Below, piece by piece: positions 1 through 36,769 of a stretch of 36,769 nucleotides of DNA (positions are counted from its first letter, which is position 1; each line of letters begins with the position of its first letter). Under the pieces are notes generated by a model. It saw only the letters and a program-made list of their open reading frames with translations, was not told where the DNA came from and ran no database searches. The position numbers and the translations under genes are program-made. Source of the stretch: Candidatus Micrarchaeota archaeon (GTDB lineage Archaea; Micrarchaeota; Micrarchaeia; Micrarchaeales; Micrarchaeaceae). The stretch is taken from the NCBI GenBank assembly GCA_027345565.1, contig DAHWIF010000007.1, positions 1 to 36,769 of the forward strand. Reading direction: 5' to 3'.

Positions 1-668
1 CCTGCGTTGCCGAACCCCTGCACGGCTATGGTAGCTTTCCTTGGATTTATCTTCAGCGTCTTCGCCGCCTCACGCATCACATACATCCCACCGCGTGCAG
101 TGGAATCCATGCGTCCGGCGCTGCCCCATACCTCTACAGGCTTGCCGGTTATGGCCCCGAACTCGCTTTTCCTCGTTATGTTCATGTATTCATCAAGCAT
201 CCACGCCGTTATCTGCGGGTTTGTATATACATCCGGAGCAGGCACATCGACTTCAGGCCCCATGTCTGTGCCAAGAGCGCGCACGTAGGCCCTCGATAAC
301 GCCTCTATCTCCTTATCGCTCATCTTCTTCGTATCGCAGATCACCCCTCCTTTTCCGCCTCCGAAAGGTATGTCCGCTAGAGAGCACTTCCAGGTCATCC
401 ACGCTGCAAGAGCCTTCACAGTGCTGAGGCTCTCCTGAGGATGGAAGCGTATGCCCCCTTTTGCAGGGCCCCTTGCGTCGTTATACCGCACACGGAAGCC
501 GGTGAAAACCTGCGTACGGCCATTGCCCATCCTGACAGGTATGCTCATCACAAGAACGCGCTTGGGCTCCCTCAGTATCGCGTGCGCTTCCTTGTCGAGC
601 TTCATTATGCTCGCAGCCTCATCAAGCTGCTCTTGCGCTATCTTGAAAGGGTCAAGTTCCTCGGCCAT
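1..668 (-). CDS. gdhA: Glu/Leu/Phe/Val dehydrogenase family, glutamate dehydrogenase (3' end runs off the window)
   Basis: Manual minus-strand translation from ATG at 668 (not in the ORF track because it is open-ended): MAEELDPFKIAQEQL...RGPAKGGIRFHP...MTWKCSLADIPFGGGKGG...DVPAPDV...ITGKP...ATIAVQGFGNAG. These are GDH substrate-binding motifs plus the start of the Rossmann GxGxxG. GGTGA SD upstream. Confidence 0.95.
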   Translation of the reverse strand, partial: MAEELDPFKIAQEQLDEAASIMKLDKEAHAILREPKRVLVMSIPVRMGNGRTQVFTGFRVRYNDARGPAKGGIRFHPQESLSTVKALAAWMTWKCSLADIPFGGGKGGVICDTKKMSDKEIEALSRAYVRALGTDMGPEVDVPAPDVYTNPQITAWMLDEYMNITRKSEFGAITGKPVEVWGSAGRMDSTARGGMYVMREAAKTLKINPRKATIAVQGFGNA

Positions 669-807
669 TTATTCACCAGCTAAAATACGCAGCAACTATT
701 TATTTATGTTTGCTAATGGGTTCGAAATCTGCTAGCCCAGCCCATGCCATGCTCGAAAAATTATTGCTTCCTTCAGCAACAAATCGCTTTTTCGGGCCCG
801 GAAGAAG

Positions 808-823
808 CAGAAAGCTTTAAATA
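808..823 (+). promoter_or_regulatory. BRE/TATA promoter of the pilin gene
   Basis: Purine-rich CAGAAAGC followed by TTTAAATA (816-823), about 33 nt upstream of ATG 856. Confidence 0.55.
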
Positions 824-855
824 CATATATCTTGTTTATCTTCCAAGGTGCATAT

Positions 856-1407
856 ATGTTCTCCAAAGGCAGATTTAAGGCGCAAAGCGCCATGGAATAC
901 CTTATGACGTACGGGTGGGCGATACTTATTATTGCAATAGTGCTCGGTGCACTCTTCTCGTTGGGAGTATTCAGCGGCAGCTCCTTCGTAGGAACAACGT
1001 GCATAGCCGCAGCGGGCTATACATGCTCTAGCGTGTCGTTCTTCAGCGGAACATTCAACGCCGTGGTAGGACAGGCTACCGGGACATCGTGGTCGACAGC
1101 GAACATAGTCTTCATAGTAGGAGGCGGAACACCGCCGTCTATAAATTCCGGAAACACGGTTACAGGCAGCGGGTGCGTATCATCGAACTCTGGAGGGCTC
1201 TCTAGCGGACAGACCTTCGCGGCATCATTCACCGGCTATGTGTCCACAGCAAGCAATATAGCATCAACTGGAGTTGCTACATGCACATCGTTGCCCACTG
1301 CTATTGGCACGACAGAGAGCGGGGCGCTCTGGGCAGCGTATCAGGCTAGCGGAATTAGTGGAGTGCAGTGGATACAGCTAGCGACAGTGACTCTAAAGGA
1401 GACATAA
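856..1407 (+). CDS. Archaeal type IV pilin-like protein (class III signal peptide)
   Basis: MFSKGRFKA/QSAMEYLMTYGWAILIIAIVLGALFSLGVF: basic leader, KA|Q cleavage site, +5 Glu, hydrophobic helix, then a Ser/Thr/Gly-rich head with a Cys pair. Start moved to ATG 856 (GGTG SD upstream). Confidence 0.88.
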   Translation: MFSKGRFKAQSAMEYLMTYGWAILIIAIVLGALFSLGVFSGSSFVGTTCIAAAGYTCSSVSFFSGTFNAVVGQATGTSWSTANIVFIVGGGTPPSINSGNTVTGSGCVSSNSGGLSSGQTFAASFTGYVSTASNIASTGVATCTSLPTAIGTTESGALWAAYQASGISGVQWIQLATVTLKET

Positions 1408-1410
1408 CCC

Positions 1411-1430
1411 TTTCTTTTTTTATTTTTCTT
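1411..1430 (+). terminator. Oligo-T archaeal terminator after the pilin gene
   Basis: TTTCTTTTTTTATTTTTCTT immediately after the TAA stop. Confidence 0.65.
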
Positions 1431-1458
1431 CCTTAGGGTTAGTTATGGGCATGGCTGG

Positions 1459-2388
1459 CTAGTTTCTTGCCCTGAGCTCTGCCAGCTCTTTCCGCATCTT
1501 CAATACCTCCATAAGCTCGTTGGCGCTCAGCAATGGCTTGCTCAGCCTGTCCGTGTCATCTACCGCTATTCGGGGGCATGCGGTGTTTACGAAGGCGTCG
1601 AATTCCCTCATGTTCTCCAATGATACAAAGTCGAATGTATTCGATGTGAGCACGCAGGCCATCAGCCCCTCCCGCTCTATCTTATCCTTCAGTATGCGCG
1701 CGAGCGCCTCGTTATGCTGCCCGTTCTTAGTTGTGAGCAGTATCCCGAAGCTCTTTGCGCCTACAGCCTTCAGTACCTTCCCTCTGCTCCTTCCGTCATA
1801 TATTTTCCTGTACCTGTCTATTGCCTCGACCTTGTTTGCGAACGGCTCAACGACTATGAATGGCTTCGTTGTGCTGAGCAGCGCGCCTAGCGGATGGAAC
1901 ATGCCCCCGCCGAAATAGACGAATGCATCTACATCTCGGTCTATGCTCGCGGCGCTGCCCACATCGCAGCCGAGTATCTGCCCTCGCTTCTTCGCGAAAC
2001 CGTATGGCTTGCCCACAACGACCTTCTTTCCGTTCCTCTCATAGAAGCCCTTTACGGCATCTATTTGGTGGATGTGCTGGATCGTAGTAACAATCCCTAT
2101 CGTATCATAATCCTGTATGGCCTTGAGCGAATCCCAAAGTATGTCGAGCGACGCATCCACATTGTACTCTACATACTCGACATTGAAATCGGCGCGGTGG
2201 AACTCTGCGTGCCCGAAGTGGATCAGCTTGTCGGCGTTTATGCTGCGTGCCTCGTCTATGGCTAGGTCGCATGCGCCGAATGTTGGCGAAGCGGACACGA
2301 ATACTTCGTTGCCATCCTTCTCGAGGCTCTTGGCATATGCCAAGGCCTGCTGCTTCAGCCCCTCTGGGAACTGCAGAAGTAATCGCAT
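1459..2388 (-). CDS. dph2: Diphthamide biosynthesis enzyme Dph2 (2-(3-amino-3-carboxypropyl)histidine synthase)
   Basis: LLQFPEGLK N-terminus; three Fe-S cysteines in FGACD, ILGCD and ACPR; HFGH and GGGMFHPLG motifs. Confidence 0.95.
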   Translation of the reverse strand: MRLLLQFPEGLKQQALAYAKSLEKDGNEVFVSASPTFGACDLAIDEARSINADKLIHFGHAEFHRADFNVEYVEYNVDASLDILWDSLKAIQDYDTIGIVTTIQHIHQIDAVKGFYERNGKKVVVGKPYGFAKKRGQILGCDVGSAASIDRDVDAFVYFGGGMFHPLGALLSTTKPFIVVEPFANKVEAIDRYRKIYDGRSRGKVLKAVGAKSFGILLTTKNGQHNEALARILKDKIEREGLMACVLTSNTFDFVSLENMREFDAFVNTACPRIAVDDTDRLSKPLLSANELMEVLKMRKELAELRARN

Positions 2389-2395
2389 TGAAACA

Positions 2396-2935
2396 CTATG
2401 ATGCTGCTGTCTCTCTCGGCATGGCAGTTATCTTATAGCTGCCGGATAGCTTCGACATGGCCCTCTTCAGCGCCTTCTTTGCCACGTCGATATTCGTGCC
2501 ATTTATCTTTATAAGGAAGATCGGCTGTCCTGGCCTGACCCTCGCAGCCACAGATACAGGCTTGCCGAACGCCAGTGTCATTCCCTGGGATATCCTGTCT
2601 GCGCCCGCACCGGTAGCCATGCGCTTCTCCCTTATCACGTTATGCGGATAGACGCTCAGCGTGAACCAGTACTCACCCGGTATGTTCGCTTCCAGATACT
2701 TGCCGGCGGCTACCCTTGCAGCCTCGAGCGCATTCGACCTGAGCTGCACAAGCCTTTCGCAGTCCAGCGTCACAGCGAGGTTATATGCCCCGCTATCAAC
2801 GCCTGTCTTGAACACGTTCAGGCTCGAGTGCGGAAGCGCCCTTACATAGTTCTTCCTCGGCTTCCTGAGCGAGTACCTCGCCCATGCCTGCGAGTTCGGT
2901 GTCCTGCATGTGCGTGCAGGCCTTAATCTAGCCAT
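2396..2935 (-). CDS. rpl10e: 50S ribosomal protein uL16 (archaeal L10e)
   Basis: MARLRPARTCR...QLRSNALEAARVA...YPHNVIREKRMATGAGADRISQGMTLAFGKP. Start corrected to ATG 2935. Confidence 0.96.
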   Translation of the reverse strand: MARLRPARTCRTPNSQAWARYSLRKPRKNYVRALPHSSLNVFKTGVDSGAYNLAVTLDCERLVQLRSNALEAARVAAGKYLEANIPGEYWFTLSVYPHNVIREKRMATGAGADRISQGMTLAFGKPVSVAARVRPGQPIFLIKINGTNIDVAKKALKRAMSKLSGSYKITAMPRETAAS

Positions 2936-3040
2936 ATCAAAACCTTCTTCAGAACAAGAAGCATTACTAATCTCGCGGCAACCTATAAAAATGCTACTGG
3001 TCGGTATGCGGCGCGGGGTCTCCCATCCCCTCAAAATCTA

Positions 3041-3047
3041 TTTATAA
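3041..3047 (+). promoter_or_regulatory. TATA box of ftsZ (probably leaderless mRNA)
   Basis: TTTATAA preceded by an A-rich stretch, 29 nt upstream of ATG 3076; no obvious SD. Confidence 0.45.
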
Positions 3048-3075
3048 CTTACCTGCGAGTGTTCATCGTGTTGTA

Positions 3076-4119
3076 ATGGAGCTTGTTGATGCGGCATTGA
3101 GCCAGTCGGCAGGCGTAGGCGACGAGGAGCTCTTCCGCGCAAGGATAGCCGTCTGCGGCGTTGGAGGCGGGGGCAGCAACACGATACAGAGGATAAGCAA
3201 GATGGGCGTGAGGGGGGCGAGCCTGATAGCGATCAACACGGATGGCAAGCACCTGAATACGCTAGATACAAGCATAAGGCGAATACTCATAGGCGGTGCG
3301 CTTACAAGGGGGCTTGGCGCAGGCGGCTTCCCGGAGATAGCGAGCAAGGCGGCGCAGTATTCAAGGAATGAGCTTGAAAGCACGCTAGCCGATTACAACC
3401 TTGTATTCATCACGGCGGGCATGGGCGGCGGGACAGGCACAGGCGCCGCGCCGGTAGTAGCTGAGATAGCGAAGAGGGCAGGTGCAGTTGTAATAGGCAT
3501 TGTAACGTTCCCGTTCTCTCTGGAGCGCGTAAGGATAGAGGTAGCAAGAAAAGGCATAGAGGAGCTCAGGCGCAACATAGACACGCTGATAGTCATAGAC
3601 AACCAGAGGCTCGTCGACCTTTACCCTAACGTCGCGATGGAGCAGGCGTTCAAGATAGCGGATGAGGTGGCGTCCAGGGCCGTAAGAGGGATAACAGAGA
3701 CGATAAACCTGCCTAGCCTGATAAACCTCGATTACGCTGATGTGAAGAACGTTATGGGCAGCGGCGGCCTTGCGATGATAAGCGTGGGCGAAGGCAAGGG
3801 GAACAACAAGGTCGAAGATGTGGTCAACGACACGCTGAAGAACAAGCTGCTCGATGTCGATTACGAAGGAGCCACAAGCGTGCTGATACACATAACAGGC
3901 GGGGAGGACATGACGCTTGGGGAGGCTAATGAGGTCGCAAGAAGGTTGACCGACGTGACATCGCCAAACGCGAGCGTCGTCTGGGGGGCGAGGATAGACC
4001 CATCATACAGCGGAAAGATCGAGGTCATAGCGATATTCACTGGCGTGAAGAGCGAATCCATAATGGGCGGCAGGGGCGATGAGAAGGAGGACTTCGGCCT
4101 TGGCAGCCTACAGTTCTGA
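3076..4119 (+). CDS. ftsZ: Cell division protein FtsZ (FtsZ2-like)
   Basis: GVGGGGSN, AINTD, tubulin signature GMGGGTGTG and T7 loop SLINLDYADV (the LDYAD form is typical of archaeal FtsZ2). Confidence 0.97.
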   Translation: MELVDAALSQSAGVGDEELFRARIAVCGVGGGGSNTIQRISKMGVRGASLIAINTDGKHLNTLDTSIRRILIGGALTRGLGAGGFPEIASKAAQYSRNELESTLADYNLVFITAGMGGGTGTGAAPVVAEIAKRAGAVVIGIVTFPFSLERVRIEVARKGIEELRRNIDTLIVIDNQRLVDLYPNVAMEQAFKIADEVASRAVRGITETINLPSLINLDYADVKNVMGSGGLAMISVGEGKGNNKVEDVVNDTLKNKLLDVDYEGATSVLIHITGGEDMTLGEANEVARRLTDVTSPNASVVWGARIDPSYSGKIEVIAIFTGVKSESIMGGRGDEKEDFGLGSLQF

Positions 4120-6417
4120 GACGGCCGTCGAGCCTCCAGAACCCTTATCGCGCTCCAGCTGGTAAACCTTTGCGGATGTTATCTGCTTCAGGTTATCGTC
4201 GTGCGTTATTATGAACACCTGCTCCACGACCCTCGGCAGCGTGTCGCCAAGTACGCTTATCAGCTTCGATATGCCGCTTGCGTCTATGTTGTGTGTCGGC
4301 TCGTCGAGTATCAGCCATCTTAGGTTTGGCACGACCACCATAGATAGCGCTATCCGCATCGCCAAGCAGGCGATGCTGCGCTCCCCGCCGCTGGCGACCG
4401 CATCCACCTGCACCCAGTCGTTTGCGCCGTTGCTCTGCACGCTCACTTCGAGCAGATAGTCATCGGGCTTCGCGCTCAGCCTTAGCATCTGGTAGTCGGC
4501 ATATGGATAAAGCTCTGGCCATATGCCCTGCATCAGGCTGTTTATCGACTGGGTGAGCCTGCCGCGCAGGAATGCTTCGGTGTCGACAAGCGATGTCTTG
4601 AAGATGTTAAGGCTCTTCAATACGGACCTGCGCCTCTCTATCCTCTGCTGCATCTCCTTTATTCCGTCTATCTGCTTCACCAGGCTTGCAATATTCAAAT
4701 CGAGGCTGGACGCCTGCTTCTCCATGCCTGTGATAGTTGCGGTGAGCTTCGCTAACGCTGCGCTCTTCTCCCTCAGGTTCCTTTGCATCGAATCCATGTC
4801 GCTTTGGCTGACCGTAATCGATTCAGACTCTCGCCTGTTATTCTCTGCTAGCTTCATGCAGTTGTCCATCTCGGCCTCGTACTCGGCCTTTTTCTTGTAG
4901 AGTTCAAGGATGGCGCGTGTGTTCTGCGTTTGTTCTTTCAGCCTCTCTAGCTCTAGCCTCCTGTCCTCAAGCGCCCTTGACGATTCCTCAAGGTCCTTCG
5001 AGAGCCTGGCAAAGTGCTTCCTGTTCCTTTCCAATGCATCCTCGACACCGGCGTATTCCTTCAGCCTGCTGTTTGCGAGCGATAGCGCCGCTATCTCGTC
5101 ACCGATCCTTTTTGCCGCGGCCCTTTTCTGCTCTATCAGCAGGTCGTTTTGCGCTATCTCCTTTTGCAGGGCGTTCGCCTCCTTTTGCTTCGTCTCTATC
5201 AGGCGCTCGCTCATCTCCGCGCCTAGTTCCCTCTCACATATCGGGCATTTCGCAAGGTGTTTCCGCAGCTCCTTGATCGAGGTATCTATGTCAGAGAACC
5301 TGCTCCTGCTAAGCGCCGCACTGTTGACCAGCGCGTTAAGCGATTCGGTCGCTTCGGCGAGCTCCTTTTCAAGCGCGGCTATGTTTCCTAGCTTTGCCTG
5401 TGCCTCTACCTTGATCTTTTCGGCCAGCCTCCGCTCGTCGTTCTTTATGGTCGCCTGTATGTCTGCAGCCTCCTTTGTTATTGATTTTACCACTCTCTCT
5501 GCGCTCTCTATCTCCTCTTTTGACTCCTTCTCTTTGGCCAGCTGCTGGGCTAGGACGTTTGAGGCTGCGGTTTCCATAAGATTCTTCGTCTTTGCATTTA
5601 TCTTTTCAAGCTCCTCCTTCAGCAGCTGCACCCTGCCTGCAAGCTCGGCCGCCTTTTTCAGCAACGCGTCCTTTCTCTTGTACATCTGGCGCTGTTTCTC
5701 GGCAAGGCCCTCGAGCAGCTCCAGCTCCGCCTTTGCCGCAGCTTCGCTGCCCTTCAATGCGCCAATCTCCCTCAACGCAGCGGCTTTCTCTGAAGCCGCC
5801 CTCTCAAGCTGATTCGTCAGCGATACGATATCCATTCCAGCAACTGCGTTCTCCTCGCCGCTGGCTGCAGCTCTTATGTTGTTTATCAGCGTCGTGCAGT
5901 TCTCCTCTGCAGCAGCGAACTGGTCCAGGCCCAGCATGCCATCTATCTGCTTCTTCCTGTCGCCTTTGGCTATGTTCAGGAAGTACTCCAGCCCGTTCTG
6001 CTCTGCATATATCGCCCTTGCGAAAGTGTCGTAATCCACCTTAAGTACGCTCGCTATCTCCTCATTCACCCTGACGGGCTGCGACTGGAGATGCGCGCCG
6101 TTCTTGTCCAGCCTTGCCGTGGTGGATCCGGAGCCGGTTATCCTCCTTGTTACAGTATATTCGTCCCTGCCCGCTTCGAAGGTTAGTTTTACCTCCGCCT
6201 CGTTCTCCTGCGCCGGCCTGTTCTTTATCATCCCTTCCAGTTTGGCCCTCCTCTGTTTTACCGTCGGGAATGTCCCGAACAGCGCGAACGATATAGCTTC
6301 CATCACGGAACTCTTTCCGGAGCCCATTATGCCAACGAGGACATTGACGCCTTTCTGGAACGTCATCTTCGTATGCCCGTGGGTTCTCCAGTTGCGGAGC
6401 TCTATCTCCTTTATCAT
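4108..6417 (-). CDS. rad50: Rad50/SbcC SMC-like ATPase
   Basis: Walker A GIMGSGKSS, Q-loop YAEQ, long coiled coil with central zinc hook CPICE, signature SGGE, Walker B LILDEPT, H-loop ITHD. Start set at MIKEIEL (6417). Overlaps the ftsZ end by 12 nt. Confidence 0.9.
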   Translation of the reverse strand: MIKEIELRNWRTHGHTKMTFQKGVNVLVGIMGSGKSSVMEAISFALFGTFPTVKQRRAKLEGMIKNRPAQENEAEVKLTFEAGRDEYTVTRRITGSGSTTARLDKNGAHLQSQPVRVNEEIASVLKVDYDTFARAIYAEQNGLEYFLNIAKGDRKKQIDGMLGLDQFAAAEENCTTLINNIRAAASGEENAVAGMDIVSLTNQLERAASEKAAALREIGALKGSEAAAKAELELLEGLAEKQRQMYKRKDALLKKAAELAGRVQLLKEELEKINAKTKNLMETAASNVLAQQLAKEKESKEEIESAERVVKSITKEAADIQATIKNDERRLAEKIKVEAQAKLGNIAALEKELAEATESLNALVNSAALSRSRFSDIDTSIKELRKHLAKCPICERELGAEMSERLIETKQKEANALQKEIAQNDLLIEQKRAAAKRIGDEIAALSLANSRLKEYAGVEDALERNRKHFARLSKDLEESSRALEDRRLELERLKEQTQNTRAILELYKKKAEYEAEMDNCMKLAENNRRESESITVSQSDMDSMQRNLREKSAALAKLTATITGMEKQASSLDLNIASLVKQIDGIKEMQQRIERRRSVLKSLNIFKTSLVDTEAFLRGRLTQSINSLMQGIWPELYPYADYQMLRLSAKPDDYLLEVSVQSNGANDWVQVDAVASGGERSIACLAMRIALSMVVVPNLRWLILDEPTHNIDASGISKLISVLGDTLPRVVEQVFIITHDDNLKQITSAKVYQLERDKGSGGSTAVSEL

Positions 6418-6465
6418 ACGACCAAGCCAGCATCGCATTTCAGCTATAAAATGCTATCGAAGCCG

Positions 6466-6714
6466 TCAGATGAGGCTCTCCTCTTCTACCTCTATCTCGC
6501 TGACCCCCTCGATCTTCCTTATCTGGTTTTCTATGTTAGAAGAATTAGTCTTCTCGTTGTCGAACACGAAGCGGGCCTTTATCACCTTTATGCCGAACGC
6601 CACCTCCTCTGATTGTATGGCGACCGGCTTCATCTGCTCCTTTATCCTCTTCGTTGCCTCGTCTATCGCACCCTCCTTCGGGTAAACCTTGAATATCACC
6701 GATACTTGAGACAT
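6466..6714 (-). CDS. ef1b: Translation elongation factor aEF-1beta
   Basis: MSQVSVIFKVYP...EEVAFGIKVI...IEGVSEIEV, 82 aa; conserved position downstream of the Zn-ribbon gene. Confidence 0.93.
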   Translation of the reverse strand: MSQVSVIFKVYPKEGAIDEATKRIKEQMKPVAIQSEEVAFGIKVIKARFVFDNEKTNSSNIENQIRKIEGVSEIEVEEESLI

Positions 6715-6878
6715 TACGGCCCCTCGAATCCGCACTCCGTGCATTTGTAGGTGTTTGATATCTCCCTGCAATGATGGCACCGTATAATGGTGCCATTTCC
6801 GCACTTAGGGCATTTGAACTCCGTATACTCATTAGTAAGCCTTCCGCATGAGACACATACTTTTCCTGGAAGAACCAT
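6714..6878 (-). CDS. Small Zn-ribbon protein (DUF1610/HVO_2753 family)
   Basis: CVSC...FKCPKCG...IIRCHHCR...YKCTECGFEGP: four CxxC motifs ending in GFEGP; archaeal synteny with EF-1beta; GGAGG SD upstream of ATG 6878. Confidence 0.92.
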   Translation of the reverse strand: MVLPGKVCVSCGRLTNEYTEFKCPKCGNGTIIRCHHCREISNTYKCTECGFEGP

Positions 6879-6879
6879 G

Positions 6880-8712
6880 CTATCGCCTCCTTCTAGATCC
6901 CCTGCCACTGCCGTGGCGCAGCATCTTTGACACAAGGATCAGTATTATGAAATCAACTATAAGTATTGCCACCAGCACAATGAATATGCCATAGAGGACC
7001 AACAGCTGCACGCTGTAGAGCTGCAGCGACTGCGTCGCCTGCGTAGGCGCAACCGTCGTAGTGGCGGCTCCTGGCGAAAGGCTCTGGTATATGAGCTTTG
7101 TGTCATTGCTCATCTGCTGCGCAAGGAGCGCAGCGCTGTAAGCCTGCAAAGCATAGGAGCGCGAGCTGCTCATGTTATTTGCCATCTCGGACTCGTGCAC
7201 ATAGAACATTGCCTCGTTGGCGAACTGCGAGGCCCATGCCCCGTAAGTCGAGTTATGAGCTATCGCCGCTGCAGCTCCAACCAACTGCGTACTGGTCATG
7301 TTCTGGCTGGTGGTCCCTGCGAGCCCAGAAGCGTACGCATAATCAGAATCCATTATGGCAAGTGGATAGTTCTTGCTCGAGTATGCTTCCTCGGCTGTGA
7401 CAAGATACAGGTTGTCACCGTACGATGAGGCGCGGCTTATCCTTGAAGCTGCGACGCCTGAGAGGCTCTGCTGCACATGCACAGGCGTGCCGCCTATGCT
7501 ACTGGAGATGCCGAACATGTAGTTGGCTGCCGCGCACCAGCCGTTGGCCTGTGCGCCGCTGTACATAGATTCTAGCACGGTGTCTGTAGTGAACTGGCTC
7601 GTGTTTGAATATAGCGAAAGCGCGCTTGATGCGGTGTAAGTTCCCCATGCCTGCCTTAGCTCACCGGCGATGACCCATTCGTAGTTCTGCTCCGTAAGCG
7701 CAGGGGCGCTGAGTGATGTGCAATAGCCGCTTATGCCCTGCAGGGTGCTCTTCCCCGTGTCTATCGTGGCGCCGCTGTGCGCGAAGTAGTATGCGTTTAT
7801 GTAGTTGAGGAAGCTTGTGTCTGCAGCAGCATAAAGGTAACCAAGCGACGCTATCGCCCTGCTCTGATTAAGCGTGGCATAGAACTGCACCGTTGCGTTC
7901 GGGTACCCCGATACGTTTGCTATCTCAGATGAGGTAATATTCAGGGTGAAGTTCGCAAGCCCGGAGAATGGCGTGGCGTCGCAGCCGTTGCTGCACGATA
8001 TGTTAGCCACAGGTATTAACCCAGTATGGTAATCAGTATATGAATTGAAAGTGGTGTTTTCGTTTGCTATGGGAACCTCACCGAATGCGTATCCCGCGGC
8101 TTCGCTTATGTTGGCTACCTCTATCATCGGAATGTGGAACCTCCCTTGTATCAGATAATAGAGCATATTCTCTTCGCTGCCTGGAGCCGCTACGGGGACC
8201 ATCATGAACCTTAAGTTGTGGGCCGCGGCTGCGCTAGCCTTGTCGTATACGCCTCCGATAGGGCCTATGCTGCCGTTGTATATCGTGCCGGTAACTGTGA
8301 AATCATGCAGGAGGGGTCTCCCGGATATCGCTGATATCGCAAGCAGGGTCATCGCAGTGCCTGCGCTCGGGCCCGATACGCTCTCGTTATAATCCGCTAT
8401 CGTATATGTGAAGTTGTAAGCATCCTGTGGGAGGTTGAGATACTGCGCGGCGGAGAACGAGGCGTTGATCGCCGATGCGTTAGTGTCTCCAGCTACGCTG
8501 CGCGGCCCTATTATCTTTACCATGCCGATTCCGTTCCTGACTACAACAGATATGTTTGTGAGCGCACCTGTGTTGTTTACCGTAACTGCCGGGGCCATTA
8601 TCGACGCAGTGCCTACGAACGGCATAGCTGTGCCTTGCGCGGCCGCCAGCTGCAAGGCGAGCACTGCAGAGAGAAGCACCAGCGTTAGATAGCGCAAAAT
8701 TGCCTTAGACAT
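6880..8712 (-). CDS. Secreted/membrane-anchored S16 (Lon-like proteolytic domain) serine protease, COG1750-like
   Basis: N-terminal signal peptide; Lon Ser-Lys dyad motifs VSGPSAG and IGPIGGVYDKASAA; VTGTI; no AAA domain; C-terminal TM helix with basic tail; many N-x-S/T sequons. Confidence 0.85.
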   Translation of the reverse strand: MSKAILRYLTLVLLSAVLALQLAAAQGTAMPFVGTASIMAPAVTVNNTGALTNISVVVRNGIGMVKIIGPRSVAGDTNASAINASFSAAQYLNLPQDAYNFTYTIADYNESVSGPSAGTAMTLLAISAISGRPLLHDFTVTGTIYNGSIGPIGGVYDKASAAAAHNLRFMMVPVAAPGSEENMLYYLIQGRFHIPMIEVANISEAAGYAFGEVPIANENTTFNSYTDYHTGLIPVANISCSNGCDATPFSGLANFTLNITSSEIANVSGYPNATVQFYATLNQSRAIASLGYLYAAADTSFLNYINAYYFAHSGATIDTGKSTLQGISGYCTSLSAPALTEQNYEWVIAGELRQAWGTYTASSALSLYSNTSQFTTDTVLESMYSGAQANGWCAAANYMFGISSSIGGTPVHVQQSLSGVAASRISRASSYGDNLYLVTAEEAYSSKNYPLAIMDSDYAYASGLAGTTSQNMTSTQLVGAAAAIAHNSTYGAWASQFANEAMFYVHESEMANNMSSSRSYALQAYSAALLAQQMSNDTKLIYQSLSPGAATTTVAPTQATQSLQLYSVQLLVLYGIFIVLVAILIVDFIILILVSKMLRHGSGRGSRRRR

Positions 8713-8768
8713 AGAATTCAAAAAGCTATAGAGATTAACCTATAAAAAGGCTCCGTATCTTTTCGGGT

Positions 8769-9752
8769 TTAGACAAGCCCGTAAAACAGCAGGTACATCA
8801 GTATGCCGGCCAAGACCCCTAAAAGCAGAGGGGGTATTGCAGGCAGCGGCCTCTTGTACCTCCGTAGTATGAAGGTTGTTAGGATGAGCCCGAGCGTAGA
8901 GCCTATAACTATGAAGAAGCTCAGGGTGAAGCTGAATGCCACCTTGTACGCCGCAACTGCCACCATCAGCGGAACGGCGAGGTCGCCGGCGCCGAGCTCC
9001 ATGTGCGCCGCTACCGGCAGCATTCCACGTTTGTACATGCGCACTAGCGCCGATGGCAGCTTTACTCCCTTAATCTCCTTGTTGAACTCTGCAACCTCTC
9101 CGCTGCTGAAGCTGCTCTTCGGTATCGCCTCAACTTCGTTGACCCCCACAAGGAAGGCGAGGTTCCTCGATGACATCGCCTTGGCCATCGTTATCATGTG
9201 CTTCGTGACGAACACCGCTATGAAGTCATAGACGGCGAGTATCGCCATGAATACGAGTGCGACTATAAAACTGAAGCTGATTCCTATTAGGAGGCCGACG
9301 CCCGCACTGGCTATTATCGTCGCCGTGTTCCTCAGCCTTGGGAATCTATTCTTCAGAACGATTAATGCGAGCGCGGCCGCTATGCCTATGATAAAGTTTG
9401 TCGTTATCGTGTTGCCGGCTATGCTAAAAAGAACGCTGGTGGTGGCGAGCCCTGAAACCAGCATGAATACGAAGAAGGATGTTATGAATATTACCGCCCC
9501 TTCAAATATTATGAACAGCTTGTCACCTTTATAGAGCTTCATTATAAGGAGCAGCACTAGAGCCAGCACTATGATGTAGACGATGAAGAAAAGCGCGCTT
9601 GCCGCAGAGGTTATGACCTGCGCTGCGGCCACCTGCTGGTACGTTGCCCCGCTGTATATCTCGCTAGCTAGGAAGAGCCCGAAGAACTGCACTATCATGA
9701 AGATTACTAGTATCTGCAGTACCTGCCTGGTCTCTATAACTCGTAAAGACAA
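8769..9752 (-). CDS. Presenilin/signal-peptide-peptidase family intramembrane aspartyl protease (PSH)
   Basis: About 9 TM helices with the YD motif (LAVYDFIAV), GxGD motif (LGAGD) and PAL-like motif (PLPAIP). Confidence 0.92.
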   Translation of the reverse strand: MSLRVIETRQVLQILVIFMIVQFFGLFLASEIYSGATYQQVAAAQVITSAASALFFIVYIIVLALVLLLIMKLYKGDKLFIIFEGAVIFITSFFVFMLVSGLATTSVLFSIAGNTITTNFIIGIAAALALIVLKNRFPRLRNTATIIASAGVGLLIGISFSFIVALVFMAILAVYDFIAVFVTKHMITMAKAMSSRNLAFLVGVNEVEAIPKSSFSSGEVAEFNKEIKGVKLPSALVRMYKRGMLPVAAHMELGAGDLAVPLMVAVAAYKVAFSFTLSFFIVIGSTLGLILTTFILRRYKRPLPAIPPLLLGVLAGILMYLLFYGLV

Positions 9753-9761
9753 ACGGCTCCC

Positions 9762-11825
9762 TCACTCGTTTTCGTGGCTTACCGTCTTGACTACCCCTGC
9801 CCTGGGCCTGAATATGTCGCCGTTCCTCTCCAGTTCGACTATATACTTGTTGACCTCTGCGGCTGTAAGGCCCGCCTTTTCAGCCTCCTCCATTATGCGC
9901 GGCAGTTTAGCGGCAGACTCCTCTGCCTCCAGCCTCTTTACTATCCCGAGCACCGCATTTATCTTCACAACCTTCTCTCTCGGCATGCCGGTGACAAGAG
10001 CATCAATGTCACGCCTGCCTCCCCTGTCTACGGCAAGCGTCTTCAGCATGAATTCGTTCAGCGCTATTGCATTCTCCGCATCTGACACTTCTACGACTCC
10101 GGCGAGGCGAGCCTTCGCGCTCGCCTCTGCCATCCTTATGAGCCCTTCGATCTGCCTCGGCGTTATCGGCGTGACCCCCTGCTTCGCGCCCAGCTTCCTC
10201 AGCTCTATGTAGTAATCCTGTATGCGGGCTGCGGCCTCCTGGCTTATCCTCGGATTTATGCTCTTCCTCGCATAAGCGATATATTTCCTGAGTATCTCGC
10301 TCTCTATAGGTGGTTTCTCCACCTGCTCGTATTCCTGGATCTCGGACATCCTGGCGCCCGCGGCCTCGTGCTGCAGCAGTATGTGCCTCGCTATGCTCTT
10401 ATCGAGCTCCTCATCCATTATGTCTTTTATAGGGAATATGAGGTCAAATCTTGAAAGCAGCGTTGGCGGTATATTGAATTGGTCTGCAGGATAAGAGTTT
10501 GGGTCGAACCTCCCGTACTTCGGGTTCGCCGCTGCAAGCACCGCGGTCCTGGCGTTGAATGTTGCTATTATGCCGGCTTTGGCCACGCTTATGGTCTGAG
10601 ATTCCAGGGCTTCGTGCAGCGCCGCCTTGTCATCGTCAGTGATTTTATCGAACTCATCTATGCATACGGTTCCGCCGGATCCGAGCACGAGCGCGCCTCC
10701 TTTCAGCGTCCATCCTCCTTCTGAAAAATCGTCTCGCTCTGCAACTGCGGTCATCCCGCCGCCGGTTACGGACTTGCCACTCACGTATATGCCCTTCGGC
10801 ACGAGCCTCGCCACGGATGAGAGGATTCGGGTCTTTGCGCTGCCTGGGTCGCCTATGAGCAGGATGTGCATGTCGCTCCTTATCAGCCCTCCGTCAACAA
10901 GCGTCTTGCCCATAGTCCCTCCGAACAGCTGCAGCGCGACGCCCTGCTTTATCTCATTATAACCGTATATCGCTGGCGCTATCGATTTGTATATCTTCTC
11001 GAATATGTGTGGGTCCTTCCCCATCTCCTTGATCAGCCGCTCCTCATCCGCCGTTATCTGCAGCTCGGCGAACTCCTTCTGCTTCGGGACGATCGACACC
11101 GTATCGACGAACATCGTGTAGACGTCTTTCTCGAGCTTGCCCCTCTGGTTCCTACGCGGCCTTATGCGCAGTATCCCGGTTATCTCTATCCTGTCCCCAG
11201 GAATTACTGTATTGACAAGGTCGTCCTCTATCCAGACCTCAAGTTGCCATGTAGGGGCGCTGCCGCGCAGCTTCTCAAGAGGGTCCTGTATCGCTATCTT
11301 CTGCAGGTTTATGAACTGGGATTCCTCGGCTACCTGCTTGAGCGACCTCCTCTTGCACGACAGGCATATGTCCGGCACCTCGTCCCTCCCGGCCCTTATC
11401 TTGTAAGTTGCACCGCAGAACGTGCACTTGTATGAGCCCACCTGCACCTTAGGGTTTATCTCCGACCTTTTCACAATAAGCCCGTCAAGCATCACCAGCT
11501 TGCTTATGTATGCAGAGCCGACATCCTGCACCATTGGCGTGTTCACGTTCTGGCCGAATACGCGCACATGGACGTTGTTGCCCTCAAGCTGTACGTCACT
11601 CATCTTGCCCTCGAGCGACTCCGTCGCCGCCTCAAGCACGGAGTCTGGCTGCTCTATCAATGCCTCGGCAAGCTCAGGGTCGAACTTTATGATATCTTTG
11701 AAATCTACGGCCAGGCTCCTTTTGTCAGGAAAAGAGAGCGAAAGGTCATTTATCTGCTCGCGGTAGCGCCTTTCGAAGAAATCGTCGAACCTCGACTTTA
11801 TGCCTTCGAGCGCCGCATCTACCAT
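9762..11825 (-). CDS. mcm: Replicative DNA helicase MCM
   Basis: C4 zinc finger (CTFC...CLSC), Walker A GDPGSAKT, IDEFDK, AAANPKYGRF, arginine finger LSRFD, ITPRQIE, C-terminal winged helix; no intein. Confidence 0.97.
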   Translation of the reverse strand: MVDAALEGIKSRFDDFFERRYREQINDLSLSFPDKRSLAVDFKDIIKFDPELAEALIEQPDSVLEAATESLEGKMSDVQLEGNNVHVRVFGQNVNTPMVQDVGSAYISKLVMLDGLIVKRSEINPKVQVGSYKCTFCGATYKIRAGRDEVPDICLSCKRRSLKQVAEESQFINLQKIAIQDPLEKLRGSAPTWQLEVWIEDDLVNTVIPGDRIEITGILRIRPRRNQRGKLEKDVYTMFVDTVSIVPKQKEFAELQITADEERLIKEMGKDPHIFEKIYKSIAPAIYGYNEIKQGVALQLFGGTMGKTLVDGGLIRSDMHILLIGDPGSAKTRILSSVARLVPKGIYVSGKSVTGGGMTAVAERDDFSEGGWTLKGGALVLGSGGTVCIDEFDKITDDDKAALHEALESQTISVAKAGIIATFNARTAVLAAANPKYGRFDPNSYPADQFNIPPTLLSRFDLIFPIKDIMDEELDKSIARHILLQHEAAGARMSEIQEYEQVEKPPIESEILRKYIAYARKSINPRISQEAAARIQDYYIELRKLGAKQGVTPITPRQIEGLIRMAEASAKARLAGVVEVSDAENAIALNEFMLKTLAVDRGGRRDIDALVTGMPREKVVKINAVLGIVKRLEAEESAAKLPRIMEEAEKAGLTAAEVNKYIVELERNGDIFRPRAGVVKTVSHENE

Positions 11826-11963
11826 ATTACCCCTCTAGAACGCGCCAATACCATTTGGCATGGCAAATTAATATTTGTTTCCCCCAAGCAGGCGGAAGTA
11901 TGGTGGTAGAGATATTTATATTACCTGCAGCAAAAACCTTTTAGTGGAACACCGCGTCTTAAG

Positions 11964-13427
11964 GTGAGGAAGCTGCAAAAATTTTACATAACGACCCCGA
12001 TATACTACGTCAATGACAAGCCGCACATAGGGCATGCTTACACGACCATTGCGGCGGATGTGCTGGCGAGGTGGCACAGGCTCAAAGGCGACGACACCTT
12101 CTTCCTTACAGGTACGGACGAGCATGGCGAAAAAATAGAGCTGGCTGCCAAGAGCGCTGGGCAGAGTCCGAAAGAGTTCGTAGACGGCATTGTCGAGCAG
12201 TACAAGCGGGTGTGGAAAGCGCTCGATATCTCGTATGATTATTTCATCAGGACGAGCGACCCGCTGCATGAGAATACGGTATCGAAGCTCATAGAGAGGA
12301 TATATGCTAACGGGGATATCTACAAAGGCTTCTACGAAGGCTGGTACTGCGTGCCTGACGAGACTTTCTGGACAGAACTGCAGCTAAAGGACGGCAAGTG
12401 CCCGGAATGCGGGCGGGAGGTGAAGCTGCTAAAGGAGGAAAGCTATTTCTTCAGGCTGAGCAAGTACCAGGACAGGCTATTGAAATTCTATGAAGACAAC
12501 CCCGATTTCCTGTCTCCTAGGTTCAGATCCAAGGAGATAATCAACAGGGTGAAGGACGGCCTGAAGGACGTTAGCATAACCCGCACAACGATAAAATGGG
12601 GCATACCGTTCCCTCTTGACAAGAGCCACACGCTGTACGTGTGGGTCGACGCGCTTTGGAACTACGTGACAGCGCTCGGCTGGCCGGATGGGGAAAAATT
12701 CAAGGCGTTCTGGCCCGCAGATGTGCACCTTATAGGCAAGGAGATAAACTGGTTCCACTCGGTCATATGGCCTGCGCTCCTTTTCTCCGCAGGCATAGAG
12801 GCGCCGAGGAAGGTTTTCTCCCATGGGTGGTGGACCCACGATGGCAGGCAGATGAGGAAAAGTTTTGGGAACACGGTGGATCCGGTTTCAATTGCGGAAA
12901 AGTACTCGCTTGACGCGCTGCGGTATGCGCTGCTGAAGGAGATGCCGCTCGGCGAAGACGGAGACTTCTCTGAGCGGGGACTCCAGGTGCGGCTGAACAA
13001 CGAGCTCGTAGCAGAGCTCGGCAACCTCCTCAACAGGACAGTCACGATAGCCGCCGGCTTCGACGGCAAGATAGGGGGGAAGCCGGAGCTCGATTCGGAG
13101 CTCAACATAGAGAGGATATCAGAAAGGATGGAGAGGCTAGACACACATGGTGCGCTCGATGAGATATTCACCTATATAAGGGCAGCTAACAAGTACGTGA
13201 ATGACAAGGCACCTTGGAAGCTGGAGGGGGCGGAGCTTGGCAATGTGCTTTATAACCTTCTTGAGGCGACCCGCATAATATCGATTTTGATAAGTCCATT
13301 CATGCCTGGCAGCTCCAAAAAAATAAATTCGCAGCTCGGGGTTGGGCCAGGAAAGCTCGTGGACTGCGTCTTCAGGGAATTCAACGGCAAGGTGACAAAG
13401 GGGGAGTACCTCTTCAAAAAAGTATGA
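11964..13427 (+). CDS. metG: Methionine--tRNA ligase (short, single-knuckle bacterial-like form)
   Basis: TTPIYYVNDKPHIGHAY (HIGH), GTDEHG, one knuckle CVPD...CPEC, YVWVDAL; KMSKS-equivalent reads QMRKS; no C-terminal tRNA-binding domain. Confidence 0.96.
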   Translation: MRKLQKFYITTPIYYVNDKPHIGHAYTTIAADVLARWHRLKGDDTFFLTGTDEHGEKIELAAKSAGQSPKEFVDGIVEQYKRVWKALDISYDYFIRTSDPLHENTVSKLIERIYANGDIYKGFYEGWYCVPDETFWTELQLKDGKCPECGREVKLLKEESYFFRLSKYQDRLLKFYEDNPDFLSPRFRSKEIINRVKDGLKDVSITRTTIKWGIPFPLDKSHTLYVWVDALWNYVTALGWPDGEKFKAFWPADVHLIGKEINWFHSVIWPALLFSAGIEAPRKVFSHGWWTHDGRQMRKSFGNTVDPVSIAEKYSLDALRYALLKEMPLGEDGDFSERGLQVRLNNELVAELGNLLNRTVTIAAGFDGKIGGKPELDSELNIERISERMERLDTHGALDEIFTYIRAANKYVNDKAPWKLEGAELGNVLYNLLEATRIISILISPFMPGSSKKINSQLGVGPGKLVDCVFREFNGKVTKGEYLFKKV

Positions 13428-14060
13428 TCACGCTACCTCTTTGAAAGAGAGTGATCCCGTATCCTTGTCGAAGAACGCCTCTCTTACGGTCTTCAGCACT
13501 CCTGTGCCTATATCGTAGAGCCAGATGCTTATCCTAACGGCGCCGCTCGCCACAGCGTCGCGTATGTTCCCACTCAATTCAACGAGTCTCCTCGCCTGCT
13601 CCATCGCATTGTCTATCACCGCATGCGTAAGGTCATCGAGGTTTTCCCTGCCGTTCTTTGATAGACCCCTGCAGATGCTTGCGATCGTGTTGTCCAGTGC
13701 AGTATCCATATGCGTCTCTCCGCCCTGCGTTTGTGCCGAAAGCATCTGCTGCGCGGCGGTCACGGCCCCGCATTTGGTGTGCCCTATTATCGCGATCTCC
13801 TTGACTCCAAGGTGCGCTACCGGATATTCCACGGAGCCTATGACGCTCTGGTCCAAAGCCTGGCCTATCGCCCTTACATCGAATATCTCACCGAGCTCGC
13901 TGCCGGTTATGATTTCTGGCGCGACCCTTGAGTCCGAGCACGCTATCACCACTATTGACGGGTGCTGTCCGTTGGCCAAGTCCTTGTAAACGGTGTTTGT
14001 CTCCCTGAACCTCATATTCCCATCAATGAGTTTCTGGCCTGTTGTCATCGATCTCATCAT
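13428..14060 (-). CDS. Beta-class carbonic anhydrase
   Basis: Zn-ligand motifs ACSDSRV and GHTKCGAV, plus L.GQHP, GSVEY and YDIGTG. Confidence 0.92.
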   Translation of the reverse strand: MMRSMTTGQKLIDGNMRFRETNTVYKDLANGQHPSIVVIACSDSRVAPEIITGSELGEIFDVRAIGQALDQSVIGSVEYPVAHLGVKEIAIIGHTKCGAVTAAQQMLSAQTQGGETHMDTALDNTIASICRGLSKNGRENLDDLTHAVIDNAMEQARRLVELSGNIRDAVASGAVRISIWLYDIGTGVLKTVREAFFDKDTGSLSFKEVA

Positions 14061-14384
14061 CTATCTCACCTTGCTTCCTTTCTGAATGTCCTTGTCCGGT
14101 TGGAGGAGCGATATCCCGCTTTCGTCCTCAGCGGCGAGTATCATGCCCTCCGATACGAAATCACCTATCTTCTTTGGCTCCAGGTTCGCGACCACGACTA
14201 CCTTCCTTCCGAGCAGCTCCTCCTTCGTATACCTGTCCCTTATGCCTGCAGCGATATTCTTCACGCCGAGCTCGCCCAGATCGACCCTCAGCCCGTACAT
14301 TGGCTTCCTTGTGTTTAGCTCCGTAACCTCCAGCACCTTGCCGATCCTCAAGTCTAGATTGGAGAATTCAGCTATAGTAACCAA
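14061..14384 (-). CDS. OB-fold tRNA-binding protein (Trbp111/MetRS C-terminal domain/CsaA family)
   Basis: EFSNLDLRIGKV...VDLGE...IAAGI...VVVANLEPKKIGDFVSEGMILAA...GSKVR; TTG start with GGAGTGG SD. Confidence 0.93.
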   Translation of the reverse strand: MVTIAEFSNLDLRIGKVLEVTELNTRKPMYGLRVDLGELGVKNIAAGIRDRYTKEELLGRKVVVVANLEPKKIGDFVSEGMILAAEDESGISLLQPDKDIQKGSKVR

Positions 14385-14482
14385 ATAACCACTCCAATGA
14401 TTTCATATCCACATATTAATAGATTCCCATATCGCGAACACGGACTGAAATGTATATATATCTGGAAAAATAAAAGCTCAAT

Positions 14483-15028
14483 ATGGACAGTATAAGCAAG
14501 AGACCGACGTTAGATCAGCACAAGCCTGTACCCATAGATGAATTCATGACATACATTGGGCGCGGGACCTGTGCTGTCACCATAGCGGTAACAGGGTTTT
14601 ATGACGGTGATCCGTTGGTTCGCGAAGCGCGCGGCTTTACGGGGTCGCACATACGCGGAGGCGTGGAGGGCTTTCCTTTCATAAGCCTCAAATTCAAGAG
14701 CCATGTCCATGAGCTTGAGGGGCGTAGGCTCCCAAATACAGTACAGATATCGGCCTCCGACAGGCCCAGCCTGGCGAGGCTGCGGCGCCTAGAAACCGAT
14801 ATAAGCAGATATATGCCTTACGGCTATCCTATAGTGGAGACAGTAGTCGAAAAACACGGGTGGCATGATGTGAGAACCCCGGGAACTGGCAGGCCGGAGT
14901 TTCTGCTCAGGCATGTCATAAAAGGAGGAGGCTACGACGGTGATATAATAGTGCGCCAGCCCGATCTGGGTACCAGCGCTGCTAAACCGCGCTCGCCAAG
15001 AGAAACGCTTGATGGCTACAACGTATAA
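14483..15028 (+). CDS. Hypothetical protein
   Basis: 181-aa ORF with ATG start behind an AT-rich TATA-like stretch (TATATATA ~14454-14461); no recognised motif. Confidence 0.6.
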   Translation: MDSISKRPTLDQHKPVPIDEFMTYIGRGTCAVTIAVTGFYDGDPLVREARGFTGSHIRGGVEGFPFISLKFKSHVHELEGRRLPNTVQISASDRPSLARLRRLETDISRYMPYGYPIVETVVEKHGWHDVRTPGTGRPEFLLRHVIKGGGYDGDIIVRQPDLGTSAAKPRSPRETLDGYNV

Positions 15029-15150
15029 GAAGGCGCTATTTGGCGCCAGGGCAGGGGCTCTCGTTCATGTTGCTAAGGATATGATACGTCTGCTGTGCAA
15101 CATGCACAAAAATAATAAAAAGGGCGCGCATTGATAGATTTTAGATTGCG

Positions 15151-15705
15151 GTGCGGCCGGCGTTCGTGAACCCGATAAAGACAGCACACAGTATTAGCGT
15201 GGACAGCGACCCGGGCATAGAGTGGGCCAGGGTCGAGGGCTATGGAGTCGTAAACTTTATACCAATCAGATCATCTTTTGGTGGCTTCATAGTTCCATAT
15301 AGGGGCGGGGAGACCGCAGTGCAGATAACGAGATGCTATACCGGAGATTCAAATTTCATGAACGTGCCGGTGAGGGCGTGGGGAACCGATGACAAGAAAG
15401 CCAGGGGGATGCTGCTGCCCAGAGATATCGTAGAGATAACTAAGGCGCTTAGAGAGGGGCGCAGATACATAGCCGATAATGCGATAATCGACGCTATTGA
15501 TGACCCGGATACGATACTGATACCGCAGAAATCGTGCGATGAGCTAGGCATAACGGATGGGGAGACGCTGCGGCTTTCCGTAGACCCGACCGTAAAGCCA
15601 ACGAGGGAGAGGCTGCTCTCCAACGCAGAGTCTATACTCAAAGGGCTGCTGCGGCAGCAGATGCAGCCCCAAGAAGCAGCTGGGGGAATATTCCAACTAC
15701 GATAA
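15151..15705 (+). CDS. Hypothetical protein, possible cradle-loop/double-psi barrel element near the C-terminus
   Basis: 184-aa ORF filling the gap before nuoN; contains ILIPQKSCDELGITDGETLRL (IP..LGI..G[D/E] box); 3' end overlaps the nuoN 3' end by 68 nt. Confidence 0.55.
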   Translation: MRPAFVNPIKTAHSISVDSDPGIEWARVEGYGVVNFIPIRSSFGGFIVPYRGGETAVQITRCYTGDSNFMNVPVRAWGTDDKKARGMLLPRDIVEITKALREGRRYIADNAIIDAIDDPDTILIPQKSCDELGITDGETLRLSVDPTVKPTRERLLSNAESILKGLLRQQMQPQEAAGGIFQLR

Positions 15706-17050
15706 CGAACACCAGGCATGCGGCCACCACAACAGCTATGTTCCTGTCCATTGAGATGCGCCGCTCCGGCCTCCTGAGGAACATCTGGTTTATCACCTTC
15801 GCGTAATAATAGATCGAGATGAAGCTGTTGATTACTCCTATGAATGCCAAAAACGCCAGGTTGCCGTACACCGCGCTAGAGAAGAGGATGAACTTCCCTA
15901 CAAAGCCAACCAGCGGCGGTATCCCGGCCATAGACAGCATGAGTATGGTGAGGCTTATTGCGGCGAAGGCGTTCCTGCCGTAAAGCCCGGCATACTCGTC
16001 CATCGTCCTTATATTCCTAGACTCCAACCAGAAGACTATGGCGAATGCGCCTATTATCATGAACATGTGCGCTATTATGTAGAAGACGCTGGATTCTATG
16101 CCGAGATGCGTGGCTACGGCTATGCCTATGAGTATGTAGCCTATCTGCGATATGGACGAATAGGCGAAAAGCCTCTTTATGTTCCTTTGGACAAGAGCAG
16201 CGAGGTTCCCGAAAAACATGGTTAATATCGATAATATGATCAGCGTATCAGAGAGAAGAGGCATGCCACCAGACGCGCTATATGCTGCGAAAACCAGCGT
16301 GGTTATCTCTATCAGCGCTATAAGCGCCACTTTCTTGTTGACGCCGGCGAGCAGCGCTGTTATGTTGCCCGGTGAGCCTTCGTATACGTCCGGCACCCAG
16401 AAGTTGAACGGGAAGGCTGCGCTCTCTACAGAGAGCGCGCCAATGAAGAGCACCAAGGACATGCCGATTATGAACTTGCCTATAGGTGCGCTTGTCGCAC
16501 CGACAAGCGAGAGATTGATATCGTATGGAAAGAGCAGTGCCATAGCCAGCGTGAATACGGCCGTGGCTACCGCTCCGAGCACGAAGAGCTTCACAGCCGG
16601 CTCTACATAGCTCTTGCCGCTCTGCAGTATCATGAAGGCGGAGGCGAGTATGACCATCTCCACCCCAATCAGGACGGCTATGATGGAATATGCGAATGCA
16701 ACCAGGAACGCGCCGAGTGCAACGAACGAGAGCAGCATGTTGAAGCGTTGCAGCTTGCCGGCGTTGCCGTACGAGAGCACCTCGATGAGCGCAGTCGCAA
16801 TCGATATCGCGCCGAATAGTAGGGTGCCGAAGCCGTTCGCCTGCAATATGCTCAGGAAGCGGAAGCTGGCGCCAATGCCTGAAAGGTATAAAGATGCCGA
16901 CCCCGAGATAAGGAGCAATGCCGTGGTAACGATGAACGCAAGTTTTCTGTTCCTTGAGTAGACCTGCGCTATTGCCGATACGACCAGAAGCAGGAGCGGT
17001 ACAGCTACCAGATATATTGCAGATTCCTGACCGGATGTATATGGCAGCAT
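15638..17050 (-). CDS. nuoN: NADH-quinone oxidoreductase subunit N
   Basis: Antiporter-like multi-TM protein with PFNFWVPDVYEGSP, NIKRLFAYSSISQIGY and LSMAGIPPLVGFVGKF; last gene of the H-N operon. Confidence 0.93.
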   Translation of the reverse strand: MLPYTSGQESAIYLVAVPLLLLVVSAIAQVYSRNRKLAFIVTTALLLISGSASLYLSGIGASFRFLSILQANGFGTLLFGAISIATALIEVLSYGNAGKLQRFNMLLSFVALGAFLVAFAYSIIAVLIGVEMVILASAFMILQSGKSYVEPAVKLFVLGAVATAVFTLAMALLFPYDINLSLVGATSAPIGKFIIGMSLVLFIGALSVESAAFPFNFWVPDVYEGSPGNITALLAGVNKKVALIALIEITTLVFAAYSASGGMPLLSDTLIILSILTMFFGNLAALVQRNIKRLFAYSSISQIGYILIGIAVATHLGIESSVFYIIAHMFMIIGAFAIVFWLESRNIRTMDEYAGLYGRNAFAAISLTILMLSMAGIPPLVGFVGKFILFSSAVYGNLAFLAFIGVINSFISIYYYAKVINQMFLRRPERRISMDRNIAVVVAACLVFVIVVGIFPQLLLGAASAAAAAL

Positions 17051-17057
17051 GTAAGCA

Positions 17058-18470
17058 CTATGTTAGATTCACTATTCCGAGGAGTATGAACGGGAGTATG
17101 CCGAAGAGGAAAAGCGCGGCGAGCAGCACGGCGTACCCAACTCCAGACCAAGCGCCGGTGGTGTCCTCAGCCGCCGTCCTCTCCTTGTTCGCAAAGAACG
17201 ATCTATTTATAACGAAGTACATGAAAGCCCCCATGAATATCAGCGAAAACAGGGGTATTATCCCATATGCACCAAACGCGCTGATGGCTCCGAGGAAGAT
17301 AAGTACATCGGCTATGAATCCGGCCGTAAGCGGCACGCCGGTCATCGCGAATATCCCGGCTAGAAATATCCACGATGTGAGCTTTGCGTTGTGCGATATC
17401 CCTTTCAGGAAGCCTATGTTCCTGCTGTGGAACACATGCTCTATCGCTCCAGCAGCGAGGAACATCATCGCTACGGCGATCCCGTGCGCCAGCATGCCAT
17501 ATATGGCTCCGGCGTCTCCTATGTTCGTGAGCGTCGCGATAGCGAACACTATTATTGACATCTCGATTATCGTTGTATGAGCGACGATGCGCTTGAGATC
17601 CTGCTGCCGCATCATCAAGAACGCTGCGTAGAAGGCCGAGAATGCGGCAAGCACTGCGATGTAGACTGAATAGGCGTGCGCTATCGGCATCGACGTGAAT
17701 ATTATCAGCATGCCAAAACCGCCGAATTTCGTAAGCACGCCGGAGAGCACCATGGATCCCTGCGTTGATGCCTCGGTGTGTGCATCAGGCAGCCATGAGT
17801 GCAGTGGAAACAACGGTACGTTGATCATGAATGCGACGAAAAGCAGCAGGAAGATCGCCTCCTGTATGCCCACCGGCATTACGGAATAGGTCGAAGAGAG
17901 CGTCGATATGCTGAGGGAATGGCCCGGCGCGTAGAAGTATATGAGCAGTATGCCGAAAAGCAGCAGGGCGCTGGCGAATATCTCGTAGATTATGAACTTG
18001 TAGGAGGCGGTGCGCCTGTTTGCTGACCCGAGCACGTTGATCATGAAGAAAGGTGCAATCACCCCTATATCCCAGAAGATGAAGAATATGAAGAAGTTGC
18101 CTGAGAGGAAGAGCCCGAATGCGCCTATCTGGAAGAGCACGAGGAGTATGCTTGCAGTCCTTTCCCTGTCATTGGCTATATTGCCGCTTGATGCCGTCAC
18201 CAGAATCACTATTGACGTCATCAGGAGCAGCACGAGCGATGCAGGGTTTGTCCTTAGGTTTAGCCCGACCGAGAGCGACGGTATATAGCCGTAGTTCTCA
18301 GAGATGTTTGGATTGCCAGAGAGCGCTGCAGCCGCTATCACGGCTATTGCTAGCACAAGCCCAGATGCGGCCGATATCGTTGCGATCCTGGCGCTGTGCT
18401 TCTTGTATACCGCGAGCAGGGCTAGGAAGAACGCCGGGATGGCAAGCATCAGCAAAAGCAGCGGGATCAT
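17058..18470 (-). CDS. nuoM: NADH-quinone oxidoreductase subunit M
   Basis: PLFPLHSWLPDAHTEAST, LSGVLTKFGGFG, DLKRIVA and GVPLTAGF; operon position. Confidence 0.93.
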   Translation of the reverse strand: MIPLLLLMLAIPAFFLALLAVYKKHSARIATISAASGLVLAIAVIAAAALSGNPNISENYGYIPSLSVGLNLRTNPASLVLLLMTSIVILVTASSGNIANDRERTASILLVLFQIGAFGLFLSGNFFIFFIFWDIGVIAPFFMINVLGSANRRTASYKFIIYEIFASALLLFGILLIYFYAPGHSLSISTLSSTYSVMPVGIQEAIFLLLFVAFMINVPLFPLHSWLPDAHTEASTQGSMVLSGVLTKFGGFGMLIIFTSMPIAHAYSVYIAVLAAFSAFYAAFLMMRQQDLKRIVAHTTIIEMSIIVFAIATLTNIGDAGAIYGMLAHGIAVAMMFLAAGAIEHVFHSRNIGFLKGISHNAKLTSWIFLAGIFAMTGVPLTAGFIADVLIFLGAISAFGAYGIIPLFSLIFMGAFMYFVINRSFFANKERTAAEDTTGAWSGVGYAVLLAALFLFGILPFILLGIVNLT

Positions 18471-20248
18471 GGAACCAGTATCAACAATAGCAGGATGATG
18501 ACAAGGCCTACAGCCAGCGCGGCCACATATGTATTAATGTTTCCGTTTTCGGCCACCTTGGTGGACGCGCCAAGCCCTACGACGCCTCTCGCACCGATAT
18601 ACAGGACACGGTTGAGGTACCGCTCAAACGCCTCGGCCCCGCGTGCTATTCCTATTGTTAACGCGGCAACGCAGCTATATGCGGCATTGACCGGATAAGA
18701 GGTGTGCATGAGCAAACGCGTCCTGCTCCTCTCCGAAAGTATGCTTGTCGTCTTCCTGAACAGTATATACGCCGCGAGTATGCCGAACACAACTACAATG
18801 GTCTCTATCGATGCGGCCGTGATGTCGACAGCAAAGCTGCCGCTTATGAGAAGGTATGCCGTGAAGGCCAGCACGCCCGCCGCAAGTATCGCTTGGGGCG
18901 CCTGCATACTTTTCTTTATAGCGGCGAACTTCGCGTTTATCAGGGTCCTTGGAGCTCTCCCCTGGTTGCCCATCGGGACGAAGAGCCACCTGAATATGTA
19001 CAGAGCGGTAAGGAAATCGGCTACGGTGAGCACTACATAGACTATCACATTAGACACCGCGGCGCTGTCTATCGCAGCCTTGCCGAAGAACCCGCTGAAC
19101 GGGAATAGCCCTGCAAGCGACAGCGCTCCGATCAGGGCTGAGACGAAAAGCAGCCTGTTCCTGCCGAATGAAGATACCTCGTATATGTTGGTGCTGTCTC
19201 CGTTAGCCTTCATTATGGTGCCAGAGCTCATGAGCAGCAACGCCTTGTAGATCGCCTGCACCACGAAGAAGAGCAGCGCGGCGGGGATGGCGTTGAGCCC
19301 TAGCGCTACGAACATGAGGCCGAGGTCCTCCATAGTCGAGTACGCCAGTATCTTTTTGATGTGGTCAGATGCCAACGCAGTGAGCGCGCCTACCAGCACG
19401 GTTATCGCGCCGATAACCAACATCAGCCAGAGCAGCTTCAGCGCTATGAAAAGGGGGATCAGCAGTATGGCGAGAAAGACGCCGGCCTTCACCATCGTAG
19501 AGGAATGCAGGAATGCGGAAACTGGCGTCGGCCCCTCCATAGCATCGGAAAGCCACTCGTGGAATGGGAACTGCGCGGACTTTGTGAAGGCACCCACTAG
19601 CAAGAGCACTCCGGCTACTACGATTGTCGCAGGTATTGCCGCTAGCGCGTGCACACCGGATATTATTGCGGCGAAGCTGAACGTATGGAAGCTGCTCCAT
19701 ACCATCAGCATACCGGCGAGCAGGCATATATCGCCTATTAGTATGGTGGTTATCGCCTTGCGCGCCGCGAGAGGCGGCGCCTCCTTTCTGTACCAGAAGC
19801 CTATAAGCAGATAGCTGGTTATGCCCAGCCCCTCCCACGCTATGAAGAAGGTGAGGAAGCCGCCGCTCATCGCAAGAAGTGTCATCGAGGTGGCGAAGAG
19901 GCTCATCAGGAAGTAATACCTGCTCTGCTCGCTCGGCACATCCATGTAGCCTATAGAGTAGAGGAATATGAGCGGCGATATGACCGCGATCAGCAGGAGG
20001 AGCAGCTGGTTAACGCTGGTGAAGGAGAGCTCCAGATGGAAAGAGTAGCCGCCTGCTGAAAACCAGGCAATCTGGCTAGGCGCAGGGGCCACATGAATGA
20101 GAAGCAGCACGGTAAGCAGCGCTGAGCCAAGGGCTCCTGCGAAAGCGACGTATTTAGCGTAGCGCTCCGACTTCGGCGATATGCCCATCGCAAGCGCTGC
20201 GATCCCGCCTACGAATAATGGAAGCAGCACCGTTAATGGATACATCAT
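18467..20248 (-). CDS. nuoL: NADH-quinone oxidoreductase subunit L
   Basis: YSIGYM, WEGLGITSYLLIGFW, KSAQFPFHEWLSDAMEGPTPVSAFLHSSTMV and IKKILAYST. Confidence 0.95.
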   Translation of the reverse strand: MMYPLTVLLPLFVGGIAALAMGISPKSERYAKYVAFAGALGSALLTVLLLIHVAPAPSQIAWFSAGGYSFHLELSFTSVNQLLLLLIAVISPLIFLYSIGYMDVPSEQSRYYFLMSLFATSMTLLAMSGGFLTFFIAWEGLGITSYLLIGFWYRKEAPPLAARKAITTILIGDICLLAGMLMVWSSFHTFSFAAIISGVHALAAIPATIVVAGVLLLVGAFTKSAQFPFHEWLSDAMEGPTPVSAFLHSSTMVKAGVFLAILLIPLFIALKLLWLMLVIGAITVLVGALTALASDHIKKILAYSTMEDLGLMFVALGLNAIPAALLFFVVQAIYKALLLMSSGTIMKANGDSTNIYEVSSFGRNRLLFVSALIGALSLAGLFPFSGFFGKAAIDSAAVSNVIVYVVLTVADFLTALYIFRWLFVPMGNQGRAPRTLINAKFAAIKKSMQAPQAILAAGVLAFTAYLLISGSFAVDITAASIETIVVVFGILAAYILFRKTTSILSERSRTRLLMHTSYPVNAAYSCVAALTIGIARGAEAFERYLNRVLYIGARGVVGLGASTKVAENGNINTYVAALAVGLVIILLLLILVP

Positions 20249-20544
20249 CGATCCCTCAGCCTGTTAAGTTTAGTGACGTCCAGGCTCGCCTTGAACTTGG
20301 CGAGGTACCTGTAGAACACCACGAGCGCTATCACGTCGACAGCGGCTATCGCCCATATAACGAAAAGCAACGGGAGTATGGCGCCTGCTGATGTGTAGCT
20401 ATACAGCGACATCGCGGCGAGCGAGCTTGCTACTATTATTATCTCGATCGAAAGCACTATCACAACGAAGTGCCTCGATGCGAGCACACCGGCTATGCCT
20501 ATCGAGAAGAGCGCAAACACCAATAGAAGCAGGTACTCTAGCAT
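20245..20544 (-). CDS. nuoK: NADH-quinone oxidoreductase subunit K
   Basis: 99 aa, 3 TM helices, LFSIGIAGVL...LSIEII; lies between nuoJ and nuoL. Confidence 0.9.
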   Translation of the reverse strand: MLEYLLLLVFALFSIGIAGVLASRHFVVIVLSIEIIIVASSLAAMSLYSYTSAGAILPLLFVIWAIAAVDVIALVVFYRYLAKFKASLDVTKLNRLRDR

Positions 20545-21035
20545 TATTTCACCGTCAACTCCTTCAGCAGCGGTATTGCCGCCAGAGCCATCAGGAAGAG
20601 CATTATCGTTATGGCGTAGAGCGCCATTATCGTGTATTCCGATGTTAGGGACGCGACTATCTGCGTGGTGTAGAACTGGTTTGTCTGGCCAAGGCCGTTC
20701 ATCGCCGCTGCCGTGCCGGAAGCGTAGAGCCCGTATGCCATCACGCCGAATATCGCTATCGCTGCGACCGCCAGTGCAGCGTAGTTAGTGTACCTGAAAT
20801 GCGAGTAGCTCGCCGCAGCGACGCCTACGAAAAGATAGACGGAGACGCCGCCTATCATTATCAGGAGCTGTATGGCGGCGAGAAGTGGCTGGTTCAGGAA
20901 CAGGAATATGAGAGAGTTCACGAAGAAAACTGCTGAGAGAATGACAGCCACGTGCAGGACGTCCTTCAGTACGAATATGAGCAACGACCCTACGAGTATC
21001 AGTGTTGCCAATACCGCTATGGTAAAGTCTATCAT
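20544..21035 (-). CDS. nuoJ: NADH-quinone oxidoreductase subunit J
   Basis: 5 TM helices, HVAVIL...LAAIQLLIMIGGVSVYLF; operon position. Confidence 0.88.
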   Translation of the reverse strand: MIDFTIAVLATLILVGSLLIFVLKDVLHVAVILSAVFFVNSLIFLFLNQPLLAAIQLLIMIGGVSVYLFVGVAAASYSHFRYTNYAALAVAAIAIFGVMAYGLYASGTAAAMNGLGQTNQFYTTQIVASLTSEYTIMALYAITIMLFLMALAAIPLLKELTVK

Positions 21036-21050
21036 CCCATCACGAGGCGC

Positions 21051-21413
21051 CTACTTCAGGTCTTCAGGCCTCTTTATGAACTCTCTCCTATCGAACCTTT
21101 CAACATCATAATCCTTAGTCAGCACCAGGCATTCTGTGGGGCATACCTCCTCGCACAGCGCGCAGAACAGGCACCTCTCAAGGTTTATCTCCGGCATCAC
21201 CTTCCTTCCGTGGTCCGTGTCCACCTCCACCATGTTTATCGTCTGGTTCGGGCATATCCTAGCGCATGCAGAACAGCTTATGCAGGTTTTCATGTCGAGT
21301 TTGTGGACGCCTCTGTAGTTGTCGGCTACCGCCTCCCTCTGCTCCGGGTATTCCAACGTAGCTGGTGCCTGCAAGGCCTCTTTCGCGACAGTTGCCAGAG
21401 GCTTTATTATCAT
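21051..21413 (-). CDS. nuoI: NADH-quinone oxidoreductase subunit I (2x[4Fe-4S])
   Basis: TLEYPE...YRGVH, CISCSACARICP and CLFCALCEEVCP; start set at MIIKPL (21413). Confidence 0.94.
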   Translation of the reverse strand: MIIKPLATVAKEALQAPATLEYPEQREAVADNYRGVHKLDMKTCISCSACARICPNQTINMVEVDTDHGRKVMPEINLERCLFCALCEEVCPTECLVLTKDYDVERFDRREFIKRPEDLK

Positions 21414-21420
21414 CGAATCA

Positions 21421-22464
21421 CTAGTGGATAAACAATATGAATGTAAGTAATAAATTAACCACCGCAAGCGGCACCATGTAGAGCCATCCAAGGCGTAGCA
21501 CTCGATCTATGCGCATCCTGACCGTGGTCGCCCTTATGACTATTATGAACAGGGCTATGAGCGTAACTTTTATCATTGTCCATGCGAATGGCGGGATCAG
21601 GCTTGGTCCAAGGAACCCGCCGAAGAACAGCACGGTTATGAGCAATGAGCCTACGAACACCCTTGCATAGTCCAAGAACAGCACGAGCGCATAGTACGGC
21701 GCGCTCACGTCTGTAAGCCAGCCGGCGATAAGCTCGCTGTCAGCCTCCCTCAGGTCAAAGGGGGGCCTCTCAAGCTCTGCGAGCATCACCACGAAGAATA
21801 TCACAAGGCCTATCGGCATCAGCAGGGCGAACCAGTGGCTCTGCTGAGCTGATATTATGCCATAGAAGCTGAAGCTATTGGCTGCCATCGCGACAGCCAC
21901 TATCACCAATAACAGGGGTATCTCGTAGCTTATCAGCATCGCTACAGAGCGCTCTGCCCCTATTGAGGCGAACTTGTTCGCGCTGGACCACCCTGCAGTG
22001 AATATAGCGAGCGGTATGAAGGATATTATCATGAACACTACTATCAGGGCTATGCTGGTGTCTATGCCTACGAACGAGCTTGTCAGCGGGATGAAGAACA
22101 TCGTCATTACGAACGCCGCGGCCATCATTGGTATTGAAATGAGGAACAGGGAGCGGTCGGCATCGTGCGGCACTATGTTCTCCTTGCTTATCAGCTTTAT
22201 CAGGTCGGCGAGATTCTGCAGCACCCCATATTTGCCGACGTATGTGGGTCCGTGCCTTGACTGCATCCTTGCTATGTACTTACGCTCTATCCAGCCTATA
22301 AGATATCCGAATATCGATGCGGTCAGTATAAGGGCTATTGCGAAGACGACCATTGCTATTATGAGGGATAAGGGCCCAAGGTACGGCTGCGGCACGTATC
22401 TGGAAAATATGCTCTCTATCGTGACGAGATAGCTTTGCACTGCGCCGGAGCTTATCGAGACCAT
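21421..22464 (-). CDS. nuoH: NADH-quinone oxidoreductase subunit H
   Basis: ERKYIARMQSRHGP..VG.YGVLQNLADLIKLISKE, ISYEIP, RPPFDLREADSEL, RMRID; start at 22464 with GGAGG SD. Confidence 0.95.
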   Translation of the reverse strand: MVSISSGAVQSYLVTIESIFSRYVPQPYLGPLSLIIAMVVFAIALILTASIFGYLIGWIERKYIARMQSRHGPTYVGKYGVLQNLADLIKLISKENIVPHDADRSLFLISIPMMAAAFVMTMFFIPLTSSFVGIDTSIALIVVFMIISFIPLAIFTAGWSSANKFASIGAERSVAMLISYEIPLLLVIVAVAMAANSFSFYGIISAQQSHWFALLMPIGLVIFFVVMLAELERPPFDLREADSELIAGWLTDVSAPYYALVLFLDYARVFVGSLLITVLFFGGFLGPSLIPPFAWTMIKVTLIALFIIVIRATTVRMRIDRVLRLGWLYMVPLAVVNLLLTFILFIH

Positions 22465-22517
22465 CTGACCTAACCTCCTTCTACTAGAACGCTTATATTC
22501 GTTTGGTGCGCTATCAG

Positions 22518-22793
22518 ATGGATTATTTGATGCCTGAAGGCGCAACAGCTGCGCTTAAAGCCGGGGAGCTGCGCACGCGCGTAAAAAGAGCTGGTATGCT
22601 GCAGTTCATCGTATTCAGGATAAAGAGGGTGGCGCTCGGCGGCTCTGATTACCCTGAGCTCTTCTCTGATAGGATGATTGACCTTAGCGAGCTGCAGAGG
22701 ATAGCCGACAGCGTCGGCCTCCCTGTAGAGGCGCAGAACGGAAGGGCTTTCCCATCAGGCAAAGGCGCGAAGGACTTCCTCGGCGTAAGATGA
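22518..22793 (+). CDS. Small hypothetical protein
   Basis: MDYLMPEG... (~91 aa) with GGTG SD; divergent from nuoH; stop abuts the next convergent gene. Confidence 0.6.
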   Translation: MDYLMPEGATAALKAGELRTRVKRAGMLQFIVFRIKRVALGGSDYPELFSDRMIDLSELQRIADSVGLPVEAQNGRAFPSGKGAKDFLGVR

Positions 22794-24476
22794 TCAGCCG
22801 TTTGCCACTGTGATCTCGCCCGTCGCATTCTTCGCCGCACCGAGCTGCGTGTAATTCAGTGCGATGTCGTATGTGGTGCTCACGGTTTGCAGCGGTATCG
22901 GCACATTTACGCACGACATCGTAAGGTCGGCTGTCTGGCCAGGGGCTATCGATACGCTGACATTCTGGCTCTTCTTGAGGCCCGGAGCGAAGCATGCGGC
23001 CTTTGTGATTTTTATCGCTGTTGTCATGTTGTTGGTGAGCCCTATCACAGCAGTGGAGTTAGCATCCGAGAAACTCACCACCCTGCACGGCAGCGAGACG
23101 TTGAATATGCCGCAAACGTTTACCAGCGTGCTCACCCACCCGGCGCTCCTGTTCGAGAGGTTTAAGGAGAGCAGAAGGTCTATTCCAGCGTTGTTGGCGA
23201 GCAATATGGTGCTCCTATTCACGAAAGAGTACAGGCTTGCGGTGTAGTTCTGCGTCACCTCGGTCTCGTTTATGAGGACGTTGACCTCGCTGCTGTTGTG
23301 TATCGTGCTGACGCCGCTGGAACACACATATATGTTGTTCGCTGGGTAGACTATCCCGTTGCAGGTTGAGTTAACGCTTATGTTCACCGGTGCGGCATTC
23401 TTCTTGAGGTAGCTTATGAAGGTTCCGTACTGGTTCGCGAATATGCTGGCAGCTCCGTATGTCCCGTTGCCGTAGGTGAGCGCTGACCCGAGGTACGTCG
23501 AGTTCAGGTACACGAACTTCGGCGCAAGCTCACTGAGCCCGACGGTCTCGTTGTTTGTGCCAACCGTGAGAGTGTTTGCGGAGCCGCTGTGCGCCGCGCT
23601 TATTATGCCGGCGCATGTGATGGCATTGGTGCTTGCGTTGTAATATGAGACTATCTTTGTCCAGCCTTTCGAATAGTAGAAGCACATGCTGGTTGTGTTG
23701 CTTACCCTGGCGAACGCCGCCCTTGTGCCGTTGGCGCTTGCCACCGATTCCGGGATGGAGAAGCTGTTCACGATTGCGCTGACCAGCGCTGGCGTTATCG
23801 TCCCTTGCACCCATACCGTATACGCTATCTGGTTGCCGGGATAGTACGCTGTGGCGCCTTCGGCAAGGTTTATCGTATCTGAAAGGTCATACAGCGTCCT
23901 GAGCATAACGGTACGCGCCGGGCCGAATATGTCGCGCAGCACGCTTATGTTGTATCCGAGCGCCGTAGTCGATGCGAATGCGGATCCGTTCTGGAGCAGG
24001 CTGAATGACTGCGTATAAGTTATATTGTTGTTTGGTATGGAAGAATAAGCGTTTGGGGTTTGGGGCGCATTGACATCTATCGCGACGCTGCCCTGAGCTG
24101 CCGACCTGTTGCTTATCTTGAGCAGGTGCCCGGGATCGGCTATGGCCTGGAACTGATAGAGGCCATTCGATGGGAAGGTGTAGTTCAGCGAGACAGAGCC
24201 TCCGCTCCTCGGCGGCAGGGTGACCTTGTAGGATTTTACAGGAGTTCCATCAAGGTAGACAAGCAGCGGCACACCGGTCGCCGTGCCTGAGCCGGTGTTG
24301 TTTATGTAAACGGTTAGGTACGCGGTCTGGTACGGATATGCAGTAGCTGGCACGTTGGCAAGTAGCGTAACCGATATGCTATATACGCTGCTTATCTGGG
24401 TTGAAAGCACATATGCAACAGCTACCGCTACAACTACTACTATAGCCGCATACACCAATAATGTCTTGAAGTCCAT
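22794..24476 (-). CDS. Membrane-anchored cell-surface glycoprotein with CARDB/Ig-like domain
   Basis: N-terminal TM anchor; CARDB-like segment (VYINNTGSG...VYLDG...LNYTFPSNGLYQFQAIADP); very many N-x-S/T sequons; several Cys pairs. Confidence 0.75.
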   Translation of the reverse strand: MDFKTLLVYAAIVVVVAVAVAYVLSTQISSVYSISVTLLANVPATAYPYQTAYLTVYINNTGSGTATGVPLLVYLDGTPVKSYKVTLPPRSGGSVSLNYTFPSNGLYQFQAIADPGHLLKISNRSAAQGSVAIDVNAPQTPNAYSSIPNNNITYTQSFSLLQNGSAFASTTALGYNISVLRDIFGPARTVMLRTLYDLSDTINLAEGATAYYPGNQIAYTVWVQGTITPALVSAIVNSFSIPESVASANGTRAAFARVSNTTSMCFYYSKGWTKIVSYYNASTNAITCAGIISAAHSGSANTLTVGTNNETVGLSELAPKFVYLNSTYLGSALTYGNGTYGAASIFANQYGTFISYLKKNAAPVNISVNSTCNGIVYPANNIYVCSSGVSTIHNSSEVNVLINETEVTQNYTASLYSFVNRSTILLANNAGIDLLLSLNLSNRSAGWVSTLVNVCGIFNVSLPCRVVSFSDANSTAVIGLTNNMTTAIKITKAACFAPGLKKSQNVSVSIAPGQTADLTMSCVNVPIPLQTVSTTYDIALNYTQLGAAKNATGEITVANG

Positions 24477-24477
24477 A

Positions 24478-24939
24478 TTACTGCCTGCCTTTCAGCTCCT
24501 TTATGGCAGCTGTTATCTTTTCACGTATCGGCTGCACCTCAGAATCAAAGTAACGGCCGACCCACGCCTCTTCGTTGTACTTCTGGTCCGGGTCCATATT
24601 AGATAGGAAATAGACGCCCTTGAGGTTGTTCACGACGTTTGCCCTCTTAAGCTGCAGCAGGTGATACCTGAGCGTCTTCTCGTTCATCGGCTCCCAGTTC
24701 TTAGCTATATACTCCATCAGCTCTGCCACTGACGGGTCCTTCCGCTCCGTAAACTGGAAATAGAGCAGGGAGTCTAGGACGGCCACCGCACTCTGCCTGG
24801 ACTCGCCAGGGTTTATTATGCCAAGGGCTAGCGCAAGCCACCTGACGAGCGACCGCCTCGTCTCCACGACCTCCTTGGTCAGCATCATATTGCGCAACGT
24901 TATCTCTCGCTCTATGAACTTAGATTCGTTTATCTCCAT
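24478..24939 (-). CDS. Winged helix-turn-helix protein (ArsR/MarR-like fold), putative regulator
   Basis: PSVAELMEYI...NEKTLRYHLLQLKRANVVNNLKGVYFL fits the wHTH recognition helix and wing pattern. Confidence 0.65.
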   Translation of the reverse strand: MEINESKFIEREITLRNMMLTKEVVETRRSLVRWLALALGIINPGESRQSAVAVLDSLLYFQFTERKDPSVAELMEYIAKNWEPMNEKTLRYHLLQLKRANVVNNLKGVYFLSNMDPDQKYNEEAWVGRYFDSEVQPIREKITAAIKELKGRQ

Positions 24940-25058
24940 GGATGCACCAAGAAAGAACCGGCCTCACATCTATATTGGTCCACATTTCTAAAAACCTATC
25001 GTATCGTTTCGCAATGTTATGCTTTTAAATTGATTGCGCAATAATAAAGAGTGATTTT

Positions 25059-25421
25059 TTGGCGATCGTTGAAATCTATGCAAGCTTCGAGCCACAGGCG
25101 CTGAAGGCCTATTCGAAGAACGAGCCGTACCTGGTGCTCTCGCTAAAGAACTCGGACGGAAACGCCTCATACTGGTGCGAGTGCGACGTGTCGGTGAAGC
25201 CTCCGTTGTCGTTGGCCCACGACAAGGAGCTAGGCGTCGGGAGGACCAAGGTAGGGATAGTCAAGCCTAACGGCGCGCTTAACAAGAAGATAAGGCTTTT
25301 CACTATGCCGAACAATTTCCCGGACGATTACCAGGTCTCGATTACCGCTTATGTATACGGCGAGGATGGCACGATAGCAGAGAGGGTGGACCGGAATGAA
25401 AGCGTGCCGTGCAGGGAGTGA
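25059..25421 (+). CDS. Hypothetical protein (beta-rich, possibly Ig-like)
   Basis: 120-aa ORF with TTG start behind TTTTAAAT (~25023-25030); alternating beta-strand pattern. Confidence 0.65.
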   Translation: MAIVEIYASFEPQALKAYSKNEPYLVLSLKNSDGNASYWCECDVSVKPPLSLAHDKELGVGRTKVGIVKPNGALNKKIRLFTMPNNFPDDYQVSITAYVYGEDGTIAERVDRNESVPCRE

Positions 25422-26063
25422 TCAGCGCCTTACGCTCTCGTATACCTCCGCAGCGCCCCTCAACATTATGTAAACGAACAGCACCGCGACTATTGCGTAG
25501 CCGAGTATGAGGTACCACCCGAAAACGAACCCTGTGACATAGATGAGCGAGAGGTAGCCGAACGCCACCGCTTTGACGACGTTTATGCCTCCACGGCCAA
25601 CGTTTGACGAGTACACCGCCCTGGCGAATCTGCTCCTCATCTTTGAGGATGTGCCTTTGGATCCCATCAGCGCGTCGACGAAGGAATGCCTTACTACGAC
25701 AGCAAGCAGTATCACAAGAGGTATTATGCCGAGGTATGTGAAGAGTATCCAGAAGACGTACTCCACCACGCGGTCGCCGGCTATGTCAAGCCTTGGCCCG
25801 TACGGCGAGCCAGGCAGCGCCTTGAACTTTGCTACCTTTCGCTTTGCAGAGGGGTTGCCCAGCGCAGACCTGATATAATCTGGCAGGCTTACCTGCCCGT
25901 GGCTCTTCTCGCTTATCGCGGCGAAGCCGTCTACCGCATCGAGCAGGAACATCACCGCTATCAGTATCAGCGTTGCCGCTATAGCGAACCTTATGAGTAC
26001 CAGGTATACAATCAGGAAAACAAGTAACGTCCTGAATATCGTTACCGCGTCTGCTCTGTTCAT
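25422..26063 (-). CDS. CDP-alcohol phosphatidyltransferase family protein
   Basis: ADAVTIFR, D-x2-DG-x2-A (LDAVDGFAA) and G-x3-D-x3-D (GPRLDIAGD), with about 6 TM helices. Confidence 0.85.
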   Translation of the reverse strand: MNRADAVTIFRTLLVFLIVYLVLIRFAIAATLILIAVMFLLDAVDGFAAISEKSHGQVSLPDYIRSALGNPSAKRKVAKFKALPGSPYGPRLDIAGDRVVEYVFWILFTYLGIIPLVILLAVVVRHSFVDALMGSKGTSSKMRSRFARAVYSSNVGRGGINVVKAVAFGYLSLIYVTGFVFGWYLILGYAIVAVLFVYIMLRGAAEVYESVRR

Positions 26064-26110
26064 GCCAGTTAACCTTTTGATTGGGCGCTTTAAAAGCTTT
26101 CAGATTCTGG

Positions 26111-26683
26111 CTACATCCTGAGCGGGACCACATAGCGCTGCTGGATGGTCTCTTGTGCCTTTCTGATGGCCTCGGCGAGGTCTTTTGCCGCAGCGTCCAT
26201 CTCGCTTATCACCGCATCAGATTCCAGGCTGTACGGCAGTCCGCCGTCCCGGTCGGCAGCCGAAAGAAGCAGACCTGCCGTTTTTGATATTGCGCTTATC
26301 GAGGTATTTCTTTTATCGAGGATTGTGTTGTATATCGCCTCTATGTTTTCTAGGACCTTCTTCCTGGTCGCCATTGCGCTTCCGTGCAGCAACACGAAAT
26401 CGGAGGTGCTATGGTAGAAGACCGGGAGCATGTCGCGCTCCTTCTCGCTCTCGAAGTTCCTCGAGAAGAGCTCCTCGGCGAGGCTACGCACCTTTTCGAT
26501 AGCGGCGTATGTGCGCGCTGTATGGCCCTGCTGGCTCCTGTATGAGAACACGACCCTGCGAGCCTCAAGCACAAGACTCTGCGCGGCTTCGGTTATCTCC
26601 ATCTGGGGCTTTCTTCCCTGGACATCGCGCCTGCCGGGTTCATTGCCGGGACGCGTATGCTGCGTTGCGATAGTTGATGACAT
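26111..26683 (-). CDS. Hypothetical alpha-helical protein
   Basis: 190-aa ORF with GGTGAG SD upstream of the ATG; no recognised motif. Confidence 0.6.
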   Translation of the reverse strand: MSSTIATQHTRPGNEPGRRDVQGRKPQMEITEAAQSLVLEARRVVFSYRSQQGHTARTYAAIEKVRSLAEELFSRNFESEKERDMLPVFYHSTSDFVLLHGSAMATRKKVLENIEAIYNTILDKRNTSISAISKTAGLLLSAADRDGGLPYSLESDAVISEMDAAAKDLAEAIRKAQETIQQRYVVPLRM

Positions 26684-26730
26684 GCGCTCACCTGCATAAC
26701 GCTGGACTCTCTCATGTTAGGCATTTATAG

Positions 26731-27435
26731 CTATGGGATGACAGGCCCGTATACCGGCGCCGAGAGGATGCTGGTTAGGGCGACGCTGCTGAAGATGAGC
26801 GCTATGAGGAGTATTATGAACAGCGTGACGAGGTACACTCCGAAGGCGTGCAGCCTGTCTATGCGCTGCTGGTTCGAGATCGCTATTATCCCGTTTATGA
26901 AGCCCCATACCGTGACTATTGCTAGTATAACATATCCAAATACCGGTATGAAAAGAAGCCAGTACAGCGCCAGTGCGGGTAGCGCCCCGTACATCACCCC
27001 TGTGAAGGTCCTGTCCCAAGGCCTCTTGAACTCCCTGAGGAAAGACTTGCCTATCAGGTGATAGATAAGCGAGTCTATGAATATGCCTATCACAGGCAGT
27101 ATGAGCAGGAATACTACGTCAGCGAGGAAGACAGCGCCAACAGCCCCTACGCTCGGTGCGACGTTCGCTATGAAGCCGTCGAATATCGAGAAGTAGTTGT
27201 GTGGCCCGCAGCTTATGCTAGTCGTCGGGTTGACCGTTGAAACCGGGCAGGCGTATGCTGCTGCCCCTATCGTACTGTAGTAGATCGACCCTATGATAAG
27301 GAAGAGTATGAATGGGATTACCGCCACAGTATAGTAAACCTTAAGCGCATGGCCTATGCTCATCTCCTTTTTCGTGTCATCCCCAGGATGAATCAGCGAT
27401 CCGAACCCGTTCTTTAGGTCTCGCGAGAAAGTCAC
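26731..27435 (-). CDS. Yip1-family multi-pass membrane protein
   Basis: SLIHP at the N-terminus, about 5 TM helices, YHLIGK..L, TFTGVMYGALP and W..INGII pattern typical of Yip1 domains. Start uncertain (GTG 27435 chosen). Confidence 0.7.
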   Translation of the reverse strand: MTFSRDLKNGFGSLIHPGDDTKKEMSIGHALKVYYTVAVIPFILFLIIGSIYYSTIGAAAYACPVSTVNPTTSISCGPHNYFSIFDGFIANVAPSVGAVGAVFLADVVFLLILPVIGIFIDSLIYHLIGKSFLREFKRPWDRTFTGVMYGALPALALYWLLFIPVFGYVILAIVTVWGFINGIIAISNQQRIDRLHAFGVYLVTLFIILLIALIFSSVALTSILSAPVYGPVIP

Positions 27436-27550
27436 GCAATCACATAAATGCTTCAAAAGGAGCATTTAAATTCTTATCGCAAGCTCCGCAAACCGTTTGG
27501 GTCTGAGACTACCACGCCATATTGCTGGCTGCGCCCACATGCCATCTGCA

Positions 27551-29245
27551 TCAAACCGCGAAAGCGTTCGCAATCTCGTCCGCACGGAAGACCGAGACCG
27601 CGTCGCTGCCGAACGCGTCCTTGTAGAACTTTGCGGCATTGGCGTTCACGAAAACGATCACGCTGCCGTACTCTTTTGCTCTCGCCGCAAGCATCCTCGA
27701 AGTGCTCTGTGCACTTTTCCTCCCTGTCTCGTACTCTATCGCTGTCTTCTTCCCGTTTATGTATGCGACTACATCCGGACCCATCGAGTTGTTCATAACG
27801 TAGTGCCTTATGCCTAGCTCTGAGAGACGTTCCGATATCTTCCTTACGTGGAGCTCGTGCTCTATGCTCCTAGAAGGGTTCTTTCTCATCACATAGCTCT
27901 TGCCGTTATGCTCCATCGTTTCCACCACACCTTTTTCCACGAGCGCCCGCACAGCTTCATGCCCTATCTCGCGCTCCGCTGTGCCGTAGTCTGTCAGGGT
28001 GGCGAGCCTGTACGATTCCGCATTGTCGACTACGCTTTCCGCTACTCCGATGCGCTCTATGGTTTCGCTGATGCGCCTGGCTGAAGGCGTCTCGACCACG
28101 ACAGGCGTTTTCATGAGCCCGCTCACAACCATCGCCTCGTTCTGCCTCAGGGACCTCAGCTTGCCCCTTACCAAGTCCCTCTCCGCAGGATCGCTGCCGG
28201 ACATGGCGCTCGACACGTACAATATCTCTGACGGATCTCTCGGATAGAATGATATGAGGGTCGACGCATTCGCGAGTATCTGCCTGTCGAGGTTTGCGGT
28301 CACGTGCGTCGCTATTATCACCCCTGCGCCGTACTTCCTCCCCTCCTCGACTATGCTCCTTATCGCGCTGAACTCCCTCTGCGTGCCTAGCAGGAACTGC
28401 GCCTCGTCTATCATCACGAAGATCCTTAGCCCCAGCTCCCGCTCGTTGCCCTTCATGCTCAGGTATATCCTCTTCAGCAGCTCGTGTATGTATATGGTGC
28501 GCGCCTCGCCGCTCTTCAGACCTGCAAGCGAGAACGAGCTTATGCCGGTGGCAAGCCCCTCTACCGACACGGGGTTGCGGGTGAACGCGCCGTTCCTTAG
28601 CAGCGATATCTTCTCGCGCAGGTGCATCAGGGTATTTAGCTCCGCAGCGCCCTTTGCGTTCCTTATGAACACGCTGAGCTCACCCATGAGGTCGTTCATG
28701 TCGGGAGCCCCCTTGCCCTGCCCCTTCTTCCTGTAGGTGTAGTAGAGGCACTGGCTCAGCTTGGTCGCCTGTATGTGGCCTAGCCCGTATACCCTTTTGA
28801 ACAGTGATACGAGCTCCGCTATGCGCTCCTGCATGGACAGTCCGTTCAGCTCAAGTATGTTTATGCCCGAGCTGCGCGCGTCGTGCACCTTTCCATTTAG
28901 CGCCCTAACCAGCCTTTCGTGCTCATTGTGCGCATCGAATACTATGGCGGCTATGCCAATGCGCTTTATGTCCATGAGCATGGACTTGAACAGGGTGCTC
29001 TTGCCGTAGCCGCTCATTCCGACTATTATTATGTGCGGGTTCGGCTCCTTCCTCGGGTCGATCGATATCGTTTTCCTCGCTCTTTTCCACTTGCTGCTGC
29101 GGTAGAGAAGGAGCCTTGGCCCGTTCCTTGCATGCCCGTACGAAACAGCCTTTCCTGAGACAAGAACGAACCTTGCTCTGCCTATCGTCATCGAATGCCT
29201 GTCCTTCTTTCTGAATAATCCAATTATCTTTTTGAGTCCAATCAT
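27551..29245 (-). CDS. HerA/FtsK/VirB4-superfamily (DUF87-like) ATPase fused to a C-terminal PD-(D/E)xK-like nuclease domain
   Basis: NPHIIIVGMSGYGKS (Walker A), IVFDAHNEH, VMIDEAQ (Walker B), EGRKYG (Arg finger); C-terminus SIEHE...GPDVVAYINGKKTAIEYETG. Start set at MIGLKK (29245). Confidence 0.85.
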   Translation of the reverse strand: MIGLKKIIGLFRKKDRHSMTIGRARFVLVSGKAVSYGHARNGPRLLLYRSSKWKRARKTISIDPRKEPNPHIIIVGMSGYGKSTLFKSMLMDIKRIGIAAIVFDAHNEHERLVRALNGKVHDARSSGINILELNGLSMQERIAELVSLFKRVYGLGHIQATKLSQCLYYTYRKKGQGKGAPDMNDLMGELSVFIRNAKGAAELNTLMHLREKISLLRNGAFTRNPVSVEGLATGISSFSLAGLKSGEARTIYIHELLKRIYLSMKGNERELGLRIFVMIDEAQFLLGTQREFSAIRSIVEEGRKYGAGVIIATHVTANLDRQILANASTLISFYPRDPSEILYVSSAMSGSDPAERDLVRGKLRSLRQNEAMVVSGLMKTPVVVETPSARRISETIERIGVAESVVDNAESYRLATLTDYGTAEREIGHEAVRALVEKGVVETMEHNGKSYVMRKNPSRSIEHELHVRKISERLSELGIRHYVMNNSMGPDVVAYINGKKTAIEYETGRKSAQSTSRMLAARAKEYGSVIVFVNANAAKFYKDAFGSDAVSVFRADEIANAFAV

Positions 29246-29307
29246 ATTATCACACATCATCTCGAAAAACATCGCAGTTAAAAACGTTCCTTGCAAAGGA
29301 ATAGCAT

Positions 29308-29428
29308 GCCAGGGTGGCGGAATCTGGTATCGCGCCGGTCTTGAATCTTAGATGTCAAGAGCTGAACTGTGATGCGAAAGAAAACCGGTGCCCGCAAGGG
29401 CTTTAGGGTTCAAATCCCTACCCTGGCG
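29308..29428 (+). tRNA. tRNA-Ser(TGA) with a 37-nt intron (29346-29382) at position 37/38
   Basis: Acceptor stem GCCAGGG/CCCTGGC with G73, D-stem GCG/CGC, anticodon stem CCGGT/ACCGG with loop CT-TGA-A[intron]A, long variable arm GCCC-GCAA-GGGC, T-arm TAGGG-TTCAAAT-CCCTA; CCA not encoded. Confidence 0.92.
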
Positions 29429-29512
29429 AATTCCTCCTTCGATGAAACAATGCACCTTGAGCGTGCGAACCGGAATAAAGCCCTTTTTAAATCCTGCGTG
29501 GAGTAACTTCTG

Positions 29513-30409
29513 ATGCAGCCTTCGATAAAGTTGGGCTACGCTTTCGCGCTGGTAACCAGCATCGCCTATTCGATATGGTACATAGGGGCAGGCGCGCTCC
29601 TCAGGATCGGCGGGCCAGGCGTCTCGCCCCTTTTCCTGCTCTTCGCCATAGAGGCTATATCCGCCTTCCTCGTCTTTCTGGTCGCTGGCGGAAAGATAGG
29701 CGTCGGAAGGCTCTCAGACATAAAGTATCCGATATTATCTGGGCTCTGCTTCGTAGCCGCCAACTACCTGTTCTTTGTGACGATAATAAACAGCGGAGTG
29801 CCTGCGGCGAGCTCGTTCGCATCCGCAGAGATAGTGTTATTCACAGCCCTGCTATGGATCACTACCGGGGGCTATGCCAGACGGTCAACCTATGTCCTTG
29901 GCGCGTTCGTAATAACGATAGGACTCGTATCTGAGAGCCTGGTGGTGCATACCGGTTCGTACGCCCTCAATTTCACCACCATCGGGCTGGGCCTCGGGAT
30001 AGCGACATTTGCGGGGTTGGCCACGTACTTCTATTACAGATCGGTAAGGACCCTGGAGAAAAAGCTTACGACCATGTTCTACATCCAGGGCATACAGGTG
30101 GTCGTTTTCTTCATACTGCTTAACCTGACAAAAGGGGGATACCCCTCGCTCGGCATAAACGTCCTTTTCTGGCCCCTGCTTGTCGGCGTCGGAGCCGCGC
30201 TTTTCCTATCTTTCTACTTCGAGACCGTGATGATGAAGATACTCACGAGGTTCAGGGGAGCCATAGTCGCAACAGGGTACATACTATCGGATTTGCAGCT
30301 GCTCCCCGTGCTTTTCTATTTCCTCGCCGTGGACCCCAGCTCCTGGCAGGTCTATGCGCCTGGTCTTGTGCTCATAACCATAGGCATGGCGCTCCTTGAG
30401 TGGAGGTAA
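29513..30409 (+). CDS. EamA/DMT-family transporter
   Basis: 298 aa, about 10 TM helices in two similar halves (ANYLFFVTI / ATYFYYRSV; GAFVITIG / GLVLITIG). Confidence 0.7.
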   Translation: MQPSIKLGYAFALVTSIAYSIWYIGAGALLRIGGPGVSPLFLLFAIEAISAFLVFLVAGGKIGVGRLSDIKYPILSGLCFVAANYLFFVTIINSGVPAASSFASAEIVLFTALLWITTGGYARRSTYVLGAFVITIGLVSESLVVHTGSYALNFTTIGLGLGIATFAGLATYFYYRSVRTLEKKLTTMFYIQGIQVVVFFILLNLTKGGYPSLGINVLFWPLLVGVGAALFLSFYFETVMMKILTRFRGAIVATGYILSDLQLLPVLFYFLAVDPSSWQVYAPGLVLITIGMALLEWR

Positions 30410-30414
30410 GGCAT

Positions 30415-30490
30415 AAGCCCTGTTTAAAAACTCCGACTGCCCAGAAACCAATAATTCTGTCCAAAAAGCGGGAGTTTACGAACAAGACTC
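30415..30490. repeat. 76-bp element with 20-bp imperfect terminal inverted repeats (MITE/IS-end remnant or hairpin)
   Basis: AAGCCCTGTTTAAAAACTCC (30415-30434) versus the reverse complement of 30471-30490, GAGTCTTGTTCGTAAACTCC: 14/20 identical; inner CAGAA/TTCTG stem. Confidence 0.45.
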
Positions 30491-30541
30491 GAGCCTGCAA
30501 AATCTTAAATATTTGCTATGCGTAGCCTTTGCGGTGGGGCA

Positions 30542-30817
30542 ATGGGAAAAACCGTAGCGCACATGCTGCTCGAAAGGAGGATCGTGGAGGTCCTGCGCGA
30601 GGAACCGTCAGGAATAACGGCGCTGGGACTGCTCGGCAGGCTGGCGGAAAGGTACGGGATGGATTATGTGTCCGATTTCAAGTACAGGGTCCATGCTGAA
30701 AGGAATTTTGCAGCTGTGAACGAAGCCCTCACGGATTTGACCGAGGCTGGCAAGGTGGCCTCCGCATCAAATGGAGTGGAAACCACATATCATCTTCTGA
30801 GGCGCGGCAATGCTTGA
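30542..30817 (+). CDS. Small winged-helix DNA-binding protein
   Basis: RRIVEVLREEPSGITALGL...AVNEALTDLTEAGKV...TYHL wHTH pattern; GGTGGGG SD upstream of ATG 30542. Confidence 0.6.
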   Translation: MGKTVAHMLLERRIVEVLREEPSGITALGLLGRLAERYGMDYVSDFKYRVHAERNFAAVNEALTDLTEAGKVASASNGVETTYHLLRRGNA

Positions 30818-30832
30818 ACCCGATCAAAAGGC

Positions 30833-31357
30833 CTAAAGCCCCGTGAACTCCTTCTTTATCTTGCTCAGCTTTGGCCTTATCACGAAGATGCAGTACGGGT
30901 TTATTGGGTTCTTCTTGTAGAAGTCCTTATGGTAGTCTTCAGCGGGATAGAACGCGCCCAGCCTCTTTACCTCGGTCATGATGTTGCTAGGCAGGCTTTT
31001 TTGGAGATTTGCTATGAAGCGTTCCACCTTGCTCTTCTGCGCAGCGCTCGTATAGAGTATTATTGACCTGTACTGCGTGCCGATGTCGTTGCCCTGCCTG
31101 TTCACCTGCGTAGGGTCGTGCATCTTGAAGAACACCTTGAGTATCTTGCCTAATGGAATAACGCTGGGGTCATACTCGATTTCCAGCACCTCTGCATGGC
31201 CGGTGTTGCCGTTGCACACCTGCTCGTATGTCGGATCCCTTGCGCTGCCGCCCGCATATCCAGGCGTCACCGATACAACGCCCTTGAACATCGAGAACAC
31301 GGCCTCGGTGCACCAGAAACACCCTCCCCCAAGGACTATCTTCTCGGTCTTGGCCAT
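30833..31357 (-). CDS. msrA: Peptide-methionine (S)-S-oxide reductase MsrA
   Basis: GGGCFWCTEA, GYAGG, TGHAEV, HDPT..NRQGNDIGTQYRS, FYPAEDYH and YC; start set at MAKTEK (31357). Confidence 0.96.
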   Translation of the reverse strand: MAKTEKIVLGGGCFWCTEAVFSMFKGVVSVTPGYAGGSARDPTYEQVCNGNTGHAEVLEIEYDPSVIPLGKILKVFFKMHDPTQVNRQGNDIGTQYRSIILYTSAAQKSKVERFIANLQKSLPSNIMTEVKRLGAFYPAEDYHKDFYKKNPINPYCIFVIRPKLSKIKKEFTGL

Positions 31358-31370
31358 CCTCTCATCTGAA

Positions 31371-31835
31371 CTAATACTTCTCTTCTGTGTTGTCAACATC
31401 CGCTATGGCTCCGTCATGGACTACCTCAGTGTGCTTGTCCCGCCTTACCTTGTCGCTGACCCGCTTCCTTGCTGGTATGAAACGCATCGAAAGGGAGTTG
31501 ACACAGTGCCTGACATTTCTCTTCGTCAGCCTCTCCCCGATGAAAACATGGCCGAGGTGTGCACCGCATCTTGAGCACGCTATCTCGACCCTTACACCAT
31601 CAGGGTCGGGCGTCTTCTTCACTGCGCCCCTTATCTCCTGGTCGAACGACGGCCAGCCACAATGAGCGTCGAACTTGCTCTCGGATTTGTACAGGTGCGC
31701 CCCGCATCTCCTGCAGACATACATCCCTTTCTCGAAGAACTGGTCGTATTCGCCTGTGAACGGCATCTCTGTGCCTTTATCGACGATGACAAGCTTCTCC
31801 GCCATGGTTAGCTTCCTGCGCCGCATCGAACCCAT
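31371..31835 (-). CDS. msrB: Peptide-methionine (R)-S-oxide reductase MsrB
   Basis: GTEMPFTG, CRRC and CSRC zinc ligands, KFDAHCGWPSF, HLGHVF and RHCVNS. Confidence 0.96.
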   Translation of the reverse strand: MGSMRRRKLTMAEKLVIVDKGTEMPFTGEYDQFFEKGMYVCRRCGAHLYKSESKFDAHCGWPSFDQEIRGAVKKTPDPDGVRVEIACSRCGAHLGHVFIGERLTKRNVRHCVNSLSMRFIPARKRVSDKVRRDKHTEVVHDGAIADVDNTEEKY

Positions 31836-31877
31836 AATATTTGCGTGAGAAATATTAAATACATACTTTCATGCAAT

Positions 31878-31902
31878 AAAAAGAAAAAGAAAAAAAGAAA
31901 AA
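31878..31902 (-). terminator. Oligo-T terminator on the minus strand
   Basis: AAAAAGAAAAAGAAAAAAAGAAAAA on + (a T-tract on -), directly downstream of the 31909..32196 stop. Confidence 0.6.
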
Positions 31903-31908
31903 CTGTAC

Positions 31909-32196
31909 TTACTTCTGGTACGACTCCTCGTGGTATTCGAGGCCGCTGCTGTCTACATTGCAGATGAACCTGGAGCTGCCACACCCCATTCCTCTCATTC
32001 TTCGGTATAGTTCAGCCCTGTCTGCCATCTCCTTCAACAGCTTTGCTGCCGCATTCGCATTGCGCAGGATCTCCCTTCTCCTGTCCAATGCCTCTTCTTC
32101 GCCAACGAGCTGTACGCCGTACATGCTGTCTACCGATTCCAGGTAGTCCGTTATTGCCGTGTAGAGCTTGCGCTCCTCTGCGTTTATTTGCTCCAT
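31909..32196 (-). CDS. Small hypothetical protein
   Basis: 95-aa helical ORF with GGTG SD and a downstream T-tract terminator. Confidence 0.65.
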   Translation of the reverse strand: MEQINAEERKLYTAITDYLESVDSMYGVQLVGEEEALDRRREILRNANAAAKLLKEMADRAELYRRMRGMGCGSSRFICNVDSSGLEYHEESYQK

Positions 32197-32305
32197 GCAG
32201 GCACCAAAATTCGTTGATCTGCTTGTATTGCGCCGACCGTGCGCTATTTCCTTGCTGGTATATGGAGATTCATCTTTATATACTTTACTATATGTTCATG
32301 CACTA

Positions 32306-32322
32306 AAAGAAAGGTTTTTATA
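32306..32322 (+). promoter_or_regulatory. BRE/TATA promoter of the membrane protein-ATPase operon
   Basis: AAAGAAAGG followed by TTTTTATA (32315-32322); predicted start ~32345, at the first GC-rich hairpin. Confidence 0.55.
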
Positions 32323-32343
32323 TTTTGATATACTTTATTAGAT

Positions 32344-32406
32344 CGCCGCTGCGGGTGTGGGCTGCATGCGGCGCCAAAATTCGGGCCCGCGTGTTCGCGG
32401 GCCTGG
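32344..32406 (+). promoter_or_regulatory. Two tandem GC-rich hairpins, putative structured 5' leader
   Basis: CGCCGCTGCGG/CTGCA(T)GCGGCG (32344-32373) and GGCCCGCG-TGTT-CGCGGGCC (32384-32403), which extends into the GGTG SD at 32405-32408. Confidence 0.5.
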
Positions 32407-32413
32407 TGCTTTC

Positions 32414-32698
32414 ATGCTCTCTGCAAGGGAGTTCTACTCCGCGCGGAAGCGCGGGGATCTCCTTTTCTACGTTGTTGCGCTCGCCGCATCCGCCTTCTTC
32501 GTTGCCGATGGGCTGCTGCGTATGATCGGCTATTCCGGAACTACGATCCCGCTTGCCGCGGTTGCCACTGCCGGCGCGCTGCTTTACTCTTCTGTGGCAT
32601 CTGCGAACGGCAATGGCTTTGCAGTGGCAGGCAGGCTCAAACTTGCAGCGGCTGCCACCGCATTTGTCTCTATACTCGTGCTCGCGCTGGTCCTATGA
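32414..32698 (+). CDS. Small 3-TM membrane protein translationally coupled to the downstream ATPase
   Basis: MLSAREF... (94 aa) with three hydrophobic segments, GGTG SD, and an ATGA stop/start overlap at 32695-32698. Confidence 0.65.
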   Translation: MLSAREFYSARKRGDLLFYVVALAASAFFVADGLLRMIGYSGTTIPLAAVATAGALLYSSVASANGNGFAVAGRLKLAAAATAFVSILVLALVL

Positions 32699-34893
32699 AC
32701 GCCGGGTATTTTGAAGTTGTATCGGTGCCGGACAAGCCCTTCGATAGGGGCCTCTTCCTGGAGACAATAGGCAGGGAGAGCTTCATGATAATATATGAGC
32801 TTGAGAGCAGGTCGTGCCTGCTTGCGCTTGGCCAGAATGCAGCCAACCTGCCTGCTCTGATAAGCGCGGCCGTGCCAGGGCTTGACTTCGTCAATGCCAA
32901 TCGGCCTGCGCCGCAGGGCGCATTCCGCGTCGCCTCATTCTACAGGGGCATCGAGAGCATACCCGAGTCATTCCTATCGGACATTTTCGATATGGGAATG
33001 AAGGGGCTGCTTTGCATCATATTCATACAGCAGGGGGAAGACGAGATAGCCACCTCTAGGGAGTACATCGAGGAGAGGCTTGGCGGCATAAGCGTGGCCA
33101 GGAGCCGTTCGGTGTCGGATTCCGGTCCTGGCAAGCGGACAGGCATGTCGGTCCAGCACAAGGATTTCACAGGGTCTGACGACGCCGCGATGCTTGGCGA
33201 GATGCTTGAATCGCTGAACAGGTCTATCATGGCTAACGGAACTGCATACAAGATCATGTTCGCTGCGTCAAACGATGAAATAATGGGATACATGATGCAG
33301 CGCATGGTGCATCTAGAGTCGCACGTCTTTAAGGGAGACATCGACGGCCTGATAGAGCACGCCGAGAGCTTGAAGGGCCTCTCTTTCGGCGGCGAATTCG
33401 CGCGCAGGTTGATAAACGTATACGGGTCTGCAGGTACGAGCTACACAATCCCTGCGAGGTACATCAGGTCGCACGGGAACATAGCGCTGGGAAGCTTCAT
33501 GAAGGACTCGGTGCATGTGACGGGCGATGTGGTGAAGGTGGACAGCCAGTTGCTGAACCTTGGCTTCATCATAAGCGGGCTGCCTGGCTCTGGAAAGACC
33601 AGGGAGGCGATGGCCGTGCTTGATTCTGTTATGAAGAGCACTGGCGGCACAAAGGTCGTCATAATATCGCCTACTGATGAATGGGGCTCCTTTGCGCTGG
33701 CGCACGGCATGAACCTTGTGAGGATATGCGATGACCGCATACCGGTAAATTTCTTCAGGTGCCCCGAGGGCGCCGACATCCGCAGGTTCTACGAGTCGCT
33801 GGCTATGATACTTTCTTCTGCATCGGCCGCAGGCCCATACAGGAGCCCGATGGAGAAGTGCCTGCTCAACGCCTTCCGGAGAATCTACCAGGGCGGCCGC
33901 GAGCCCGATCCGCTTGCCGTGCATTCAGAGGCGATGGAATCGATAATAAGGATGCATGCGAAGCGTACGAACGCAGGCATAAAGTACACGAAGCACGGGG
34001 AGAACATAAAATCCGCGATGGAGAACCTTGTCGCTGTGCTGCAGATGCCCGAGTATTCGGAACAAAGAGGCATACATATAGAGGAGCTCCTCGACAAGGG
34101 CGTAGTCTTCGACATATCGGGTGCCGGGGTGGAGACGAAGGCGCATTTCTATGCGCTGCTGCTCAACCAGGTGTATTCTATCGCATCTGCGTTCGATTCC
34201 AATGGAGACAACAAGCTGAGGCTTGTGCTCTGCCTCGAGGAGGCGCAGATGGTGCTCAAGGACCAGAAGTCGCCGGTCGTGGAGGACATGCGCTACAGGA
34301 TACAGGACTTCAGGAAGAAGGGCGTCGGGCTTATGCTGCTCGCACACAGCGTATCGGATATAGAGACCGGGATAAGGAGGCTCTGCCAGCTCAAGATGTA
34401 CCTGAAGCAGGCGTCGGACGTTGCAGAGATAGCGGCCGGAGACCTTGTTTTCTCATCTGTAAAGGGCGACGATGTGGCAGCGAAGCTGAAGCATCTCGAT
34501 TCCAGGGTAGGGGCATTGAGCTACATCAGCAGGGAGGGCAGCGAGAAAAGGTCGCGCGATACGGTATTCGTGAGGACTGTGGATTATCCTGACCTCCCTT
34601 CCGTTGCGGCCAACCCCATAACCGAGTATGCAAGGCGCAGGAGAATATCCGCCCCTAGTGCTGTAAGGTGCAACATCATAATAGATGGATCGAGGGGCGA
34701 GGCCGTTGCGGTTCGCATAGTCTACCTTGGTGAAGAGGTATATGAGCATCCAATAGATGTGGTGCCATGCGGCGTTTTCTGTGAACTCATCGAAGGCAGG
34801 AGGTACATGGTAGAGCTGCTCGACCATAGGGGTAGAACGCTGATGAGCGATGTCATTATAGCAAGAGACGTGGTGAGGGTGCGCAACGGATAG
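32695..34893 (+). CDS. HerA/FtsK/VirB4-superfamily ATPase with a ~270-aa N-terminal domain
   Basis: IALG...VKVDSQLLNLGFIISGLPGSGKT (Walker A), IPVNFF, VVFDIS, LCLEEAQ (Walker B), DFRKKGVG (Arg finger). Confidence 0.85.
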   Translation: MNAGYFEVVSVPDKPFDRGLFLETIGRESFMIIYELESRSCLLALGQNAANLPALISAAVPGLDFVNANRPAPQGAFRVASFYRGIESIPESFLSDIFDMGMKGLLCIIFIQQGEDEIATSREYIEERLGGISVARSRSVSDSGPGKRTGMSVQHKDFTGSDDAAMLGEMLESLNRSIMANGTAYKIMFAASNDEIMGYMMQRMVHLESHVFKGDIDGLIEHAESLKGLSFGGEFARRLINVYGSAGTSYTIPARYIRSHGNIALGSFMKDSVHVTGDVVKVDSQLLNLGFIISGLPGSGKTREAMAVLDSVMKSTGGTKVVIISPTDEWGSFALAHGMNLVRICDDRIPVNFFRCPEGADIRRFYESLAMILSSASAAGPYRSPMEKCLLNAFRRIYQGGREPDPLAVHSEAMESIIRMHAKRTNAGIKYTKHGENIKSAMENLVAVLQMPEYSEQRGIHIEELLDKGVVFDISGAGVETKAHFYALLLNQVYSIASAFDSNGDNKLRLVLCLEEAQMVLKDQKSPVVEDMRYRIQDFRKKGVGLMLLAHSVSDIETGIRRLCQLKMYLKQASDVAEIAAGDLVFSSVKGDDVAAKLKHLDSRVGALSYISREGSEKRSRDTVFVRTVDYPDLPSVAANPITEYARRRRISAPSAVRCNIIIDGSRGEAVAVRIVYLGEEVYEHPIDVVPCGVFCELIEGRRYMVELLDHRGRTLMSDVIIARDVVRVRNG

Positions 34894-34953
34894 AGCGCAT
34901 AATAAGTTTTTTTTATATGTTTAAGCATACAAACATATTAGTTGGGTTTTATT

Positions 34954-35193
34954 ATGAAAAGAACAACCGTGCTGCTAGAGAGGGATGTATACGATGGTCT
35001 TGTTAGGGAGAGCCTTCAAGAATACAAAAACACAAAATCGATATCTAAAGTAATGAACAAGCTACTGAAGAGGGCGCTTTCAAACAAAGGGAGGCTTACA
35101 GGGCTCCTGCACTCAAAGAAAGTCGCTTACATCAGTCAAAAGGATTTTGAGAAGTTCAGGAGGGACCTGTCACGTTCGATGATAGAGCGATAG
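34954..35193 (+). CDS. VapB-like antitoxin (ribbon-helix-helix)
   Basis: MKRTTVLLERDVYDGLV...SISKVMNKLLKRAL RHH pattern, directly upstream of a PIN-domain gene. Confidence 0.75.
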   Translation: MKRTTVLLERDVYDGLVRESLQEYKNTKSISKVMNKLLKRALSNKGRLTGLLHSKKVAYISQKDFEKFRRDLSRSMIER

Positions 35194-35613
35194 TTGATAC
35201 AACGTCTGCTGCCTTACTCCAGGATAGGCGTAGCCGCAGATTTATTTAGTATGATGGAGGAAAAGGGCATGCTGATTGAAGATGTAGGTATAAGTTCGGT
35301 TTCTCTATTCAAGCTTCAAGCCAAGGCGGCAAAGCTTGGAGTGCCGGCGAGGTATGTAGCAGATGCGATAGAAGCCATAAATAGTGAATTCAGGGCTGAG
35401 CAGATCCACAACTTAAAAATAATTGAGACAGCCGCAAGCTTGCTGAAATGGCTGAATGACTATGTGGACTGCCTGGTGCTTGCTACCGCAGTGGTCCTGA
35501 AGGAGGACCTGGTGACTGAAGATTCAAGACTTCACAGTTTGAGAGATAGGATAGTCAAAGAATATGGAATCCGAGTGCTAAACTGCAAAGAGTTTCTGGA
35601 GCGGGCCGCCTGA
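35184..35613 (+). pseudogene. vapC: PIN-domain (VapC) toxin, apparently frameshifted/inactivated
   Basis: The body retains DYVDCLVLATA and LVTED. The N-terminal RAIVDTT motif (35184-35204) is in a different frame from LLPYSRIG (35206 onward), and the expected SLFEL reads SLFKL. Confidence 0.65.
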
Positions 35614-35909
35614 CTGTAAGTGGAGTGTCTTGAGAAAGCGGAAATGGCAACCTAGATTAAGATATATGCCGTGTGGAAAAGAAAGGAAAGGCGTTCTGGA
35701 TGTGTTTTACTTGACTATCCATAACACCATTCAATCCCACTTTATGACCAGATAATTGCTTTTAATATCAAGATTCCGGAATGGGAACATCCCTTTTATG
35801 TAGAGCATTACGATGTGAAACGTGCTATTAGCAATGTATATATTTATGCAAAATGAGGGTAGTGCAAACAAAATGTTTGGGATAGTCAGAATAATCTATA
35901 GTGTAGGCG

Positions 35910-36769
35910 ATGGATATCAAAGCGCCTGGAGTGGTAAAGCTCCTTGGTGAACACGCGGTTGTGTATGGGAAATTGTCAGTAGCTGTTGCAATCTCTTTAT
36001 ACGCTACAGCGAGCGTTACTGATTCAAATAGCGATAGCATTATGATATCGCTGCCAGACATGAAGGAAAAATACGCAATAAACGGCCAGGAACTAGAGCG
36101 CCTACGCTCAGGCTACAGATCAACGGATATAAATGAATTCGCAAAGGCAGAAGGCAAGAGGTATGGAAAGGTGCTCCCCTTCGCCGTTGTGGCTGCAAGG
36201 CTATACAAGGAAGGCGTGGCGGTGCTTGGAAAGGCTGTAACAGTGACATCAGAGATACCAATAGGGTCTGGGCTTGCAAGCAGCGCGGCTTGCTCTACTG
36301 CATTTGCAGTGGCATTGATAAGCTCTGGAGGAAGGCACCTCCAGGACGATGCAATTATAGACATCGCTCGGGACGGCGAGCGAGTAGCACACAGGAACCC
36401 AGGCGCCGGAGCAATAGACGTAAGCGCAAGTTTCTACGGCGGCGTAGTCAGCTTCGACAGGCTTGGTGGTGCAAGGAGAGAGCAGGTTAATGCACTCCCC
36501 GAATTGGTTCTGATAGACACGGGGCCAAAACTCAGCACTGCGGTTACCGTAGGCAGGGTGTCAGAGCACTACAAGAACGAGAGGGGATGGACGGAGCGCA
36601 TACTTGAAGAGATAAACAGATGTTCTACGATGGGGCTTGCAGCACTAAAAGATGGGCGTTTCAAATCCCTCGGTGCTCTCATGTATGAGGACCATGATTG
36701 CCTAAGGAAATTAGATGTTTCAAGCCCGGCGCTGGATAAAGCAGTTGAAATCGGAAAAAGCATTGGAGC
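35910..36769 (+). CDS. mvk: Mevalonate kinase (GHMP kinase), 3' end runs off the window
   Basis: Manual translation from ATG 35910 (not in the ORF track): MDIKAPGVVKLLGEHAVVYG...SEIPIGSGLASSAA...ERVAHRNPGAGAIDVSASFYGG...IDTG. Confidence 0.88.
   Translation, partial: MDIKAPGVVKLLGEHAVVYGKLSVAVAISLYATASVTDSNSDSIMISLPDMKEKYAINGQELERLRSGYRSTDINEFAKAEGKRYGKVLPFAVVAARLYKEGVAVLGKAVTVTSEIPIGSGLASSAACSTAFAVALISSGGRHLQDDAIIDIARDGERVAHRNPGAGAIDVSASFYGGVVSFDRLGGARREQVNALPELVLIDTGPKLSTAVTVGRVSEHYKNERGWTERILEEINRCSTMGLAALKDGRFKSLGALMYEDHDCLRKLDVSSPALDKAVEIGKSIG

Follow-up and report, generated by a model that had tools for sequence, protein, structure and literature searches.

Two ATPases that adjoin in one lineage of Micrarchaeales: an order-specific motor with a nuclease-like module and the detached tail of a conjugation-like operon

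The stretch of DNA analyzed here (the window, 36,769 nucleotides) comes from a Micrarchaeota genome of 600 kb and encodes two large, divergently oriented ATPases of the HerA/VirB4 superfamily, which raises the question of whether they belong to one machine. Micrarchaeota are tiny, host-dependent archaea in which cell-to-cell exchange and DNA repair with few genes are still to be explained. A sequence-only reading of the window had proposed that the two ATPases and their membrane partners form a minimal DNA pump. The presence of both ATPases, here called A and B, was borne out by an ORF check, family matches and folds. We conclude that the region holds two separate things that adjoin only in this lineage, and we give this full explanation a probability of about 0.65. 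ATPase A is specific to the order and inherited vertically, a soluble protein that stands alone, and B with the small gene before it (32357–34893) is the detached two-gene tail of a chromosomally fixed operon of the Ced/Ted/T4SS type of Micrarchaeales. A literature search, supplementary files aside, found no published description of these genes in Micrarchaeota.

ATPase A (27551–29245, minus strand) is a soluble protein of 564 residues, recognized by Pfam and NCBIfam matches and by its predicted model. Its longest ORF (27551–29296, minus strand, 581 aa) opens with a TTG at 29296; because orthologues begin to align at about residue 18, translation probably begins at the ATG at 29245. The protein contains a CedB/VirB4/DndH-like ATPase domain (aa 13–400), a wHTH (about aa 415–455) and a PD-(D/E)xK-like module (aa 458–564), and it scores above the Pfam cut-offs for DUF87/HerA, TrwB_AAD_bind and AAA_10. 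Its motifs are the Walker A GMSGYGKS (76–83), VMIDEA with DE at 280–281, GRKYG (302–306) and His314, and its Walker B is of the DE type in an alignment of 84 sequences. Walker A, Walker B and the Arg-finger RK-x-G of the RecA-like core are found in both A and B, and both folds match DndH-C, VirB4, HerA and TrwB with Z scores of 27–35. The predicted model of A (pLDDT 90.3) has DndH-C as its best structural match (VIA Z 34.8, rmsd 2.3 over 334 aligned residues), with VirB4 at 32.3 and HerA at 27.6. CedB is the top NCBIfam match of both A and a third ATPase, C, introduced below, in each case far below equivalog cut-offs; A scores 61.7 bits against the CedB cut-off of 700, and 40.6 bits against the VirB4_CagE cut-off of 643. 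The canonical HerA features, a HAS barrel and an equivalog-level score, were not found in A, which reaches 28.5 bits against the HerA equivalog NF040819 (cut-off 970) and aligns to HerA 4d2i solely from chain residue 117 on, leaving no room for the barrel.

A fused nuclease-like domain had been ascribed earlier to one ATPase, and the C-terminus of A (27554–27874, minus strand) carries a conserved E/PD/EYETGxK pattern, seen as IEHE (461–464), GPD (489–491) and EYETGRK (504–510), and the pattern is kept in 19 orthologues. In the predicted model the module has the order alpha-beta-beta-beta-alpha-beta, with IEHE in a helix, GPD on strand 2 and EYETGxK on strand 3, the Lys being displaced. Searches of Pfam and PDB sequences gave no significant match to the module, only sub-threshold ones to Vsr (0.16) and CoiA_nuc (0.014), and two clusters of A orthologues (P0219 and P0233) have an HNH domain in its place. 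The C-terminus of A is predicted, from the model, to be a PD-(D/E)xK-like nuclease module.

We found orthologues of A in 50 of 60 relatives, with identities from 86% within the genus down to about 30% in another family. In a phylum sample of 150 genomes, A is present in 62 of the 70 genomes inside Micrarchaeales and in 3 of the 80 outside; it is single-copy and near-universal in the order, and its divergence tracks taxonomy. The genes downstream of A in 19 relatives' loci are unrelated housekeeping genes, no set of VirB2-type pilin and polytopic proteins is encoded beside it in those loci, and it was never observed beside rad50. Of the 12 relatives in which no B and no C were found, 7 still have A. 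In the window the gene following A (26731–27465, minus strand) encodes a membrane protein of 244 aa with 5–6 TM segments, which had been called Yip1-like; no match in Pfam or NCBIfam at E up to 0.5, nor in PADLOC, backs this name, and we describe it as a multi-TM protein only. It recurs in 4 of the 19 loci, all in the window's own genus (L010, L012, L015 and L011, in the last of which it sits one gene further from A), and it is a genus-level neighbor of A, outside any conserved module.

ATPase B (32695–34893, plus strand; 732 aa, soluble, characterized from its model and motifs) consists of an N-domain of no known family (aa 1–250), a VirB4/TrwB/DndH-like ATPase domain (aa 250–640) and a C-terminal beta domain (650–732). 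It carries the Walker A GLPGSGKT (295–302), LEEA with EE at 515–516, FRKKG (539–543) and His551, and helices 362–465 lie between Walker A and Walker B. The EE Walker B and the unfamiliar N-terminal domain noticed from the sequence were both upheld, since E515 and E516 are invariant in the orthologue alignment and neither Pfam nor PDB sequence searches matched anything in the first ~260 residues. Sequence matches of B are weak (PADLOC mad8, 7e-8; PDB HerA 8wiv, 1.8e-3), its best NCBIfam model being VirB4_plasma (17 bits, cut-off 590), with no match to the NCBIfam HerA model. The predicted structure (pLDDT 89.8) is more informative, and residues 250–640 match DndH-C (VIA Z 31.1), VirB4 (Z 29.3) and TrwB (Z 27.7); full-length TrwK aligns to residues 1–640 of the full-length model, but with an rmsd of 14.6. 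No TM segment is clear in B, whose hydropathy over 19 residues peaks at 1.66, barely reaching the cut-off of 1.6. There are 207 homologues of B, and among the 120 listed all source names given are of Micrarchaeota type or probable mislabels; in the phylum sample B occurs in 57 of 70 genomes inside Micrarchaeales and 2 of 80 outside.

Directly upstream, a small gene (32357–32698, plus strand) encodes a 3-TM protein of 113 aa if read from a GTG, later ATG starts being possible. The proposed translational coupling to B is consistent with the overlap of the two genes by ATGA (32695–32698), and in 13 of 21 loci a gene of 91–131 aa with 2–3 predicted TM segments abuts B upstream (overlapping it or no more than 6 nt away). 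The 3-TM orthologues share an N-terminal K/R-x-h-Y motif at identities of just 15–24%, and the protein has no match in Pfam, NCBIfam or PADLOC; we regard it as a candidate membrane anchor of B.

The wider context of B came from the relatives. A co-directional operon in the order F2-F1-F3-C-F4-X-(62 aa)-(3TM)-B is present in 17 of 20 fetched neighborhoods, and its nine genes encode a VirB2-type pilin, a polytopic membrane protein, a TM/coiled-coil protein, the CedB/VirB4-like ATPase C, two soluble proteins, a 62-aa 2-TM protein, the 3-TM protein and B. B is therefore the last gene of an operon with a pilin, a polytopic protein and another ATPase, which contradicts a minimal two-motor pump. Of 17 orthologues of the first gene, 14 match Pfam T4SS_pilin (PF18895) and 8 match TrbC/VirB2; the copy in the window's genome scores 26.7 bits against a cut-off of 26.6. 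ATPase C matches DUF87 (1.8e-15) and CedB (1.2e-19; 70.4 bits against the cut-off of 700), so that A, B and C all fall under the curated VirB4/CedB cut-offs. Since the polytopic protein F1 has no family match, it is the pilin, the ATPases and the order of genes that support the T4SS-like label. In the window's genome the seven-gene head of the operon, 62-aa gene included, lies on contig C4 (L068:5596–10290), and in another genome of the genus (G005) C and B are on one contig, 105 kb apart; the operon broke between the 62-aa and 3-TM genes in this genus. The earlier remark that no VirB6/CedA-like gene is visible thus holds for the window and fails for the genome. That the operon was split yet both halves were kept indicates that its last two genes can act as a separate unit, and an AT-rich, TATA-like box (32311–32330, plus strand; tttttatatttt) about 30 nt before the GTG of the 3-TM gene is a candidate promoter for this tail. 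Very probably B is part of this conjugation-like machine. It would form a hexamer and serve as the second motor, with the 3-TM protein tethering it to the membrane, and together with ATPase C it would power most likely the transfer of DNA, presumed here to be the cargo, or else pilus biogenesis.

The closest described counterparts are the archaeal DNA import systems. The available text of PMC11868833 describes Ced of Sulfolobales as CedA, CedA1, CedA2 and CedB, plus CedD and CedE, with two paralogous VirB4-like ATPases that are both required for DNA import; Ted is the system of Thermoproteales, and the available part of PMC9905601 makes no mention of DPANN lineages. As far as these texts describe them, the Micrarchaeales operon is like Ced and Ted in being chromosomal, non-mobile and conjugation-derived, with a VirB2-type pilin and polytopic membrane proteins, and like Ced in having paired VirB4-like ATPases, CedB being the best NCBIfam match of A and C. 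It differs in the low scores of A and C (61.7 and 70.4 bits, against 700) and in B being hardly detectable by sequence, in gene number and order, in the 3-TM protein before one motor and in its DPANN lineage. In DPANN, the SPEARE-type giant proteins of Nanohaloarchaea combine a VirB4/TraG-like domain with an adjacent VirB4-like ATPase (PMC10266531), a pairing of VirB4-type ATPases proposed there as a T4SS-like host-interaction device; unlike the Micrarchaeales operon, the SPEARE ATPase forms part of a giant surface protein with Ig repeats, and the available text describes no VirB2-type pilin operon. The bacterial monoderm T4SS (MPF-FATA) set comprises VirB2, VirB3, VirB4, VirB6 and the VirD4 coupling protein. 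The overlap of a small membrane gene just upstream of B resembles the VirB3–VirB4 arrangement, and in structural comparison the ATPase domain of B fits the C-terminal domain of VirB4 (Z 29.3) as well as TrwB/VirD4 (Z 27.7). In contrast to that set, neither a relaxase nor VirB8 or VirB10 was recognized on the Micrarchaeales side, and B has no clear TM segment, no detectable VirB4 N-domain match in its own N-domain, His for Gln and an EE Walker B.

A tie between A and B had been suggested by a shared replacement, by His, of the conserved Gln that ends the strand following the Arg finger in the superfamily. We found the His in both (ATH at A 312–314, LLAH at B 548–551), the Gln being absent from both, and in each family at least 90% of 84 orthologues retain the His. 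In a 72-sequence core alignment this column is His in 12 of 12 A and 12 of 12 B sequences and Gln in all 48 others (C 18/18, E 12/12, D 2/2, CedB/CedD-like outgroups 16/16); the solved relatives shown as alignments, three HerA and one DptH, have Gln in 4 of 4. We take this position to be the gamma-phosphate sensor, and the change is probably functionally conservative. As a mark of related or co-evolving partners the evidence is divided: the change is unique to A and B among the compared families, but the His may be convergent, as the nearest outgroup of A carries Gln. An AU test did not reject A and B as one clade (p-AU 0.78), and the tree so constrained was 11.1 lnL units better than a quick free tree; in the careful tree A does not stand beside B, on a weak backbone (UFBoot 33–38). 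Whatever its origin, His for Gln in two families offers an easy way to probe the motor mechanism by mutation.

Our preferred reading of A draws on genes that Micrarchaeales lack. Neither ATPase is the housekeeping HerA partner of a NurA, an outcome that the sequence-only reading had named as one that would count against it: a search with PF09376 found NurA in 0 of 61 genomes of an order sample, 45 of them at least 90% complete, with a positive control in seven named genomes. In the phylum sample NurA occurs in 1 of 70 genomes inside the order (marginal, 20.5 bits) versus 58 of 80 outside, and HerA-type proteins (NF040819, E ≤ 1e-30) in 0 of 70 versus 30 of 80. The Rad50 hook is present in 58 of the 61 genomes, with a copy in the window at 4108–6438. 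A joins a ring-translocase fold (HerA 4d2i, Z 27.6) to a nuclease-like module and fills the phyletic gap left by HerA–NurA in a Rad50-containing lineage; it differs from that pair in that its nuclease is PD-(D/E)xK-like and fused, and in its missing HAS barrel, its place in the CedB/VirB4 branch and its lack of linkage to mre11/rad50. We tentatively prefer the reading that A takes over HerA–NurA end resection in this Rad50-keeping order, where it would thread DNA ends through the ATPase ring and cut them. A is dispensable, since both it and NurA are missing from eight of the 70 genomes inside the order, each of the eight being at least 90% complete. Moreover, because the range of B and the operon equals that of A, the complementarity with HerA–NurA is probably one evolutionary event that does not single out A, and the argument for replacement may draw on that single event. 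We inspected two genomes outside the order with A-like genes, and NurA is present in each as well. The A-like proteins there, of 403 and 409 aa, have the Gln and no nuclease module, and they cluster with A (SH-aLRT 91). An order-wide fusion of a motor to a predicted nuclease occurs where the standard archaeal HerA–NurA pair is missing.

The location of the two genes in relatives bears on every reading that joins them. A and B lie within 6 kb of each other in just 7 of the 42 relatives having both, six of these in the window's own genus and the seventh being G060; in the other 35 they are on other contigs or 200–500 kb apart. A single two-motor pump of A and B with their membrane neighbors would accord with these seven cases, with the His and with a phyletic range that, as had been asked of co-occurring partners, is alike in the 150 genomes. 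It is very improbable and largely refuted by synteny, as the conserved partners of B are the eight upstream operon genes and not A, the membrane neighbor of A is genus-specific, and 9 of the 150 genomes have A without B and 3 have B without A. A looser tie is, we think, somewhat unlikely: A would be the DNA-processing partner of the conjugation-like machine, substituting for a coupling protein or relaxase or processing incoming DNA, its wHTH binding DNA and its nuclease cutting it in exchange with a channel driven by B and C. The placement of A in the CedB/CedD/VirB4 branch, away from HerA, and its hhalign match to C (E 9.9e-34) point this way, as do a range matching that of B, even to two shared genomes beyond the order, the common His with the unrejected A+B clade, and adjacency in two different arrangements (genus g1 and G060). 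B is also absent in 5 of the 8 in-order genomes without A versus 8 of the 62 with it, although related genomes are not independent. Against this tie, A persists in the relatives and the nine phylum-sample genomes mentioned above that lack its supposed partners, adjacency is conserved nowhere beyond one genus and one genome, a hand count gives more single-gene losses (~9 lineages) than joint losses (~4), and the careful tree sets A apart from B.

Two further proposals are less probable than this looser tie. A and B could be sister paralogues, marked by their common Gln-to-His sensor change, from the base of Micrarchaeales that arose when HerA–NurA was lost and that form, with the pilus operon, one DNA-exchange-and-repair system, B and C moving DNA via the pilus machine and A resecting or processing it for recombination; this is improbable, but, if true, DPANN would have their own equivalent of Ced import, linked to homologous recombination. 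It is more doubtful again that A is an antiviral ATPase–nuclease of the MADS mad8, DndH or HerA-effector kind. PADLOC matches it to mad8 (1.3e-21) and DndH (4.2e-17), the DndH/DptH C-domain is the top structural match of both A (Z 34.8) and B (Z 31.1), and nuclease modules are swapped among its orthologues, as is common in defense proteins. Yet A is single-copy and near-universal, diverges with taxonomy in a vertical, housekeeping-like manner and has housekeeping neighbors rather than defense islands; PADLOC detected no further MADS or Dnd component near it (0 families among four neighboring proteins), and DptH, unlike A, keeps the Gln. The mad8 model also matches B (7e-8), so the match to A reflects the common ATPase fold.

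Between the two ATPases lie genes of other kinds. The tRNA-Ser noted there is confirmed as tRNA-Ser(UGA) with a 37-nt intron (29308–29428, plus strand; Rfam tRNA, 45.1 bits), its anticodon and intron read by hand and ARAGORN calling no tRNA in the window; it lies 62 nt from the likely start of A and is unrelated to the ATPases. None of the genes in 29513–32196 is tied to either ATPase. The protein at 29513–30409 was labeled EamA earlier, a name that neither Pfam nor NCBIfam backs at E up to 0.5, and is multi-TM only, while the msrAB genes are genuine, MsrA (30833–31399) matching PMSR at 2.5e-62 and MsrB (31371–31835) SelR at 6.5e-41. Two small proteins, of 99 aa (30518–30817) and 95 aa (31909–32196), recur only in G009, a genome of the same genus.

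The window holds two things: the broken-off tail of a conjugation-like operon that is apparently undescribed, carrying ATPase B, and an order-specific putative translocase-nuclease, ATPase A. The sequence-only reading had placed both HerA/VirB4-superfamily genes correctly and had joined them into a new minimal two-motor DNA pump. We found that the region is not such a pump: B ends a nine-gene operon and A stands alone. The observation stood and the interpretation survived in part. Within its 600-kb genome assembly (G000; 16 contigs, 84% complete), the window is contig C9, and it has the gene content of an ordinary chromosome, with L10e, FtsZ, Rad50, MCM, MetRS, MsrA/B and mevalonate kinase. 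Source names of the homologues nearest to the two ATPases point to Micrarchaeota (Micrarchaeia/Micrarchaeaceae), and some records are labelled Marsarchaeota.

ATPase B (32695–34893, + strand; 732 aa) is nearly invisible to sequence libraries. In its AlphaFold model (pLDDT 89.8), residues 250–640 superpose in VIA on DndH-C (Z 31.1), the VirB4 C-domain (Z 29.3), TrwB (Z 27.7), and HerA (Z 25.6). Pfam and PDB profile searches with the N-domain returned nothing significant, and a protein-atlas feature search with the N-terminus returned unnamed clusters only, at 0.90–0.92. The proposed EE Walker B motif is present, and the proposed translational coupling to the preceding 3-TM gene (32357–32698) fits an ATGA overlap shared by the two genes. 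With A and B as queries we searched 60 relatives, and we fetched 20 B neighbourhoods, in 17 of which B closes a co-directional gene cluster. This cluster begins with a ~125-aa protein, matched by Pfam T4SS_pilin in 14 and by TrbC/VirB2 in 8 of 17 orthologues, followed by a ~345-aa polytopic membrane protein, a ~245-aa TM/coiled-coil protein, and ATPase C (350–465 aa; DUF87, 1.8e-15; CedB, 1.2e-19), which keeps the conserved Gln after the Arg finger. Two soluble proteins (~215 and ~220 aa), a ~62-aa two-TM protein, the ~100-aa three-TM protein and, last, B complete it.

In G000 the first seven genes lie on another contig (C4; L068:5596–10290), and the 3-TM gene and B alone lie in the window. 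No assembly artefact accounts for the split, which recurs in genus-mates, and C and B are 105 kb apart on one contig in G005; a second lineage with B away from C is represented by G038 and G044. An AT-rich TATA-like box read just before the 3-TM gene is consistent with the detached tail having a candidate promoter of its own. The operon would work in the manner of Ced, Ted, and the monoderm T4SS, but it scores below every curated family threshold for them. In Ced, import requires both of two paralogous ATPases, CedB and CedD (PMC11868833), a pair that parallels C and B. A nanohaloarchaeal study (PMC10266531) proposes that paired VirB4-type ATPases act in a T4SS-like way, and a text search of the Ted paper (PMC9905601) met neither DPANN nor any of five DPANN lineage-name stems. 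A literature search, with supplements outside its scope, turned up no publication that treats these Micrarchaeota genes.

The longest open frame of ATPase A spans 27551–29296 on the − strand, and its likely start, an ATG at 29245, gives a protein of 564 aa that is soluble as judged from sequence. A exceeds the Pfam thresholds of DUF87/HerA, TrwB_AAD_bind, and AAA_10; its top NCBIfam match, CedB (5e-17), is far under the cut-off. Over residues 13–400 of its AlphaFold model (pLDDT 90.3), VIA gave DndH-C (Z 34.8), VirB4 (Z 32.3), and HerA (Z 27.6). The lists from searches with the whole A and B models were filled by ATPase matches and thus bear on the ATPase parts only. The nearest relatives outside A's own family are 550–800-aa proteins with best NCBIfam matches to CedD, CedB, and VirB4; a distant relative, P0344 (1149 aa), has two VirB4/CedD-like ATPase domains in tandem within a single chain. 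In the model, the ATPase is followed by a wHTH-like helix-strand unit and then by an alpha-beta-beta-beta-alpha-beta module, in which the orthologue alignment shows a conserved Glu (IEHE), Asp (GPD), and EYETGxK, a combination that we take to be the PD-(D/E)xK nuclease layout. Pfam and PDB profile searches with this module gave nothing significant, and the protein-atlas feature search with the C-terminus gave unnamed clusters only, again at 0.90–0.92. Independent support for the nuclease reading comes from two orthologue clusters of A with an HNH endonuclease at the place of the C-terminal module. One A orthologue (G044:C1:152339–153916) lies inside an open frame of 1058 aa, roughly double the usual length, which may reflect a fusion or an overlooked stop codon.

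Orthologues of A were found in 50 of the 60 relatives, and their identity follows taxonomic distance, from 86% within the genus to ~30% in the sister family. The flanks are not conserved. A 244-aa membrane gene follows A in the genus only, and farther afield the downstream genes encode a carbamoyl-phosphate synthase subunit, an isochorismatase-like protein, an SPFH protein, and others. The "Yip1-like" gene is ruled out as a partner of A, the pairing being confined to the genus, and family searches supported neither this label nor that of "EamA" for another neighbouring gene.

The distribution of A was compared with that of HerA and NurA. In a 150-genome phylum sample, A and B are essentially restricted to one order, Micrarchaeales (A in 62 and B in 57 of 70 genomes); A occurs in 3 of the 80 genomes outside it, where two genomes of another family carry A and B alike. 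NurA shows the complementary pattern (1/70 inside, a marginal hit; 58/80 outside), as does HerA-type ATPase (NF040819, E ≤ 1e-30; 0/70 and 30/80). The earlier proposal had left room for A or B being simply a housekeeping HerA that works with a NurA encoded elsewhere, and this is rejected because NurA was found in 0 of 61 genomes of an order sample, 58 of which keep Rad50. The window's own Rad50 gene (SMC_N, zinc hook; 4108–6438, − strand) is flanked by FtsZ (3076–4119) and an EF-1-beta-like 112-aa gene, with no Mre11, HerA, or NurA among its flanking genes.

Because a motor-nuclease fusion is present where the motor-nuclease pair has vanished, this distribution suggests that A may be a non-orthologous replacement of HerA-NurA, the reading we prefer at a probability of roughly 0.4. 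Against it, B and the operon have the same distribution, so that all may reflect one event; eight genomes in the order have neither A nor NurA; and A is not linked to rad50. It is less likely that A processes DNA for the conjugation-like machine, a role that could go together with repair, as in Sulfolobales, where Ced import is reported to serve recombinational repair (PMC11823120); that A is a defence protein seems quite improbable.

Whether A and B are partners was approached through neighbourhood, co-occurrence, and phylogeny. The two genes lie within 6 kb of each other in 7 of the 42 relatives with both, namely six in the window's genus and G060, where the arrangement differs; elsewhere they are on other contigs or separated by 200–500 kb within one contig. 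The following counts carry no statistical claim, since genomes of kin are not independent: both A and B in 42 of the 60 relatives, A only in 8, B only in 3, and neither in 7; with C added to score the operon, A in 43 of 48 genomes with it and 7 of 12 without; and in the phylum sample both in 56, A only in 9, B only in 3, and neither in 82. The expected co-occurrence thus appears as a common range, yet separate losses are commoner than joint ones, and the expected proximity fails in most relatives.

Profile comparison gave E 9.9e-34 for A–C, 7.5e-9 for A–B, and 4.9e-10 for B–C, which places A nearer to C. In trees, A forms a clade (SH-aLRT 96), and C forms another (93) with two further paralogous families, D and E. 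The B branch measures 2.5–2.9 changes per site in the quick and careful trees, and its attachment is not settled by them. The suggested kinship of A and B is compatible with an AU test, which did not reject them as one clade (p 0.78; constrained tree 11.1 lnL better than the quick free tree). Family D (717–747 aa; L081 G033:C6, L083 G010:C1) combines GE(T/S)GSGKT with a Gln at the putative sensor position, and is present in the one-contig genus-mate G010, where A, B, and C were not found. Family E (~505 aa; L069–L080), scoring 220–243 bits on the C profile and keeping the Gln, is in 12 of 12 relatives fetched and was not found in the 84% complete G000. Two out-of-order genomes (L085–L088; G125:C1, G064:C2) have E-like, A-like, and B-like genes in the same order within ~45–50 kb, which may be no more than shared ancestry since the two are syntenic there.

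The His-for-Gln change after the Arg finger, the basis for treating A and B as partners, is real and specific to them. At least 90% of the 84 orthologues aligned for each family retain the His, and a profile-anchored alignment of 72 sequences has it in 12/12 A and 12/12 B proteins and in 0/48 others (three paralogous families and CedB/CedD-like outgroups). Among solved relatives, the four with alignments shown (three HerA, one DptH) carry Gln. The A-like proteins from the two out-of-order genomes cluster with A (SH-aLRT 91), retain Gln, and have no nuclease module; in these genomes the B-like proteins carry His. With this Gln-bearing outgroup of A included, inheritance plus reversal and two independent changes take two steps each, and the long branch of B, whose attachment the trees do not fix, leaves the shared His assignable to neither inheritance nor convergence.

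The tRNA-Ser reported from the sequence is an intron-containing tRNA detected by Rfam at 29308–29428 (+ strand), with a 37-nt intron after position 37, a long variable arm, and an anticodon read as Ser(UGA); ARAGORN called no tRNA. Two small proteins between A and B, of 99 aa (30518–30817, + strand) and 95 aa (31909–32196, − strand), gave no family match and also separate A from B in G009 of the same genus. Directly downstream of B, at 34942–35613 (+ strand), lie an 83-aa protein with a weak VapB-type match (0.11) and a PIN-domain protein whose match (1.5e-4) falls slightly short of the cut-off; the two are probably a VapBC-type toxin-antitoxin pair.
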